NCBI GenBank assembly: GCA_020639255.1
Contig: JACKGZ010000007.1
Coordinates: 125,573 to 189,572 of the forward strand
Length of the DNA: 64,000 nt
Reading direction: 5' to 3'
Origin: Phycisphaera sp.
Lineage (GTDB): Bacteria > Planctomycetota > Phycisphaerae > Phycisphaerales > UBA1924
Shown: positions 1 to 64,000 of the stretch, piece by piece
Layout: every line of letters starts with the position of its first letter
How positions within the stretch are numbered: the stretch's first letter is position 1
The notes under the pieces: model-generated
Databases searched by the model: none
What the model saw: the letters and a program-made list of their open reading frames with translations, nothing else
What the model was told of the DNA's origin: nothing
Made by a program: the position numbers and the translations under genes

Positions 1-523
1 CGTGGAACGTGACACCCTTGTCGCGGCAGATGCGCCCGAGCTCGGCGACCGGGTGGATGACGCCCGTCTCGTTGTTGGCCCACTGCACGCTGACCAGGAT
101 CGTGCGCTCATCGATCAGCTTCTCGAGTGCGCCCGCGTCGATGCGTCCGCCCGGTGTCGTCGGGAGCCAGCGCGTCTCGACGCCCATGCGCTCGCCGACC
201 TGCTTGGCGAGGTAGCGCACCGCGGGGTGTTCCACGTGCGTGGTGATGATGTTGGGGTTCTCGACATCGCGATGCGTGACGACGGCCCCGTTCATCGCGG
301 TATGGATCGAGCACGTGCCGCAGCCGCAGAAGACCAGCTCTTTGGGCTGGGCGTTGATGAGCCTTGCGATCGAGGCGCGTCCGAGCTCGACGGCTCGCTT
401 GGCTGCCTGTCCCGCGCGATACATGCTCGACGGGTTGTGCCAGAGTTCGTCAACCGCCCTGATCATGGCGTCGCGACATCGGGCCGAGGGCATCGTGGTG
501 GCGTTGTTGTCGAGGTAGATCAT
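1..523 (-). CDS. Cysteine desulfurase, NifS/IscS-like class V PLP enzyme (N-terminal part only; gene continues off the left edge)
   Basis: Not on the ORF track because it runs off the window. Hand translation of the reverse strand from ATG 523-521 gives MIYLDNNATTMPSARCRDAMIRAVDELWHNPSSMYRAGQAAKRAVELGRASIARLINA...VSVQWANNETGVIHPVAELGRICRDKGV, the typical NifS/IscS N-terminal half. Confidence 0.8.
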   Translation of the reverse strand, partial: MIYLDNNATTMPSARCRDAMIRAVDELWHNPSSMYRAGQAAKRAVELGRASIARLINAQPKELVFCGCGTCSIHTAMNGAVVTHRDVENPNIITTHVEHPAVRYLAKQVGERMGVETRWLPTTPGGRIDAGALEKLIDERTILVSVQWANNETGVIHPVAELGRICRDKGVTFH

Positions 524-534
524 CGCCCCAATTG

Positions 535-1176
535 TTACTCGGATTCGGGGGTCCGCGAGCGTCTTGGGAGCAAGATTTCGGCGATGATCTGGGGCAGGCT
601 GCCGCTCTTGCCGGCCCGGTTCGTGTTGCTCACCCCCATCGCCTGCAGGACTCCGTAGCCAAGCGCCATATCGATGAGCATCCAGGCGATCATCTCAGCG
701 GAGAACCGCTCACGCACCTCGCCGGCCTTCTGAGCCGCCTCGACCTCTTCGACGAGAAACGCGTGCATCGCGTGAAAGTGCTCATCCACGGCCTTATGGA
801 TGACATCGTCGTCCGTCTCTGTAATCGATTGCAGGATGACCCGGTAGGCGTTGGCTTCCTCGTCGCCGAGGGCCACCATCGGGTTCTTCCCGAGCAGGAT
901 CTCAAGCCGATCGGCCGGGTTCTTGGCACGCGCGAGGCTCTCGTTCCAGATCTCGAGCGTGCGCTGGCCGGTCTGCTCGACGAGCGCGACGAAGAGATCG
1001 CGCTTGGACGCGAAGTGCCTGTAGATGATGGGCTCGGTGACGCCGGCAGCCTGGGCAAGCTGGGCGGTTGTGGTCCGCGCATATCCGAGCTCTGAAAACA
1101 GCTTGGACGCTGTCTGGAGCAGCTGGAGTCGGCGCTGGGCCGCGGGAAGTCGCTTTGATTGGCGGGCTTGGCTCAT
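535..1176 (-). CDS. TetR/AcrR family transcriptional regulator
   Basis: 213 aa ORF. N-terminal HTH reads RRLQLLQTASKLFSELGYARTTTAQLAQAAGVTEPIIYRHFASKRDLF, followed by a helical ligand domain. Confidence 0.85.
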   Translation of the reverse strand: MSQARQSKRLPAAQRRLQLLQTASKLFSELGYARTTTAQLAQAAGVTEPIIYRHFASKRDLFVALVEQTGQRTLEIWNESLARAKNPADRLEILLGKNPMVALGDEEANAYRVILQSITETDDDVIHKAVDEHFHAMHAFLVEEVEAAQKAGEVRERFSAEMIAWMLIDMALGYGVLQAMGVSNTNRAGKSGSLPQIIAEILLPRRSRTPESE

Positions 1177-1194
1177 CCGAAAGTCAGTGTACGC

Positions 1195-1461
1195 TCACTC
1201 TTTGCGCATTGCGTCATCTTTTGGCGCCGGAACCGGGTCATACCCGCCTTTGGCAAATGGATGACATCTGGCAATGCGTCTGACCGCCATGGCTGCACCC
1301 TTTGCAGCACCGTATTCCTTCAGCGCCTGGATCGCGTAATGACTGCACGTCGGGTGGTACCGGCATTGCCCACCCAGAAACGGGCTGAGCGTCGCTTGGT
1401 ACACGCGCACCAGCAGTATGAGAGGCCACGCAAAGAGCCTGCTCATCGGTCCGCGGCTCAC
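1195..1461 (-). CDS. yidD: Membrane protein insertion efficiency factor YidD
   Basis: 88 aa. [36 protein letters not shown]...[17 protein letters not shown] matches the conserved YidD core. 4-nt overlap with rnpA. Confidence 0.9.
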
Positions 1462-1871
1462 GAGGAATCATCCTGTGACTTCTTCGCGTGCCTGGAGATC
1501 CGAGCGAGCGTGCCCTCGAGCAAGCTCTGATAAGCCGCCGGTGTGCGGACGTCGTGAGGGCGGACGACGAGCACGATGTCCATCCCGGGTTGTTCATCGG
1601 GCCAGCTCGCCGCGAGGAACCGGAACGCATCCCGCAGACGCCGCTTGACGGCGTTGCGTTTGACCGCGTTGCCGACGCGACGCCCGACCGAGAGCCCGAG
1701 CCTCGGGTGGGGCAAGCCGTTCTCCAGCGCGAAGACCACGATCGGGCCGGCGGGCTTCTTCAGGCCCTTGTCGTAGACGAGGCTGAACTGCTCGCGGTGG
1801 ATGAGACGATGGCGGGCGCGGTAGACGGCCTTGCGCGGTTCGGGGTTCTCAGTGGGCAAGCCCGGGTTCAC
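1458..1871 (-). CDS. rnpA: Ribonuclease P protein component
   Basis: 137 aa, basic. [28 protein letters not shown] is the RnpA RNR-type motif. Position immediately upstream of yidD. Confidence 0.85.
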
Positions 1872-2425
1872 GCGGGAACGGTAGCCGAAGGCTGGCGCGA
1901 AACACCTGTCCTGGAAGGCGTTCGTCTTCGTTTCCGCGAAGGCGGCAGCACTCCCAGCAGCAAACAGAGCCCGCCGCCAGCCAGAAACCAGAGTCGTGAA
2001 GGATCGCCTGTGGCGAGGTTGGCGAGCATCGAACGCTCGGTGCGGTGCCTGGGCTCGGCGGGCATCTCGGGCACGGGCGGCTCAAGCATGCCGAAGACCG
2101 AGGCACTCGCGCGTCCCGGATCAAGACTCAGCTCACCCAAGGGCCTCATGCCGTCGGGATACTGGTTGAGCTGGATCGCCTTCAGCTGAGCGATGAGCGC
2201 CGGCTGACGCTCATCGAGGGCTTCGAGATAGGCCCGGTGCTTGTCGAGCCGTGCGACGCGGTGGGTCTCGGTGACGAGCGCCCGGTCGCGGGCATAGCGG
2301 GCCTCTGTGAGTGCTTCGCTTGCGGGGATCAGGACCGCCGAGGCGATCATCCCCAGGCCCGCGATCAGGAAGAGCCACCCGGGATCGGGGCATCGGAGCA
2401 GGATGGGTCGAGACCTTGGGCGCAT
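1868..2425 (-). CDS. Hypothetical membrane protein (two hydrophobic segments flanking a coiled-coil-like region)
   Basis: ORF 1868-2530. I prefer the internal ATG at 2425-2423 (MRPRSRPILLRCPDPGWLFLIAGLGMIASAVLIP) because it avoids overlap with the divergent KS gene. 4-nt overlap with the rnpA start. No recognisable family. Confidence 0.45.
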   Translation of the reverse strand: MRPRSRPILLRCPDPGWLFLIAGLGMIASAVLIPASEALTEARYARDRALVTETHRVARLDKHRAYLEALDERQPALIAQLKAIQLNQYPDGMRPLGELSLDPGRASASVFGMLEPPVPEMPAEPRHRTERSMLANLATGDPSRLWFLAGGGLCLLLGVLPPSRKRRRTPSRTGVSRQPSATVPA

Positions 2426-2520
2426 GCCGTGTTCGTATCGGTCTGTTTCGTCGTACGGGTCCAAACGGGGAACAGTGGGCCCTCGGATCGGGTTGTGAGG
2501 GCGTAGGATCGGGCTCAACC

Positions 2521-3882
2521 ATGCGACCACGATGTGTCATCACGGGAATCGGAGCCGTCTCGGCGGCGGGCATCGGGATCGAACAGACCTGGGACAGCCT
2601 CTGTTCGGGTCGATCCGGGATCGCGCCGATTTCGGCATTCGATGCGACGACGAGCCCGCACCCCTTCGGCGGCGAAGCCAAGAAAGAGGACCAGCTCGTC
2701 AGCGCCCGCGACTACGTCCCCAAGCACTACCGCAAGGCAACCAAAGTCATGGCGCGCGACACCGAGCTCGCGGTCGTGGCGGCCTCGCTCGCGGCGGCCG
2801 ACGCGGGGCTTGTGACGCGCGAGGCGGGTGAGGACGCAGCGCTGACGTACCCATCGAGCCGCGTCGGGTGCCACATCGGCGCGGGCTTCATCGCGGCCGA
2901 GACGGAAGAGCTGACCAGCGCACTCGTCACAGCCAAGGACGACAAGGGCGATTTCTCGCTCGAGAAGTGGGGCGAGGTCGGGATCGGGAATCTCCAGCCG
3001 TTGTGGCTCCTCAAGTACCTGCCCAACATGCTGGCGTGCCACGTCACCATCATCCATGGCTGCGAGGGCCCCTCGAACACGATCACATGCTCGGAGGCGA
3101 GCGGGCTGCTCTCGCTGGGCGAGTCGGTCCGGATCATCGAGCGTGGCGATGCGACCGCGTGTTTCTCGGGCGGCATCGAGAACAAGACCAATCCGATGGG
3201 CGTGACGCGCATGGGCATGCTCGGGCGCTTCGCGGAGCTCGACGGCGGCATCGATGAACCTTGGAGGCATGTCCGCCCGTACGACGACTCGGTGTGTGGC
3301 GGCGTGCCAGGCGAGGGCGGCGGCATCGTCGTACTCGAAGAGAAATCCGCCGCCGAAGCGCGCGGAGCAAGGGTGTACGCCGAGGTCGCGGGTATCGGCA
3401 GCGCCCAGTCGCAACCGGGGGCGCTGGGGATCTGCCATGAGGTGAGCACCTGTGGCGGACCGGGCGGCGACGCCGACGAAGGACTCGCCGACGCGATCGA
3501 GGCGGCGCTCCGTGACGCGAAAATTGGCCCCGACGACATCGATGCGATTGTGCCCGCGGCGATGTGCGTGAGCACGCTCGATCGCGCCGAATTGGGCGGC
3601 CTCGAACGAGTCTTCGGTGCTCGACTCCCAGAAATCCCTCTGGTGACACTCACGCCCTTTGTCGGACAGCTGTTTTCCGGTGCCGGGGCCTTTGCGATGG
3701 CGGTGGGGGCCAAGGCGGTATCCGAGCAGCAGCTGCCCGCACGGCTGCACGGCGGCTGGCCCGAAGCACGGGCTGGCGCGGGAGCCTCAGAGAGCGTTGA
3801 CGCGGAACTGATGAATGTGCTTGTATGCACGGGTTCGCTTTCGGGGCAGGCCGCGGCGGTGGTGCTCAGGCGAGCCGACTAG
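2521..3882 (+). CDS. Beta-ketoacyl synthase-like protein lacking both catalytic His residues (Cys retained)
   Basis: Start chosen at ATG 2521 (MRPRCVITGIGAVSAAGIG). Thiolase-fold KS similarity throughout. ITCSEAS aligns with the active-site Cys. The His positions read VPAAMCVS and FVGQL when aligned to the downstream paralogue. Confidence 0.8.
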   Translation: MRPRCVITGIGAVSAAGIGIEQTWDSLCSGRSGIAPISAFDATTSPHPFGGEAKKEDQLVSARDYVPKHYRKATKVMARDTELAVVAASLAAADAGLVTREAGEDAALTYPSSRVGCHIGAGFIAAETEELTSALVTAKDDKGDFSLEKWGEVGIGNLQPLWLLKYLPNMLACHVTIIHGCEGPSNTITCSEASGLLSLGESVRIIERGDATACFSGGIENKTNPMGVTRMGMLGRFAELDGGIDEPWRHVRPYDDSVCGGVPGEGGGIVVLEEKSAAEARGARVYAEVAGIGSAQSQPGALGICHEVSTCGGPGGDADEGLADAIEAALRDAKIGPDDIDAIVPAAMCVSTLDRAELGGLERVFGARLPEIPLVTLTPFVGQLFSGAGAFAMAVGAKAVSEQQLPARLHGGWPEARAGAGASESVDAELMNVLVCTGSLSGQAAAVVLRRAD

Positions 3883-3959
3883 GATGTACGAACCCGCTGT
3901 CCGGCAAGGACGAGCGGAACAACACGGATCTCCAGAAACCAAGACAGGAGCAACCAGCA

Positions 3960-4457
3960 ATGGATCACGATCACGGCAACCGTCGGCGCGGCCTCCCGCT
4001 CTCCGAACTCGACCCCGCGCTCACCGAGAAGAGCCGCAAGGTCATCGGCGGCGCGATCGAGGTACACAAGGCGCTCGGCCCGGGCTTTAGCCGCGAGATC
4101 TACATGAACGCGCTCAAGATCGAGCTCGAAGCCGCCGGCCTCGACTACGAGATGGACGCCGAGTTCGAGGTCGTCTACAAGGACAACGACCTGGGCGGCG
4201 TGTCGATCGACTGCTTCGTCGAGGAACGCTTCGCCGTCGAGATCCTGGCCCGCCCGGGTCAGATCGGCTCGCTCGAACGCCTCGCGCTCCGCTCGAAGCT
4301 CCGGGCGGCCGACGTCGAGCTCGGGCTGATCATCAACTTCTCCGAGCGCCGCCTGAAGGACGGGCTCGTCCGCGTCCTGAACCCGGACAAGCTCAACCTC
4401 AACCGTGACGATCACGAGGGCGACGACGAGGAGTACGAGGACGGCGACGAGGAGTGA
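3960..4457 (+). CDS. GxxExxY family protein (PD-(D/E)XK nuclease-like fold) with acidic C-terminal tail
   Basis: Internal ATG 3960. VIGGAIEVHKALGPGFSREIYMNALKIELEAAGLDYE...DCFVEERFAVEI...LIINF is the typical GxxExxY family pattern. The stop overlaps the GTG of the next gene. Confidence 0.75.
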   Translation: MDHDHGNRRRGLPLSELDPALTEKSRKVIGGAIEVHKALGPGFSREIYMNALKIELEAAGLDYEMDAEFEVVYKDNDLGGVSIDCFVEERFAVEILARPGQIGSLERLALRSKLRAADVELGLIINFSERRLKDGLVRVLNPDKLNLNRDDHEGDDEEYEDGDEE

Positions 4458-5818
4458 GCACCACGCGCGTGGTCATCACGGGCGCCGGCTGGGTCACGCC
4501 GCTCGGCGACGATCTCGACGCCGTCTGGGAGCGGATGCTTCGCGGCGAGAGCGCTATCCGACCGGTCGAGCATTTCGACGCGCGCACATTCGCGACCAAC
4601 TTCGCCTCGCAGGTCTCTGGGTTCGAGCTCGCCAAATTCCTCGGTCCGCGCGCCGAGCGTCATGAGTGCGGCAGCTTCGCCACGCGCTTTGCGCTGGCGG
4701 CGGCGATCCGCGCGTGGGAGAGCGCCGGCTTCGGCCCGGCGATGATCGAGCCCGGCGCGCCACGCAAGAGCGATGCGTTCGATCCCAAGCGCTTCGGCGT
4801 CTATCTCGGCTCGGGCGAGGGGCGTGTCGACTTCGAGAACTTTGTGCGCTCGAACTATCAGGGCTGGGACGACGAAACCCGCCGGATCGATTTCAGGCGC
4901 TGGATGCCCGCCGCTGCGCGGAATCTCATCCCCGCGCGTGAGCTCGAGCAGGAGCCGGCGATGTGCATCGCGCACGTCTCGGCCGAACTCGGGTGTCGCG
5001 GGCCGGTCTCCAACTGCATGACCGCCTGCGCCGCCAGCACCCAGGCCGTGGGCGAGGCGTTCGAGCTGATCCGGCGCGGCGACGCGGACGTGATGCTCGC
5101 CGGCGGCGCGCACTCGATGATCCACCCGCTCGGCATGACGGGCTTCATCCGCCTGACCGCAATGAGCAAGCGCAACGACGACCCCGCGACGGCGTGCCGG
5201 CCCTTCGACGCAACGCGCGACGGCTTCGTGATGGGCGAGGGCGCGGGGATGGTCATCCTCGAATCGCTCGAGCACGCCCAGAAGCGAGGCGCGAACATCA
5301 TCGCCGAGGTCGCAGGCTTCGGTTCGAGCGCCGACGCCTACCGCATCACCGACATTCATCCCGAGGGCGCGGGGGCGGCGGCCGCGATGCGAAGGGCGCT
5401 CGAACAGGCGGGCATCGACCCGTCGAGCAAGGACGCCAGCGGTCGCCCGGCGGTGCACTGGATCAACGCGCACGGCACCGGCACCAAAGAGAACGACAAG
5501 ACCGAGACCGCGGGCGTCAAGCGCGTCTTCGGCGAGCTCGCGCCCAAGGTGCCGTTCTCTAGCGTCAAGAGCATGCTGGGCCACCTGATCCAGGCCGCAG
5601 GCGCGGTCGAGCTGATCACGTGCCTGCAGGCGATCAAGACGGGCATCATCCCGCCGACAGCGAACCTGAACAACCCCGACCCGGACTGCGATCTCGATCA
5701 CGTGCCCGGCACGCCGCGCGACTGCACGGGCGTGGGCGGCGTGGACGTGTGCCTGTCCAACAGCTTCGGCTTCGGCGGGCAGAACAACACGATCTGCGTC
5801 AGGCGGTTCGCGGGCTGA
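4454..5818 (+). CDS. fabF: Beta-ketoacyl-ACP synthase II family protein (complete Cys-His-His triad)
   Basis: 454 aa. RVVITGAGWVTPLG, MTACAASTQA, WINAHGTGTKENDKTE, SVKSMLGHLIQAAGAVE, NSFGFGGQN. Confidence 0.9.
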   Translation: MSTTRVVITGAGWVTPLGDDLDAVWERMLRGESAIRPVEHFDARTFATNFASQVSGFELAKFLGPRAERHECGSFATRFALAAAIRAWESAGFGPAMIEPGAPRKSDAFDPKRFGVYLGSGEGRVDFENFVRSNYQGWDDETRRIDFRRWMPAAARNLIPARELEQEPAMCIAHVSAELGCRGPVSNCMTACAASTQAVGEAFELIRRGDADVMLAGGAHSMIHPLGMTGFIRLTAMSKRNDDPATACRPFDATRDGFVMGEGAGMVILESLEHAQKRGANIIAEVAGFGSSADAYRITDIHPEGAGAAAAMRRALEQAGIDPSSKDASGRPAVHWINAHGTGTKENDKTETAGVKRVFGELAPKVPFSSVKSMLGHLIQAAGAVELITCLQAIKTGIIPPTANLNNPDPDCDLDHVPGTPRDCTGVGGVDVCLSNSFGFGGQNNTICVRRFAG

Positions 5819-6668
5819 TCACGGCGCCGCACTCGGGGCACTTGTCTGTAATGCCGGCAAGGTCGTAGCCGCAAACGAGACACTTGCCTCTGGATAGCAC
5901 ACGCTGCCGACGTGTCAGGATGGCATGCATACTCAAGCATCCGAGCATCGTTACCAAGAGGTGCGTGCTCAGCAGCAATCCTCCGAGGTAGAGCCGGTTG
6001 GGGAACATCCCGCCGTAGGAATCAGGAATCTCGCTTTCGTACTTCCACCAGCCCACGTAGGACAGGCTGAGCAATACGGACGCGACAATTCCGAAGTAGA
6101 TCGTGAGATTCAGGACAACCTTGGGCCTGCGAAGACGTGCAGCGGCAATCAACACCGTAAGAAGTAAGAGAATAGCAAGCACAACCATCGGCCACAGTGT
6201 CATGTCTGAGACATCCCACCAGGGTCGTGAAACGAAAAGAGTATTGACCATCATCCCTGGGTATGTGCTTCGGATTCTGGCGTCGTGCTCTGCGAAAGTT
6301 ACCTCGAAGAAGCCCTGGCTCAATCTCAATGTTGTGTGAGCAACGGCGATACTGGTCAAGATAGCGAAGGTGAGCGTGGTGGATTTCAAAAGGGCATGGC
6401 GTCGATTCAAGCTCCCCGATGCAATGACGCACAGCCACGAGAAGATTGAAAAGGCAATCATGGCCAAGGCAGTCGCCTTGTTGCCCTTGGCAGACCACAG
6501 AAAGTAAATATCAGAAAACCGATACTGCGATATCTCAGAGAATGACATGCCAAATTCGATCTGCATGTACACGTAGATTGAACCAAGGACAGAAACAGTG
6601 ACGATCCCGCAAAGCCATATGGCAACCACTAAAGCCAAGATAACGATGTAGCGTTGCGTCGATTTCAT
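5799..6668 (-). CDS. Multi-pass membrane protein with C-terminal CxxC...CPECG zinc ribbon; AT-rich codon usage
   Basis: 289 aa with several hydrophobic helices. C-terminus reads KCLVCGYDLAGITDKCPECGAV. 8 of the first 23 codons end in A/T, versus 3 of 23 for glyQS. Confidence 0.7.
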   Translation of the reverse strand: MKSTQRYIVILALVVAIWLCGIVTVSVLGSIYVYMQIEFGMSFSEISQYRFSDIYFLWSAKGNKATALAMIAFSIFSWLCVIASGSLNRRHALLKSTTLTFAILTSIAVAHTTLRLSQGFFEVTFAEHDARIRSTYPGMMVNTLFVSRPWWDVSDMTLWPMVVLAILLLLTVLIAAARLRRPKVVLNLTIYFGIVASVLLSLSYVGWWKYESEIPDSYGGMFPNRLYLGGLLLSTHLLVTMLGCLSMHAILTRRQRVLSRGKCLVCGYDLAGITDKCPECGAVISPRTA

Positions 6669-6676
6669 GTCGTTAT

Positions 6677-7978
6677 TTACTCGATCCCATCCTTTGCGGC
6701 CCTCTCCATCAGCTCCGCGAAGCGGTCCACCTCCTCGATCGTCGAGTACACGCTCGGGCTGACGCGGATGCCCTCAAACTGCTCGTGCTTGATAGTGACG
6801 GTCAGGATCTTGTGCTCGCCCCAGAGCCAGCCCTGGAGCTTGCCCGTGTCGATGCCTTCGATGGCGACGTTGGCGATGCCGCCCGCGACGCCGGGCTTGA
6901 GGCTCGTGTTGAGGCGGAAGCGGTCCTGCCCCGCCAGGCGCTTGGCCCAGCGATCACGGAGAAAGACCATCCGCGCAAGCTTGCGGGCGCTGCCGATGCC
7001 CTCGTGGAAGGTCAGCGCCTCGGCGATCGCGAGCGTGTTGGCCGCCGGGTGCGTGCCGATCTCCTCGAACTTGCGGATGTCGTCCGTCTGCGTCTCGGCA
7101 GCGGGCATCATGGGCCAGGTCTCGGCAATGCGTGATTTTTTGACATAGAGCAGGCCCGTGCCGTGGGGCGCAAAGAGCCACTTGTGCAGGCTTGTGCCGA
7201 AGTAGTCGCAGTTCAGGTCGCTCAGCTTGAAGTCGACGTGCGCGAAGCTGTGCGCGCCGTCGACGATGACGGGGATGTTGTGTTTCGCCGCCATGTCGCA
7301 GACCCGGCGCACGGGCAGGATCTGGCCCGTCAGGTTGATCACGTGGCACATCAGGATCACGCGAGTGTTCGGCGTGATGGCTTCTTCAAACAATCGCACG
7401 ACCTCGTCGTCGCTCTCGGCGGGCACGGGGATGGCGATCTTGGTCAGCTTGATGCCCTCGCGCCGCTCGCGCTGGTTGAAGGTCGTGAGCATCCGCCCAT
7501 AGTCCTGCGTCGTGGTCAGCACCTCGTCGCCCGACTTGAGGTCGATCCCGAGCTGGCAGATCTGCAGCGACTCGCTCGCGTTGCGGGTGAGCGCGATCTC
7601 CTCGGCGTCGACACCCCACGCGCGGGCCAGACGCTCGCGGACGGTCTCCTTGCGGGGCTCCTGAATCTGCCACAGATGGTGCGGCGGCAGCCTGTTGGAA
7701 AAATCGAGATGCTGCTTCATGGCCTCCTGCACCCATTGGGGTGCGGGGGAGACGCCGCCGTTGTTGAAGTTGATGACCGAGCGGTCGACGGTGAAGGCCT
7801 GCTGGACGCGGGCCCAGTAGCTCTCGTCGCGGGCGATCTCGTCGGGCTCGCCCGCGACTCGTGACAGCTCGGCCGCGATCGACTGTGCCCGCGCGCCGAA
7901 GGCCAGCACGGCATTGGCCGAGACGGCTCCCATCCCCATCGCCCCAAGAAACGCCCGGCGTGACGTGCTGCTAATCAT
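6677..7978 (-). CDS. Class V aminotransferase-fold PLP enzyme with twin-arginine signal peptide
   Basis: 433 aa. The N-terminus SRRAFLGAMGMGAVSANAVLAFGARA is Tat-like. SLHKWLFAPHGTGLLYV is the PLP-lysine motif of class V enzymes (isopenicillin-N epimerase / cysteine desulfurase-like). Confidence 0.85.
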   Translation of the reverse strand: MISSTSRRAFLGAMGMGAVSANAVLAFGARAQSIAAELSRVAGEPDEIARDESYWARVQQAFTVDRSVINFNNGGVSPAPQWVQEAMKQHLDFSNRLPPHHLWQIQEPRKETVRERLARAWGVDAEEIALTRNASESLQICQLGIDLKSGDEVLTTTQDYGRMLTTFNQRERREGIKLTKIAIPVPAESDDEVVRLFEEAITPNTRVILMCHVINLTGQILPVRRVCDMAAKHNIPVIVDGAHSFAHVDFKLSDLNCDYFGTSLHKWLFAPHGTGLLYVKKSRIAETWPMMPAAETQTDDIRKFEEIGTHPAANTLAIAEALTFHEGIGSARKLARMVFLRDRWAKRLAGQDRFRLNTSLKPGVAGGIANVAIEGIDTGKLQGWLWGEHKILTVTIKHEQFEGIRVSPSVYSTIEEVDRFAELMERAAKDGIE

Positions 7979-8073
7979 GTCTCGATCTCCAGAATGCGGT
8001 TTGTGGGCAGCCTACCAGACCATCCGGGGGATTCGGATGAACCGGGGCGGGGCCTGCCGATAGGAAGAGAGCG

Positions 8074-8754
8074 ATGGCGGAGCAGAAACCGAGCTTGAAT
8101 CCGATCCGTTGGGTCTCCCGTGGGGTGACGGCTGCCGTCGTCGTGGCGGCGGGGCTCTTCGGGTACTCGCTCCTGCGGGCGGATCTGGCGGCCGACGTCT
8201 ACCTCGATCGGCTCCAGGAGCTCGCGGGCGACTACGAGGACCTCCGCGGCACGTTCAATGAGGCGATCTCCAAGACCGCCGTCACCGAGCTCGTCGTCGA
8301 AGAGGGCAAGCTCTCGGTCCGCGTGCGCAACGCCGCGGGCGTGGTGGACGAGCTCGAAACGCCCTACGACCCCTCGGGCGAGATCTACGTCGACTTCGTG
8401 GTGGTCGACGGTCGGCTCCTGATTCGTCGCCTGTTCGACGAGCACACGCGCCCGGCAGACGCGATGGTCGTCGACGCGGCGCTGGTCGATGTCGACTGGG
8501 ACGCGCCGGGTGTGCAGGTCGGCAAGGCCGTCTACCGCTCGCTCGGCGAGGGGCTGTGGGTGATCACCGTGACGGCCAACGGCTCGCTCGATCTCGTGAA
8601 GTCCGACTACTCGAGCGCTGAGTCGCTCGTGACGTCGCCCCCCGTGCGCGACTATGAGGCGATCGAGGAAGACGCCAGGACCGAGATCGACAAGATCGGG
8701 CCGGGCGATGTCGTCCGCCGCGTCTTTTTCGGCAAGCCCGCGCAGGGCGACTGA
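8074..8754 (+). CDS. Hypothetical membrane-anchored protein
   Basis: 226 aa with a single N-terminal TM (VTAAVVVAAGLFGYSLL). GC-rich third codon positions. No family recognised. Confidence 0.6.
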   Translation: MAEQKPSLNPIRWVSRGVTAAVVVAAGLFGYSLLRADLAADVYLDRLQELAGDYEDLRGTFNEAISKTAVTELVVEEGKLSVRVRNAAGVVDELETPYDPSGEIYVDFVVVDGRLLIRRLFDEHTRPADAMVVDAALVDVDWDAPGVQVGKAVYRSLGEGLWVITVTANGSLDLVKSDYSSAESLVTSPPVRDYEAIEEDARTEIDKIGPGDVVRRVFFGKPAQGD

Positions 8755-8932
8755 ACCGTAGCTTTCCCAAGAATCCCGGACCGCTGTGTCGTGATGCGCA
8801 ACCGCGCTGCGGATATCTCTGTGAGCCGGGCGAAGGGGATCCGGCAAACAAGGACAACACGACGCAGGTACAAGCCGCGGTGGGGGACGCCGCGAGCGCC
8901 GGCGATCGCCGCAGACAGACAGGAGCTCAGAT

Positions 8933-9592
8933 ATGAACACAACCACACGCACAGCCATGACCATCGCACTCGCCTCGCTCGCGGGCATTGCCGCCGCCGA
9001 GCCCGTCGACGGGGGCTACTTCGATCAGCCCACGTGCGACAACCACGGGCCGCAGACTTTCGTCGAGGAGTTCGGCGACGCGGCGATCTTCGCGCCGGAC
9101 GAGGCCTTCGAGCACGCCGCCACGTTCACGAATCTCTCGGCCTGTACGATGACCGACAGCCCGACACTGCCCAACGCGCTCGTGCAGATCACCAACCTGA
9201 CCGGCCGATTCCTGCAGGATCTGTACTACGTCGCCGACGAAGGCACGGCCTTCAGCAACATCGACGGCGGCGCGTTCGGCGCCGGTTCACCGACCGTCCG
9301 CACGCCGGCCTTCCGCATCGACAGCCTCGGGATGAACAAGAACCTCATCTTCGAGAGCATCACCGCCGACGGAATCCTCGAACCCGGCGAAACCTGGCAG
9401 TTCATCGTCCAGGACTACACAAACGGCTCGGGCCTCGCGCCGGACGCGCTCTTCAGCGTCGGACTCGCGGGCGACTCGCCAAACTTCGGCATCATGGACT
9501 CCTCGGCCAGCATCGTGCGGACGAACATCCCCGCCCCTGCTTCGTCGGTCCTCGGGCTGATGGGCCTCGCGCTGCTCCGCCGCAAGCGTTAA
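8933..9592 (+). CDS. Secreted protein with PEP-CTERM-like (PAP variant) C-terminal sorting tail, paralogue 1
   Basis: 219 aa. Signal peptide MTIALASLAGIAAA. C-terminus reads IPAPASSVLGLMGLALLRRKR (motif, TM helix, basic cluster). Confidence 0.8.
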   Translation: MNTTTRTAMTIALASLAGIAAAEPVDGGYFDQPTCDNHGPQTFVEEFGDAAIFAPDEAFEHAATFTNLSACTMTDSPTLPNALVQITNLTGRFLQDLYYVADEGTAFSNIDGGAFGAGSPTVRTPAFRIDSLGMNKNLIFESITADGILEPGETWQFIVQDYTNGSGLAPDALFSVGLAGDSPNFGIMDSSASIVRTNIPAPASSVLGLMGLALLRRKR

Positions 9593-9667
9593 CACCCTCA
9601 CCGCGCGTCGGCGACGGCTGGCCCGCGGATTTCCACGATCAGAAGCACTCTCCTCTCTCCCAGATGA

Positions 9668-9713
9668 CCGGCCCGGATGCGACCTCTCCATCGCACCCGG
9701 GCCGGGCGTTTTT
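9668..9713 (+). terminator. Rho-independent terminator-like hairpin after paralogue 1
   Basis: CCGGCCCGG (9668-9676) pairs perfectly with CCGGGCCGG (9697-9705), with inner TGCGA/TCGCA pairing. It is followed by GCGTTTTT. Confidence 0.55.
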
Positions 9714-9902
9714 GGAGAGCGAGTTTCATATTCAAACTGTCATGAGATTTTGTGTCGTGACGTGCGCACTCGCCGCGAATGTCTTACTGGAGCCGGGCGA
9801 GTGGAATCCGGCGAGGACGAACGAACAACCGAACGCCGGCACAAAGCTTGGGGGGGACCGCAAGCAACGGCGATCGCTGCAGACCTTCAAAGGAGCAATC
9901 AC

Positions 9903-10553
9903 ATGAATACCACGATTCGCAACGCACTCACGCTCGCACTGGCCACGCTCGCCGGTACCGCGATCGCCGAACCGATCTCGGGCAGCTATTTCGATATCGC
10001 AACATGCGACAACCACGGCCCGCAGATCGCCGTCGAAGAGTTCGGCGACCCGTCGATCTTCGCACCCGACGAGGCGATCGAGCACGTCGCGACCTTCACC
10101 TCGGCTACCGCATGCCCGATGACCGACGACCCGCTCAAGCCCAACGCGCTCGTGCAGATCACCAACCTCACCGGACGCTTCCTCGACAACCTCTACTACG
10201 TCGGCGACCCCGAGACCCGCTTCTCGAACGTCGACGGCCACGGCGTCGGCGCGGGAACGCCCGACATCGAGGGCCTCGCCTTCCGCATCGACACCCTCGG
10301 CATGAACCGCAACCTCGTCTTTGAGAGCATCACCGCCGACGGTATCTTCGAGCCCGGCGAGACCTGGCAGTTCATCGTCCAGGACTACGAGAACGCCGCC
10401 GGCACCGCGCCCGATCTCTTCTTCTCCGTCGGCATGGCCGGCGACTCGGCCGCGATCGTCAACTCCTCGGCCAGCATCGTCCGGATGGTTCCCGCCCCTG
10501 CGTCGTCGGTCCTCGGTCTGATGGGCCTGGCCCTTCTCCGTCGCCGGCGATAA
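9903..10553 (+). CDS. Secreted protein with PEP-CTERM-like (PAP variant) C-terminal sorting tail, paralogue 2
   Basis: ATG 9903 within ORF 9750-10553. Collinear with 8933-9592 (shared CDNHGPQ, ALVQITNLTGRFL, ESITADGI, GETWQFIVQDY). C-terminus reads VPAPASSVLGLMGLALLRRRR. Confidence 0.8.
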   Translation: MNTTIRNALTLALATLAGTAIAEPISGSYFDIATCDNHGPQIAVEEFGDPSIFAPDEAIEHVATFTSATACPMTDDPLKPNALVQITNLTGRFLDNLYYVGDPETRFSNVDGHGVGAGTPDIEGLAFRIDTLGMNRNLVFESITADGIFEPGETWQFIVQDYENAAGTAPDLFFSVGMAGDSAAIVNSSASIVRMVPAPASSVLGLMGLALLRRRR

Positions 10554-10635
10554 GTCCTTCCTCGCGGGCCCGCGACAGCGGTCCCGCGCGGCTTCCCGAA
10601 TGGAGCACTCTCACTCCCTCTCTCTCCCATGACGA

Positions 10636-10677
10636 CCGGCCCGGGTGCGCTCACTCTCTCCAGCGCGTCCGGGCCGG
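10636..10677 (+). terminator. Hairpin homologous to the 9668-9705 terminator stem (weak T tract)
   Basis: The same arms CCGGCCCGG (10636-10644) and CCGGGCCGG (10669-10677). The downstream sequence CCGCGTTCT has only a poor U tract. Confidence 0.4.
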
Positions 10678-10714
10678 CCGCGTTCTACCATCGACCTCAC
10701 ACGAGGGAGAAGCC

Positions 10715-12292
10715 ATGTCCGAAGCCAGCTCGAACAACGCCAACAAGTCCATGGACGACATCATGGCCCTCTGCAAACGCAGAGGGTTCATCTACCAGGC
10801 CTCGGAAATCTACGGCGGCATCAACGGCTTCTGGGACTACGGCCCCCTGGGCGCCCAGCTCAAGAAAAACCTCCGCGACGCCTGGTGGCAGGACGTCGTC
10901 ATGAACCCCTGCGTGGGGAGGCCCGGCCCCGACGGCGAGCCCGTCGAGATCGTGCCGGTGGATACCTGCATCATCCAGAACCCCAAGGTCTGGGAAGCCT
11001 CCGGGCATGTGGGCGGGTTCAACGACCCGATGATCGATTGCCGCGAATCAAAAGCACGCTACCGCGCCGACCACGTGCGCGCAATCTCCGGCAAAGGCAA
11101 GCGGAATGAAGCTCCGATCTTCGCGTTTCTGACCGACACACCGAGCGAGACCAAGCAGCGCAAAGCGGCAGCGAAGAAGTTCGGCAATGAGATCGAAGAG
11201 TTCGATCTGCTCGAACTCGGCACCGACTTTGCCAACGTGCTCGGCCCCGACGCCGACACGCTCGGGACACTCACTGAACCCCGCGCCTTCAACCTGATGT
11301 TCAAGACCTTCGTCGGCGCAACCTCAGCGCAGACCGACGAGAACGCGGCCTACCTCCGCCCCGAGACCGCTCAGGGCATCTTCATCAACTTCAAGAACGT
11401 CGTGGACACCACGCGCGTGTCGGTCCCCTTCGGCATCGCGCAGACGGGCAAGGCGTTTCGAAACGAAGTCACGCCCCGGAACTTCACGTTTCGGAGCAGA
11501 GAGTTCGAGCAGATGGAGATCGAGTTCTTCTGCCACGCCGACGACGCGAAGACGTGGTTCACGTTCTGGCGCGACTGGCGCTACCAGTGGTGGCAGGAGA
11601 TCGGCCTTGCGGGTGACAACCTGATCCTGCGCAACCACGACTCGGACGAACTGGCCCACTACGCCAAAGAGGGCGAGGGCACGAGCGACATCGAGTACCG
11701 CTTCCCCTTCACCGCGCCGGGCTTCGGCGAGCTCGAGGGCATCGCCCACCGCGGCAACTTCGACCTCACCCAGCACGAGGAGCACTCCAAAAAGAAAATG
11801 CAGTACTTCGATACCACCCGCGGGGAGCTGGCGCCCAATGGGCAGCCCAAGGGTGAGTGGTACACGCCGCACTGCATCGAGCCGAGCGCTGGTCTTGATC
11901 GTGGCGTGCTGGCGATCATCTGCGAGGCGTACACGCCCGACGAGAGCCGCGCAAGCAAGGTGTACATGAAGTTCCACCCGCGTGTCGCGCCGATCAAGGC
12001 GGCGGTCTTCCCGCTCGTCAACAAGGACGGCATGCCCGAGAAGGCCGCCGAACTCCACCAAGAGCTGGTGAAGAAGTTCGGGCACCTCGGCGCGATCGAG
12101 ACGGACGCGAAGCAATCGATCGGCAAGCGCTACGCCCGCATGGACGAGGCCGGCTGCCCGATCTGCTTCACGATCGACGGCGACACGCTGACCGACGGCA
12201 CGATCACGGTGCGCGACCGCGACACGGCCGAGCAGAAACGGATCCCGATGGCACAGGCCTCGGCGTATCTCGCCGAAGTGCTGGGCATGTAA
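10715..12292 (+). CDS. glyQS: Glycine--tRNA ligase (homodimeric GlyQS type)
   Basis: 525 aa. MALCKRRGFIYQASEIYGGINGFWDYGPLGAQLKKNLRDAWW, YLRPETAQGIF, FRNEVTPRNFTFRSREFEQMEIEFF. Confidence 0.95.
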   Translation: MSEASSNNANKSMDDIMALCKRRGFIYQASEIYGGINGFWDYGPLGAQLKKNLRDAWWQDVVMNPCVGRPGPDGEPVEIVPVDTCIIQNPKVWEASGHVGGFNDPMIDCRESKARYRADHVRAISGKGKRNEAPIFAFLTDTPSETKQRKAAAKKFGNEIEEFDLLELGTDFANVLGPDADTLGTLTEPRAFNLMFKTFVGATSAQTDENAAYLRPETAQGIFINFKNVVDTTRVSVPFGIAQTGKAFRNEVTPRNFTFRSREFEQMEIEFFCHADDAKTWFTFWRDWRYQWWQEIGLAGDNLILRNHDSDELAHYAKEGEGTSDIEYRFPFTAPGFGELEGIAHRGNFDLTQHEEHSKKKMQYFDTTRGELAPNGQPKGEWYTPHCIEPSAGLDRGVLAIICEAYTPDESRASKVYMKFHPRVAPIKAAVFPLVNKDGMPEKAAELHQELVKKFGHLGAIETDAKQSIGKRYARMDEAGCPICFTIDGDTLTDGTITVRDRDTAEQKRIPMAQASAYLAEVLGM

Positions 12293-12482
12293 GCCGCCCT
12301 CCGGGCGACGGTTCTGCCGGGATCTGACACCGAGACCGGGGCACCACCATTGCCCGCGGGCGGTTTCTGCAACCATCTTGCCGGCGAACTGAAAGCCAAT
12401 GCGGGGAATTCCGTAACAAGGCACCTATCTCGGCGTCTATGTTCACGGCGGCGGCGAATCGCCAAGGCGGGGGTACTCGGTC

Positions 12483-13781
12483 ATGAAGAAGGTCATCCTG
12501 GCCCTGCTGACGGTCATCGTCCTGCTCGTGGTGACGGCTCTGGTCGCCGGCCCGCTCGTCGCCCAGTCTGATTTCGTCAAAGAGATGCGGGCCAAGAGCA
12601 AGGACAACCGCACCAAAGTGCTCGTGGAGATGATCGAGCGGGGCGACCTGACCCGCACGATCAACGCCCCGGGCACGATCGAGCCCGAGAGCATGGTCGA
12701 CATCAGCGCTCAGGTCTCGGCCCGCATCGTCGCGCTGCCCTTCGAGGAGGGCGACGAGGTGCGCACGGGGGACGTGATCGTGCGCCTCGACGACCGCGAT
12801 CTGGCGGCGGCGCTCGACGCCGCCCGGGCCCGGGCCCGAGCCGAGGAAGCCCGCCTGACCGGCGCCGACGCGGACCTCGCCGAGGCACGCGCGGAACTCA
12901 CGCGTCAGCAAGGCCTGTACGAGACGAAAGACGTCTCGCTCGCGACACTCGAAGCGGCCGAGGCCCGGTACAAGCGCGCCGAGAGCAACCTGACACAGAT
13001 CACCGAGTCGATCGAGATCGCCAAGGCCCAGATCCGCCAGGCAGAGAAGGATCTCGACAACACCGTCATCACCAGCCCGATCGACGGCGTCGTGACGGCG
13101 CTCAACGCCGACGTGGGCGAGCTCGTCGTGATCGGCACGCTCAACAACCCCGGCTCGATCATCATGCAGATCGCCGACCTGTCCAAGATCCTCGTCCGCA
13201 CGCGCGTCGACGAGAGCAACGTCTCGCTCGTGGCGCAGGGCCAGGACGCGACGGTCTATCTCAACGCCTACCCCGACAAGAAGTTCAAGGGCAAGGTCCG
13301 GTTCATGAAGCTCCAGCGCGAGATCTGGCGTGACGGCTCGGGCTACGTCGAGGCCGAGGTGATGCTCGAAGACGTCGCGGGCGAGCGTCTCTACAACGGT
13401 CTCACCTCGAACGTCGATATCAGCGTGCAGACGCTGGCCGACGTGCTCAAGGTGCCCAGCCAGGCCGTGCTCGATCGGCGGATCGAGGACCTGCCCGACG
13501 AGGTCGTCCGCAACAACCCTCAGGTGGACCTCGCCAAGACGTTCACGCGCGTCGTGTACGTCTACGAGAACGGCAAGGCGATTGCCAAACCCGTACGCAT
13601 CGGTTCGAGCGATCTGACCGATACCGTCGTCCTCGCGGGAATCGGCGAGGGCGAGAAGGTCATCGTCGGCCCGTTTAGCGTTTTGCGCGAACTCAAGCAC
13701 GACCAGACCGTCGTCGACCGGACTGAAGTGCCCGACGAGGACGACAAAAAGAAAGCGGACAAGAAGAAGGGCGACGCGTGA
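12483..13781 (+). CDS. Efflux transporter periplasmic adaptor subunit (HlyD/MacA-like)
   Basis: 432 aa. N-terminal TM, lipoyl-like segments (GTIEPESMVDISAQVSARIVALPFEEGDEV; ITSPIDGVVTALN) and a long coiled coil. 4-nt overlap with the ABC ATPase. Confidence 0.85.
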   Translation: MKKVILALLTVIVLLVVTALVAGPLVAQSDFVKEMRAKSKDNRTKVLVEMIERGDLTRTINAPGTIEPESMVDISAQVSARIVALPFEEGDEVRTGDVIVRLDDRDLAAALDAARARARAEEARLTGADADLAEARAELTRQQGLYETKDVSLATLEAAEARYKRAESNLTQITESIEIAKAQIRQAEKDLDNTVITSPIDGVVTALNADVGELVVIGTLNNPGSIIMQIADLSKILVRTRVDESNVSLVAQGQDATVYLNAYPDKKFKGKVRFMKLQREIWRDGSGYVEAEVMLEDVAGERLYNGLTSNVDISVQTLADVLKVPSQAVLDRRIEDLPDEVVRNNPQVDLAKTFTRVVYVYENGKAIAKPVRIGSSDLTDTVVLAGIGEGEKVIVGPFSVLRELKHDQTVVDRTEVPDEDDKKKADKKKGDA

Positions 13782-14544
13782 GCATCGAGATCCGTGATCT
13801 CGAGAAGATCTATCGCCTCGGCACCGAGAAGGGCCGGGCGATCGAGGTCCGCGCGCTCGACGGCGTCAGCCTGCGCATCGAGCCCAACGAGTACGTCGCC
13901 ATCATGGGCACCTCCGGCTCGGGCAAGAGCACGCTCATGAACATCCTGGGCTGCCTCGACAAGCCCACAGCCGGCGAGTACCTGCTGTCCGGCATCCCCG
14001 TGCACAAGATGAGCACATCCGCCCTCGCCCGCGTGCGCAACGAACAGATCGGCTTTGTCTTTCAGAGCTTCGAGCTGCTCTCGCGCCAGACGGCGCTCAA
14101 GAACGTCACGCTGCCGATGGTCTACTCACGCCGGTACTGGCTCGGCGCCCGCAAGCGCGCCAAAGAAGCACTCGAGCGCGTGGGCCTGGGCGAGCGCCTG
14201 CACCACAGGCCCAACCAGCTCTCGGGCGGGCAGCGCCAGCGCGTCGCGGTCGCAAGGGCGCTCGTCAACCAACCCAGCATCCTGCTCGCCGACGAGCCAA
14301 CGGGCAACCTCGACTCGGCCACGACCAACGAGATCATCGCGCTCTTCGAGGAATTGCACACCTCCGGGCAGACGATCGTCATCGTCACGCACGAGGAAGA
14401 GGTCGCCGGCCACGCCAAGCGCATCGTCCGTCTGCGTGACGGCAAGATCTTGAGCGACTTCCCGACCGACAAAGATCCTGTGCACCAGGAGTTTCTGCGG
14501 GCCAAGGCCGCCACGGCCCAGCGGATGGCCGAGGCGGTGCACGC

Positions 14545-14548
<4 letters not shown>
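13778..14548 (+). CDS. ABC transporter ATP-binding protein (MacB/LolD-like)
   Basis: Walker A GTSGSGKST, signature LSGGQRQRVAVARAL, Walker B ILLADEPTGNLD. Confidence 0.9.
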
Positions 14549-15804
<1,256 letters not shown>

Positions 15805-15826
15805 ATCCGTTTCCTCCGGGGGCTCC

Positions 15827-17515
15827 ATGAACAGACACGCCTTGCCGCTCGCGACGCTCTCGCTCACCTGCACGGGCCTCTGCCTCGTCGGCTGCTCGGC
15901 GAACCTCTTCGCTCCCGTCGACTCGGACCTCGGCGAGCGCCTCACCGTCGAGCGCACGCGCGATGTCGGCTCGCTCGATCTCTCGGGTTTCGTCGCCGAG
16001 ACCCAGCCCGAGCCGGGCAAACAGGACCTCGGACCTCGGACTTCGCCGTTTGATGGGCTCACCGAACTGTCTCTGACTATCGAGGAAGCCCGGGCCGCGA
16101 CGCTCGCCAACAACCTCGACCTGAAGGTCGCGCTCGTGGACCCGGCGATCGAGGGCGAGAGCGTGAGCGAGGCAGAGGCCGCGTTCAACTCGGCCTTCAC
16201 GCTCCGCGGCCTCTGGGCGCAGACCGACACGCCCACCAGCTCATCGCTCAACGATGCCCAGGCCGAGCAGCAGAGCCTGACCCCCGGCGTGCGGATCCCG
16301 CTCATGACGGGCGGCTCGGCGAATATCTCGCTTCCGATGCGGCGCACCGAGACGAACAACTCGTTCTCCACGCTGAACCCCGCGTACACGAGCGATCTGC
16401 AGTTCAGCCTGAGCCAGCCGCTGCTCCGCGGCGCGGGTCGGCGCTCGACGACGCACGCCCTGCGCGTGGCCGCGATCAACCAGGACATCGCCGAGACGCG
16501 CACCAAGGCGACGGTCATCGCGCAACTCGCGTCCGCCGAGCGGGCGTACTGGCTCCTGTACGCGGCACGCCAGGAACTCGGTCTGCGTCAGGAAGAGTTC
16601 GAGGTGGCCCGCGAGGTGCTCGCGCAGGCGCAGCGACTCCTCGACGCGGGCTCGGTCGCCGAGATCGAGGTCATCCGCGCCGAGTCGGGCGTCGCCGACC
16701 GCCTCGACGCGATCCTCCGCGCCGAGCAATCGGTCTTGCTCCAGCAGCGCACGCTTAAGCGCGTGATGAACATCGAGGGTCTCGGCGTCGACTCGGACAC
16801 GGTCATCCTGCCCGCCAGCCCGCCCGACCCGGTCATGTACGAGATCGATCCGACCGAGCTCGCGGATCTGGCGATCGCCTCGCGAATGGACCTGCTCGCG
16901 CTCGAGCTCCAGCTCCTGGCCGACGCGAGCCAGATCGATTTCAACCGCAACCAGACGTTGCCCGTTCTGAACCTCGACGCCTCGTACACGATCAACGGCC
17001 TCGGCTCGAGCCTCGACGACTCGCTCGAAACGACGGCCGAGAACGATTTCGAGGACTGGTCGCTCGGTTTCTCGGGCGAGATCCCGATCGGCAACCAGGC
17101 CGCCGAGAGCAGGCTGCGCCGATCGGTGCTGTCGCGCATCCAGCGGATCGCCAGCAAGGCCAATCGAGAGCAGACGATCCGTCAGGATGTTTTCGACGCG
17201 ACCGACAACCTCCGCGCCGGCTGGCAGCGGATCCTGGCGTCGCAGCAGGCGGTCATCCTCAACACCCGCACCCTCGAAGCCGAACGCCGCCAGTTCGAGC
17301 TGGGCAGCTCGACTTCGACCGATGTGCTCGACGCCGCCAGCCGGCTCGTGAGCGCCCGCTCCGACGAGATCCGGGCGGTTGTCGAATACCAGATCGCCCA
17401 GCTCAACCTCGCCGAGTCGACGGGCATGGTCCTCGGGGCCGCCAAGATCCGCTGGGAGCCTTACGACACCGGGAGTGAGGAAGTCCGGGCCCTCGAGAAG
17501 GGCCGGCTCTGGTGA
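15827..17515 (+). CDS. TolC family outer membrane efflux protein (lipobox LVGC)
   Basis: 562 aa. Two internal repeats of the OEP helical pattern. Position downstream of the adaptor and ABC genes. Confidence 0.85.
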   Translation: MNRHALPLATLSLTCTGLCLVGCSANLFAPVDSDLGERLTVERTRDVGSLDLSGFVAETQPEPGKQDLGPRTSPFDGLTELSLTIEEARAATLANNLDLKVALVDPAIEGESVSEAEAAFNSAFTLRGLWAQTDTPTSSSLNDAQAEQQSLTPGVRIPLMTGGSANISLPMRRTETNNSFSTLNPAYTSDLQFSLSQPLLRGAGRRSTTHALRVAAINQDIAETRTKATVIAQLASAERAYWLLYAARQELGLRQEEFEVAREVLAQAQRLLDAGSVAEIEVIRAESGVADRLDAILRAEQSVLLQQRTLKRVMNIEGLGVDSDTVILPASPPDPVMYEIDPTELADLAIASRMDLLALELQLLADASQIDFNRNQTLPVLNLDASYTINGLGSSLDDSLETTAENDFEDWSLGFSGEIPIGNQAAESRLRRSVLSRIQRIASKANREQTIRQDVFDATDNLRAGWQRILASQQAVILNTRTLEAERRQFELGSSTSTDVLDAASRLVSARSDEIRAVVEYQIAQLNLAESTGMVLGAAKIRWEPYDTGSEEVRALEKGRLW

Positions 17516-17594
17516 TCGCCTGAAAAAACTTGCACCGATCGCGGAACCAGAAGTGAGCTCCGGTGTCTTACACAGGAGACTCACTCCTCTTCTT

Positions 17595-17636
17595 CGTCCC
17601 GGGTGCTTCGGCGAGCCCCGGGGCGGCTTCTTTTTT
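17595..17636 (+). terminator. Terminator-like hairpin between the convergent TolC-like and ATPase genes
   Basis: CGTCCCGGG (17595-17603) pairs with CCCGGGGCG (17617-17625; 9 bp including one G-U). The loop contains GCTTCGGC. It is followed by GCTTCTTTTTT. Confidence 0.5.
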
Positions 17637-17640
17637 GGAA

Positions 17641-19977
17641 TCAATCCAATACGTGGGGTTTCCACGCGAGCAATCGCAACGCATTGAGCACCACGACCAC
17701 CGTCGAGCCCTCGTGCAGCAGCACGGCCACCCCTAAATGAGCGAAGCCGAGCGCACCCAGCGGCGCGACGATCAGGATCACACCCAGCGCGATGACCAGG
17801 TTCTGCGTCACGATCTGGCGCGTCCGCCTGGCCAGCAGCACCGCGTCGGCCAGACGCGTCAGGTCCGTGCCCATGAGCGCGATGTCGGCCGTCTCCAGCG
17901 CGACGTCTGTGCCCGCGGCCCCCATCGCGACGCCCAAGTCCGCTCGCGCCAAGGCCGGCGCGTCGTTCACGCCGTCGCCCACCATCACCACGCCCTGCGC
18001 GCCCTCTCGCAGGCGATCGATCTCGGTGAGCTTCTGATCGGGCAAGAGGTCCGCGTGGATGTCGGTGATCCCGAGCTGCCCCGCCACGCCCTCCGCCGCC
18101 GCCCTGTGGTCGCCCGTGAGCAGCGACACCGACTTCACCCCGATCGACTGCAACTTGCGCACGGCCTCGGCGCTCGACGCCCGCACCTCGTCGGCGATCT
18201 CGATGAACCCGATCGCGCGATCGTCGCTCACCACCCACACCACGGTTGCGCCGGTCTCCGACGCGCTGATTGCCGCTTGCTCAAGAGCCACGTCCGCCGG
18301 CGCGTCCCGGCGTTTGCCCACGCGCACGACGCGCCCCTCAATCTCGGCTTCGGCGCCCACCGCGACGATCTGACGCGGGTTCTCGATACTGGGGAGCGGG
18401 ATCTCCTCGTGCTCGGCGGCCCGGACGATCGCCTCGGCGAGCGGGTGCGTCGCCTGCGTTTCGACCGCCGCCGCCATGCGCAGTATCTCGCGCTCGTTCC
18501 CGCCCGGGGCCGCGTGCGCGGCTCGCACCGCGGGCTTGCCCATCGTCAGTGTGCCCGTCTTGTCGAAGGCGTACACGTCCGCCTTAGCGAGTGTCTCCAG
18601 GTGCGCGCCGCCCTTGATGAGCACGCCCAATTTCGCTGATCGCGCCATCGCGCAGAGCATCGCCGCGGGTGTGCCGATCGCCAGCGCGCAGGGTGAGCCC
18701 GCGACGAGGAACGCCATCGAGCGGTAGAACGAATCGCCCCAGTCGAGCCACCCCGCCAGCGCCGGCATCACCGCCAGCACGGGCGTGATCGCAAGCACCG
18801 CTGGCACGTAGTACCGCTCGATCTTGGCGGTGAACAGCTCCGTGGGCGACTTGGCGGACTGCGCCTCCTCGACGAGTCGCATGACCTTGGCAATCGTGCT
18901 CTCGCCCGCGGGCTTTGTGGTGCGCACGACGAGCGGGCGGTCGCCGTTGATCGAGCCAGCGAGCACCGTGTCGCCCACGCCGAGGTCGACGGGCACGGGC
19001 TCGCCCGTGACTGGGGATTGATCGACCGGGGATGTGCCGTGGACGATCACGCCGTCGAGCGCGACGCGTTCGAACGGGCGGAGCGAGACGTGCGCGCCGA
19101 CCTCGACCTCTTCGAGCTTGAGCGTCCGCTCGTGGCCGTCCTCGTCGATCACACGCGCCGACTCGGGGGTCAGCTCGGCCAGGGCGCTGACCGCGCGCTT
19201 GGCGCGTCCGAGCGCCATGTGCTCGCCCGCGGCCCCGAGCCCGAAGAGGAAGAGCAGGAACGCGCCCTCCTCGTAATGCTGGAGTGCCGCCGCGCCCGCG
19301 GCCGCGACAAACATCAGGACGTCGACGTTCACGCGGAACTTCTTCAGGACATCGAGCGCCTCAGGGAATGTTTCCGTGCTCGCCAGAACGGCGCACAGAG
19401 CGAGCAGCGAGATCCGAAGCCACTCCGGCCCGCCCGCCAGGTGCACACCGAACCCGCTGACGAGCAGCACACCCGCGATGCACGTGAGCAGGAGATCCCG
19501 CTGACCCGCGATCGCGCGGAGCGCCGACTCGGCGAGCGAGAGCCCGTGCTGGAGCTTGGTCATCAGGATCGAGGGCCCGCCCTCGGGCTCGATCCGCGCG
19601 TCCTCCAGGCTCAGGCGGAACCCCGTGCCCGCCAGCGCGCTGGTCGTCTCGTGCAGCGGGCAGTACCCGCGCGCAAAGTTCAGTCGCAGCTCGCTCGTCT
19701 CGATCGACGCGTGCGCGTCGATCCCCTTGGCGTGGAGCCTGCGGTTGATCCGGCGCACGCCCGCCTGGTTCTTCAGGTTCGTGATCGGGACGACTAGCGA
19801 GAGCCGCTCGGCGCCCTCAAGATCCTGCCCGAGTTCGGCCTCGCTCCGCTTCTCGATCCAGCGCATCACGCAGCTCTCGCACTGCTCCGATTCCGGCGCG
19901 CACCCGTCGGGCAGACGCACGCGCAGCACGGGCAGGCTGAGCGATTGATCGGAATGGGTCGGCGGGATCGTCGTCAT
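17641..19977 (-). CDS. Heavy-metal translocating P1B-type ATPase (SPC / HEGST motifs, P1B-4-like)
   Basis: ATG 19977-19975 (MTTIPPTHSDQ) chosen inside the 990-aa ORF. TGEPVPV, AGSPCALAIGTP, FDKTGTLT, GDGVNDAPAL, HEGSTVVVVLNALRLL. Confidence 0.9.
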   Translation of the reverse strand: MTTIPPTHSDQSLSLPVLRVRLPDGCAPESEQCESCVMRWIEKRSEAELGQDLEGAERLSLVVPITNLKNQAGVRRINRRLHAKGIDAHASIETSELRLNFARGYCPLHETTSALAGTGFRLSLEDARIEPEGGPSILMTKLQHGLSLAESALRAIAGQRDLLLTCIAGVLLVSGFGVHLAGGPEWLRISLLALCAVLASTETFPEALDVLKKFRVNVDVLMFVAAAGAAALQHYEEGAFLLFLFGLGAAGEHMALGRAKRAVSALAELTPESARVIDEDGHERTLKLEEVEVGAHVSLRPFERVALDGVIVHGTSPVDQSPVTGEPVPVDLGVGDTVLAGSINGDRPLVVRTTKPAGESTIAKVMRLVEEAQSAKSPTELFTAKIERYYVPAVLAITPVLAVMPALAGWLDWGDSFYRSMAFLVAGSPCALAIGTPAAMLCAMARSAKLGVLIKGGAHLETLAKADVYAFDKTGTLTMGKPAVRAAHAAPGGNEREILRMAAAVETQATHPLAEAIVRAAEHEEIPLPSIENPRQIVAVGAEAEIEGRVVRVGKRRDAPADVALEQAAISASETGATVVWVVSDDRAIGFIEIADEVRASSAEAVRKLQSIGVKSVSLLTGDHRAAAEGVAGQLGITDIHADLLPDQKLTEIDRLREGAQGVVMVGDGVNDAPALARADLGVAMGAAGTDVALETADIALMGTDLTRLADAVLLARRTRQIVTQNLVIALGVILIVAPLGALGFAHLGVAVLLHEGSTVVVVLNALRLLAWKPHVLD

Positions 19978-20033
19978 GCGGGCTGACCCAATGGTAATTG
20001 GGCGAAGATGCCCCGGCGATCGGGCTGCAAACT

Positions 20034-21404
20034 CTACAGCACGAAAAGACAGCCCACGGTCCAGATGAGACCCAGAATCATCACGATCGCCGTGTACCCC
20101 ACGATCTCGCGGGCCTTGGCCCCGGTGATCGTCAGCAGCGGGAGCGCCCAGAAGGGCTGGAGCATGTTGGTCAGCTGATCGCCGTACGCCAGCGCCATGA
20201 CCGCCTTGGGCAGCTCGACCCCCGCCGCCAGCGCACTCTCGACGACGATGGGCCCCTGCACGCCCCATTGCCCGCCGCCCGAGGGGACGAACAGGTTCAC
20301 GACTGCGGCGCTCACGCAGGTGAGCGGCGCGAGCGTGCTCGGCCCCGCGCTCGCGCTGATGGCGCTTGCGATCTGCGCGGTCAGGCCGCTCGAATGCATC
20401 ATGCCCATGATGCCCGCGTAGAGCGGGAACTGGACGATGATCCCCGCGCACCCGCGTGCGCCCTCTTCGACCGCCGCGATGAACGAGCGGGGCGAGCCGT
20501 GCAGCACGAGCCCGAGCATGAGCATCGTCAGGTTCACCTCGTTGGGCGTGAGGTGAAGGACGCCGCTCTTGGCGTTCTCGCCCGACGGAAAGTAGAACCC
20601 CATGGCCCACCACGCGATGAGGGTAGCGAGCAGCAGGTTGACGACGGGCGTCTCCTCGAGCGTGCGCACGATGACGGGCTTGTGCTCTTTATCCTCGGCT
20701 TTATCTGTGCCCGCTTCCTGCGATGCGCACATCTGCCCGCCTGACTTTGGCATCATGAGCATCATGCCAAGTGTTCCGATCGCGAGGAGACCGCCGGTGA
20801 TGACGATGTTCATGGGGCTGAGCAGCGTCTCATCTATCGGGATCGGCGCGAGTTCTGTGCCTGCGGGCAGGACGCTCCTGATGCCGCTCTCGGTCGAGAC
20901 CATGAGCGGCGCGGTGCCGCTGAACCCGCCGTGCCAGACCATGAGCCCGAGGTAGCCCGCCGCGACGAGCACGGGGTAGTGGTGCGGGATCTGCCGGCGT
21001 GTGAGCGAGCGCCCGGTGTCGCGCGCGACGATCGCGCCGGCGATCAGCCCGAGGCCCCAGTTCATCACGCCGAGCGACATAGCGATCAGCGCAACCATCG
21101 CCGCCGCGTGTGCGCCGGTGCGAGGCACATCCGCCAATCGGCGCAGCAGCATGGCGACGGGTCTCGACGCCGCGACCGCGTGCCCCGTGACGAGGATCAG
21201 GCACATCTGCATTGCAAACGCGAGGAATTTCCACACGCCGTCGCTTGGGCTCGCCCACGACGCGACGAGATCGCCCGCGGACGAGTCCGTACGCCAGAGC
21301 GCGAGCAGGAATGTGAGCAGCGTGAGCAGCACCGCGATCACAAACGGATCCGGTGCTGTGGCGCGAAAGAGCGAGGAAAGGCGATCACCGAGTCTTGCGA
21401 GCAT
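20034..21404 (-). CDS. atoE: Short-chain fatty acid transporter (AtoE family)
   Basis: ATG 21404-21402. MLARLGDRLSSLFRATAPDPFVIAVLLTLLTFLLALW...FAMQMCLILVTGHAVAAS closely parallels the AtoE N-terminus. Multi-pass membrane protein. Confidence 0.85.
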   Translation of the reverse strand: MLARLGDRLSSLFRATAPDPFVIAVLLTLLTFLLALWRTDSSAGDLVASWASPSDGVWKFLAFAMQMCLILVTGHAVAASRPVAMLLRRLADVPRTGAHAAAMVALIAMSLGVMNWGLGLIAGAIVARDTGRSLTRRQIPHHYPVLVAAGYLGLMVWHGGFSGTAPLMVSTESGIRSVLPAGTELAPIPIDETLLSPMNIVITGGLLAIGTLGMMLMMPKSGGQMCASQEAGTDKAEDKEHKPVIVRTLEETPVVNLLLATLIAWWAMGFYFPSGENAKSGVLHLTPNEVNLTMLMLGLVLHGSPRSFIAAVEEGARGCAGIIVQFPLYAGIMGMMHSSGLTAQIASAISASAGPSTLAPLTCVSAAVVNLFVPSGGGQWGVQGPIVVESALAAGVELPKAVMALAYGDQLTNMLQPFWALPLLTITGAKAREIVGYTAIVMILGLIWTVGCLFVL

Positions 21405-21455
21405 GGCGGGCAATATACATCGCTCGCCGGGGCCCGGCGTGCTACAACATGGGGC

Positions 21456-22067
21456 ATGGACAGCCTCGCCGACCTCACACTCGACGTCTTTCTCGATCGC
21501 CTCGGCTCCAAGGAGCCCGTGCCCGGGGGCGGGGCCGCGGCCGGTGCGACGGGCGCGATCGGCGCGGCTCTGGCGCTCATGGTCGTGAGCTACTCGATCG
21601 GGCGCAAGAACCTTGCACAACATCAGGAAGAATTGCAATCGATCGAGGGCGATCTGCGTGACCTGCGCGCACGGATGATGCACCTCGCCGACGAGGACGC
21701 CTCGGCGTACGCAGAACTCTCGGCGCTCTGGGGCCTGCCCAAGGACGACCCGAAGCGGATCGAGGGCTGGAATCTCGCACTCGACCGCGCGATCGCGGTG
21801 CCGACGGGCATCATGGATGCGGGCGCGAAGCTGCTCGATGTGTGCGCACAGCTCGCGCCGATCTGCAACAAGAACCTCTTGAGCGACCTCGCGGGCGCGT
21901 CGGCGCTGGGCGAAGCGTGTGTGCGGGCTGCGGGGCAGAACGTGCGCGTGAACGCGTTGATGCTGGATGACAAGGACGCGACCGAGCGACTCATGCAGGA
22001 TCTCGCTGCCCGCCGAGCCCGCGCGGGCGGGGCGCGAGAAGCGATCGAGAAGGCCTGCGGCTCGTGA
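21456..22067 (+). CDS. Cyclodeaminase/cyclohydrolase family protein (FTCD C-terminal-like)
   Basis: ATG 21456. LDVFLDRLGSKEPVPGGGAAAGATGAIGAALALMVVSYSIGRK is the family N-terminal signature. Confidence 0.75.
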   Translation: MDSLADLTLDVFLDRLGSKEPVPGGGAAAGATGAIGAALALMVVSYSIGRKNLAQHQEELQSIEGDLRDLRARMMHLADEDASAYAELSALWGLPKDDPKRIEGWNLALDRAIAVPTGIMDAGAKLLDVCAQLAPICNKNLLSDLAGASALGEACVRAAGQNVRVNALMLDDKDATERLMQDLAARRARAGGAREAIEKACGS

Positions 22068-22558
22068 GCAACCCAAACGACCTCAACTGGTTCGACAAGC
22101 AAGGCCCACGCGCCGGCTTCCGCGATGCCAAGGCAAGCGACAAGGGCCTGCGGTTCCAGTGCTCGCTCTGTGGCAACTGTTGTTCGGGCTCCGAGGGCTA
22201 CGTCGGCTTTACACAGGACGAAGCCAAGGCCATCGCTGATCGTTTGGGTATCACGCTCGAATACTTCATGGAGCACTACTCGCACGACACGAAGGCCGGG
22301 CGTTCGTTCATCGAGAAGGACACCGAGTTCGGGAAGGACTGCGTCTTCCTCGATCGGGAGACCGTCCCGGGTAAGGCGGTCTGCGGCATCTACGAACTCC
22401 GACCGATGCAATGCAAAACCTGGCCCTTCTGGCCCCACGTCGTCAGCACCGAGCACGCGTGGCGTAAGGCAGCCGTCGGGTGCCCGGGTATCGATCGTGG
22501 CTCCAAAGTGATCAAGCCCGAAGAGATCCGCATCCAGCGTGCGCGGACACCGATGTGA
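22064..22558 (+). CDS. YkgJ family cysteine-cluster protein (CxxCxxCC)
   Basis: 164 aa. QCSLCGNCCSG and CGIYELRPMQCKTWPFWP. 4-nt overlap with the preceding gene. Confidence 0.8.
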   Translation: MSNPNDLNWFDKQGPRAGFRDAKASDKGLRFQCSLCGNCCSGSEGYVGFTQDEAKAIADRLGITLEYFMEHYSHDTKAGRSFIEKDTEFGKDCVFLDRETVPGKAVCGIYELRPMQCKTWPFWPHVVSTEHAWRKAAVGCPGIDRGSKVIKPEEIRIQRARTPM

Positions 22559-22568
22559 TGGGCGCGTG

Positions 22569-23132
22569 ATGGACATGGACGATCACTTACTCTGTGAGCA
22601 TTGGCTGGCGCTCTCGCGCAATGTCGACGTTCGGCGCCAGATCACGGCGATCCACGACGAAGTAGCGGATCGGATTAACGATCGCGGGCCCGTTTGCACC
22701 GCGTCTGGGCGCTGCTGCAACTTCGAGCGCTACGGGCATCGCCTCTATGTCACGGGTCTTGAAACAGCAATGACGCTCGACGCGATCCCTGTTGTGCGTG
22801 CAATCAAGGCGGGAGATATCGAGCTGGCGCAGCAGGCGGGGACGTGCCCGTTCGTGGTGAGCCGATTGTGCGGCGTGCATCCGGTTCGCCCCGTTGGTTG
22901 CCGGGTGTATTTCTGCGATCCGAGCGCCAAGATCTGGGTAAACGAGCTGGCCGAGTTCGCGGCCGATGCGGTCAAGCGTGTGCACGACGACTTCGGGATC
23001 GAGTACCGGTACACGGAGTGGCGGGCGCTGCTCGCGATGTTCCAGGGCGCGGGCGTGGCGACCCTGCCGACGGAGCCGGTGGTGTTCATGCCGAGCGATC
23101 CGTTCGTGCGTCTTACCTCAGACCGAGCTTGA
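22569..23132 (+). CDS. YkgJ-like cysteine-cluster protein (degenerate first cluster)
   Basis: CTASGRCCNF and CPFVVSRLCGVHPVRPVGCRVYFCD. The start at ATG 22569 is uncertain (GTG 22566 and 22539 are alternatives). Confidence 0.6.
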   Translation: MDMDDHLLCEHWLALSRNVDVRRQITAIHDEVADRINDRGPVCTASGRCCNFERYGHRLYVTGLETAMTLDAIPVVRAIKAGDIELAQQAGTCPFVVSRLCGVHPVRPVGCRVYFCDPSAKIWVNELAEFAADAVKRVHDDFGIEYRYTEWRALLAMFQGAGVATLPTEPVVFMPSDPFVRLTSDRA

Positions 23133-25392
23133 GCAGGACGAGGCGTTTGAGGGCCTTGCCGTCGGGTTTGACGGCTTTCTCCAGCTTCGGCGCCGGCAGG
23201 AAGATGCCGGTGAGCAGGCCGCGGAATGTTGCAACGTGCTTGACGGGTGACAGGCCCGCGAGTCTGTGCGCCCAGAGCCAGCCCATGAGGATGGCGACGA
23301 GCCCCGAGCCTCGCTTGCCGTGCCGGCGTGCGAGCCAGACCCAGTTGCGTGTCGAGCGGTAGAGCCACTTGGCGGTCTTTGTGCGCGCGATGGGCGAGTC
23401 GTGCCAGACCTTGGAGTCGGGTGTAAAGAGCACTTCGTAGCCCGCGCCCATGAGCTTGAGCGCGAGGTCGGTGTCGTTGCGGTAGAGGAAGTACCCGCCC
23501 TCGTACCCGCCGACCGCGTCCCAGGCCTCGCGCCGGATGATGTTGCCCGGGCCCATGTCGGGCCAGCGGGGCGTTCGGCTCGTGATGCGCGCAAATGGCC
23601 ACTCGTATTCGTTTGTCGCGGGGTGCTGACGATGGAGCGTGACAGCCGCGGCATCCGGGCGACGCGCGAGCAGATCGAGTGCGCCCGCGAGTGTGCCCTC
23701 ATCGGGCCAGGCGTCGTCGTCGAGGATCAGGACCGCCTCGCCCGAAGATGCCGCGACACCCCGGTTGAAGCCCTCGACGCCCAGGTTCGAGCCCGTGGGG
23801 ACGACTTTGACGTGCGGGAATTCGCGTTGGATCGTGGCGGGTGTGCCGTCGGTTGAGGCGTTGTCAACGACGACGACCTCGCAGTCCTTGCCGACGTCGT
23901 CGGCCTGGAGTTTGCGCAGCGTCGCTGAGAGCTTGTCGATTCGGTTGCGCGTCAGGATGATGACCGAGAGTGTCGGTCGCTTGCCGGGCGATGTCGGTGA
24001 GATGGGCTCGGCGGGCGGCGCGTCGGGCGGATAGAAGGTCAGCAGGAAGACGGGCTTGATGCTCGCGGCGAGCAGGCCCAAGAGCGCCGCGAGCCGGTCG
24101 AGCGATCGCACGCGCCGGATGCGAAAGCCCGTGGGCGTCGCGACGAGCAGGATCCGTCCGGCGGCCCAGGCGTGGGGGTGAGCGCGGGCGTGGACGACGG
24201 CGATGGAGTTGGTGGGCGTGATGACCAGGCGGATGAAGCCGCGGAGCGCCTGCTTGAGCGATCGCGCCGGCTCGGGCGGGCGCTGCTTGAGTTCGAGGCC
24301 CACGTCGCGGAAGAGCTTGCCGATGGCGGGGCGTTTGGCGCGGGGGACGGGCGCGTCGCTGTGGAGCTCGGCGATGCCGGCGGCGCTGGCGGGGGCGCTC
24401 GGGATAATCGCGCGGAGCGCCGGGTCCAGCGCGTGCCAGGGCCAGAAGCGCGAGTGCCGCGTGCGATCGGGCGGGGCCTTGCCCGTACTCTGCCCGGCCG
24501 AGGCGTCGCGGAGCCCGTTGAGATGCAGGCGTGCGAGGTCGTCGCTCCCGATCATGGTCTGTTCGATCGCCAGCGCGATCTCGCGCATCGCGCGGGCGAA
24601 GCGGCCGACGGGCCCGATCTTGGCCAGACGCAGCGCGCCGATCCAGTTGCGGGCCTCGTAGTAGCGAGCCCACGTCTTGAACTTGCCCCAGGGGTGCGAG
24701 CAGAGGGCCTTGGGCGCGACACCGATCGTGCCGCTGGTGGCCTGGGTGAGGCGCTGGAAGAACATGACGTCGTCGGAGTGGATGAAGGTATCGGGCATGA
24801 GCCCGGCCTGTCTGATCGCGGGTGCGCGGACGAGGGCGCAGAGGGCGGCGAGATAATCGATCGGTCCCTTGTCATCGTTTGGCTGGGCCATCTCGAGCAT
24901 GCCGGTGCGTCGGCTCAGGCGCGAGCCGCACTCGTAGACCTTGCCCGTGGCGGGATCGACGACCGCGGGCCCGACGGCAACCATGCCGGGCTCGGGTTCG
25001 ATGACCGCCAGCATCTCGCGCAGGGTGGCGGGGGTCAGGCGGACGTCGGAATCGAGGAGCCAGATATAGTCGGGGCTCGAGCGGGCCAGGGCCTGCTCCA
25101 TGCCGGCGTTGAACCCGCCGCTGCCGCCGCGGTTGGTGCGGAGTTCGTGGAAGGTGATTCGATGCCCCGATGCCTCGGCGGCCTGAATAACGCTTGGGAT
25201 CGTGGCGAGTGGGTTATCGGACCCGTTGTCGACGATCAGCACACGCAGGTCGGCTCCTGAGCAGTCGAGTGCTTTGAGATCGGTCAGGAGGCTGATGACG
25301 TCCTTTGGATTGTTCCACGCGGGGACGACGGCCTCGATGACGGGGGTTGGCGGCCCGCTATTCGCTGCATGGTCGGTATCGGCGTGGGTCAT
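23113..25392 (-). CDS. Glycosyltransferase with two family-2 (GT-A) domains
   Basis: ATG 25392-25390 preferred. Domain 1: VVPAWNNPKDV...LIVDNGSDN...WLLDSDV. Domain 2: SVIILTRNRIDKL...VVVDNASTDGT...LILDDDAW. Confidence 0.8.
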   Translation of the reverse strand: MTHADTDHAANSGPPTPVIEAVVPAWNNPKDVISLLTDLKALDCSGADLRVLIVDNGSDNPLATIPSVIQAAEASGHRITFHELRTNRGGSGGFNAGMEQALARSSPDYIWLLDSDVRLTPATLREMLAVIEPEPGMVAVGPAVVDPATGKVYECGSRLSRRTGMLEMAQPNDDKGPIDYLAALCALVRAPAIRQAGLMPDTFIHSDDVMFFQRLTQATSGTIGVAPKALCSHPWGKFKTWARYYEARNWIGALRLAKIGPVGRFARAMREIALAIEQTMIGSDDLARLHLNGLRDASAGQSTGKAPPDRTRHSRFWPWHALDPALRAIIPSAPASAAGIAELHSDAPVPRAKRPAIGKLFRDVGLELKQRPPEPARSLKQALRGFIRLVITPTNSIAVVHARAHPHAWAAGRILLVATPTGFRIRRVRSLDRLAALLGLLAASIKPVFLLTFYPPDAPPAEPISPTSPGKRPTLSVIILTRNRIDKLSATLRKLQADDVGKDCEVVVVDNASTDGTPATIQREFPHVKVVPTGSNLGVEGFNRGVAASSGEAVLILDDDAWPDEGTLAGALDLLARRPDAAAVTLHRQHPATNEYEWPFARITSRTPRWPDMGPGNIIRREAWDAVGGYEGGYFLYRNDTDLALKLMGAGYEVLFTPDSKVWHDSPIARTKTAKWLYRSTRNWVWLARRHGKRGSGLVAILMGWLWAHRLAGLSPVKHVATFRGLLTGIFLPAPKLEKAVKPDGKALKRLVLLKLGLR

Positions 25393-25490
25393 CGGGTCGG
25401 GCCGGGTATCCTTGCTGACGGGATCGGCGGGCGTGCTGCGCAGCGTAGCCCGTGGGCGCGGCCCGCGCCGATCCGCATGGAGCATGACCG

Positions 25491-27731
25491 ATGAATCCGT
25501 TCCGCAAGGCCGGGCCCCGAGCCGAGAAGTCGACACCCAGATCGAAGCAGCCTCAGCCGCTCTTTGACGAGCTCGAGCAGCGTCTCTTGCTGTCGGTTTT
25601 CTTCGGCGAGGACTTCCCCGACCTCGCTGACATGGAGAACATGAACAACATCATCGTTCGTTTCAACATGAACGTGATGACCGATATGGGGCGGAGCTAC
25701 TTCGATCTGGAGCTTTTCGTCTCGGAGGACGACGACCCGGTCGGGACTGTTGCGAACTTTGTCGACTATGTGCAGCGTGGCCAGTACGACGGCATGTTCT
25801 TCCAGCGGCTGCAGAACCTGAACGCGAACTCGGATGAGCCTCCGGAGATCCTCCAGGGCGGGCGCAACCGCATCGACGACGACTCGGGGACTGTCACCGT
25901 GATCGACGTCGGCGACGCGATCGACGACGAGGTCGTGCGCGAGAACGACGCGCGCACGATCGCGATGGCCAAGACGAGTGCCCCAAACAGCGCGACGAGC
26001 CAGTTCTTCATCAACCTGACCGACAACGAGACCGAGCTCTCGCCCGACGTGCAGCCTAACGGCGGCTTCCCGGTCTTCGGTCGCGTGCTCGATGACGAGT
26101 CGTGGGATCTGCTCATGACGATCGCCTCGCTCGATGTCGAGGATCTTCAGACACGACTCATCGACCCGCAGTTTGGCGGCAACGCCTTCCCTTCGGTGCC
26201 CGTGACGGATGCGTTCGTCAACGACCCGATGGTCCGGTTCACGGATGAGATGTTCGTGACGGTGCTCGACGCAGAGGTGATCAAGGCCGAGGGCGTGAAC
26301 TCGTTCTTCGATCAGGCGGTGTACCTGCCCGAGGGGTATCGCAATTTCCGGTCGAACGAGATTCTGACGGTTGTCAACACGAACGACGAAGAGGCGGCGT
26401 ACCAGGTTATCCTGCGCTACGCGACGACCGAGGATCGGGATTACGTCATTGCCTCGGGTGTGCTCGATGCGGGCGAGCGTCGTGAGATCATCCTGAGCGG
26501 CATGGGCGCGACGGCAGAGGTCGTGGGCTTCATCCCCTACGCCATCGAGGTGCAAACCGCCAGTGAGGATGCGACGAGCCGCCCGGTCTCGGCAACGCTC
26601 CGCCGGAGCGATTTCGAGGGCGATTCGTCGATCACCGACACATTCGCCGGTGAGAACTTCTTCAACCCCGAGGCGATCGCAGAGGCCGACCGCTTCGACA
26701 CGCTGACGACCTGGGTATTCGCCGACGGCGAACGATCGGAGAACGTCGACACGTACATCACCTGGATGAACCTGACCGCCGACGAGGGCGAGGTGATGAT
26801 CGAGTTCTTCTTCGAGGACGGCAGCTCGACCGAGCTCGTCAATGCGCGTGAGCTTGGCATGTACCGCCGCGGCGGTGTGAATGTGAAGGGCATCGGGACC
26901 AGCGTGCTGCCCGAGGGCGTCTTCAGCGCCCGTGTCACTTCGACCGTGCCGATCGTCGCGTCGATGACGATGTTCCGGACGGACGTAGAGCAGGGGCAGA
27001 TTTCCGGTGCGGCGCTCTCGCTCGGTCAGGCGGGTGGCGGCGGCCCGATCGCCGGAATCGCCGACATTCGCAACCCCGACGGCAGCGATGGTCGGGTTGC
27101 GGTTGTCAATCTCGGCGCGACAGAGGCCGTGGTACGGTTCGATTTCATCGACGATTTCGGCACGATCCGTTCGAGCGTGTTCAACAGCGTGAACGCGGGC
27201 GCTCGCCGGACGTTCGATCTCTCGGCGATGCCGGGCATGACGCTGCCGATGACGCAGATTTATTCGCTCCGGATCAGCGTGCAGGACGGCGGCCCGGATA
27301 TCGCCGCTCAGTACACCACGGCCGGAGCGCTCGGCGAGGGTGAGGCGATCCTGGCGACGGGCGGCCGCACGCATGTTTTCGCCGACGCGATGTCGAGCGA
27401 CGACAGCGGCTACGAGGAATCGATCAGCATCTACAACCCGAACGATCTCTCGGCCAACTTCACGTTCCTGGTCCACTTCAGTGACGGCACGCGATTCAGC
27501 GTCATGCGCACGCTCGCGGCCGGGCGTCGGACCGACATCGATCTGTCGAACGACCTGACGTCAGACCTGACGGCGATCCGGAACAAGATCGACTCGGCCG
27601 ATGAGTTTGCGAACTACAGCGTGACCGTGACTTCGACACGTCTAACCCTGGCCTCGATCACGCGCATCGACGGCGGGTTCCTGACCACCGCGACCGGCAC
27701 GGTGCTTGCCGGGCTGGCGGCGATCGGCTGA
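25491..27731 (+). CDS. Secreted cyclophilin-type peptidyl-prolyl isomerase domain protein with four C-terminal beta-sandwich-like repeats
   Basis: 746 aa. N-terminal FDELEQRLLLS motif. The PPIase core reads NFVDYVQRGQYDGMFFQRL...ILQGG...IAMAKTSAPNSATSQFFINL...FPVFGRV. It is followed by about 480 aa of internally repeated sequence. Confidence 0.8.
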   Translation: MNPFRKAGPRAEKSTPRSKQPQPLFDELEQRLLLSVFFGEDFPDLADMENMNNIIVRFNMNVMTDMGRSYFDLELFVSEDDDPVGTVANFVDYVQRGQYDGMFFQRLQNLNANSDEPPEILQGGRNRIDDDSGTVTVIDVGDAIDDEVVRENDARTIAMAKTSAPNSATSQFFINLTDNETELSPDVQPNGGFPVFGRVLDDESWDLLMTIASLDVEDLQTRLIDPQFGGNAFPSVPVTDAFVNDPMVRFTDEMFVTVLDAEVIKAEGVNSFFDQAVYLPEGYRNFRSNEILTVVNTNDEEAAYQVILRYATTEDRDYVIASGVLDAGERREIILSGMGATAEVVGFIPYAIEVQTASEDATSRPVSATLRRSDFEGDSSITDTFAGENFFNPEAIAEADRFDTLTTWVFADGERSENVDTYITWMNLTADEGEVMIEFFFEDGSSTELVNARELGMYRRGGVNVKGIGTSVLPEGVFSARVTSTVPIVASMTMFRTDVEQGQISGAALSLGQAGGGGPIAGIADIRNPDGSDGRVAVVNLGATEAVVRFDFIDDFGTIRSSVFNSVNAGARRTFDLSAMPGMTLPMTQIYSLRISVQDGGPDIAAQYTTAGALGEGEAILATGGRTHVFADAMSSDDSGYEESISIYNPNDLSANFTFLVHFSDGTRFSVMRTLAAGRRTDIDLSNDLTSDLTAIRNKIDSADEFANYSVTVTSTRLTLASITRIDGGFLTTATGTVLAGLAAIG

Positions 27732-27768
27732 TGGGATCTGTTTCGCGGGTCGGTGCCGGAGTTCGGCG

Positions 27769-29625
27769 ATGAATACGTATTGGCATTACGCCAAAGAGAT
27801 GCTGGTCGACCGCTGGCTTCTGATCGCGGCGCTCTCTCTCTCACTGGTCGCCAGCGCAGGCCTCGGAGTGGGGCTGGCCGGTGTGGCTCCGATCCTGGAG
27901 ACGATGCTCCCGCGAACCGAGAACGGCGTCGTGACCAGCCCGCAGAGTCTGCGTGAGCGGGCCGAGATTCTCAACGAGCGAGCTGATGCATGGATTGTCC
28001 CTGTACAGATACCGCAGGGCGTGATCAACACCCTTCCGACCGATCCGTTCAAGGGTGTCCTGGTGATCATGGGTGCGCTCGGGGTGCTCACGGTGATTTC
28101 CTCGGCGGCGACGTTCGGCCACCAATACATGGCGCTGACGGCGGTCTATCGCGCGTCGCAACGCATCCGTGATCGGGCATTCGCACACGTCTTAAACCTG
28201 CCGTTGCGTGTGGTCGTCATGGGCGACTCCGCGGACATTTCTCGGCGGGTGGTCGACGAAACCGAGCGGCTGGCCGAGGGCTTTACGGCTCTGGTTTCGC
28301 GAGCCGCGTCGCAGATCGGAAAGGGCGCGGCTTCGCTTCTCGTCGCGATTTACTTCGACTGGCGCATCACCTTTGTCTCGCTCGTCATCGGGCCGGTCCT
28401 ATGGATTGTGATTCGCACACTCAGCCGGAGAGTCCGCAAGGCGCGCAAGCGTGCGTTCCGTGGGCAGGCGCAGCTGCTCTCTCGCACGGGCAACGCGCTG
28501 CGTGGCATGCGCGTCGTGAAGGTCCAGACCGCCGAGGGCTACGAGCGGGATCTCTTCGCGGAGACCAACGAGGGCGTGATCCAGCAGATGTTCCGGGCTC
28601 GCACGGCACGCGCCCTGACGGCGCCGGTTTCGGAACTCGTTTCGTTCTTTGTGGTCGGTGCGCTCGCAGCGTTGGCGGCCAAGGGCATCATCGAGCAGCA
28701 GATCGACCCGACCCGATTCCTCCTCGTCCTGGTCTGCCTCGGTCTGGCCGGCGCATCGCTCCGCCCGCTGACCGGGATCACCAACGAGATCCAGGCGGCT
28801 GCGGCTGCGTCGGAACGTCTCGCCGAGCTCATGGCGATCGAGGAAGAACCGGGCCTCGACCTGAGGCTTCCAGAGTTGCCCAGGCATCGCTCGAGCGTTG
28901 CTTTCGAGAACATCACGTTCAGTTATGACGGCGCCGAGCGACCGGCACTGATCGACTTCTCGCTCGAGATCGCGCACGGCGAGCGTGTTGCGTTTGTCGG
29001 GCCTAATGGCTCGGGCAAAACGACGGTTCTCTCGCTCGTCCCGAGGCTCTTTGCGCCGACCGCGGGCCGTGTGCTCATCGACGGGCAGGACATCGCCGAG
29101 TTCAACGTGACAAGCCTGCGCAAACAGATCGGCGCGGTGACGCAGGAGACCGTGATCTTCCCGGGCACGATCCGGTCGAACATCGCGTACGGCAACGATC
29201 AGCACGACGAGGCCGCGATCCGGTTCGCCATCGAGCGGGCGCACGCGGACGAGTTCATCGATCGGTTCGAGCAAGGGCTCGGGACCGTCGTCGGCGAGCA
29301 GGGTCTGACGCTCTCGGGCGGCCAGCGCCAGCGGCTGTCGATCGCGAGGGTGATCCTGCGCGACCCGGCGATCCTGATTCTCGACGAGGCGACGAGCATG
29401 ATCGACGCCGACTCGGAGGCGAAGATCGCCGACGCGCTCAACGAATTCTCGGCGGGTCGCACGACGCTCATTGTCGCGCACAGGCTGAGCACGGTTGTCA
29501 ACGCCGACCGTATTGTCGTGCTCGATGCCGGACGCATTGTCGATCAGGGAACACACGGCGAGCTGCTCGCCCGGTGCGATATCTACCGCACGCTCGCCCG
29601 CACTCAGCTCGTGGGATCGGGCTGA
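27769..29625 (+). CDS. ABC transporter permease/ATP-binding fusion protein (MsbA-like exporter)
   Basis: ATG 27769. Six-helix TMD, then GPNGSGKTT, LSGGQRQRLSIARV and ILILDEATS. Confidence 0.9.
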   Translation: MNTYWHYAKEMLVDRWLLIAALSLSLVASAGLGVGLAGVAPILETMLPRTENGVVTSPQSLRERAEILNERADAWIVPVQIPQGVINTLPTDPFKGVLVIMGALGVLTVISSAATFGHQYMALTAVYRASQRIRDRAFAHVLNLPLRVVVMGDSADISRRVVDETERLAEGFTALVSRAASQIGKGAASLLVAIYFDWRITFVSLVIGPVLWIVIRTLSRRVRKARKRAFRGQAQLLSRTGNALRGMRVVKVQTAEGYERDLFAETNEGVIQQMFRARTARALTAPVSELVSFFVVGALAALAAKGIIEQQIDPTRFLLVLVCLGLAGASLRPLTGITNEIQAAAAASERLAELMAIEEEPGLDLRLPELPRHRSSVAFENITFSYDGAERPALIDFSLEIAHGERVAFVGPNGSGKTTVLSLVPRLFAPTAGRVLIDGQDIAEFNVTSLRKQIGAVTQETVIFPGTIRSNIAYGNDQHDEAAIRFAIERAHADEFIDRFEQGLGTVVGEQGLTLSGGQRQRLSIARVILRDPAILILDEATSMIDADSEAKIADALNEFSAGRTTLIVAHRLSTVVNADRIVVLDAGRIVDQGTHGELLARCDIYRTLARTQLVGSG

Positions 29626-29649
29626 GCACTCACACATCGGAGACCAGGG

Positions 29650-29925
29650 ATGGCCAAGGGTCAGGAATACTCCAGCTACCAGCGCAAAGTCATCAACCGC
29701 TACTACGACAACATCGACACCATCACGCTGACGAAGCTGCAGGAGCTGGTGTCCGACCTGTACCTCGCCGAGGGCAAGAAGGCGGAGAGTCTGTGGAAGA
29801 AGGCCGAGGGTCTGCTCGCCAAGACGGACGCACGCGGATCGGATGTGCGCACGGCGATCGAGAAGCGCGACGTCAAAAAGTTCGCCGAGATCGTGAGCGG
29901 CGCCAATTTCAAAGGCAGGAAGTAG
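29650..29925 (+). CDS. Small conserved-looking hypothetical protein (91 aa, Lys-rich helical)
   Basis: Clean ORF with an RBS-like GGAGACCAGGG upstream and genome-typical codon bias. No family recognised. Confidence 0.55.
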   Translation: MAKGQEYSSYQRKVINRYYDNIDTITLTKLQELVSDLYLAEGKKAESLWKKAEGLLAKTDARGSDVRTAIEKRDVKKFAEIVSGANFKGRK

Positions 29926-29928
29926 CGG

Positions 29929-30645
29929 TTATTCGCCCAGCATCTCGGCGACAATCGGGATGAGCTGCGCTGTGGGTGGGATCGTGCGCTCGGAATCGCC
30001 GAAGGCAACGAGTTCGTCGGCGGGCACCCATCGCGTCTCGGCGTATTCCCAGTTGCTGGTGCTGGCGATCAGTTCGTGCACGCGGCGTTGCAAGTCGAGT
30101 CGGACGACGATGTCGGTGCTCATGGCGATCGGATCGTCGATGAGGCCGAGGATGTCATGCGAGGTGAACACTCCGGTGATGCCGACCTCGTCGCGGCACT
30201 CGACCTGAAGCTGACGGATCACCGCGAACTCGTCGAGCGCCGTGACGTGCGCCGGAGGCGGGTCGATCCCCCCCGAGGGGCCGAGCTCCCAGAGCGAGCC
30301 GTAGATCCGCGTGTCGTCCGAGCGTTTGCCGAAGAAAACATGTGGCTTGCCTGCGGTATCTCGCGCGATCAAAATGCCCGTGACAGAGAGTTGCATGACG
30401 GGCGGCTGGATCAGTCCTTTGGATTCCGCCTGCACCACCAGGCGCTTGTAGGAATCGCGCCTGGCGCGGATCAGGCCTTTGTCCTCGCCGACGAAGGCAA
30501 GGATGGGCCCGTCGAAGAGACGAGGTTTCTCGGCGCAGATCTCGTCCCAGCGGTCATCAACCTCGATGGGCAGATCGATGAAAGCGCGCGGCGCCACATC
30601 GATGCGCACGCTGCTCATCGGCTTGAACATCCCCAGCGGCTTCAT
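29929..30645 (-). CDS. Nudix-like hydrolase (degenerate Nudix box)
   Basis: ATG 30645-30643 overlaps the ybaB stop (ATGA). GSLWELGPSGGIDPP...RQLQVECRDEVGI resembles a GX5EX7REUXEEXGU box with an insertion. Confidence 0.5.
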   Translation of the reverse strand: MKPLGMFKPMSSVRIDVAPRAFIDLPIEVDDRWDEICAEKPRLFDGPILAFVGEDKGLIRARRDSYKRLVVQAESKGLIQPPVMQLSVTGILIARDTAGKPHVFFGKRSDDTRIYGSLWELGPSGGIDPPPAHVTALDEFAVIRQLQVECRDEVGITGVFTSHDILGLIDDPIAMSTDIVVRLDLQRRVHELIASTSNWEYAETRWVPADELVAFGDSERTIPPTAQLIPIVAEMLGE

Positions 30646-31031
30646 CCCAGGAGCTTGCCGATCGGCCCGAGCCCGCCGCCACCGGCGGGGATCAGGTCTT
30701 CGAGGCCCAGGCGTTTGACCTCGGCTTCGACCAACTCGCGGATACGGTTCTGGCACTTCTCGAGCGCATCGTTGGTGGCCTCGGTGATCAGCCGCTGCGC
30801 TTGTACACGCGAGTCTTCGGACGCTCCGAGCCCGGCGCAGACCGCCGGGTCGAGCTCGACCTTCTCAACGCGCTGCTTGCCCGAGACGACGACCCGGCAC
30901 GCACCGCCGCCCGCGTTGCCCTCGATGCGCAGCTCGGCGACTCGTTTTGCGAGCTCCTCGGCCGCCGCCTTGATCTCGTCCTTGCGGCCCATCAGTGACG
31001 CGATCGCGCCCATGTTCTTCAGTCCGAACAT
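30642..31031 (-). CDS. ybaB: Nucleoid-associated protein YbaB/EbfC
   Basis: 129 aa. NMGAIASLMGRKDEIKAAAEELAKR...GNAGGGACRVVVSGKQRVEKVELDP...ITEATNDALEK. Classic position after dnaX. Confidence 0.9.
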   Translation of the reverse strand: MFGLKNMGAIASLMGRKDEIKAAAEELAKRVAELRIEGNAGGGACRVVVSGKQRVEKVELDPAVCAGLGASEDSRVQAQRLITEATNDALEKCQNRIRELVEAEVKRLGLEDLIPAGGGGLGPIGKLLG

Positions 31032-31522
31032 CAGCTGGTTTCCTCTCCGGTTGGTCTCGCCAGCGGCTTCACTTCCACGATCCTTCCCTTGAACACCTCG
31101 ATCGCGTGGCGGATGACCGGGTCGTCGATCTCGATCTCGCCCGAGGAATGCACGACGGGGTCATCGGTCCCGCTTCGTTCTGGCTTCACCGTCGCCTCGG
31201 CGAGTCGGCACTCGATGCGCGTGCTCGCCAGACTCGACATCAGCTGAGCGAGCTCGGGCAGCTTGTTCTCGGCTGTCCCCCGGATGCGCTCGTCGCAGGC
31301 GAGCGTAACGACTCCGGCTGTATACGATACGATCGACATATCCGCGAGCATCGCGCGCACCATCATGGGCGCGTTTGCCCGCAGCTTCTCCCATAGTTCG
31401 GCGCCGGTTGTACCCGGACCGGGAGTCGGCTTCGGAGTCGTCGGAGTTGCGTCGGTCGGCGTCGGGGTCGGTTCGGCTCTTTGACGGGCCGGCGGTGTCC
31501 CCGGCGCCGTCAGCCTTTTCCC
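31031..31522 (-). CDS. dnaX: dnaX tau-specific C-terminal segment, encoded in the -1 frame relative to the upstream dnaX ORF
   Basis: The -1 frame reads KRLTAPGTPPARQRAEPTPTPTDATPTTPKPTPGPG (Pro/Thr linker). It continues LWEKLRANAPMMVRAMLADMSIVSY...DDPVIRHAIEVFKGRIVEVK, the usual DnaX C-terminal module. Its stop shares one nt with the ybaB ATG. Confidence 0.65.
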   Translation of the reverse strand, partial: GKRLTAPGTPPARQRAEPTPTPTDATPTTPKPTPGPGTTGAELWEKLRANAPMMVRAMLADMSIVSYTAGVVTLACDERIRGTAENKLPELAQLMSSLASTRIECRLAEATVKPERSGTDDPVVHSSGEIEIDDPVIRHAIEVFKGRIVEVKPLARPTGEETS

Positions 31523-31536
31523 GCGCCGGCTCCCTC
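31482..31536 (-). promoter_or_regulatory. Candidate programmed -1 ribosomal frameshift cassette (SD-like GAGGGAG, slippery G GGA AAA G, downstream hairpin)
   Basis: In mRNA sense: GAGGGAG 31536-31530, 7-nt spacer, heptamer GGGAAAA 31522-31516, 0-frame stop TGA 31512-31510. The stem spans 31511-31501 and 31492-31483 (10 bp, one bulged C, 8-nt loop). Confidence 0.55.
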
Positions 31537-32634
31537 GAGCTGACGCACCAGTGTCGTCACATCCGCCAGCTTCTCGGTCATCGCCAGGCGCACGACGAGC
31601 GCATCCAGCAACGCCCGCGGGTTCGGGCTCGAACGTGTCGCGCGCTGGACGCTCTCGCACAGCGCGATCATGTGGACGAGCCCGGCAGCGTCGAATCGCT
31701 GGGCGCGTTCGATCTCTTCCTTGCGGGTGTCACCCGTGAGCTCGACGAGCGAGGTCTCCGGGCCGCAGGCGCACAGGACCATCAGGTCGCGCAGGCGTTC
31801 GATGAGCGTTTCGAGGAGCTGATCGGGCCCGGTGCCCGTTGCCAGCAGCTCGGCTGCCGAGTCGAGGGCGGGCTTGGGCTCGCCGTCGGCGAATGCGTTG
31901 ATCAGGCGTCCGACGAGCTCGCGCGGCGCTAGGCCCATGAGTCCCTCGAGCAGTTCCACGGTGAGCGACTTCTCGCCCGAGGCCATGAGGCGGTCCATGA
32001 TCGAGAGCGCATCGCGCATCGAACCGTTGCCCAGGCGTGCGACCATCGAGAGCAGCTCGGGCTCGGCCTTGAGCTTCTCGTTCTTGACGACGTACGCCAG
32101 GCGGTCGGCGATAACGGACATCGGGATCGCACGGAAGTCAAAGCGTTGGCAGCGGCTCTGGATGGTGGGGGGAACCTTCTGCGCCTCGGTGGTGCAGAGG
32201 ATGAACTTGACGTGCTCGGGCGGCTCCTCCATGGTCTTGAGCAGCGCGTTGAAGGCTGCGGTCGAGAGCATGTGGACCTCGTCGATGATGTAGATCTTGT
32301 ATGGGCCGCGCATCGGGCGGTAGACGCTGCCGGCGATGAGTTCGCGGGCGTCGTCGACGGAGTTGTTGGATGCGCCGTCGATCTCGATGACGTCGGTGTC
32401 CTGCCCGGTCATGATGGCCTGATCGACCTCGGCTGAGCCACTGGAGTTCAGCGCTTTGGCGAAGACGCGGGCCATGGTGGTCTTGCCGACGCCCCGTGTG
32501 CCTGTGAAGAGGTAGGCGTGTGCGACACGGTCGGCCTCGATGGCGGCCTTGAGCGTCCTGGCGACGGGCTCCTGGCCGACGATGTCGTCGAAGCCGGTCG
32601 AGCGGTACCTGCGGGCGAGTGCGGTGTATGACAT
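31510..32634 (-). CDS. dnaX: DNA polymerase III subunit gamma/tau, 0-frame product (gamma-like, 374 aa)
   Basis: ATG 32634-32632. MSYTALARRYRSTGFDDIVGQEPVARTLKAAIEADRVAHAYLFTGTRGVGKTTMARVFAKALN, IIDEVHMLS, SRCQRFDF. Confidence 0.9.
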   Translation of the reverse strand: MSYTALARRYRSTGFDDIVGQEPVARTLKAAIEADRVAHAYLFTGTRGVGKTTMARVFAKALNSSGSAEVDQAIMTGQDTDVIEIDGASNNSVDDARELIAGSVYRPMRGPYKIYIIDEVHMLSTAAFNALLKTMEEPPEHVKFILCTTEAQKVPPTIQSRCQRFDFRAIPMSVIADRLAYVVKNEKLKAEPELLSMVARLGNGSMRDALSIMDRLMASGEKSLTVELLEGLMGLAPRELVGRLINAFADGEPKPALDSAAELLATGTGPDQLLETLIERLRDLMVLCACGPETSLVELTGDTRKEEIERAQRFDAAGLVHMIALCESVQRATRSSPNPRALLDALVVRLAMTEKLADVTTLVRQLEGAGAGKG

Positions 32635-32831
32635 GCCCCGATTGTAGTGCCCCGGTTCCCCCGGCTCGGTGGTCCGGTTCGGGGACCGGATCTCGGGAAT
32701 CAGCCCGGATTCACGGCCCACCCTCGTTGGCAGTGAGACGGCTTCGGTTGGTCGGCTGCTCATTTCGGCGCGAGCCGATTCGGCGGTGTCTCCCACACCG
32801 GGTGAGAGCCTTAGAACCCGGGGAGAACGCG

Positions 32832-33296
32832 ATGAAGCTTTCCATGATCCTGCTCACTTGCCCGTTTCTCTTGGGGTGCGCGACACGCACGCCTGTCGGA
32901 TCCGAATATGTTGGTACGTGGCAGTACGACAGGGTGTCGCTGCGTGAGCGGGCGCTCGCCAGCGCAATCGACTCGGTCAGCGGGGGCGAGCCGGAATCGC
33001 TCAGCGCCGAGGAATTCGAGGAGGTGCGGGCGTGGGTGTACGAGAACCACGCCGGCTGGGACAAGTCGATCGAGATCAAGCCCGACGGTACCTATGTGTG
33101 GACCTCGTGCGTCGGCGAGTCCACGCCCGAGATCATGCGCGGCACGTGGCGCAGCGAGCGCGGCGATGTCACTCTGTACACCGATGACGGGAGCAAGATC
33201 GCAATAGCCGTTCTTGCGGACGGAATGCTTCGGTTGACACCGACCGACGCCGGCGAGATCGGCGTGTACATGGCGATGAATCCCGTCGACGAGTAG
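32832..33296 (+). CDS. Lipoprotein (lipobox LLGC), lipocalin-like small beta protein
   Basis: ATG 32832. MKLSMILLTCPFLLGCATR, then YVGTWQYD...GTWRSERGDVTLY...GMLRLTP. Confidence 0.7.
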   Translation: MKLSMILLTCPFLLGCATRTPVGSEYVGTWQYDRVSLRERALASAIDSVSGGEPESLSAEEFEEVRAWVYENHAGWDKSIEIKPDGTYVWTSCVGESTPEIMRGTWRSERGDVTLYTDDGSKIAIAVLADGMLRLTPTDAGEIGVYMAMNPVDE

Positions 33297-33372
33297 CTCT
33301 TCTTGATTCGCCGTGTATTCACGATCCGTGCGATCGTGTATGATGACGCTTCACAGAAATGGAGCATCACAA

Positions 33373-33873
33373 ATGAAACATCTGATCGTATATCCGGCGG
33401 CTGTGTCCCTTGTTCTTGGTCTCGCGGCCTGCGGGGGCGGAGACGCGGATTCGGAAGCAGGCTCGACGAAAGCCGTAGCGAAAGTCTCGGTGTCTGATTT
33501 CGTCGGAGTGTGGCACTTCGACAAGGAGGCGATGCGCGAGCCGGCCGTCAATTCAATGCTGGCCGAGCTGCCAGCCGGTGCGACCGATGCGCAGAAGGAA
33601 CAGATGCGCACGATGGCCGACAGCATGCTCTCGAGCATGGTCATGGATCTCACGATCAACGAGGACAAGACCTACAGCGTGCTCATGCGTGTGCCAGGCA
33701 GGTCCGACGAGATATCGAAGGGCTCATGGACGCTTGCCGACGGCGTGATCTCGATGGTGGAGGACGGCGAAGATGCCTCCAAAGTCGCGATGGGCCACCT
33801 CGACAACGGTAAGTTGCTTGTGGATCCGCCTGCGGGGGAAAGCGAACTCGGGCAGATCGTCATGACCCGGTAA
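33373..33873 (+). CDS. Lipoprotein (lipobox LAAC), distant paralogue of 32832-33296
   Basis: ATG 33373. MKHLIVYPAAVSLVLGLAACGG, then FVGVWHFD...GSWTLADGVISMV...GKLLVDP. Confidence 0.7.
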   Translation: MKHLIVYPAAVSLVLGLAACGGGDADSEAGSTKAVAKVSVSDFVGVWHFDKEAMREPAVNSMLAELPAGATDAQKEQMRTMADSMLSSMVMDLTINEDKTYSVLMRVPGRSDEISKGSWTLADGVISMVEDGEDASKVAMGHLDNGKLLVDPPAGESELGQIVMTR

Positions 33874-34116
33874 ACCGAACGACCAATAACGTGTAGAGAG
33901 AAAGCGCCATCACTCTGTCGATCCCGTCGGCGGCCAGGACACCGCTGCCCCGGTTGACGCCGCTTATGGCTGCTGCGGTCAAGCCCTGACCAGGTTCACG
34001 GGCCCCCCGTGCACCGGGCCCGACCGCCGACGGGACCGACAGGGGCCATCCTAGGCATCCCGGAATCCGCGTTGGGGACGGATCCCCGGATCGTCCCCGC
34101 CCGTAGACTCTCGGTG

Positions 34117-35424
34117 ATGGCCGAGCGCAAGCCCCATCTCGATCTGCACCCCTTCCAGCGCGTCGAGCGCCAGCGGTCGGCTCTGCTCAAGCTCGTCCGG
34201 GCGGGGTTTCTGATCGTCTTTATCACGACCGCCTCGCTGGCGGTGCTCAACACCGTCGAGGGCGACCCCGACCGGGTGAACGTCTTCGGCATCGCGATCA
34301 AGGGGACCTGGCAGGTACTGCTGACGCTGGCGATCCTGATCGGCGGGGCCGCGTGGGCGACGGACCTGCTCACGCCGACGAAGAAGATCTCCACGCTCAT
34401 GAGCATCTTCTTCGGGCTCATGATCGCGATGATCGCGACCTACGCCATCGGCATCATCATCGATCTTCTGGTCGAGCTCTACAGCCTCGGCTCGCTCCGC
34501 GACCCGATCGTGCTGACCGCCAAGGCGTTCATCGGGATCGGACTGACGTACATCTGCATCGCGACCGTTCTGCAGACGCAGGACGACTTCCGGCTGGTGA
34601 TCCCGTACGTCGAGTTCGCCAAGCAGCTGCGGGGAGCCAGGCCGCTCTTGATCGATTCGTCGGCGCTGATCGACGCGCGGATCGCGGACGTCGCGGCGAC
34701 GGGCATTTTCCAGGCGCCGCTCGTGGTGCCGAGGTTCATCATCCATGAGCTCCAGCTCCTTGCCGACAGCACGGACGCGATCCGACGCTCACGCGGGCGC
34801 CGCGGGCTTGACGTCATCGCGCAGCTCCAGCGAGAGCCGCGGCTCGACGTGACGATCGACGAGACGGCGATCCCGGGCAAGAGCGTCGACCAGATGCTGC
34901 TCGAGCTGGCGCGCCGGACCAACGCGATCATCGTGACGACGGACACGGCGCTTTCGCGTGTCTCGAACATCCACGACGTGCCCGTGCTGAGCATGCACCA
35001 GCTGGCGATCGCGTGCAAACCCGTGACGGGTACGGGCGAGCGTGTCCGGCTCCAGCTCGTCAAGGCCGGCGAGCAGCCGGGGCAGGCGGTCGGCTATCTC
35101 CCCGACGGCACGATGGTTGTCGTAAACGAGGCCGAGCCGCTGGTGGGTGAATCGATCGAGGCCGAGGTGGAGTCGACCATCCAGACGAGCGCGGGGCGGA
35201 TGCTTTTCGCGCGGTTGGCTGGGTCGTCGGCGGTGCGTGTCGATGAAGGATCAACGCCGGCATCGGAGGCCTCATCCGTTTCGAATGAGGATTCCGATGC
35301 CGAGTCCGAGTCTGAACCTGCTGCCGACGTCGAGTCCGATGCGGCATCAAAGTCCGGCCCGTTCCCTCCTCAGCGGCCCACCGTACGAGCCAAGGCCGCG
35401 GCTCGCCGCAATCCTCGGCGATGA
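34117..35424 (+). CDS. PIN/TRAM domain membrane protein (YacL-like)
   Basis: ATG 34117. N-terminal TM helices; PIN (LLIDSSALIDARI...IIVTTDTALSRV); TRAM-like (ERVRLQLVKAGEQPGQAVGYLPDGTMVVVNEAEPLVGESIEAEVESTIQTSAGRMLFARL). Confidence 0.8.
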   Translation: MAERKPHLDLHPFQRVERQRSALLKLVRAGFLIVFITTASLAVLNTVEGDPDRVNVFGIAIKGTWQVLLTLAILIGGAAWATDLLTPTKKISTLMSIFFGLMIAMIATYAIGIIIDLLVELYSLGSLRDPIVLTAKAFIGIGLTYICIATVLQTQDDFRLVIPYVEFAKQLRGARPLLIDSSALIDARIADVAATGIFQAPLVVPRFIIHELQLLADSTDAIRRSRGRRGLDVIAQLQREPRLDVTIDETAIPGKSVDQMLLELARRTNAIIVTTDTALSRVSNIHDVPVLSMHQLAIACKPVTGTGERVRLQLVKAGEQPGQAVGYLPDGTMVVVNEAEPLVGESIEAEVESTIQTSAGRMLFARLAGSSAVRVDEGSTPASEASSVSNEDSDAESESEPAADVESDAASKSGPFPPQRPTVRAKAAARRNPRR

Positions 35425-35606
35425 GCCTCAAACTCTGCGGATCAAACCGAGTTTGCCGGTTGTACGACCGAGGCAAGATCGGGATCTTCTGAGGACACCC
35501 CCGGTCCGAATACGCTCAACGTGAAATGCGGGGCTACCCCCGAGGCCGATCGAATCCGATGGTTGAGTCTGGGTCCGCCTGAGTTCTCGGCGCGTCCCGC
35601 AAGGAG

Positions 35607-36089
35607 TTGCCCATGGCACGCCACCGCAACACGATTCGCGCCTTCACGCTGGTTGAGATCCTGATCGTGGTGGTGATCCTGGGCATCCTCGCGGCTGTGG
35701 TCGTGCCGAGCTTCGCCAACGCGACCGAGCCGACGCGACAAACCACCTTTATCACCAACATGAAGGACTTCGCTGAGGCGGTGGAGATCTACCGTGTCCG
35801 CAACAACGCGTACCCGGCCGCCACGAACACCGGCGAGCTGCCCGACGGCTTTGAGGAGCTCATCGACCCGCGCGACTGGATGGGACGCACGCCCATCGGC
35901 GGGCAGTGGGACACCGAAGAGACCGACCTCGGCTACGGCATCGGTGTGCACTTCGACGGCACGGGCGAGACCCGTGACGACGAGTACATGACCGAGGTCG
36001 ACGAGATCTTCGATGACGGCGATCTCAGCACAGGCGTCTTCCAGAAGACCGAAGACAGCCGCTATTACCTGATCCTGCACTACGACTGA
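35607..36089 (+). CDS. Stand-alone prepilin-type N-terminal cleavage/methylation domain protein (pseudopilin)
   Basis: RAFTLVEILIVVVILGILAAVVVPSF at the N-terminus. 160 aa. Confidence 0.8.
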   Translation: MPMARHRNTIRAFTLVEILIVVVILGILAAVVVPSFANATEPTRQTTFITNMKDFAEAVEIYRVRNNAYPAATNTGELPDGFEELIDPRDWMGRTPIGGQWDTEETDLGYGIGVHFDGTGETRDDEYMTEVDEIFDDGDLSTGVFQKTEDSRYYLILHYD

Positions 36090-36130
36090 GCCCGTCTCGA
36101 CCCTCGCCCGCTCGCCGATACCATGTCGGC

Positions 36131-37402
36131 ATGAGCGACCACATCCACGCGAGGCGCAACAGAGCCGAGAAAGCCTGGCAGACCGAGCACGTCGTGCTCA
36201 TCGGGTCTGGCTCGCCGATCCCGGTGCCCGGTGGCATGGACCAGATCCATCACTTCGAGCCGCACCCAGACCACTACTGGTTGACGGGCCATCGCACCGC
36301 CGGCGCGGTGCTCGCGTACGACGCGCACGAGGGCTGGCGTGACTTCACGCCCGACCTGACCGAGGACGACCGCGTCTGGGAAGGCCTGACCGAGCGCGCG
36401 GGAGAGCCCATCTCGGGCCTTGCTCCCTGGCTCGCGGCGCGCAAAGACCGGCCCAAGGCCGTGCTCGGTGTGCCGGGCGGCCCGCTCAAGGGCATCACAA
36501 CCGACCGCACCGCCGACGAGGTCTTCGCCGAGCGTCTGCTCCACGCCCGCAGGGCCAAGGACAGCATCGAGATCGAGCTCATGCGCCGCGCCTGCAACGC
36601 GACGGCACGGGGCTTCGCACGTGCCCGCGAGTTCGCGGCGGCAGGCGTCACCGAGCGCGCCATCGAGATCGAGATGCAGGCCGAGTGCTTCCGCCACGGC
36701 GGCGAGAAGATGGGCTACCACAACATCGTCGGCTCAGGGACCAACGCTGCGGTCCTGCATTTCTCACCGAGTGCGCGCGGAGTGCAGGAGAACGAGTTCG
36801 TCCTGATCGACGCCGGCTGCCAGGTCGAGGGATACACCGCTGATGTGACGCGCACGTTCGTCGTCGGGAAGCCCAGCACGCAGCAGACCGAACTCCACGG
36901 CATCGTCAAGGAAACGCTCCTCTTCGGCAATTCGCAGTGCGTCCCGGGCAAGGAGTGGCGCGAGCTGCACCTCGAGTGCGCTGTGCGCATGACCCAGGGG
37001 CTGGTATCCCTCGGAATTCTCAGGGGCGAGCCGCAGGGCCTCGTCGAGCGCGACGCGCACGCGCTCTTTTTCCCGCACGGGCTGGGGCACCTCGTCGGCC
37101 TCGGTGTCCGCGACGCCAGCGGCTACCTGCCCGGGCGCGCACGTTCCGACCGCTTCGGCCTCGCGTTCCTCCGCATGGATCTCCCGCTCGAAAGCGGCTA
37201 CATCACAACCGTCGAACCGGGCCTGTACTTCATCGAGCCGCTGCTGCGTGACCCAAAACGCCGGGAGAGATTCGCCGGGGACGTGAACTGGGACGAGGTC
37301 GACCGCTGGATCGGCGTCGGGGGCGTGCGCCTCGAGGACAACATCCTCGTCACGGACGCCGGCCCGGTGAATCTCACCGAGAGTATCTCGCTCGATATCT
37401 GA
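36131..37402 (+). CDS. Xaa-Pro aminopeptidase / M24 family metallopeptidase
   Basis: 423 aa. LIDAGCQVEGYTADVTRTF, FFPHGLGHLVGLGVRD, ITTVEPGLYF, GGVRLEDNILVT. Confidence 0.85.
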   Translation: MSDHIHARRNRAEKAWQTEHVVLIGSGSPIPVPGGMDQIHHFEPHPDHYWLTGHRTAGAVLAYDAHEGWRDFTPDLTEDDRVWEGLTERAGEPISGLAPWLAARKDRPKAVLGVPGGPLKGITTDRTADEVFAERLLHARRAKDSIEIELMRRACNATARGFARAREFAAAGVTERAIEIEMQAECFRHGGEKMGYHNIVGSGTNAAVLHFSPSARGVQENEFVLIDAGCQVEGYTADVTRTFVVGKPSTQQTELHGIVKETLLFGNSQCVPGKEWRELHLECAVRMTQGLVSLGILRGEPQGLVERDAHALFFPHGLGHLVGLGVRDASGYLPGRARSDRFGLAFLRMDLPLESGYITTVEPGLYFIEPLLRDPKRRERFAGDVNWDEVDRWIGVGGVRLEDNILVTDAGPVNLTESISLDI

Positions 37403-37525
37403 CAGGCATTCTGCACGATTGTATTCAATCCCCGCGCGCTTTCGTGGCACTAGGTCCACGCCGGGTTATGTTTGCCCCCATAGGGATAGAGATCGGGGAT
37501 CCTCAGTCCCCGTGGGGGTAGCACA

Positions 37526-38260
37526 ATGGATTGTTCGCTTCGCTTCATCGGCGCCGCCGGTGTGGTCTGCGTGGCCCTGCCCGCTTCGGCGCAGGTGTAC
37601 GACTTCAACACGCTCGTTCACGGCGAGATCATCACCAACCAGTTCGAGCCCGCGCTCTCGATCACGGGCACCAACCCGAACCGCGCGTTCGACATCATCG
37701 CCGGCTTCGATACGCAGTTCCTCGGCTCGACCGCGGATCCGGATCTCCAGGGCCCGCCGTGGTCCGGGGGCAACCTCGCCGTGTCCGACGACGCCGTGGC
37801 GATCGGCACCGCGCTGATCATCGCGCAGAACAACCGCGACAACAACCACGACGGCATCCTCGACGCGCCCAACGACGAGGGCAGCAACCCCGCCGGCACG
37901 ATCGATCTGCGCTTCGCCTCGCCCGTCCCGGTCTTCGGCCTCGACATCGTCGACATCGAGGGCACGATGATGGAGGGCTCGAGCCTCGACTTCTACATCA
38001 ACGGCTTCCTGCTCGGCTCCGTCGCGTTCGAGGAGTTCATCACCATGGGCTCGCCGTACTACGACCCGACGGTCCAGTTCGGCGATCACACCGCCAACCG
38101 CATCCAGCCCATCCCCGCGGGCAACTTCATGGCGATCGGCTTCGACCGCGTCGTGATCAACGTGGGCGGCTCGTCCGCGTACGACACATTCGTCGTGCCC
38201 GCGCCGGCCTCGGGCGTGCTCGCCATCGCGGGCGCGGCCTTGCTCCGTCGGAAGCGTTGA
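37526..38260 (+). CDS. Secreted protein with PEP-CTERM-like (PAP variant) sorting tail
   Basis: 244 aa. Signal peptide ending ALPASAQV. C-terminus reads VPAPASGVLAIAGAALLRRKR. Confidence 0.75.
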   Translation: MDCSLRFIGAAGVVCVALPASAQVYDFNTLVHGEIITNQFEPALSITGTNPNRAFDIIAGFDTQFLGSTADPDLQGPPWSGGNLAVSDDAVAIGTALIIAQNNRDNNHDGILDAPNDEGSNPAGTIDLRFASPVPVFGLDIVDIEGTMMEGSSLDFYINGFLLGSVAFEEFITMGSPYYDPTVQFGDHTANRIQPIPAGNFMAIGFDRVVINVGGSSAYDTFVVPAPASGVLAIAGAALLRRKR

Positions 38261-38457
38261 CTCCGCAGCAGAACGCCGGTATCTTGCCGGCTGATGACCG
38301 CCTCGGCCTGACCATGTGAAGCTTCCGCCAACCCCGTGCGCCCGGAGTGCGCGCACACCCTACACAGGCGGACCCATCGTCAGGCACTCGATTCCTCACA
38401 CGGATCCACACGCCCGGCCCGGCTACCCGGGGGCGTTCGCAGCGAGTCATCCTTCCA

Positions 38458-38823
38458 ATGTCACAGAAAAACTTCCGGCGCCAGAGGCGTCACGAAGCCG
38501 ACGGCTTCACCTGCATCCACTGCAAACTCCACGTCCCCGGTCAGGCCTGGGGCACCAAACACCGCAACCACTGCCCCGTGTGCCTCTACAGCCGACACGT
38601 CGACGAACGCCCGGGCGACCGCGCCTCGCCGTGCCGAAGCCCCATGGAGCCCATCGCCATCGAAGCCAAACCCGACGGCGAGTGGGCCATCGTCCACCGC
38701 TGCACCGGTTGCGGCGAGATCAAAGTCAACCGCATCGCGGGCGATGACTCGGAGCGGGCGCTGCTAAGCCTGGCACTCAGGCCGATTTCGAGGCCGGCGT
38801 TTCCGCTTGATGATGCAAGGTAG
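38458..38823 (+). CDS. RNHCP domain-containing zinc-ribbon protein
   Basis: ATG 38458. FTCIHCKLHV...GTKHRNHCPVCLYSRHVD...HRCTGCGEIKVNRIAGDD. Confidence 0.75.
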   Translation: MSQKNFRRQRRHEADGFTCIHCKLHVPGQAWGTKHRNHCPVCLYSRHVDERPGDRASPCRSPMEPIAIEAKPDGEWAIVHRCTGCGEIKVNRIAGDDSERALLSLALRPISRPAFPLDDAR

Positions 38824-38826
38824 TCT

Positions 38827-39366
38827 CTACGTCCAAACTGCCGAATACAGCGCAATTACCCAGAAAATTCCAACGAAGCCATATGAAACAAGGTTTGCTC
38901 GCCATGCAATCGTTCTGCTCGGCATTGCGCTCTTCGTGGCTTTGTTGCATAGGAGTTTGGATATAACCCAGTGCTCAATGAAAACTGATGCAACCAGGAA
39001 AGGAGCCGTGAGCACGAGACCGGCGGCCGGCATGAGCCAGTGAATATCATACCGATATGGGACAATCCAAGGCGATTGAACGATGCTCGCGATTAGTCGA
39101 TCTGATGTAGTCGCAAGCGGCATGCCGCCACCGCCTCCGATGGACATCTGGAGGATGACAAGTACAACCCAAGTAGCAGGAACGCCAAGGAAAGTGGATG
39201 CCACATTGGCAATCGATACATTCGCTAACCAGCGAAGGAAATTGGGGCCTGCACTTAAGCGATATATCCCTGCCTCAATAAGTACGATGGGTATAAACCC
39301 AAGCACAAGCATAGGGATATAGACCACGATCATTGGAAGCCCCGCGTTGGCAACGGTCGTGATCAT
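38827..39366 (-). CDS. Hypothetical multi-pass membrane protein, AT-rich codon usage
   Basis: ATG 39366-39364 (MITTVANAGLPMIVVYIPMLVLGF) inside ORF 38827-39399. Many codons end in A/T, unlike the neighbouring genes. Confidence 0.6.
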   Translation of the reverse strand: MITTVANAGLPMIVVYIPMLVLGFIPIVLIEAGIYRLSAGPNFLRWLANVSIANVASTFLGVPATWVVLVILQMSIGGGGGMPLATTSDRLIASIVQSPWIVPYRYDIHWLMPAAGLVLTAPFLVASVFIEHWVISKLLCNKATKSAMPSRTIAWRANLVSYGFVGIFWVIALYSAVWT

Positions 39367-39414
39367 GCCGAGTGAGTATTCGTGTGAGCTTGCGCACAAG
39401 TTCCGTACGGGTGG

Positions 39415-40632
39415 TTATAGCCTCTTCAAAGCTCCCACCAACTCATCGATATGCTCCTTCTCATGCGCCGCAGACATCTGGATGCGGAGGCGTGCCGTGC
39501 CCTCGGGGACGACGGGGTAGCCGAAGCCGATGACGAAGACGCCCAGCTCCATGAGGTGTTTACTCATGCTGATCGCCTTGGCGGTGTCGCCCACGATGAT
39601 CGGGCAGATCGCGGTGGGGGAGTCGATCACCTCAAACCCCGCGGCCTTGATCTGCTGGCGCGCATAAGCCGTGTTGCCCTTCAGCTTGGCGACACGCTCG
39701 GGCTCGGCCATGAGGATCTCGATGGCCTTGTTGGCGCTGGCCGCGACGGTGACTGGCAGGGCATTCGAGAAGAGCGTGGGGCGTCCGCGCTGGATGACGA
39801 GTTCGGTGCCGCGCTTGGGGCCCGCGATGAAGCCGCCCGCGCCGCCGCCGAGGGCCTTGCCGAGCGTGCCGGTGAAGTAGTCGACCTTGGCCGAGCCGTC
39901 CGTGTTCACGAGCCCGCAGTATTCGTGCGTGCCTCGGCCCGTATCGCCCATGACGCCGTGGCCGTGCGAGTCGTCGACGACGAGCTTGGCGCCATACTCA
40001 TCGCAGAGCGCGCGGATCATCTGGAGCTTGGCGATGTCGCCCTCCATGCTGAACACGCCGTCGGTGACGACCCAGATCTGCCCGTTGATCTCGGGGTCCC
40101 GCTCGCACTCGGCGAGCTTCTCGCGCAGGCTGTCCATGTCGGAGTGCTTGTAGACCTTCTTCTTGACGCCCTTCTTGATGACGGGGGTCAGGCGCATCGC
40201 GTCGATGATGCACGCGTGGTTGAGCTCGTCGGAGACGATGCAGTCGCCCTCCTCGCAGAACGTGGGGAAGAGCGCCTCGGTCGCGTTCCAGCAGCTGACG
40301 AACGTGTAGCTCGACTCGGTGCCCATGTACCTGGCGATGGTGCGCTCGAGCTGCTCGTGGGGCGTGAACGTGCCGCAGATGAAGCGGACAGATGCCGTGC
40401 CCGCGCCGTAGTCGCGGAGCGCCTTGATGCCGGCTTCGACGACCTCGAGGTGATTGGCCAGGCCCAGGTAGTTGTTGGAGCAGAAGCAGAGCGTGTCGCG
40501 GAACGAGCCGTCGGGTTGACGCATCTTGACGACCGCGTCCATGGGCGAATCGAGCATCTGGAGGTGCTTGTACTGCCCCGCGTCGGCGAGCTGCTTGAGT
40601 GTGGCGTCGGTGCGTGCGTCGTACGTGCTCAT
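39415..40632 (-). CDS. kbl: Glycine C-acetyltransferase (2-amino-3-ketobutyrate CoA ligase)
   Basis: 405 aa. CSNNYLGLANH, SDELNHACIIDA, VVDDSHGHGVMG, FTGTLGKALGGGAGGF. Confidence 0.92.
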   Translation of the reverse strand: MSTYDARTDATLKQLADAGQYKHLQMLDSPMDAVVKMRQPDGSFRDTLCFCSNNYLGLANHLEVVEAGIKALRDYGAGTASVRFICGTFTPHEQLERTIARYMGTESSYTFVSCWNATEALFPTFCEEGDCIVSDELNHACIIDAMRLTPVIKKGVKKKVYKHSDMDSLREKLAECERDPEINGQIWVVTDGVFSMEGDIAKLQMIRALCDEYGAKLVVDDSHGHGVMGDTGRGTHEYCGLVNTDGSAKVDYFTGTLGKALGGGAGGFIAGPKRGTELVIQRGRPTLFSNALPVTVAASANKAIEILMAEPERVAKLKGNTAYARQQIKAAGFEVIDSPTAICPIIVGDTAKAISMSKHLMELGVFVIGFGYPVVPEGTARLRIQMSAAHEKEHIDELVGALKRL

Positions 40633-40687
40633 GGCCTGGTCTCCCGTTGGTCCGGGAGTTTAGGGGCCAAGCCCGCCTGGTCGCGGG

Positions 40688-41983
40688 TCATTCGGCGGGT
40701 GATGCCGCGTCCGTTTTCTGTCCGGTGATGAGCCGGGCGCCCCGCCGGAAGGTGATGTACGAGTAGATCCACTCGATCATCGTGATGAGCTTGTTGCGGA
40801 AGCCGATCAGGAACGCAACGTGGACGAACGCCCAGAGCAGCCACGCGGGCATGCCGGCGATCTTGAGCCGCCCGAAGTCCGCGATCGCGCGCCGGCGCCC
40901 GATCGTCGCCATGTTGCCCTTGTCCTTGTAGCGGAACGCGGGGCGAGCTTTGGGCGAGCGGGGGCCGTCTTTGATCTCATGCGCGATGATCCTGGCCGCG
41001 TGCGTACCCATCTGCATCGCGCCCTGCGCGACGCCAGGTGTCTCCTTGCCGTGGGCATCCACAACTTTGGCAATGTCGCCCAGCGCAAACACCTCCGGGT
41101 GCCCCGGTACGCTCAGGTCCTTCAGCACCTCGATCCGCCCGAGTTTGTCGTTTTGGGCCGAGACGTTGCGTGCGATGGATTCTGCCTTGACACCCGCCGC
41201 CCAGAACACCGTGCCCGCGTCCACGCGCTCCGCGCCCGATTCCTTGGATTCGAAATCGACTCCCTGCGCATCGATCGACTTGGCGAACGTGTTCAGACGT
41301 ACCTCAACGCCCATGCCGGCGAGATCTATCCGAGCACGCTCGGCGAGGGACTCATCGAACGTCGCTAAGAGCCTCGGCCCGCCCTCGACAAGCAGGATCC
41401 GCGTCTGGGATGTGTCGACGTTGCGGAAATCGCTCGGCAGGCTCTTCGTCGCGATCTCCGCCAGAGCGCCCGCGAGTTCGACGCCCGTCGGCCCGCCGCC
41501 GATGATGACGAAGGTGGTCAGCGCCCGGCGTTTGGCCTCGTCGGTTTCCAGCTCGGCCCGCTCGAAGCTCAAGAGGAATCGCCTCCGCATCTCGAGCGCA
41601 TCGTCGATGGACTTGAGCCCGGGGGCGTAGGGCCGCCAGTCGTCGTGCCCGAAGTACGAGTGCGTCATGCCGGCCGCGATGAGCAGGTAGTCGTACTTCG
41701 CCTCACTCCCATCCGTGCGCACGACGCGGGCGTCGGTGTCGATCCCCGTGATCTCTTCCATGCGGACCTCGACGTTCGGGCGTCGCGCGAAGAGGTTGCG
41801 GATCGGGACCGCGATCTGCGAGGGGCTCAGCCCCGCGGTGGCGACCTGATAGAGCAGCGGCTGGAAGACGTGATGGTTGTGGCGATCGAACAGAACGATC
41901 TCGGCGTCGGCGCGTCTCAGGATCTTCGCCGCCGAAAGGCCCGCGAAGCCGCCGCCGATGATCACGATGCGAGGCCTGGGCAC
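40688..41983 (-). CDS. ndh: Type II NADH:quinone oxidoreductase (NDH-2)
   Basis: GTG 41983-41981 preceded by GGGAGGA. RIVIIGGGFAGLSAAK, FVIIGGGPTGVELAGAL, C-terminal membrane-anchoring helix region. Confidence 0.85.
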   Translation of the reverse strand: MPRPRIVIIGGGFAGLSAAKILRRADAEIVLFDRHNHHVFQPLLYQVATAGLSPSQIAVPIRNLFARRPNVEVRMEEITGIDTDARVVRTDGSEAKYDYLLIAAGMTHSYFGHDDWRPYAPGLKSIDDALEMRRRFLLSFERAELETDEAKRRALTTFVIIGGGPTGVELAGALAEIATKSLPSDFRNVDTSQTRILLVEGGPRLLATFDESLAERARIDLAGMGVEVRLNTFAKSIDAQGVDFESKESGAERVDAGTVFWAAGVKAESIARNVSAQNDKLGRIEVLKDLSVPGHPEVFALGDIAKVVDAHGKETPGVAQGAMQMGTHAARIIAHEIKDGPRSPKARPAFRYKDKGNMATIGRRRAIADFGRLKIAGMPAWLLWAFVHVAFLIGFRNKLITMIEWIYSYITFRRGARLITGQKTDAASPAE

Positions 41984-42005
41984 GCCGGTCCTCCCGGTGC
42001 GCGTC

Positions 42006-43007
42006 TCAGGACTCCCGGGCCTTGCGCACCTCCGGATGAAGCGTACGCGGGGCACGCGTGCTTGGCGGCAGGGGCTTGTTGTCCGTGAACCAGAGCTCCG
42101 CGAGCGCCCCGCGCATGGTCGGCGGCAGCAACGCTCGCACACCCAGCCTCGCGAGCGACCGCCCAACGAAAATGCCGATGCCGCCGAATATGATCCAAAG
42201 CGAAAGCACCACAACAGAGGCTGCGCTGAACATCTCGTCCTGCGCGATGCCCGACGCGGGGCTCCATCCGTTGAAGCCGCTGTTCTGGAATGTATCCGAG
42301 AACGCAAAGAGCATGACGAAAGCAGCCGGTATGAGTATCACCAGAAAGGCGACCGGTCGGCGCGCCGCGAGAAGCAGCACGATCCACAAGCAGCCGCCGA
42401 TCAGGTACGCGGCTGCGAAAACGACCAGCAGCCCACGCATGCTCTTGACCACATCGATCACACGTTTCGAGAGCGGCTCATCCTTGCGCACGGATCGCCA
42501 CCAGTCGCGGTCGACATAGTTCCAGACATATGGTGTGAGCTTGCCGTATTGATCGCGTGTGGCTTGGTTAAACAGCGGCATACCACTCAGCGGCTTGTTG
42601 TCCAATGCCTCTTCTGTGTTGACATAATCCGCCCAACGCTCGGCGATCGAGTTGGCGAGCGAATCGTCGGCGGCTTCGGTGGTGACGGCTGTCATGCCCA
42701 TCAGGATCATGAACGTCGCAAAGAGCGCAAAGAAGCACGCGAGTGTGTATGAGAGCGCTACAAAGACCCGAATCCTCCCGGGCCAACGCCCGAGCAGCGG
42801 GTATTCCTGCAAGGCCGCCGGCACGCCGCACTCGGGGCACCGCACGATCGCCAGCCCGTAGTGCGGCTCGCGCACGACCGTCTGCCCGCGCAGGTTGTAC
42901 GAACAGCCGGCGCAGAGCCGATCGCCCTCGATCATCGACAGCGGTACTTCGGTTCGCTCGATTTCGTTCACCCGGTCTGTCTCCGATTCACTTGCTTCCT
43001 CGCCCAC
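42006..43007 (-). CDS. Membrane protein with N-terminal CxxC...CPECG zinc ribbon
   Basis: 333 aa. LCAGCSYNLRGQTVVREPHYGLAIVRCPECG, then about four TM helices and a large loop. The start is uncertain (ATG 43007 or 42935). Confidence 0.65.
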   Translation of the reverse strand: MGEEASESETDRVNEIERTEVPLSMIEGDRLCAGCSYNLRGQTVVREPHYGLAIVRCPECGVPAALQEYPLLGRWPGRIRVFVALSYTLACFFALFATFMILMGMTAVTTEAADDSLANSIAERWADYVNTEEALDNKPLSGMPLFNQATRDQYGKLTPYVWNYVDRDWWRSVRKDEPLSKRVIDVVKSMRGLLVVFAAAYLIGGCLWIVLLLAARRPVAFLVILIPAAFVMLFAFSDTFQNSGFNGWSPASGIAQDEMFSAASVVVLSLWIIFGGIGIFVGRSLARLGVRALLPPTMRGALAELWFTDNKPLPPSTRAPRTLHPEVRKARES

Positions 43008-43702
43008 CGCATCGATCGCCTGAACTTTCGGTTGATGTGCTTAGCCGGCGCTGTTATCCGATCGATCGGCACGCCTGCCGCGGTGGCAACCCAGCACATC
43101 GCAAGCGCCTGGAGCCGGCTTGGCCACAAGCTGACGAGGTCGCGCGACAACGCGCCCATCTCCCACTCTGCGACCGGAACGATCAGCGGCAGGAATGACA
43201 CGACCACCAGCACGCCCGCCCATGCGAATACGAGCTGTGCTGTCTTCCAGTGCCAGAGCAGACGACTCAGGAGCACGCCCGAGATCGCCAGGATCATCGC
43301 CACGGCTCCGATCGCGAGCCAGATCGAGAACAGCTCCTCGATCGGGGCGTTTCGGATCGCGCCGATCGTCGCGGCGAACGGACCCGTGCCCGAGCGACTG
43401 GCCTGGAGCGACATGAAGACCGCGATCAGCAGCGATGTGCCCGCGAAGACGGCGACACATACTGCGGACATCGCGAGCCGGTTGAACGAACGATCGAGCC
43501 TGCGGAACGCGACCGGGTTGGTACGGAGCCTGTGCTTCCGCCGCACGCACGCCAGCCCGCACCGCGGGCATACGCAGACAGGCAGCGCATAGACCGGGTC
43601 CGGGGGGGCCGGTACCCGCCGAAGCTCAAAGCCACAACCAGCGCAGAGATGCGATTCCAGCACGACGGGAGCATACGGATTTTGAGGTGCCACGTTGCTC
43701 AT
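42968..43702 (-). CDS. Membrane protein with N-terminal CxxC...CPRCG zinc ribbon
   Basis: 244 aa. LCAGCGFELRRVPAPPDPVYALPVCVCPRCG, then multiple TM helices. Tandem with 42006-43007. Confidence 0.65.
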   Translation of the reverse strand: MSNVAPQNPYAPVVLESHLCAGCGFELRRVPAPPDPVYALPVCVCPRCGLACVRRKHRLRTNPVAFRRLDRSFNRLAMSAVCVAVFAGTSLLIAVFMSLQASRSGTGPFAATIGAIRNAPIEELFSIWLAIGAVAMILAISGVLLSRLLWHWKTAQLVFAWAGVLVVVSFLPLIVPVAEWEMGALSRDLVSLWPSRLQALAMCWVATAAGVPIDRITAPAKHINRKFRRSMRWARKQVNRRQTG

Positions 43703-43755
43703 GACCGGTGCATGTTTGGGAATCCGTGGATCGTCTCTGGTAGAATCCGGCTCAT

Positions 43756-43983
43756 ATGTGGAACCCCTTTGCCCGGAAAAAGATCATCGACCGTGGCCGG
43801 ATGTACCGGCTGACGCACGAGGTCTGGCTGACACACGCCTTCCAATCGGGCCGTCACCACCCTCGGATTCCCAAGCGTGAAGCCAGCAAAGGCGGCTTTG
43901 ACCCCATTCTCCGCACCGCCGGCGGGCGGCTGTGGGCCAGACAGTGGTGGAACGACACCTTCAAGGATCGTTCATCCGATTGA
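43756..43983 (+). CDS. Possible small basic protein (75 aa)
   Basis: The only ORF in a 356-nt divergent gap. Third positions are mostly G/C. No family recognised, so this is weak. Confidence 0.3.
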   Translation: MWNPFARKKIIDRGRMYRLTHEVWLTHAFQSGRHHPRIPKREASKGGFDPILRTAGGRLWARQWWNDTFKDRSSD

Positions 43984-44058
43984 TTCCATCTCTGCGGACC
44001 GGCCGACATACAACTCTGGGACACCACCAAGCCTTCTTCTTCCGCGGAGCCAGCACGG

Positions 44059-44961
44059 ATGACCGATCAGACATCAGAGACCACGGGAACTCAGACCTCC
44101 AAGCTCTCTCGGAGGTGGGTCAGGAAGATGGCGCTCTTCCTCATCCTGCTCGTCGGTTTCGGTTTCTATGGCTTGTACGACGCGACGATCGCCTACCCGA
44201 GTCGCGGCGAGAAATCCGCCTCCTGGCACCTGCATCAGTACCTCGAAAAGTCCAACGAGGCCAACAGCCTGACCGGTCAGCTCGGCCTTCCAACGGGCAC
44301 GACCGCAGCCGATCACATGGCCGATCTTGAAAGCCGGCTGAACGAGCTGACGCAATCGGCCGGTGGCACGTCGATACGAGCGCGCGACGACGCGGCGCTC
44401 ATCGCCAAGCTCGCCTGGATGAAATCGCTCGCTGTGCTCGGTCGTCTCTCGGATGAACGCATCGGGCTCGATCTCGCTACGCCGCGCGAGACCTACACCG
44501 AACTCAACCAGCGTTGGGCGAGCGCCGTACAACCGAAGCCGCTGGCGAGCTACGACATCTCGGTGCAGTGGCTCTTTACGGCGCTCGGCTTCGGCGGCGG
44601 GCTCTGGATGCTGCTCCATATCATCGCCGTTGCGTCCAAGAAGTACACATGGGAGCCGGCTTCGCTTCGTCTCGGTGTGCCGGGCGGTTCGAGTGTCGTG
44701 CCGGCTGACGTCGAGCTCTTCGACCGACGCAAGTGGGACAAATTCCTGGTCTTCCTCAAGATCAAGCCCGAGCACCCGCAGCTCGGTGGCAAGGAGATCA
44801 AGCTCGATCTCTACCAGTACGAGCCCCTCGAGGCTTGGTACGAGCAGATGCACCGCTCCGCTCGCCCAGAGGACTTCGTTGAGGACGATGCCGAGCTGGC
44901 CGACGACGAGCAAGCCGACGCCACGGAATCCGAAGAAGAGACCGGCACGCCCGCTCACTAA
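44059..44961 (+). CDS. Hypothetical two-TM membrane protein with acidic C-terminus
   Basis: 300 aa. TM1 MALFLILLVGFGFYGLY, TM2 WLFTALGFGGGLWMLLHIIAV. Genome-typical codon bias. Confidence 0.6.
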   Translation: MTDQTSETTGTQTSKLSRRWVRKMALFLILLVGFGFYGLYDATIAYPSRGEKSASWHLHQYLEKSNEANSLTGQLGLPTGTTAADHMADLESRLNELTQSAGGTSIRARDDAALIAKLAWMKSLAVLGRLSDERIGLDLATPRETYTELNQRWASAVQPKPLASYDISVQWLFTALGFGGGLWMLLHIIAVASKKYTWEPASLRLGVPGGSSVVPADVELFDRRKWDKFLVFLKIKPEHPQLGGKEIKLDLYQYEPLEAWYEQMHRSARPEDFVEDDAELADDEQADATESEEETGTPAH

Positions 44962-44991
44962 CGCGGCGGCGATTGCCACGGGAGCAACCGC

Positions 44992-45585
44992 GTGGTCTGG
45001 TTTATCGCTTCGCTGGTCGCACTCTGCTCGCTCGCGGGGATCGTGCTAACACTCGTTACGCTGCCCGGCACGTGGTTCATGCTTCTCATCGCGATCGTCG
45101 CGAAGCTCGTGACGCCCGAGATCTTCTCGTGGTGGGTGGTGGTCGCGGCGGCGGGTTTCGTGCTGGCTGCGGAGATCGCCGACCTTGTGAGTTCGGCCGT
45201 GGGCGCTAAGGTCGGCGGCGCGGGCAAGGCCGGGATGACCGGCGCGCTGATCGGCAGCGTGCTCGGCGCGATCGCAGGCTCCGTCTTCATTCCGATCCCG
45301 ATCCTGGGCACGATCCTGGGAGGCATCCTCGGAGCCGCCATCCTCGCGGTCATCATGGAACGCAACGGCGCTGAGAGAACCTGGCGTGAATCGGGCAAGG
45401 CCGGTGCTGGGGCCGCTGCGGGTCGGGTCGCCGCGACACTCATCAAGCTCGCGATCGCCGCGGCGATGGCCCTCACCCTCACGATCGCCGCGTTCTGGCC
45501 CGCTCCATCCGATCCGAATCCGCTCCAGCAGCAATCCATACCCGAGGTCGGCCCCGCCGATATGATCCACCCTGAGACGCCCTGA
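44992..45585 (+). CDS. DUF456-like membrane protein
   Basis: 197 aa. LPGTWFMLLIA and Gly/Ala-rich helices (GKAGMTGALIGSVLGAIAGSV). Confidence 0.65.
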   Translation: MVWFIASLVALCSLAGIVLTLVTLPGTWFMLLIAIVAKLVTPEIFSWWVVVAAAGFVLAAEIADLVSSAVGAKVGGAGKAGMTGALIGSVLGAIAGSVFIPIPILGTILGGILGAAILAVIMERNGAERTWRESGKAGAGAAAGRVAATLIKLAIAAAMALTLTIAAFWPAPSDPNPLQQQSIPEVGPADMIHPETP

Positions 45586-45635
45586 CAACACAGCACCGGC
45601 GGCGGATGCCCGCCATTAGGGAGCGATGGATCGCG

Positions 45636-47123
45636 ATGCCCGATACGCAAGCAGCCTCGGCGACGAAACCGGCGGAACCGAACTACGACGGCCAGATCAA
45701 GCACTTCGTCCTTGATACCAACGTGCTTCTGCACAACCCGAACGCCCTCTTCGTCTTCGAGGACAACCACGTCGTCATTCCCTACCCCGTGATCGAAGAG
45801 CTCGACACGATGAAACGCCGCGAGGACGACATCGGCCGCTCCGCGCGCCTGTGCATCCGCCACCTCGACAGGCTCCGTTTCCTCGGCAAGCTCACCGAGG
45901 GCGTCAGCTGGGGCAGCCTGCCGGCCACGCAGGAGTTCAACCCGTCCTCCTTCCTCGCCAACGGCCAAGCCGGCACGATCCGTGTCGATGTCACCGATCC
46001 CGCACGTCCGGCCGCCATCGGCAAGGACATGCCCGACAACCACATCATCGCGGTGGCGTACGCACTCAAGCTCGCCGGCGAGCCCGCGGTCTTCGTCTCG
46101 AAAGATCTCTCGGCGCGCATCAAGAGCGACGCGCTGGGCATCAAGACCGAGGACTTCGAGAACCAGAAGGTCGACGCCGAGCGTCTCTACACGGGATACT
46201 TCGACCTGACCGTCCCGGGCCAGATCATCGACGATCTCTACCACGACAAGCAGCTCGATATCTCTCGCCTGACGCCCTATCTCCAGACCGAGAACGCCGA
46301 CGGCTCGACGACCAAGCGCGACATCCTCACCAACCAGTTCGTCATCCTGCACGACGACAGCGACGAGAACCACACCGGCATGGCACGCCGGCTCGCCGGG
46401 CGACTCGCCGAGACCGATTCGATCATCCCGATCACAGGGCCGCGCAAGCCGGTCTACGGCATCCTCGCGCGCAACGTCCAGCAGACGATGGCGCTCGACC
46501 TGCTCCTCGACGACGAGATCCGCCTCGTCACGCTCCTCGGGTCGGCGGGCACGGGCAAGACGCTGCTCGCAATCGCCGCGGGCATGGCCAAGGTCTTCCT
46601 TGACGAACGATTCGAAAAACTCCTCGTCGCGCGTCCGATCATGCCGATGGGACGCGACATCGGCTACCTCCCGGGCGACAAAGACGAGAAGCTCTTCGCC
46701 TGGATGCAGCCCATCTTCGACAACCTCAGCTACCTGCTCTCCACGCGAGGCGGGCAGCACGAAGTCCCCGACAGCCACTCCACCGAGCAGCGCATCGAGC
46801 AGCTCATGGCCGGCGGCCAGCTCGTGCTCGAACCACTCACCTACATCCGCGGCCGATCCATCCCGCACCAGTTCATGATCGTCGACGAGGCACAGAACCT
46901 CACGCCCCACGAGGTCAAGACCATCATCAGCCGCGTCGGCGAGGGCACCAAAATCGTCCTCACGGGCGACATCGGGCAGATCGACAACCCCTACCTCGAC
47001 AAGGCGTCCAACGGCCTCAGCTACGCCGTCGAGCAGATGAAAAACGTCGGCATCGTGGGCCACGTCACGCTCGCCAAGAGCGAACGCTCCGAACTGGCAA
47101 GCCTGGCGTCGAAACTTCTCTGA
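45636..47123 (+). CDS. PhoH-like ATPase with N-terminal PIN domain (YlaK-like)
   Basis: HFVLDTNVLLHNP (PIN), LLGSAGTGKTLLAIAAG (Walker A), FMIVDEAQNLTPHE, VLTGDIGQIDNPYL. Confidence 0.88.
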   Translation: MPDTQAASATKPAEPNYDGQIKHFVLDTNVLLHNPNALFVFEDNHVVIPYPVIEELDTMKRREDDIGRSARLCIRHLDRLRFLGKLTEGVSWGSLPATQEFNPSSFLANGQAGTIRVDVTDPARPAAIGKDMPDNHIIAVAYALKLAGEPAVFVSKDLSARIKSDALGIKTEDFENQKVDAERLYTGYFDLTVPGQIIDDLYHDKQLDISRLTPYLQTENADGSTTKRDILTNQFVILHDDSDENHTGMARRLAGRLAETDSIIPITGPRKPVYGILARNVQQTMALDLLLDDEIRLVTLLGSAGTGKTLLAIAAGMAKVFLDERFEKLLVARPIMPMGRDIGYLPGDKDEKLFAWMQPIFDNLSYLLSTRGGQHEVPDSHSTEQRIEQLMAGGQLVLEPLTYIRGRSIPHQFMIVDEAQNLTPHEVKTIISRVGEGTKIVLTGDIGQIDNPYLDKASNGLSYAVEQMKNVGIVGHVTLAKSERSELASLASKLL

Positions 47124-47208
47124 AACTGAACGTCGGCTACGACCATATTTCAGATTGAACGGCTCGGCATGATCTGCTACATTCGCGGCCCAACCGAAGG
47201 GAGCCGTC

Positions 47209-47646
47209 ATGTCCGAATCGGCGCAGATCAAGCTGGGCGTTGCAGTCGTCGTCCTCTTCCTCTTCTCGCTCATCAGCTCGTGCAGTGAGCTTCGCTACAT
47301 CATGCGTGGAGTCGACGTCGATGCGCACCTCATCGAAGTGCGCGAACTCAAAGGCAATACACGCCGTGGCGGGCCTTACACATACGTGGTTGCCAAGTAC
47401 CTGTTTGAAGACAAGGACGGGACGACACGCACGGAGATGGATCGGGTCTCCTCAAAGTTTCAGCCTGAACTCGGACTCGATGAGAACGGCAGGCAAACCG
47501 TTGCGATCCAGTACCAGTCGGGCATCCCCAACAGGTCTCGCCTGAAGGGGCACGACGACATGATGTGGGTCTATATCTTCTTCGGCACGATCGCCGCCGG
47601 CGCTGCGAGCGTCGGCTGGTTCCTGTACACCTACTACAGGACGTGA
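47209..47646 (+). CDS. Hypothetical membrane protein (TM - beta region - TM, DUF3592-like layout)
   Basis: 145 aa with N- and C-terminal hydrophobic helices. Confidence 0.55.
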   Translation: MSESAQIKLGVAVVVLFLFSLISSCSELRYIMRGVDVDAHLIEVRELKGNTRRGGPYTYVVAKYLFEDKDGTTRTEMDRVSSKFQPELGLDENGRQTVAIQYQSGIPNRSRLKGHDDMMWVYIFFGTIAAGAASVGWFLYTYYRT

Positions 47647-47654
47647 CACACATC

Positions 47655-47684
47655 AAAAACGAGCCCCCCGCGTAAGCGGGGGGC
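47655..47684 (-). terminator. Rho-independent terminator of the pseudopilus operon (hairpin shared with the convergent gene)
   Basis: GCCCCCCGC (47663-47671), loop GTAA, GCGGGGGGC (47676-47684). On the minus strand the stem is followed by TCGTTTTTG. Confidence 0.65.
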
Positions 47685-47720
47685 CTCGAAGATACATCGA
47701 TTTGTTGCGATTGAGTTGGC

Positions 47721-48341
47721 TTACCCGCCAAACAACAGCGCCTGCTCGACGCGGCTGCGCTCGCGGTCGAAGAACACGCGCCACTCGTTGTCCGACTCGA
47801 GCAGAAGCGCCGTGCGGAGCATGTCTGAGTACTCGGGCGTCGCGCGAGCGAGCTGGTGCAGGGCGGCCGCCTTGCCGCGGATTGCCGGCAGCCACCGCGG
47901 GTCGATCGCGAGCGCCTCGTTGAAGTGTTCGAGCGAATCCTCGGCGTACTTGGCCTCGAGGTAGAGGCGGCCCATGCTCGTGTGCGGCTCGGGGCGGTCG
48001 GGCTCGAGATCGATCGCACGGAGGAACGCCGCCCGCGCGTCCACGTAGTTCTTCTGCGCCATCAGCACGTTGCCGAGGTTGTTCCACGCGCCAGTCTGGC
48101 TCGGGTAGATCTGCAGCGACTCGCGGTAGAGCTTGTCGGCCTGCTCGAAGCTGCCCCTGCGGTACGCCTCGTCGGCCTGGCTCGTGAGCGAGCGGGCACG
48201 GTTGATATCGCCCGAGGCCACGGGCGTGGGCCCGGAAGACCCGCGCGAGCCGCCGGTGTTCTGGCACCCGCCCGCAAGCACCATGCTCATTCCGACCACA
48301 GCCAGAAGCCCGATACGTCCGGAAAGCCGATTCGTGCTCAC
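47721..48341 (-). CDS. TPR-repeat lipoprotein, last gene of the pseudopilus operon
   Basis: GTG 48341-48339 overlaps the upstream stop (GTGA). Lipobox VLAGGC. TPR-like repeats (AWNNLGNVLMAQKNYVDARAAFLRAIDLEPD...). Confidence 0.7.
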   Translation of the reverse strand: MSTNRLSGRIGLLAVVGMSMVLAGGCQNTGGSRGSSGPTPVASGDINRARSLTSQADEAYRRGSFEQADKLYRESLQIYPSQTGAWNNLGNVLMAQKNYVDARAAFLRAIDLEPDRPEPHTSMGRLYLEAKYAEDSLEHFNEALAIDPRWLPAIRGKAAALHQLARATPEYSDMLRTALLLESDNEWRVFFDRERSRVEQALLFGG

Positions 48342-48901
48342 TGCTTCTTCTCCAAACGCGAGAACTGCACCGTCACATCCCAGCCCCGTTTGTTCGACGG
48401 AGCCCTGAAATCCATGCTGTAGACCCGCATCCCGTCGACATCCTGCTCGACGCCGCTGGCCCAGCGCAGGACGTCCACCGCGGACACGCCCTTGATCTCT
48501 TTGAACCGAAAGATTCTTCGGTGAGATTCGCCCGAGTCTGATTCGCTGCGCTCCGAATCGTAATTCGGGTCGGGAAACTCTGCGTTCTGTGCGGCCCGTT
48601 CCAGCAAGGCTACCGGACTTACAAGCCGATCCCAGACCTGCACCCCGCCCTGGGCCGCCTCGGGCGACCGCAGGCTCCGGAGCTCGTCCAGCTGCGCCTG
48701 GACCCTGTCCTGAGAGAGCTGCGCCGACCGGAGCGACCGGAGCGAACCCTGCCGGCCCATCCACCCGAGCCCCGCGTACACACCCGCGGCAAGCAGCACG
48801 AGCACAGCCAGCACCACGATCGAGCGAGGGCTGTTGCGCCGCTCGGCCGCGCCGGCCTGACGCATCATCGCCAGCCTGTCCTGATCGCTGAGCCGCGTCA
48901 T
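48338..48901 (-). CDS. GspM-like bitopic inner-membrane protein (assignment by size, topology and position)
   Basis: ATG 48901-48899 overlaps the upstream stop (ATGA). Single TM IVVLAVLVLLAAGVYAGLGW, then a domain of about 130 aa. Confidence 0.45.
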   Translation of the reverse strand: MTRLSDQDRLAMMRQAGAAERRNSPRSIVVLAVLVLLAAGVYAGLGWMGRQGSLRSLRSAQLSQDRVQAQLDELRSLRSPEAAQGGVQVWDRLVSPVALLERAAQNAEFPDPNYDSERSESDSGESHRRIFRFKEIKGVSAVDVLRWASGVEQDVDGMRVYSMDFRAPSNKRGWDVTVQFSRLEKKQ

Positions 48902-50487
48902 GATCCGGGCTCCTGATTCGGTGCGTCCACCCAGTACCCCGTGATGCTTACGCGTGTTTTGCCGCCCGCGCCCGAACGCATCGAACCCCGACTCCACTGA
49001 ACAAAGCCGTCCATCGCGCCGTTGAGAATCGTCGGCGCCGTTTCTGCCTGTTCGGTCGTGTCTGTGATCAGGTCGAGCTGCAGCGCAGGCTGATCGATCA
49101 CGAGCCGATTGATCTCGACACCGCTCATCGCACTGCCGACAACGAACTGCACGTCATCGATCGCCTGCAACACCGGGTGCACCTCGCGGAGCGAGGCCAT
49201 CGCGCTGCGATTCTGCTGCGCCTCACCCAGCATCGACTGCAGCGACATCTCGGGGTACATCTGGTCCGCCTGGCCGCCGAGTTCGCTGAGGATGAGCGCC
49301 CGCGTCTCGTTTCGGATCGTGATCGCCTGCTTGTCGGCGTCGCCCGAGGTCGAGCGGAGCCGATAGCCCGCGATCCCAAGAGCGACAGCGCCGAGCGCGA
49401 TCGCGCCGGCCATCCACCGGTACATCGCGCGGTGCGTTCGCCCGGGCCTGCCCGCAAGAGCTGCTACCGCGCCGGCTTTGGCATGGTCACGCCGGAGCTT
49501 CCCGCCCGGTGTGCGCTCACCCAGACGCGAGAGCGTCGTGTAGATTGCGTCGTCCACGCGCAGCAGGTCGACCGCCGCCCCGGGCCAGACGCCCGTCACG
49601 GCCTCGCCGAACGCACCAACACCCGCCGGCGAGCCCTGCGACTCGTCGATCAGGCAGATCACCCGCCTGGGCGAGCGTCCGAGCTGCGCGGTCCAGGCGA
49701 GCCAGTCGACCGCGAGGCGGCCGGCGCCGAAGTTCCGCGCCGCGTCATCTCCCGAGAGCGCACCATCCTCGAGCAGCGACGAGCCCGCGGCCACGAGCGA
49801 GCCCTCGCTCGACCACGTCCACTGCACGCGACCCGTCTCTTCGATGAGCACGACCGCGGTGTCGACCTTGGCGCTCGAGACGAGCGGGTCGTCCGAATCC
49901 ACGCGCTCACCCGACGGATCCCACGCCAGCGCCATCGCCTGCCAGAACGTCACCACGCGCCCGACGTCGATCCGCCGCTCATCGAGCGCATCGAGAAGCA
50001 ACTTGACCGGCAGATCGCTCACGCCGATCACAGCCGCGCGTCGGCTCTCGGTCTCCGTCTTCTTGCGCACGGCCAGACCCGTCGAGCCGTTGCGCTGCAC
50101 GCCGATCGGCTGCAGGCTCGAACCCCCGGTCGGGACGAGCGCCTCGACCGTGCCCATCGATTCGAGCGAGGGCGTCGTTGCCCACTCGCCCCAGGCGCCG
50201 GCGGGCTTCTGACGGACCGCGGCTCGCACGACGGACTCATCTTCGCTCGGTACATCAAGCCACGAGCACACCGAGCCGCGCGGATCCAGGCACATGAGCC
50301 GGATCCCGCTGCCCGTGTGCGCGTCGAGTCGGCTCCGCAGCCACTCGGCCGCGAACTTCACCGCCTGCACAGGCGTGGCCTCACCCGGCACGCTGTAGCG
50401 TTCCTCGCCCGACTCGCCGATCAGGCGCAGGCCCGTGAGCACCTGCCCGCTCGGGTCTCTCTCGACATAGACAAAGGGGCTGCTCAA
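48898..50487 (-). CDS. GspL-like protein (large cytoplasmic domain, one TM, periplasmic domain)
   Basis: 529 aa. TTG start overlapping the upstream stop (TTGA). TM WMAGAIALGAVALGIAGY at about residue 350. Assignment by architecture and order only. Confidence 0.5.
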   Translation of the reverse strand: MSSPFVYVERDPSGQVLTGLRLIGESGEERYSVPGEATPVQAVKFAAEWLRSRLDAHTGSGIRLMCLDPRGSVCSWLDVPSEDESVVRAAVRQKPAGAWGEWATTPSLESMGTVEALVPTGGSSLQPIGVQRNGSTGLAVRKKTETESRRAAVIGVSDLPVKLLLDALDERRIDVGRVVTFWQAMALAWDPSGERVDSDDPLVSSAKVDTAVVLIEETGRVQWTWSSEGSLVAAGSSLLEDGALSGDDAARNFGAGRLAVDWLAWTAQLGRSPRRVICLIDESQGSPAGVGAFGEAVTGVWPGAAVDLLRVDDAIYTTLSRLGERTPGGKLRRDHAKAGAVAALAGRPGRTHRAMYRWMAGAIALGAVALGIAGYRLRSTSGDADKQAITIRNETRALILSELGGQADQMYPEMSLQSMLGEAQQNRSAMASLREVHPVLQAIDDVQFVVGSAMSGVEINRLVIDQPALQLDLITDTTEQAETAPTILNGAMDGFVQWSRGSMRSGAGGKTRVSITGYWVDAPNQEPGS

Positions 50488-51164
50488 CGGTCGATGCCCT
50501 CGCGCTCACGCTGACGACGCAGGAACTCGGCCCGGCGTTTGTCGATATCCGGGTTGTTCTCGAACTCCTCACGCTGCATCACGCGAGAATCGGCCGGGGT
50601 CAGCTGACGCCCGGGCACGTTCAGGCCGCCGTTGCCGATCGGCTGAGCGGTCGGAGAGCTCACCGAGACCAGCGTCTCGGTCGGCTTGGCGAGCGTGATC
50701 TGCTCGCGCATCCCCTCACGCTCGATCTCGATCTTGCCCGGCTCAACCGAGACAACTGTGGCGTCGTACTCGGGCAGGTATGTGCCCTGCTTGAGCATCC
50801 GCTGCGTGCCGTTGATGCTCACAAACGCGAAGTTCGTCTTGGGCTCGAACACGCCGCCCAGGTACATCCAGCCGCGCGTCTCGGGGGTCACTGGGTCTGG
50901 TTTGGGAATCTCGGCGAATTCAGTGTCCGTCTCATCGGTCTTCGTTTCGATGATCGTCTTTCCGGCCTTGTTGAGCCCATCACCGCTCATATCGGCGTCG
51001 AACTCGTAGCGTGAGTTCGACTTTGCGTTATTCGTGGGCTCCTCGCCGCCGAAGACCGGGGACTGGTTCGCCGGCGCGGGTCTGTCGGGCAGGCCCGGCT
51101 TGAACATCACCGCGCCGGCGGCCAGTGCGACCATGCACAGACCCGCGACCTGCGCGATCCGCAT
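50484..51164 (-). CDS. GspC/PilP-like bitopic protein
   Basis: ATG 51164. TM VAGLCMVALAAGAVMF. C-terminal FAFVSINGTQRMLKQGTYLPEYDATVVSVEPGKIEIEREG resembles the GspC HR / PilP beta domain. Confidence 0.45.
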   Translation of the reverse strand: MRIAQVAGLCMVALAAGAVMFKPGLPDRPAPANQSPVFGGEEPTNNAKSNSRYEFDADMSGDGLNKAGKTIIETKTDETDTEFAEIPKPDPVTPETRGWMYLGGVFEPKTNFAFVSINGTQRMLKQGTYLPEYDATVVSVEPGKIEIEREGMREQITLAKPTETLVSVSSPTAQPIGNGGLNVPGRQLTPADSRVMQREEFENNPDIDKRRAEFLRRQREREGIDR

Positions 51165-51211
51165 CTTCCTCGTTGCCGATGATTTGCTCGTGGCGCTCAC
51201 GCCCGATCTCC

Positions 51212-52099
51212 TCACTGCTGCCCCAGGCCCGGAATGGGAGTGTAGCCGACGCCCTCGTCCAGCTTTCGCCACTCCAAAAACCACGCGCTCGGGTGCTCGC
51301 TGCCGGTCAGCAGCGGGCTTGTCGTTTCTTCTCGCGGGATGAAGATCATCGCCTCATACCGCCCGATGACCTCGTCGCGTCCCCCGGCGCCGGGGCCTGT
51401 GAGTTCGACGCGGGCGCGCCAGAGCGCGGGCAGCGTCGTCCACAGGGCCGCCAGCTGAGTCTGCTGGTTGTCCGGGATCTCCAGATCGCGGGCCATGCTG
51501 ATGAGCGTCGGGCGATCGATCGCTTCGGATTCCTCCCGGCGCCGGATAAGTTGGTTGGTGTACTCCTCGGCGAGCTGGTCGTTCATCAGGACCGCCCGCG
51601 TCATCGCGCGGATCACTTCGGCCGGTGCGTCATACAGACTGACCGCGATCGGGCCCGACTGCCGACCCAGCAGCGTCGCCCGCGCGCCGAGGTTCTCCGC
51701 AGTCCGCTGCACGACCTCTCGCTGCAGCTTGGGCGAGAGCACCGTGCCCGCCGCCTGCGAGACATCCACGCCCTCGGGATCGATGACGGGCGAGCCCTGC
51801 GCCGGGAGCAGCCGAACAATGAGCCGACGCCCGCCGCTGTAGTCGAGCGTGAAGGCCGTCCCGTCAGAGGCGAGCATGCTCTCGAAGTCCTGCTGCGCCG
51901 TGAACTGGAGCCAGACCGCCAGGATCTCGCGCACGCCGCGCTGGCGGTGCTCCTCGACGTACGAGTTCAGCTCATACTCCGCGTCGCTGCGCCGCACCGA
52001 GTTCCGGTTGAGCAGCACCGCGACCATGATGCTCGTCGTCAGCGCCAGCAGCACGACCAGCGGCATAACGAACCCGCGGCGAATAGAGCGGGGCCTCAC
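51212..52099 (-). CDS. GspK-like minor pseudopilin (no canonical methylation motif)
   Basis: GTG start overlapping the upstream stop. RRGFVMPLVVLLALTTSIMVAVLL. About 295 aa, placed after three pseudopilins. Confidence 0.5.
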   Translation of the reverse strand: MRPRSIRRGFVMPLVVLLALTTSIMVAVLLNRNSVRRSDAEYELNSYVEEHRQRGVREILAVWLQFTAQQDFESMLASDGTAFTLDYSGGRRLIVRLLPAQGSPVIDPEGVDVSQAAGTVLSPKLQREVVQRTAENLGARATLLGRQSGPIAVSLYDAPAEVIRAMTRAVLMNDQLAEEYTNQLIRRREESEAIDRPTLISMARDLEIPDNQQTQLAALWTTLPALWRARVELTGPGAGGRDEVIGRYEAMIFIPREETTSPLLTGSEHPSAWFLEWRKLDEGVGYTPIPGLGQQ

Positions 52100-52935
52100 G
52101 CGCCACCCCCTTCGCCTTCACCGTTGCCATCTAGACCCGAGTCATCGTCGGATTCGATCGCCTCATACTCCACGCCGGGGATCCAGCCGAGCTCGAACAT
52201 CCAGCTCGCATAGAGCCCGTCGATGGTTCTGACTTCGAGCTCGATGTACGCCGGGAACTGCCTCGCCTCGACCGCGCGGATCTTGGCGACCTTGCCGCTG
52301 TCGATGAACGCCGACCAGCGGATCTCCGCTAAATGAGCGCACAGCCGCGTCGGTTCGGGGAGCGTCGTGATGTCGAACGATTCCTCGCTCGGCAGCCCCG
52401 CCGGCGGCAGCGGCACCCACCAGAGCTCATACGCCGTCCGCTCCTGGCTCGCCCGCAGCTCGAACGCGCCGCGGTACCCGAGCAGGTCGCCGAATGTCAG
52501 CACCGAGCTCTGCGCGATCGTTTCTTCGACTTCTTCGACTTCTTCGACCTCGTCGGGTCGGTAGGTGCCCATCGGCAGGCGGTCGACGACGATCTCAAGC
52601 CTCGGCTTGCCGGTCTCGTCGCTCAGCTCGAAGTGGTGCGGCAGCCCGTCGATCGGATCGGGATACGGCACATCGAGGATCGCCTCGAGCTGCTCGTCGG
52701 TCGCGTTAGGGATCGATTGGCGGATGATGTTGTTGGGCGCGGGTCGCAGACGGGTGAGCGCGCTCGACACGGCGACGCGCAGGTCGGCCAGCTCGCGCTG
52801 CTGCGTAGCTCTCGTCACGAGCGCCGACTCGGAGCTGCGCACGCCAGTCATCACGCCCAATGCCGCGGTCAGCACGAGGATGCCCACGACCATCGCGAGC
52901 ATGGTTTCGAGCAGTGTGAAGCCGCGCGCTCTCAT
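52096..52935 (-). CDS. Prepilin-type N-terminal domain pseudopilin (GspJ-like size)
   Basis: MRARGFTLLETMLAMVVGILVLTAAL. ATGA overlap with the upstream gene. Confidence 0.75.
   Translation of the reverse strand: MRARGFTLLETMLAMVVGILVLTAALGVMTGVRSSESALVTRATQQRELADLRVAVSSALTRLRPAPNNIIRQSIPNATDEQLEAILDVPYPDPIDGLPHHFELSDETGKPRLEIVVDRLPMGTYRPDEVEEVEEVEETIAQSSVLTFGDLLGYRGAFELRASQERTAYELWWVPLPPAGLPSEESFDITTLPEPTRLCAHLAEIRWSAFIDSGKVAKIRAVEARQFPAYIELEVRTIDGLYASWMFELGWIPGVEYEAIESDDDSGLDGNGEGEGGGA
52522..52548 (-). repeat. Perfect 3 x 9-nt in-frame tandem repeat (encodes EVEEVEEVEE)
   Basis: TTCTTCGAC repeated at 52522, 52531 and 52540 on the plus strand. Confidence 0.9.
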
Positions 52936-53516
52936 CGCCCGCCCTCTTCATCCGGCATCTCGAAGCCCGTGAGGTTCTGCATGAGTTCCGAGATGCGATC
53001 CGGGCTGGCAAGGGTTCGTTCAATGACGTCGTCGCCACGATAAGCGATCGGGTTGACGAGGCGGTTGAGGCGAACGCCGGGCGTCGAGCCGGGTGTGAGC
53101 GAGGCGTCGGTGCCGTCGTCCTGCCAGACGGTGACGCGGATCTCATCGAGCCTGACGAGCGCGTTGGGCACGGCTCCCTCACGCCCCGCGGTGACGCGCA
53201 GGTGCCGGTTGGGCTCCTCGATGCGGACGGTGTCCTCTTCGAGATCCCAGCGGTAGCTGTCGGGGCCGTAGTCGATCAGATCGGGCAGCTTCTTGATACT
53301 GGTTTTGTCGTCGAGGTAGGTGATGATGATGCGGTTGGCGACCTCGGCTGCCCCGAGCCGGACGGTGTCCTCGCGGTCCGAGGCGTACACGTAGCTGAGC
53401 ACGCTGAAGATCGCCGAGGCGATGATCCCGAGCAACGCCGCCGCCAGCACCGCCTCGAGGAAGCTGAACCCACGCCTGGTCCACCGGGCTCCGGGTTGTT
53501 GCTGTTTCGCGTGCAT
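52932..53516 (-). CDS. Prepilin-type N-terminal domain pseudopilin (GspH/I-like)
   Basis: ATG 53516-53514. RRGFSFLEAVLAAALLGIIASAIF. Confidence 0.75.
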   Translation of the reverse strand: MHAKQQQPGARWTRRGFSFLEAVLAAALLGIIASAIFSVLSYVYASDREDTVRLGAAEVANRIIITYLDDKTSIKKLPDLIDYGPDSYRWDLEEDTVRIEEPNRHLRVTAGREGAVPNALVRLDEIRVTVWQDDGTDASLTPGSTPGVRLNRLVNPIAYRGDDVIERTLASPDRISELMQNLTGFEMPDEEGGR

Positions 53517-53548
53517 GGCGCTGCGCTCCGCGCGGCCTCCCTCGTGGA

Positions 53549-53977
53549 TCAGTTCGCGGCCTTGCGCGCCAGCGCGACCCAGACGTCGATGTCGTCCTCG
53601 GTGCCCATCTGAGTGTCCGGCCCGCCGCTGATGAGCGTGAAGCCCTGCTCCTTGGGCGCGCCGTTGCGTCCGACGGGGCTGTAGTAGAAGGGCTGGTCCC
53701 ACGAATCGAGATCGGCACCCAACTGGAGCTGGCTCGTGCCGGTGATCAGCGTCGCCAGCGTGGGCGGGTACGAATTGTTCCGCGTCTGGTAGCTCTGCAG
53801 CGCATCCTTGATCGTTCTCATGCTCGACTTGGTGGCCTGGATCTTGGCGTCGTCGGCGCCACCGATCAGGTTCACCGCAGCGATCGCCATGAGCACGCCC
53901 ATTATCGCGATCACGAGGGTGAGTTCGAGCAGCGAGAAGCCGCGGGCGTGCAGTCGGGTGTTGGTGTGAGTATTCAT
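53549..53977 (-). CDS. gspG: Major pseudopilin GspG-like
   Basis: ATG 53977-53975 with GAGGAA upstream. ARGFSLLELTLVIAIMGVLMAIAAVNL...AKIQATKSSMRTIKDALQSY...DSWDQPFYY...ISGGPD. Confidence 0.85.
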   Translation of the reverse strand: MNTHTNTRLHARGFSLLELTLVIAIMGVLMAIAAVNLIGGADDAKIQATKSSMRTIKDALQSYQTRNNSYPPTLATLITGTSQLQLGADLDSWDQPFYYSPVGRNGAPKEQGFTLISGGPDTQMGTEDDIDVWVALARKAAN

Positions 53978-54157
53978 CTGGTCATTCCTCAAAGGGTCGT
54001 GGCCTTCGGTCTTCTCGTGAGCTACCCGGTTGCAATCGTGCCGTTGCAGCCCCGGTTGCCGGTGTTCGCCAAGAAAGTCTACGCACACGTCCGGCAACAC
54101 CCCCGCCCACTCAGAAGAGCGCCGGGAACCGCCCCGGAGTTCGTCCGAGAAGGGGAT

Positions 54158-55381
54158 TCAGCTCGAAAAAGCGGTCCGCGAGAGCGAGAGCATCGGGGCC
54201 ATGATCGCCAGAATCATGCTGCCGATCACGATGAAGATCGCGACAATGAGCAGGGGCTCCAGAACCGCCAGGAGCCGGCCCGAGAGACGTTCGACCAGTT
54301 CTGTGTGGTCGTCGGCGAGCGACTCGAACGCGCTGTCGAGGTTCCCTGCCCGGTCGGCCGCAATGAGTAGCCGCCGTGTGCCCATCGGGAGCGCCTCGAT
54401 CTTGTCGATCAGCACCCGCAACACGCCCCCCTCGATGAGCGACTTGCGCAGCCCGTCGAGCTGGGCACGCAGCTTGGCGTGGTGGATGGTCTGGTTGGCA
54501 ACGCCCAGGGCGTCGGCGAGCGGGACGCCGCCCGTCGCCAGGGCCGCCATCACGCTGAAGAACCGCGCCGATTCCTGCGCGAGCGTGACGTCCTTGAGGA
54601 CCGGGATCACGTGCGCCGCCTTGCGCGCACCGACGGCGATGTACTTCCGAAGAAGCACGATCGCCACGACGACGGCAAGGATCGATCCCGCAATCACCAG
54701 CGGGTTGCCGCGGATGAACAGCCCGAGATCCGCCAGCATCCGCGTCGCGGCTGGGAGCTGTTTGTCCTTGCCCATCGCGCTCTGCATCGCCTCGGCGACC
54801 TGCGGCACCACGAAAACGAGCATGAACACGCCCACCATGATACTGATCGTCAGCACGATCAGCGGGTAGAACATGAGCGTCTGGGCTGTCTCTTTGATTT
54901 TCAGACGACGCCTGGCGTTCGAGGCGAGCTGGTTCGAGGCGCCGGCGAGGTCGCCCGTTTTCTCGGCGGCCGCGAAGACGGCGCTCGTCGCCGTATCGAA
55001 CGTCTTGGTCTCAAGCGACGCCTGCGAGAAGCTCTTGCCCTGGCGGACCAGCTCGCGCAGACGCTCAACCCTGGGCTTGGCCTTGGGCGAGACGGCCGAC
55101 GCGACCACCTCGAGTGTCTCGACCAACGGCACGCCGCGCGAGAGCAGCTGCGACAGCTGGGCCGTTGTCTCGGCCTGATCCTTGAGCGAGAGCGGCTTGT
55201 CCGACTGCCCCGCGAGCCAGGCCGGCACCCGCCACGAGCGGATCAGGACCAGCTTCTGCCCCGAGAGTTCCCGCGCCAGAACGCCCTCGTCGGAGGCCGA
55301 GCGCATGCCGAGCGTCTTCTTGCCGTCGATCCGGGCGGCGAGATAAAGGAAGGAATCGGGCTGGGTCGCGGCTGTGGGCAT
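54158..55381 (-). CDS. gspF: Type II secretion / type IV pilus platform protein GspF/PilC family
   Basis: 407 aa with two T2SSF repeats (QLSQLLSRGVPLVETLEV...; FFSVMAALATGGVPLADALGV...) and three TM segments. Confidence 0.9.
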   Translation of the reverse strand: MPTAATQPDSFLYLAARIDGKKTLGMRSASDEGVLARELSGQKLVLIRSWRVPAWLAGQSDKPLSLKDQAETTAQLSQLLSRGVPLVETLEVVASAVSPKAKPRVERLRELVRQGKSFSQASLETKTFDTATSAVFAAAEKTGDLAGASNQLASNARRRLKIKETAQTLMFYPLIVLTISIMVGVFMLVFVVPQVAEAMQSAMGKDKQLPAATRMLADLGLFIRGNPLVIAGSILAVVVAIVLLRKYIAVGARKAAHVIPVLKDVTLAQESARFFSVMAALATGGVPLADALGVANQTIHHAKLRAQLDGLRKSLIEGGVLRVLIDKIEALPMGTRRLLIAADRAGNLDSAFESLADDHTELVERLSGRLLAVLEPLLIVAIFIVIGSMILAIMAPMLSLSRTAFSS

Positions 55382-55552
55382 CTGGGGCAGAGTCTACGGG
55401 TGTCGCGGGTTCAATTCATTGATCTAGGCCCCTGCACACGGGACAATCAGCGTCGTATACAGCCCCGCCAGCCCCGGGCCGCAGCGCCCAGGAGATCCGC
55501 ATTGATCCAGACCGAGCCCGCTTCCCCTTCGAAGGCCACCCCGACATCGACC

Positions 55553-56590
55553 ATGCGGTGCCTCGTCAAGCACCACGCCGGGCCCGAGCTCGAACTCATG
55601 ACCGATCGATCCATCCCCGAGCCGGGCCCCCGGGACGTGCGGATCAGGGTCACCAAGGCGGGTATCTGCGGCACGGACCGCCACATCTGGGAATGGGACG
55701 AGTGGGCCGCCGGGCGCATCCCCGTCGGGATCGTGACAGGTCACGAGTTCGTCGGCGTGATCGACAAGATCGGCTCGGCCGTCACCAAGTACGAGCCGGG
55801 CCTCCGCGTCAGCGCCGAGGGCCACACCACCAAGGGCGTCGACTACAACTCCCGCACGGGCAACGCGCACATCGCGACCGACACCCAGATCGTCGGCATC
55901 GACCGCGACGGGTGCTTTGCCGAGTACGTCGTTGTGCCCGAAGAAAACGTCTGGCCCGTTCACCCGAGCATCCCCGACAAGGTCGCGGCCGTGCTCGACC
56001 CGCTCGGCAACGCCGTGCACACGGTGATGGCCGCCGACGTGAGCGCCAAGAGCGTGCTCGTTTCGGGCACGGGCATCATCGGCCTCATGGCGGTGACGGT
56101 TGCCAAGGCCGCTGGCGCGAGCCGGATCTTCGCGACGGATATCAACCCGCCGAGGCTTGCGCTCGCCAAGAAGCTCGGAGCCGTCGAGGCCTACGACGCG
56201 CGCGAGGGCACGGGCTGGATCAAGGACATCAAGAAGCAGACCCGCGGCGAGGGTGTCGACGTCGTGCTCGAAATGTCCGGCGCCTCGACCGCGATCGACC
56301 AATCCTTCCGCGCCCTGCGAGCGGGCGGCACCGCGGCCCTGCTCGGCCTGCCCGCCAAGCCTGTCACGTTCGACTTCAACGAGAACATCATCTTCAAGGG
56401 CTGCACGGTCTTCGGCATCAACGGGCGCAAGATGTTCGAGACCTGGTACCAGATGGAGGAACTGCTCCTCTCGGGCCGCCTCCAGCTCGATGACATCATC
56501 ACCCACCAGTTCCCGCTCGAGCAGTACAAGAAGGCCTTCGACACGATGATCACGGGCGAGGGCATCAAGGTCGTGCTCGATATCGCTTGA
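55553..56590 (+). CDS. tdh: L-threonine 3-dehydrogenase (zinc MDR family)
   Basis: ATG 55553. Collinear with E. coli Tdh: AGICGTDRHIWEWDEW, VTGHEFVG, GCFAEYVVVP, LDPLGNAVHT, VSGTGIIGLMAV, FKGCTVFGINGRKMFETWYQM. Confidence 0.92.
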   Translation: MRCLVKHHAGPELELMTDRSIPEPGPRDVRIRVTKAGICGTDRHIWEWDEWAAGRIPVGIVTGHEFVGVIDKIGSAVTKYEPGLRVSAEGHTTKGVDYNSRTGNAHIATDTQIVGIDRDGCFAEYVVVPEENVWPVHPSIPDKVAAVLDPLGNAVHTVMAADVSAKSVLVSGTGIIGLMAVTVAKAAGASRIFATDINPPRLALAKKLGAVEAYDAREGTGWIKDIKKQTRGEGVDVVLEMSGASTAIDQSFRALRAGGTAALLGLPAKPVTFDFNENIIFKGCTVFGINGRKMFETWYQMEELLLSGRLQLDDIITHQFPLEQYKKAFDTMITGEGIKVVLDIA

Positions 56591-56593
56591 TGC

Positions 56594-57535
56594 TCAGCGG
56601 TACGACTTATGGCACGCGCTGCACGTCGCCTTGAGCTGCTCGATTGTGATCACCGCTTCCGCGCTCTGATTGCCGAGAATCTGGGTCTCAAGCGTCGTCG
56701 CGAGTTGGGCGGCCTCGGTCATGTACCCGGCGTAGGTCTCATCAGGCACGGGCATCGATGAGTCCGCAAGGATCGTGCGGAAAAGATCGGTCAGCTGGCC
56801 GGCCTCACTCTCGGCCGACAGGTCCGGGTGGTTCTCCGGGGCTTGCCAGTCGTTCTTGGAGAGCACGGCGAGGTGGTCGTACACGCGGTCCATCTCGGCC
56901 ATGATCGCCGGCAGGCCCTCGATCCTGGCGTACTCGACGATCATGGGCGATGCCCTGACCATCTCCGCGTCGGTCAGCGTCCCCGCGTGGGCGACGTCGT
57001 CCCACAGGCCCGTGTAGCTGGCGCTCGTGCCAGCGCGCTCCATGAGCTTGCGCCCGTCCTCGGGCGTGCATGCGCCGATGCCAATCAGCCCGATCGCCGC
57101 CGCCGCGGGCCCGCGGTGCTTGCCATGGTGACAGTGGACGTACACCGTGCCCTCGCTCTGCGCGAGAGCGAGCGCAATCGCCGTGCGCTGCTCCTCGGTG
57201 ATGCCCGAGTACTTGATGGGGATGTGAATGTAGCGCAAACCGTTGGCCTCGGCCTTCTCGAGCTCGGGCCTGGCGGCGTCGACACTGATCACGGTTTTCA
57301 CGCCGAGCTCGGCGAGCGTCTCGAAGCCGGCGTCGCCATGAGGCAACGAGCCCGAGAGCACTGTTCTTGACTGATCCTGGTAGAAAATGCGAAGGTTGTG
57401 CACGCCCGCATCGTCGGAGTCCATGACCAGCGCGCCCGGCTCAAGGTTCTCCCACGGGGCTGCGGTCGGCTGGTCGTGCTCTGGTTGCGCGATCCCAACC
57501 GCAAGCCCGATGACACAGAGCGCGATGAGCATCAT
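56594..57535 (-). CDS. Secreted fusion protein: phosphatase-fold (CX5R, DUF442/DSP-like) domain plus cytochrome c'-like C-terminal domain with CxxCH
   Basis: Signal-like MMLIALCVIGLAVGIA. LGVKTVISVD...GLRYIHIPI...VYVHCHHGKHRG. A helical C-terminal half ends QLKATCSACHKSYR. Confidence 0.7.
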   Translation of the reverse strand: MMLIALCVIGLAVGIAQPEHDQPTAAPWENLEPGALVMDSDDAGVHNLRIFYQDQSRTVLSGSLPHGDAGFETLAELGVKTVISVDAARPELEKAEANGLRYIHIPIKYSGITEEQRTAIALALAQSEGTVYVHCHHGKHRGPAAAAIGLIGIGACTPEDGRKLMERAGTSASYTGLWDDVAHAGTLTDAEMVRASPMIVEYARIEGLPAIMAEMDRVYDHLAVLSKNDWQAPENHPDLSAESEAGQLTDLFRTILADSSMPVPDETYAGYMTEAAQLATTLETQILGNQSAEAVITIEQLKATCSACHKSYR

Positions 57536-57562
57536 GACGTATCCCTTTCGACCCAGAACAGA

Positions 57563-58210
57563 TCAGACCGTGCCGTACATCCGGTCGCCCGCATCGCCGA
57601 GGCCCGGGCAGATGTAGCCCCGCTCGTCGAGCTGCCTGTCCACGCACGCGGCATAGATCGTCAGGTCCGGGTGATCCTGCTGCATGCGCTTCAAACCCTC
57701 AGGCGCAGCCACGAGGCAGATCATCCGCAGATCGTTCACACCCGCAGCCTTGAGCAGCGTCGCCGCCCCGGATGCCGATCCGCCCGTGGCGAGCATCGGA
57801 TCCACAAGAATCACCGGCCCCGCGTTCAGGTCCGCGGGCAGCTTCTTCAGATAAAGCGCAGGTTCGAGCGTCTCTTCGTTGCGAGCCATGCCGAGATGCC
57901 CCACACGCGCCTCGGGCATGACCTCAAGAATGCCCTCGGCCATCCCGAGCCCCGCGCGGAGCACGGGCACCACCGTGACGCGCCCCGCGAGCCGGTACCC
58001 CGTCGTCGTCTCGACCGGCGTCTTCACCTCGATCTCACGCACGGGGAACGACCGCGTCACCTCGTAGACCATCAGCCCCGCGATCTGCGAGATCAGCGCC
58101 CGGAAGGGGCGGTAGCTGGTCGTCTCGTCGCGCATCCACGTCAGCTTGTGCCGGATGAGCGGGTGCTCGAAGATGACGGCGTTCGGGTGCTCGTCGCGTG
58201 TCGTGCCCAT
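57563..58210 (-). CDS. upp: Uracil phosphoribosyltransferase
   Basis: HPLIRHKLTWMRD, VPVLRAGLGM, ILVDPMLATGGSA, YICPGLGDAGDRMYGT. The start at ATG 58210 is preferred over 58237. Confidence 0.9.
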   Translation of the reverse strand: MGTTRDEHPNAVIFEHPLIRHKLTWMRDETTSYRPFRALISQIAGLMVYEVTRSFPVREIEVKTPVETTTGYRLAGRVTVVPVLRAGLGMAEGILEVMPEARVGHLGMARNEETLEPALYLKKLPADLNAGPVILVDPMLATGGSASGAATLLKAAGVNDLRMICLVAAPEGLKRMQQDHPDLTIYAACVDRQLDERGYICPGLGDAGDRMYGTV

Positions 58211-58245
58211 ATCCTGCGAGCATACCCGCTGACCCAAAGAGGGGC

Positions 58246-58725
58246 ATGCCCGTGAGCCGAGACACCACCCGTCAGCAAATGGACAAGCTTGCGCTCGATG
58301 TCGCGATCGAAGAGGCCGAGAAGGGACTCGCCGAGGGCGGCATCCCGATCGGGGCAGCTCTCATCGACCCCGATGGCAACATCGTCGCCCGGGGGCACAA
58401 CCGGCGCGTGCAGACCGATGACCCGACCTCGCACGGCGAGACCGACTGCATCCGAAACGCGGGCCGTAGGCGCGACTGGCACACACTCACCATGGCGACC
58501 ACACTCAGCCCCTGCGCCATGTGTACGGGCACCGCGATCCTGCACCGCATCCCAAGGCTCGTGATCGGCGAGAACAAGACGTTCATGGGTCGTGAGGACT
58601 GGCTCCGCGCCGAGGGCGTCGAGATCGTTCTGATGGACGACCCCCGCTGCAAGAAGCTGATGGACGACTTCATCAAGGCTCACCCCGAGGTGTGGAACGA
58701 GGATATCGGAGTGCCGGGAAGCTGA
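58246..58725 (+). CDS. Cytosine deaminase, CMP/dCMP-type zinc deaminase (yeast FCY1-like)
   Basis: ATG 58246. HGETDCI, TLSPCAMCTGTAILHRIPRLVIGEN, DDPRCKKLMDDFIKAHPEVWNEDIG parallels FCY1. Confidence 0.85.
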   Translation: MPVSRDTTRQQMDKLALDVAIEEAEKGLAEGGIPIGAALIDPDGNIVARGHNRRVQTDDPTSHGETDCIRNAGRRRDWHTLTMATTLSPCAMCTGTAILHRIPRLVIGENKTFMGREDWLRAEGVEIVLMDDPRCKKLMDDFIKAHPEVWNEDIGVPGS

Positions 58726-58743
58726 TTCTGGTATCGTGCGGAT

Positions 58744-59613
58744 GTGAACCAGAACACCGGGATCGAATCGCACCGCTCGATACGCGATCGCGTGTACGAA
58801 ATCACGTCAGACAAGTGGGGCGGCGGCCCGCTCGGCGTCGCCTTCGATATCGCGATCGTCTCACTCATTCTTCTGAGCATCCTCGCGGTCGTTCTCGAGT
58901 CGGTCGACTCGATCGGTGAACGCTACCGAGTCTGGTTTGCCGCGTTCGAGGTCTTTGCGGTCTCTGTGTTCACGATCGAGTACCTGCTCCGTGTCTGGTC
59001 TTGCACCGCGGATCCGCGGTATGCGCATCCGGTTCGCGGGCGACTTCGATTCATGGCCTCGCCGCTTGCGATCATCGATCTGCTCGCGATCCTGCCGTTC
59101 TATCTCCCGTTCGTGGGTGTCGACCTGCGTTCACTCCGGGTCTTTCGCCTGCTTCGATTGCTCAGACTCGCAAAGCTCGGGCGGTACACGCGGGCGCTCG
59201 GCCTCATCTGGCGTGTCATGCTCCGCGTGCGGTACGAACTTGTCTCGCTCGCGGTGGTCGTTGTGTGCTTTGTGCTCGTCGCGTCGGTTCTGATGTACTA
59301 CGCCGAGCGATCCAGCGGGACTGAGGGGTTTGATGACATTCCCTCATCGATGCTCTGGACCGTGACCAATCTCACGCCGTTGAGCGCAACGTCGGCCAAA
59401 CCGTTGACGGTTCTCGGCAAGCTGCTCTCCGTATGTGTCGCGATCGTGGGGGTGGGCATTATCGCCCTGCCGACGGGTATCGTGGGGGCGGGGCTCGTCG
59501 AGGAATTGCGTGCCAAACGAATTCAGGTGCAAGTCTGCCCTCACTGCAGCAAGCCCCTGGGCTTCGTCAATCGCCCCGCAGACTCTCCGCAATCCCGATC
59601 TCCTGAAGCCTGA
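58744..59613 (+). CDS. Voltage-sensor-containing ion transport family protein with non-canonical pore loop
   Basis: 289 aa. S4-like [23 protein letters not shown]. The pore region [26 protein letters not shown] sits where K+ channels have TxTTVGYGD. Confidence 0.8.
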
Positions 59614-61462
59614 CGCTCGCCTCGTCGAGCGACTGCTTGGCCGCGTAGAACGCGTCCGCGTCGACGGCTTTCCAGTCCAGCTCCGCGTTCTCGATCAGGC
59701 CCTGCACCTCGGCGAGCCTCGCCTCGAGCGATGCGCGGTTCTCGGGTTCGAGCTTGCTCCCGTACTTCGCAAGGCGTTCACCGATCCATTTCAGATCGAG
59801 CTTCGCGTTTACGACGAGGTCCACGATCCGGTGGCGCGTCATGTCCTCGCGCGCGTGCTTCAGGCTCTCGGCCTCGATGCGGTCGATCTCGGCGCGCGAT
59901 AAGCCATGGCTCGGGATCACCTGCAGCTGCGCCCTTTTGCCCGAACGCTTCTCGTGCGCCCGCACCGAGAGCACGCCCGATGCATCGACCAGGAACTCCA
60001 CCGCCAATTGCGGGATCCCCGCGGGCATCGGGGGCAGGCCCGACAGATGAAACTCGCCCAAGCTTCGGCAATGCTCGGCCATCTCACGCTCGCCCTGGAG
60101 CACATGGATCTTGATAGACGTTTGCCCGTCCACGCTCGTCGAGAACATCTCCGTCGCCCGCGCGGGCACCGTGCTCCCCGAGACAATCAGCTTGGCCATC
60201 GCCCCGCCCTGCGTCTCGATCCCAAGCGACAACGGCACGACATCGAGCAGCAGCATGCCGCTGGCCGCGCCCGACATGATCCCCGCCTGCACCGCCGCCC
60301 CGAGCGCGACGACCCGGTCCGGGTCGAGCGCCGTGTACGGCGAGAGCCCAAAGAACGCTTCCACTCTTTGGCGCACCATCGGTACGCGTGTCGAGCCGCC
60401 CACGAGAATCACCGCATCCAGCTCGATCGTCTCCACGCCCGGCGCGCGCTCGGCGAGCCGCATCGCCTCGGCGCACGCCTCGATCGTTCGTTCGACCCAG
60501 GGCGTCATGATCTCTTCGAGCTCATCGCGCGTGACGGTGCGCTCGTAAGCACGATTGTTGCCGAGTTCGATCCGGATGCTCGCAGCCCGCTCGTCCGAGA
60601 GTCGGTGCTTCACCGCCTCGGCGAACCCGACCATCGCCCGGCGCGTCTGCGGGTTGAAGGCTTCTAGGTCAGTCAGGCTCTCGGGCAGTTCGAGGAGTTC
60701 GCGGATCTCGCGCAGGAAGAGTCGTACGAGCGCGAGGTCGACGTCGTCGCCGCCCAGGTGCGTGTCGCCCGAGGTCGCCAGCACCTGGAAGAAGCTGGTC
60801 TCGCCCTCGTTCTCCGCGGGTGTGAGGCGGAGGATTGAGATGTCGAACGTCCCGCCGCCCAGGTCGTAGACCGCGACCGTGCGTGCGGCCCCTTTGCCCG
60901 TGCCGAGCCCGTAGGCGAGAGCCGCTGCTGTCGGTTCGTTGACGATCCGCACGACCTCGAGCCCGGCAAGCCTCCCCGCGTCGCGCGTCGCCTGTCGCTG
61001 CGCGTCGTCGAAATACGCCGGTACCGTGACCACTGCTTTGCGCACCTCGATACCGAGCGCATCCGACGCCTTCGCCTTCAGATGGCGCAGGATCTCGGCC
61101 GAGACCTCCTGCGGGCTGACGACTCTGCCCGTGGGGAGATGCACACGCGCGGTGTGCCCCTCGCCCTCGACGATGTCGTAGGGAAGCTGGGCCGCCTCTT
61201 CGCGCACATCGTCGAGCGATCGGCCCATCAGGCGCTTGGCGCTCGTGATCGTTTCGCGCGGGAACTCGACGGCTCGCTCGCGGGCCTCGCGCCCGACGAC
61301 GACGCTGCCATCGTCCTGGTAGCGCACCGCCGAGGGCACGATCGCGTCGCCCTCTTCGCCCAGCACCCTCGGGCCGGTCTCGTCGAGCACGGCGACCAGG
61401 CTGTTGGTCGTGCCCAGATCGATCCCGACGATCACTTCTCGCGCAGCTGGCATACCGGACAA
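59567..61462 (-). CDS. hscA: Hsp70-family chaperone, HscA-like
   Basis: 631 aa. [70 protein letters not shown]. Confidence 0.85.
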
Positions 61463-61474
61463 TAGGGCCCAGGC

Positions 61475-61984
61475 TCAGCCTTCCAAACGAGCGAGCTTTC
61501 GCAGGTGGCGGACGAGATCGACGATCAGTCGCTCGTCATCGGGGCGGTAGATCGTGCTCCGCCGGTGCTCGTGGGCCGTCACCTCGACGATGATCCAGGC
61601 CCCGGCGGGCTGGGCGTCGCCCAGTCGGAAGGGCTTGCCGCCCACGCCGCGGTCGAGTCCCTGGCGCGTCACGACGCTGTAGACCTCGTTGACCTGCGCA
61701 TCGGTGAGCCGCCTCGTACGGGGCGGGTAGACGGTCGGCCCGACGCCCGCGCCGGTGGCGGCCCGAAGCACGCCGTCGGGCTCGATCACGAACCGCGCCG
61801 GCTCCAAGACCCAGCCCGTGGTGCCCTCCTCGCCCATGACCGTCACCGCGAGCGCGAAGTCCGCTGGCGGACGCGGGTCGCCCGTGGGGATCCCGCTGTT
61901 CTGATCGGTTGTCGGCCCCGATCGGCAAGCCGAAACGAGCGGCGTGATCAAGACAAGCGCGATAAGTGTCAGGAGTCGGGTCAC
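61475..61984 (-). CDS. Lipoprotein of unknown function (lipobox VSAC)
   Basis: 169 aa. MTRLLTLIALVLITPLVSACRSG. Confidence 0.65.
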   Translation of the reverse strand: MTRLLTLIALVLITPLVSACRSGPTTDQNSGIPTGDPRPPADFALAVTVMGEEGTTGWVLEPARFVIEPDGVLRAATGAGVGPTVYPPRTRRLTDAQVNEVYSVVTRQGLDRGVGGKPFRLGDAQPAGAWIIVEVTAHEHRRSTIYRPDDERLIVDLVRHLRKLARLEG

Positions 61985-62020
61985 GGGCGGAGTCTACACA
62001 TCTCCCCTAGGCTTCACCCC

Positions 62021-64000
62021 ATGAACATCAGCCTCAACTGGCTCAACCGCTACCTCTCGCCCGCCGGCGTCACCGCCGAGGAGGCCGAGCACGTCCTCAC
62101 GTTCGCCGGCTACCCGGTCGAGGGCATCGAGAAGCTCCCCTCGGGCGACTTTCTGCTCGATGTCGAGCTGACGTCGAACCGTGGTGACCTGCTCTCGCAC
62201 GTCGGCTGCGCCCGCGAGATCGCGGCGGCGACCAGCGCCCACATGGAGCGCCAGTTCAAGCTCCCCGAATTCACCGACCCGCCCGCGGACGGAGCGCCCA
62301 TCGCGGGCGACCTCAAGCTCATCAACCACGAGCCGACGGCTTGCCCGCTTTTCACGGCTCGCCTTATCCGGGGTGTGAAGGTCGGCCCGAGCCCGAAGTG
62401 GCTCGTGGATTTGCTCGAAGCGGTCGGTCAGCGCTCGATCAACAACCTCGTCGATGTCACCAACTTCATCACGTTCGAGCTGGGCAACCCGTGCCACGTG
62501 TTCGACCTGAAGAAGCTGGCCGGGAAAGAGCTGCACATTCGCTACGCGCGGGACGGCGAGTCGCTCACCACGCTCGACAGCAAGACGCACAAGCTCGTGC
62601 ACACCGATCTTGTTGTTGCCGACGCCGAGAAGCCGACCTCGCTCGCCGGTGTCATGGGCGGCGAGGCGTCCGAGGTCGATTCGTCCACGACGGACGTCGT
62701 TTTCGAGATGGCGACCTGGGCGCCGGCGATCGTGCGCAACGCGGCCAGGCGTCTGAACATCCGCACAGACGCGAGCCACCGGTTCGAGCGGATCGTGGAT
62801 GCGAGGACGATCGACCAGGCAGCGCGGCGGGCCGTGGCGATGATCGTGGAACTCGCGGAAGGCCAGCTCGCCGAGGGCGTGCTGAGCGAGGGCCGGGATC
62901 TGCCCAAGCCGCATTCGATCGCGGTCCGTGTCAATCGAACCAACACGATGCTCGGCCTGCATCTCTCCGAGATGGATATCCAGACGCACCTCGAGGCGCA
63001 CGAGGTGAAAGTGACGCGCAAGGCCGAGGGCGAGTTGGTGTGCGAGCCGCCCGCGTTCCGCCCGGATCTTGAGCGTGAGATCGATCTGATCGAGGAGATC
63101 GCGCGGACCGTCGGCTACGAGCAAGTCCCCGAGCACGACAAGCTCCCGCTGCGCGTGCGGCACCCGCAGGAGACCGAGCGAGCCCGGCGCGAGCTGCACC
63201 GTGTGCTGACGGGCCTTGGGTTCTACGAGACGGTGACGTTCAGCTTCGTCTCGCCCGAGATGGCAGCGCCCTGGGTGAGGCCCGGGCTCGAAGCGGTGGG
63301 GGTCGATGACGACCGCCGCGGCTCGGAGCCGATCCTGCGCCCGAGTGTCATCCCGAGCCTGCTGACTTGTCGGCGTGCGAATGCATCTGGCCAGGTCGAT
63401 ATGCCGGGCGGCGTGCGCTTGTATGAGATGTCCGCGACCTTTGCGCAAACTTCCGGACACGAGACGGTCGAGCGCCGGATGCTCTCGCTCCTGATGGATG
63501 TCGAGGGCGTGCAATCGGGCAAGGAGGCCAAGCCCGAGCAGCTCCAGAGCTCGCTCCGGGCGGTGCGCGGCGCGGTGGAGCACATCGTCCGCGCGATGGC
63601 GGGCACCGGGGCGAAGCTGGTGGTCGAGCCGATCGAGCCCGAGAGCCCGGGCTGGCGAGCGGGTGCGTGCGGGCACGTGGTTGTCGATGGCAACGCGATG
63701 GGCGTGCTCGGCGCAATCGACCCCAAGGTTGCCAAGGTCGCGGGTGTGGACGTGCCCACCGTGGCGGCCGAGCTGGATCTGGACGCCCTGATCCACATGT
63801 ACCCGCCCAAGGCGAGCGTCTCGGCACTGCCCGAGTTCCCCGCGATCGAACGCGATCTCTCGCTCATCGTCGACGAGTCGGCCAGCTGGGCGACGGTCGA
63901 GTCGCTTGTGGGCGGTCTCGGGCTCGAGCACTTCGAGTCGCTCGGCTTCATCGGGGCTTACCGGGGCAAGCAGGTGGGCGACGGGAAGAAGTCGCTCACC
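62021..64000 (+). CDS. pheT: Phenylalanine--tRNA ligase beta subunit (3' end off window)
   Basis: Not on the ORF track (no stop in the window). ATG 62021. MNISLNWLNRYL...LDVELTSNRGDLLSHVGCAREIAA...INNLVDVTNFITFELGNPCHVFD...LAGVMGGE...RTDASHRFERI...PAFRPDLEREIDLIEEIAR. Confidence 0.9.
   Translation, partial: MNISLNWLNRYLSPAGVTAEEAEHVLTFAGYPVEGIEKLPSGDFLLDVELTSNRGDLLSHVGCAREIAAATSAHMERQFKLPEFTDPPADGAPIAGDLKLINHEPTACPLFTARLIRGVKVGPSPKWLVDLLEAVGQRSINNLVDVTNFITFELGNPCHVFDLKKLAGKELHIRYARDGESLTTLDSKTHKLVHTDLVVADAEKPTSLAGVMGGEASEVDSSTTDVVFEMATWAPAIVRNAARRLNIRTDASHRFERIVDARTIDQAARRAVAMIVELAEGQLAEGVLSEGRDLPKPHSIAVRVNRTNTMLGLHLSEMDIQTHLEAHEVKVTRKAEGELVCEPPAFRPDLEREIDLIEEIARTVGYEQVPEHDKLPLRVRHPQETERARRELHRVLTGLGFYETVTFSFVSPEMAAPWVRPGLEAVGVDDDRRGSEPILRPSVIPSLLTCRRANASGQVDMPGGVRLYEMSATFAQTSGHETVERRMLSLLMDVEGVQSGKEAKPEQLQSSLRAVRGAVEHIVRAMAGTGAKLVVEPIEPESPGWRAGACGHVVVDGNAMGVLGAIDPKVAKVAGVDVPTVAAELDLDALIHMYPPKASVSALPEFPAIERDLSLIVDESASWATVESLVGGLGLEHFESLGFIGAYRGKQVGDGKKSLT

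Follow-up and report, generated by a model that had tools for sequence, protein, structure and literature searches.

A dnaX gene of the Phycisphaerales in which tau is probably produced by programmed -1 ribosomal frameshifting

The stretch of 64,000 nucleotides analysed here (the window) derives from a MAG, contains no tRNA genes, and encodes on its minus strand, where all features described below are located, a dnaX gene that is divided between two reading frames. The frame 0 ORF (31510..32634) begins with the ATG at 32634-32632, terminates at TGA 31512-31510 after ...QLEGAGAGKG, and specifies a gamma-like product of 374 aa that comprises the clamp-loader domains I-III. It is matched by PF13177, PF22608 and PF12169, with DNA_pol3_gamma3 spanning residues 227-366, and this N-terminal part of DnaX scores 378 bits against TIGR02397 (cut-off 250) and 406 bits against PRK05563 (cut-off 400). 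It is thus a bona fide DnaX, with AAA+ domains I-II and the gamma/tau domain III, and it appears in NCBI as MCA9271541.1, “DNA polymerase III subunit gamma/tau”.

A second coding region occupies the -1 frame, which a base-for-base recheck found to be open from a G_GGA_AAA heptamer (31516..31522) through to TGA 31033-31031. It consists of a Pro/Thr-rich linker (RLTAPGTPPAR...TTGA, 31400..31516) and a conserved region with the features expected of the tau C-terminal domain (ELWEKLR...DDPVIRHAIEVFKGRIVEVKPL, 31031..31399), part of which is filed by NCBI as a hypothetical protein of 102 aa (MCA9271540.1). Base 31031 is common to the -1-frame TGA and to the ATG of ybaB/ebfC (30642..31031, PF02575), giving an ATGA overlap. 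The heptamer is in X_XXY_YYZ phase and is the proposed site of a -1 shift, after which A31516 would be read twice and a protein of 534 aa (373 + 161) is predicted. It is separated by a 6-nt spacer, GGCUGA (31510..31515), which holds the frame 0 stop, from a putative downstream RNA stem, and is preceded by a Shine-Dalgarno (SD)-like sequence, GAGGGAG (31530..31536), in which GAGG ends 10 nt and GGGAG 7 nt before the heptamer. An earlier note on this DNA had described a two-frame dnaX with a frame 0 stop and an intact -1 continuation to the ybaB overlap, the meeting of the frames on this heptamer, and GAGGGAG 7 nt before it; these coordinates, and the phase of the heptamer, were all reproduced.

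The arrangement recurs in related genomes. All 15 distinct lineages examined possess the two-frame layout with an in-phase heptamer and a nearby frame 0 stop; in each of them the C-terminal ORF is in the -1 frame relative to dnaX and the heptamer lies 0-6 codons before the stop. Fourteen lineages have the stop 0-1 codons past the heptamer and one (L019) has it 6 codons past. Identity to the window is approximately 70-95% for the N-terminal part of DnaX and ranges from 83% down to approximately 24% for the C-terminal parts. The assemblies of these relatives derive from Illumina or from long-read data; among them are SPAdes, MEGAHIT and Logan assemblies and two closed long-read chromosomes, OZ245804.1 and OZ245827.1.

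The same comparison bears on the idea that the split is an artefact, with one nucleotide gained or lost in the GGGAAAA run during sequencing or assembly, or that it reflects an inactivating mutation that has left a pseudogenised tau region. Short homopolymer runs are typical sites of indels, the window comes from a MAG, and in one relative (L017) the gene has a further frame break at another place, which is evidently an error. Nevertheless the base count and the frame relation are identical in all of the more than 20 loci, which come from independent samples and were obtained with different assemblers and technologies, two closed chromosomes among them, and this agreement disposes of the concern about an indel. 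An artefact is effectively refuted by the comparative data. Decay is contradicted by the downstream ORF, which is intact, with 58-76% identity and 61 invariant positions, and by the fact that tau is essential in those bacteria in which it has been studied. We consider the chance that artefact or decay accounts for the split to be next to negligible.

GGGAAAA occurs only twice in 128 kb (both strands of the window), and in the long ORFs of the window GGA represents 6.4% of Gly codons and AAA 20% of Lys codons. These codons are rare, yet the GGA-AAA dicodon is unchanged in every relative of the GGGAAAA type examined, and from this comparison the heptamer is under selection. In three lineages (L018, L026 and L027) its position is occupied by A_AAA_AAA. 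The tightest constraint is provided by L007 and L012, in which a -1-frame TGA is located six codons upstream, such that the frames overlap by 25 nt, or 22 nt without the frame 0 stop codon. Because of this upstream stop, a shift in these lineages would be confined to 22 nt, and G_GGA_AAA, which lies inside them, is the sole X_XXY_YYZ heptamer that they contain. Two properties expected of a frameshift cassette are thus found here, namely a heptamer in phase within the ORF overlap and conservation beyond that expected from codon usage.

The linker that follows varies in length from 41 to 66 aa across the lineages, but its frame is never broken; even in the near-identical strains L002 and L003, the linkers differ by an indel of 12 nt. 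The GC3 of the -1 extension is 0.73-0.92. These comparisons mark the linker as coding sequence of the -1 frame. No ATG, GTG or TTG is present in the linker stretch of the window (31400..31516), and in 8 of the 11 GGGAAAA lineages, the window included, the stretch from the heptamer to the conserved Trp at the beginning of the folded domain is free of all three start codons. Independent initiation of the -1 ORF is consequently unlikely, as judged from sequence.

These observations are relevant to a further explanation, that the gene is genuinely split into a gamma-like DnaX and a separate small tau-domain protein, which would have its own start or be made by termination-reinitiation and would act in trans with the clamp loader or polymerase. 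In its favour, gene callers and NCBI give a separate ORF of 102-133 aa in every genome, the window has ATG ATG GTG at 31366 within the -1 frame, and profile searches show no fused protein on record. The called starts, however, are not conserved (MM is replaced by LV in L006, L012, L016 and L025) and fall inside the conserved domain, past the ELWEKLR helix, while the eight lineages noted above have no start codon before that helix. A split gene would also leave unexplained the invariant heptamer of rare codons, its phase, the variable linker that is maintained in frame and the stem at +7. The physical link of the clamp loader to the polymerase is the defining feature of tau in the Pol III holoenzyme, and a tau domain cut from the ATPase would lose it. 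Taken together, these points make separate expression of the two halves improbable.

The assignment of the -1 ORF to tau is indirect. Direct scans of the window's -1 ORF against Pfam, NCBIfam and PDB sequences gave nothing or chance matches, and the link to tau was for this reason made through distant members of the family. A profile of the window clade finds P0133, P0143, P0154, P0158 and P0173 (E 5e-21 to 6e-4), and these five in turn match the C-terminal ends of DnaX models with E values down to 1.7e-10. The best such match of the -1 ORF family is to positions 383-575 of the 578 in PRK14965 (E = 1.7e-10), a model that is matched by 11 of the 43 family members, and all six families matched are DnaX. 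An AlphaFold2 model submitted to Foldseek gave weak matches to the E. coli tau C-terminal domain (5fku_E, 5fkv_E and 2aya) with a probability of 0.90-0.99; the E values for tau domain V (0.016-0.035) are above 1e-3, and similar folds, those of DnaA domain I and DciA, are matched as well. By this transitive homology the -1 ORF probably represents the tau-specific region, and polymerase binding is predicted for it. The earlier note had expected a tau continuation in this frame, and the match of the family to the C-terminal ends of full-length DnaX models agrees with that expectation. Two profile searches of 1.84 billion representative proteins revealed no homologue fused in frame. In these exhaustive searches the C-terminal domain was found solely as orphan ORFs of 56-244 aa, and the best 120 DnaX homologues are all 343-411 aa in length.

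Comparative folding with RNAalifold yielded a consensus structure downstream of the heptamer in which an 11-bp stem begins after the spacer of 6 nt and has a small hairpin nested inside it. The 5' arm of this stem (CGGCGCCGGGG, 31499..31509) and its 3' arm (CCCCGACGCCG, 31457..31467) have 92.7% of cells paired, with one C·A mismatch in the window, and the inner hairpin (31474..31491) is weakly supported by the comparison. The covariation set comprised 10 sequences; scans of genomes and of metagenomes for the C-terminal domain gave 5 loci each, mostly duplicates. Both sides vary in one of the 11 stem pairs, which is represented across lineages by G·U, G-C, U-A, A-U or a mismatch, and 36 of 500 shuffles score at least as high for covariation as the real alignment. 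The arms of the long stem also encode the conserved residues LTA.G and PPSP, so constraints on RNA and on peptide are confounded here. In five distant lineages the stems are unrelated in sequence and are located at the same distance from the heptamer. A GC-rich stem that begins 6-8 nt past the heptamer is predicted for all 15 lineages. In 13 of the 15 the outer helix, beginning at +6 to +8, has 8 bp or more, compared with 15% of random sites, and the mean folding energy at the lineage sites is -29.4 kcal/mol versus -20.1 ± 5.6 kcal/mol at random sites. The structural argument rests on such comparisons because the fold of the window's own cassette is no more stable than that of shuffled sequence (z = -0.95). 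Synonymous sites near the heptamer show a single-codon fraction of 0.50 versus 0.25 overall, which is suggestive, but with just 8 eligible codons near the site the numbers are too small to carry weight. Scanning of the cassette against Rfam left the E. coli dnaX element RF00382 unmatched even at E up to 10, the sole match being to RF01074 (16 bits against a gathering score of 40, E = 1.6). We therefore predict a GC-rich stem at a conserved distance after the heptamer, for which a stimulatory role is inferred. A stable structure 5-9 nt after the heptamer, as expected of a frameshift cassette, is thus indicated by prediction and comparison, with weak covariation, in one pair.

The earlier note had proposed a different, local hairpin (31483..31511). 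Folded in isolation, the window segment is indeed predicted to adopt this hairpin at minimum energy (-27.2 kcal/mol), but the fold does not exceed shuffled sequence and the hairpin is not kept in the related genomes. When considered as a conserved element, 81.5% of its cells pair, and pairs 24/39 (mid-stem) and 18/44 are each open in 6 of 10 lineages. The two folds use the same 5' arm and are mutually exclusive, and comparative folding favours the longer-range stem (31509-31499/31467-31457).

The SD-like motif varies between lineages. GAGG is found at 10 nt in seven lineages, and AGGAG, GGGAG, GGAG or GGAGG at 6-8 nt in five others as well as in the window and L012. The motif is absent from L006, L011 and L018 among the 15 lineages. 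The five with a motif at 6-8 nt include L025, whose encoded peptide differs. As the motif overlaps the conserved QLEG codons, this evidence is only suggestive, and the motif may stimulate the shift.

Considered together, the data indicate that tau (534 aa) is very probably produced by obligatory programmed -1 ribosomal frameshifting, and that termination would give the gamma-like protein. Domains I-III would be translated in frame 0 until GGA occupies the P site and AAA the A site on G_GGA_AAA, at which point the GC-rich stem 6 nt downstream would hold the mRNA back, and the SD-like GAGG approximately 10 nt upstream may play a part as well. Some ribosomes would then slip back by one base, tRNA-Gly moving from GGA to GGG and tRNA-Lys from AAA to AAA, and would continue through the Pro/Thr linker and the C-terminal domain to complete the 534-aa tau. 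Ribosomes that do not slip would end two codons further on at UGA, releasing the 374-aa gamma-like protein. We infer the slippage itself and its efficiency, its stimulation by the stem and the SD-like motif, and the role of the short product as gamma. The core of the reading put forward in the earlier note, with tau arising via a -1 shift at G_GGA_AAA and frame 0 termination giving the gamma-like protein, is supported by the layout in 15 lineages, the narrow overlap and the homology to tau.

Comparison with E. coli dnaX (A_AAA_AAG, an upstream SD and a stem-loop; RF00382) reveals several parallels. The site lies in the same gene and at the same place, where domain III ends; all three classes of element are common to both, an SD or SD-like sequence preceding the heptamer by approximately 10 nt and UGA falling within a spacer of 6 nt (we verified the E. 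coli cassette sequence); and two products share domains I-III. In E. coli, tau is the frame 0 product and gamma results from the shift; here frame 0 gives the short protein and the shift would give tau. The systems also differ in the heptamer, G_GGA_AAA in the window, and in the stem, which here is longer-range and has an inner hairpin and to which RF00382 makes no match.

That the polarity is the reverse of that in E. coli, as the earlier note had stated, holds for this gene, but the concept had been published before. In 2013, Antonov et al. (PMC3711429) described dnaX genes in which tau is made by recoding, a finding restated by Sharma et al. (2014; PMC4066793) and Atkins et al. (2016; PMC5009743). 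With GeneTack, reversed two-ORF dnaX was identified in 17 genes from 12 genera, including Chlorobium species, Chloroherpeton thalassium and Flavobacterium johnsoniae (PMC3711429). As in the window, these genes have adjacent ORFs in a -1 relation, tau produced via recoding, a gamma stop in frame 0 right after the site and a frameshift that is unannotated in the genome records. Unlike the window, which has four A's, 12 of the 17 possess A7-A10 runs for which transcriptional realignment was proposed. That study included only 2 planctomycete genomes and did not cover the Phycisphaerales, in which the site is mostly G_GGA_AAA, pointing to ribosomal slippage. What is new here is the lineage and the different shift site; the principle was already known. 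Our literature searches found no description of a frameshifted dnaX in Planctomycetes or Phycisphaerae and, in the literature searched, no experimental test of the Antonov reversed set or of this clade.

The precedent of A runs raises the possibility that RNA polymerase, rather than the ribosome, adds or drops a base at the site, so that edited mRNAs would encode tau. In Thermus thermophilus, dnaX likewise yields tau and gamma from one gene by recoding at the end of domain III; there slippage takes place during transcription, on an A9 run, and frame 0 encodes tau. Three of the relatives (L018, L026 and L027) do have A7 at the site, and most of the reversed dnaX genes have A7-A10 runs with realignment predicted (PMC3711429). 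Productive transcriptional slippage has been described for runs of approximately 8-9 A/T (PMC3711429; PMC5009743), whereas the window and most relatives have four A's after three G's, well short of such a run. Moreover, conservation extends to the X_XXY_YYZ phase and to a stem placed at the distance typical for ribosomes, neither of which a polymerase would require. Slippage during transcription is accordingly very unlikely to be the route to tau, and ribosomal frameshifting is the reading we retain.

Frameshifting of this polarity is familiar from mobile elements. The phage lambda G/GT tail-assembly chaperone is made by a -1 shift on a heptamer of the G_GGA_AAN class. In this system and in the transposases of the IS3 family (between them G_GGA_AAG, A_AAA_AAG or G_GGA_AAA), frame 0 gives a short protein and a -1 shift near its end gives a longer fusion, as proposed here. 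Those genes belong to mobile elements and have a low ratio of fusion to short product, whereas the fusion in the present case would be a replication protein that is chromosomally encoded and essential. Bacterial ribosomes do shift on G_GGA_AAN heptamers, as documented for IS elements, and G_GGA_AAA has been reported as a poor shifter in E. coli when compared with X_XXA_AAG (PMC4066793). Because of this poor performance in E. coli, an essential protein would here hang on a site of uncertain efficiency.

It is conceivable, although we regard this as a tentative and rather doubtful generalisation from sequence, that the whole order Phycisphaerales, and possibly more of the Phycisphaerae, lacks an in-frame tau gene and depends obligatorily on frameshifting for an essential replisome subunit, with the ratio of the products set by the two-tier stem and the SD-like motif. 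If true, this would imply lineage-specific properties of tRNA or ribosome, or an unusually strong stimulator, and replisome stoichiometry might be tied to the translational state.

In the public records that we inspected, the tau half is a “hypothetical protein”, DnaX is truncated and the frameshift is unannotated. As a result, hundreds of genomes of the Phycisphaerales look as if they had no tau. On the present comparative evidence, this would be a clean example, extending across the clade, of an essential cellular protein, as opposed to a mobile-element or accessory product, that relies on -1 ribosomal frameshifting. The lineages also provide a natural comparative series, with two types of heptamer, unrelated stems at a fixed spacing of 6-7 nt and a varying distance to the frame 0 stop, which could reveal what determines the tau:gamma ratio and by what route dnaX recoding reverses its polarity during evolution.

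The dnaX gene of this Phycisphaera contig is divided between two reading frames of the minus strand. Frame 0 runs from an ATG at 32634 to a TGA at 31512-31510 (374 codons, C-terminus ...QLEGAGAGKG). Its product contains clamp-loader domains I-III, scores 378 bits against TIGR02397 (cut-off 250) and is spanned by DNA_pol3_gamma3 over residues 227-366. The -1 frame is open from well upstream of a slippery heptamer, GGGAAAA (31522-31516, minus strand, phase G_GGA_AAA), to a TGA at 31033-31031, whose final base also serves as the A in the ATG of ybaB; the ybaB product matches PF02575. Minus-strand reading and ORF listing reproduced all coordinates of the earlier note, which had proposed that tau is made by a -1 shift at this heptamer. 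GGGAAAA occurs twice in 128 kb (both window strands), in the long ORFs of the window GGA accounts for 6.4% of Gly codons and AAA for 20% of Lys codons, and the site in dnaX is no chance feature. The other copy (37074-37068, minus strand) has no convincing ORF phased X_XXY_YYZ; the ORF in that phase has 60 aa and a GC3 of 0.48, and the copy looks incidental.

At 29929-31033 (minus strand), overlaps of stop and start codons (ATGA) at 31031 and 30645-30642 chain the tau frame to ybaB and ybaB to an ORF of 238 aa. In third position, where many bacteria have recR, this chain has a conserved gene whose 238-aa product gives only a weak NUDIX hit (E = 0.006), short of the Pfam cut-off. Divergently upstream of dnaX (32619-33873, plus strand) lies a tandem array of two to three paralogous ORFs (~150-225 aa each), with no Pfam family on record, that look like lipoproteins (Cys after a hydrophobic leader); their synteny is conserved in close relatives (loci L001-L007, about 50-1650).

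With the 161-aa -1-frame peptide as query, only 12 proteins were retrieved, all ORFs of 102-133 aa in Phycisphaerales MAGs, each called separately and none fused. When 1.84 billion representative proteins were searched exhaustively by HMMER with a clade profile, 44 relatives emerged, the genuine ones all being orphan ORFs of 88-231 aa, and neither this nor a second profile search found an in-frame fused version of the domain. The contigs of the 12 proteins were compared with further genomes, metagenome contigs and more distant relatives, giving 15 distinct lineages including the window. In all the relatives' loci DnaX is 371-396 aa long, the next ORF lies in the -1 frame, and an in-phase slippery heptamer sits directly ahead of the frame-0 stop (0-1 codons in 14 of the 15 lineages, 6 codons in L019). 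The heptamer is G_GGA_AAA in ten distinct close lineages and in L019 and L020, and A_AAA_AAA in L018, L026 and L027. In L007 and L012 a -1-frame TGA six codons upstream limits the frame overlap to 25 nt, leaving 22 nt in which the frame could change, the heptamer among them. Among DnaX homologues, the 120 closest ones (69-95% identical) range from 343 to 411 aa in length; together with the lack of an in-frame fusion in our searches, this argues that a two-frame dnaX is the rule in Phycisphaerales and not a single-genome oddity.

Since this layout is common to SPAdes, MEGAHIT and Logan assemblies and to two closed long-read chromosomes (OZ245804.1, OZ245827.1), an indel artefact in the GGGAAAA homopolymer run, which the earlier note had considered, is excluded. 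It is extremely improbable that the gene is split by sequencing error or is a pseudogene, as independent assemblies agree on the layout and the downstream ORF is intact and conserved.

The -1 frame begins with a Pro/Thr/Ala-rich linker of 41-66 aa whose frame is never broken across the lineages. The near-identical strains L002 and L003 differ there by a 12-nt (SPAQ) repeat-unit indel (about 2860-2900, locus coordinates); the linker evolves through gain and loss of repeats in frame. GC3 is 0.73-0.92 in the -1 extension and 0.88 in dnaX itself, and the downstream domain shows 58-76% identity between close lineages, with 61 invariant positions. The -1 frame is thus coding from the heptamer onward. 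In eight of the 11 GGGAAAA lineages, the window included, it contains no ATG, GTG or TTG from the heptamer up to the conserved Trp of ELWEKLR, which opens the folded domain, and the ATG chosen by gene callers (MMVRA...) falls inside the conserved domain, where several lineages have LV instead. Independent initiation is therefore an unlikely source of this domain. That dnaX is a split gene, its C-terminal protein initiated separately, is very unlikely given the missing starts, the conserved heptamer and phase, and the open linker.

Scans of the window's -1-frame peptide against Pfam, NCBIfam and PDB sequences were all negative. Distant members of its family match DnaX models only, and solely at their C-terminal ends (for example PRK14965, positions 383-575 of 578, E = 1.7e-10); PRK14965 is matched by 11 of 43 members, and all six families matched are DnaX gamma/tau. 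An AlphaFold2 model (mean pLDDT 63, core about 80) gave weak Foldseek matches, the best non-ribosomal ones being the E. coli tau C-terminal domain (5fku_E, 5fkv_E and 2aya; E = 0.016-0.035, probability 0.90-0.99), DnaA domain I and DciA. A terminal box, (D/H)PLV+.A.ELF.G+IV.V.P, is common to the lineages and persists even in L020 with its extension of only 73 aa. These similarities suggest that the -1 ORF encodes the tau-specific region of DnaX. L020, a distant Phycisphaerales lineage (JAVJSB010000001.1, 3603-3831), retains TCG_GGA_AAA_GCC_TGA with a stem at +7; in its extension the folded middle domain is absent and just the terminal box HPLVIQAVAAFDAEIKRVYPKN is left, and no ybaB lies downstream. 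The MAG contig L017 (CAXBOF010000014.1, about 2500-3027), near-identical to L007, L021 and L022, has an extra frame break within the C-terminal domain of tau (...SSLAGGSSAGWPRLRSS...), probably caused by an indel in the assembly; such errors occur in these data, though not at the heptamer.

The earlier note had placed a hairpin at 31511-31483, merely 4 nt past the heptamer. No other fold of the window segment has a lower energy, but it folds no better than shuffled sequence (z = -0.95), and pairs 24/39 (mid-stem) and 18/44 are each unpaired in six of ten lineages; we rejected it as a conserved element. The RNAalifold consensus of the ten lineages is instead an 11-bp stem enclosing a small hairpin (arms 31509-31499 and 31467-31457, minus strand); the stop falls within the 6-nt spacer, GGCUGA, between heptamer and stem. 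Pairing is possible in 92.7% of cells. Covariation is thin, as the only variable pair (G·U, G-C, U-A and A-U) includes three mismatches, the window having C·A; the arms encode conserved LTA.G and PPSP, so RNA and peptide constraints are inseparable. In L018, L019, L020, L026 and L027 the linker sequences are unrelated, yet a GC-rich stem starts at +6 or +7 in each. When the first 5 nt were kept unpaired, 13 of the 15 lineages were predicted to form an outer helix of 8 bp or more whose start lies at +6 to +8, versus 15% of 833 random sites from the same loci, and mean folding energy is -29.4 versus -20.1 ± 5.6 kcal/mol. Convergence of unrelated predicted stems on the same spacing is a stronger argument for structure than covariation. 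No Rfam DnaX element was matched in the window; RF01074, a viral RdRp frameshift-site family, aligns at 31472-31522 (minus strand), exactly the heptamer and downstream structure, without significance (16 bits versus a gathering score of 40, E = 1.6).

The SD-like GAGGGAG of the earlier note is correctly placed at 31536-31530 (minus strand). In seven lineages a GAGG stops 10 nt short of the heptamer; five others, among them L025, where the encoded peptide differs, have AGGAG, GGGAG, GGAG or GGAGG ending 6-8 nt before it, as additionally do the window and L012. The motif is absent in three of the 15 lineages. Because it overlaps conserved codons, its possible role as a stimulatory element is suggestive only.

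The layout in 15 lineages, the open linker and the DnaX C-terminal matches support the shift proposed in the earlier note, and programmed -1 ribosomal frameshifting at G_GGA_AAA is the best explanation and a very probable one. Shifted ribosomes would produce tau (373 + 161 = 534 aa), while unshifted ones would terminate two codons on to give a gamma-like 374-aa protein. In E. coli G_GGA_AAA was reported to shift poorly relative to X_XXA_AAG (PMC4066793); the window contains no tRNA genes. The geometry matches that of the E. coli dnaX cassette (AGGGAG, 10 nt, A_AAA_AAG, a 6-nt spacer with UGA, and a stem), whose sequence we verified in 5424 E. coli genomes.

The polarity, reverse to that of E. 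coli, is supported but not new: reversed dnaX was reported for 17 genes in 12 genera (Antonov et al. 2013, PMC3711429), a finding restated by Sharma et al. 2014 (PMC4066793) and Atkins et al. 2016 (PMC5009743), the latter with a layout exactly as in the window. Of the 17 genes, 12 carry A7-A10 tracts, and for these transcriptional realignment was proposed (Antonov et al. 2013, PMC3711429). Transcriptional slippage as the source of tau is plausible for the A7 lineages only; the window site has just four A's, its G_GGA_AAA heptamer argues for ribosomal over transcriptional recoding, and we consider slippage very unlikely. What is new is the lineage (Planctomycetota/Phycisphaerales, clade-wide), the G_GGA_AAA heptamer and the stem architecture; no paper describing a planctomycete case was found in the literature searched. 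That the reversed dnaX of this clade is a real example of a known architecture is well supported. In public annotation its first half, MCA9271541.1, is a 'DNA polymerase III subunit gamma/tau' and its second, MCA9271540.1, a 'hypothetical protein'; the main use of the finding is to correct annotation and to provide a comparative system for dnaX recoding.
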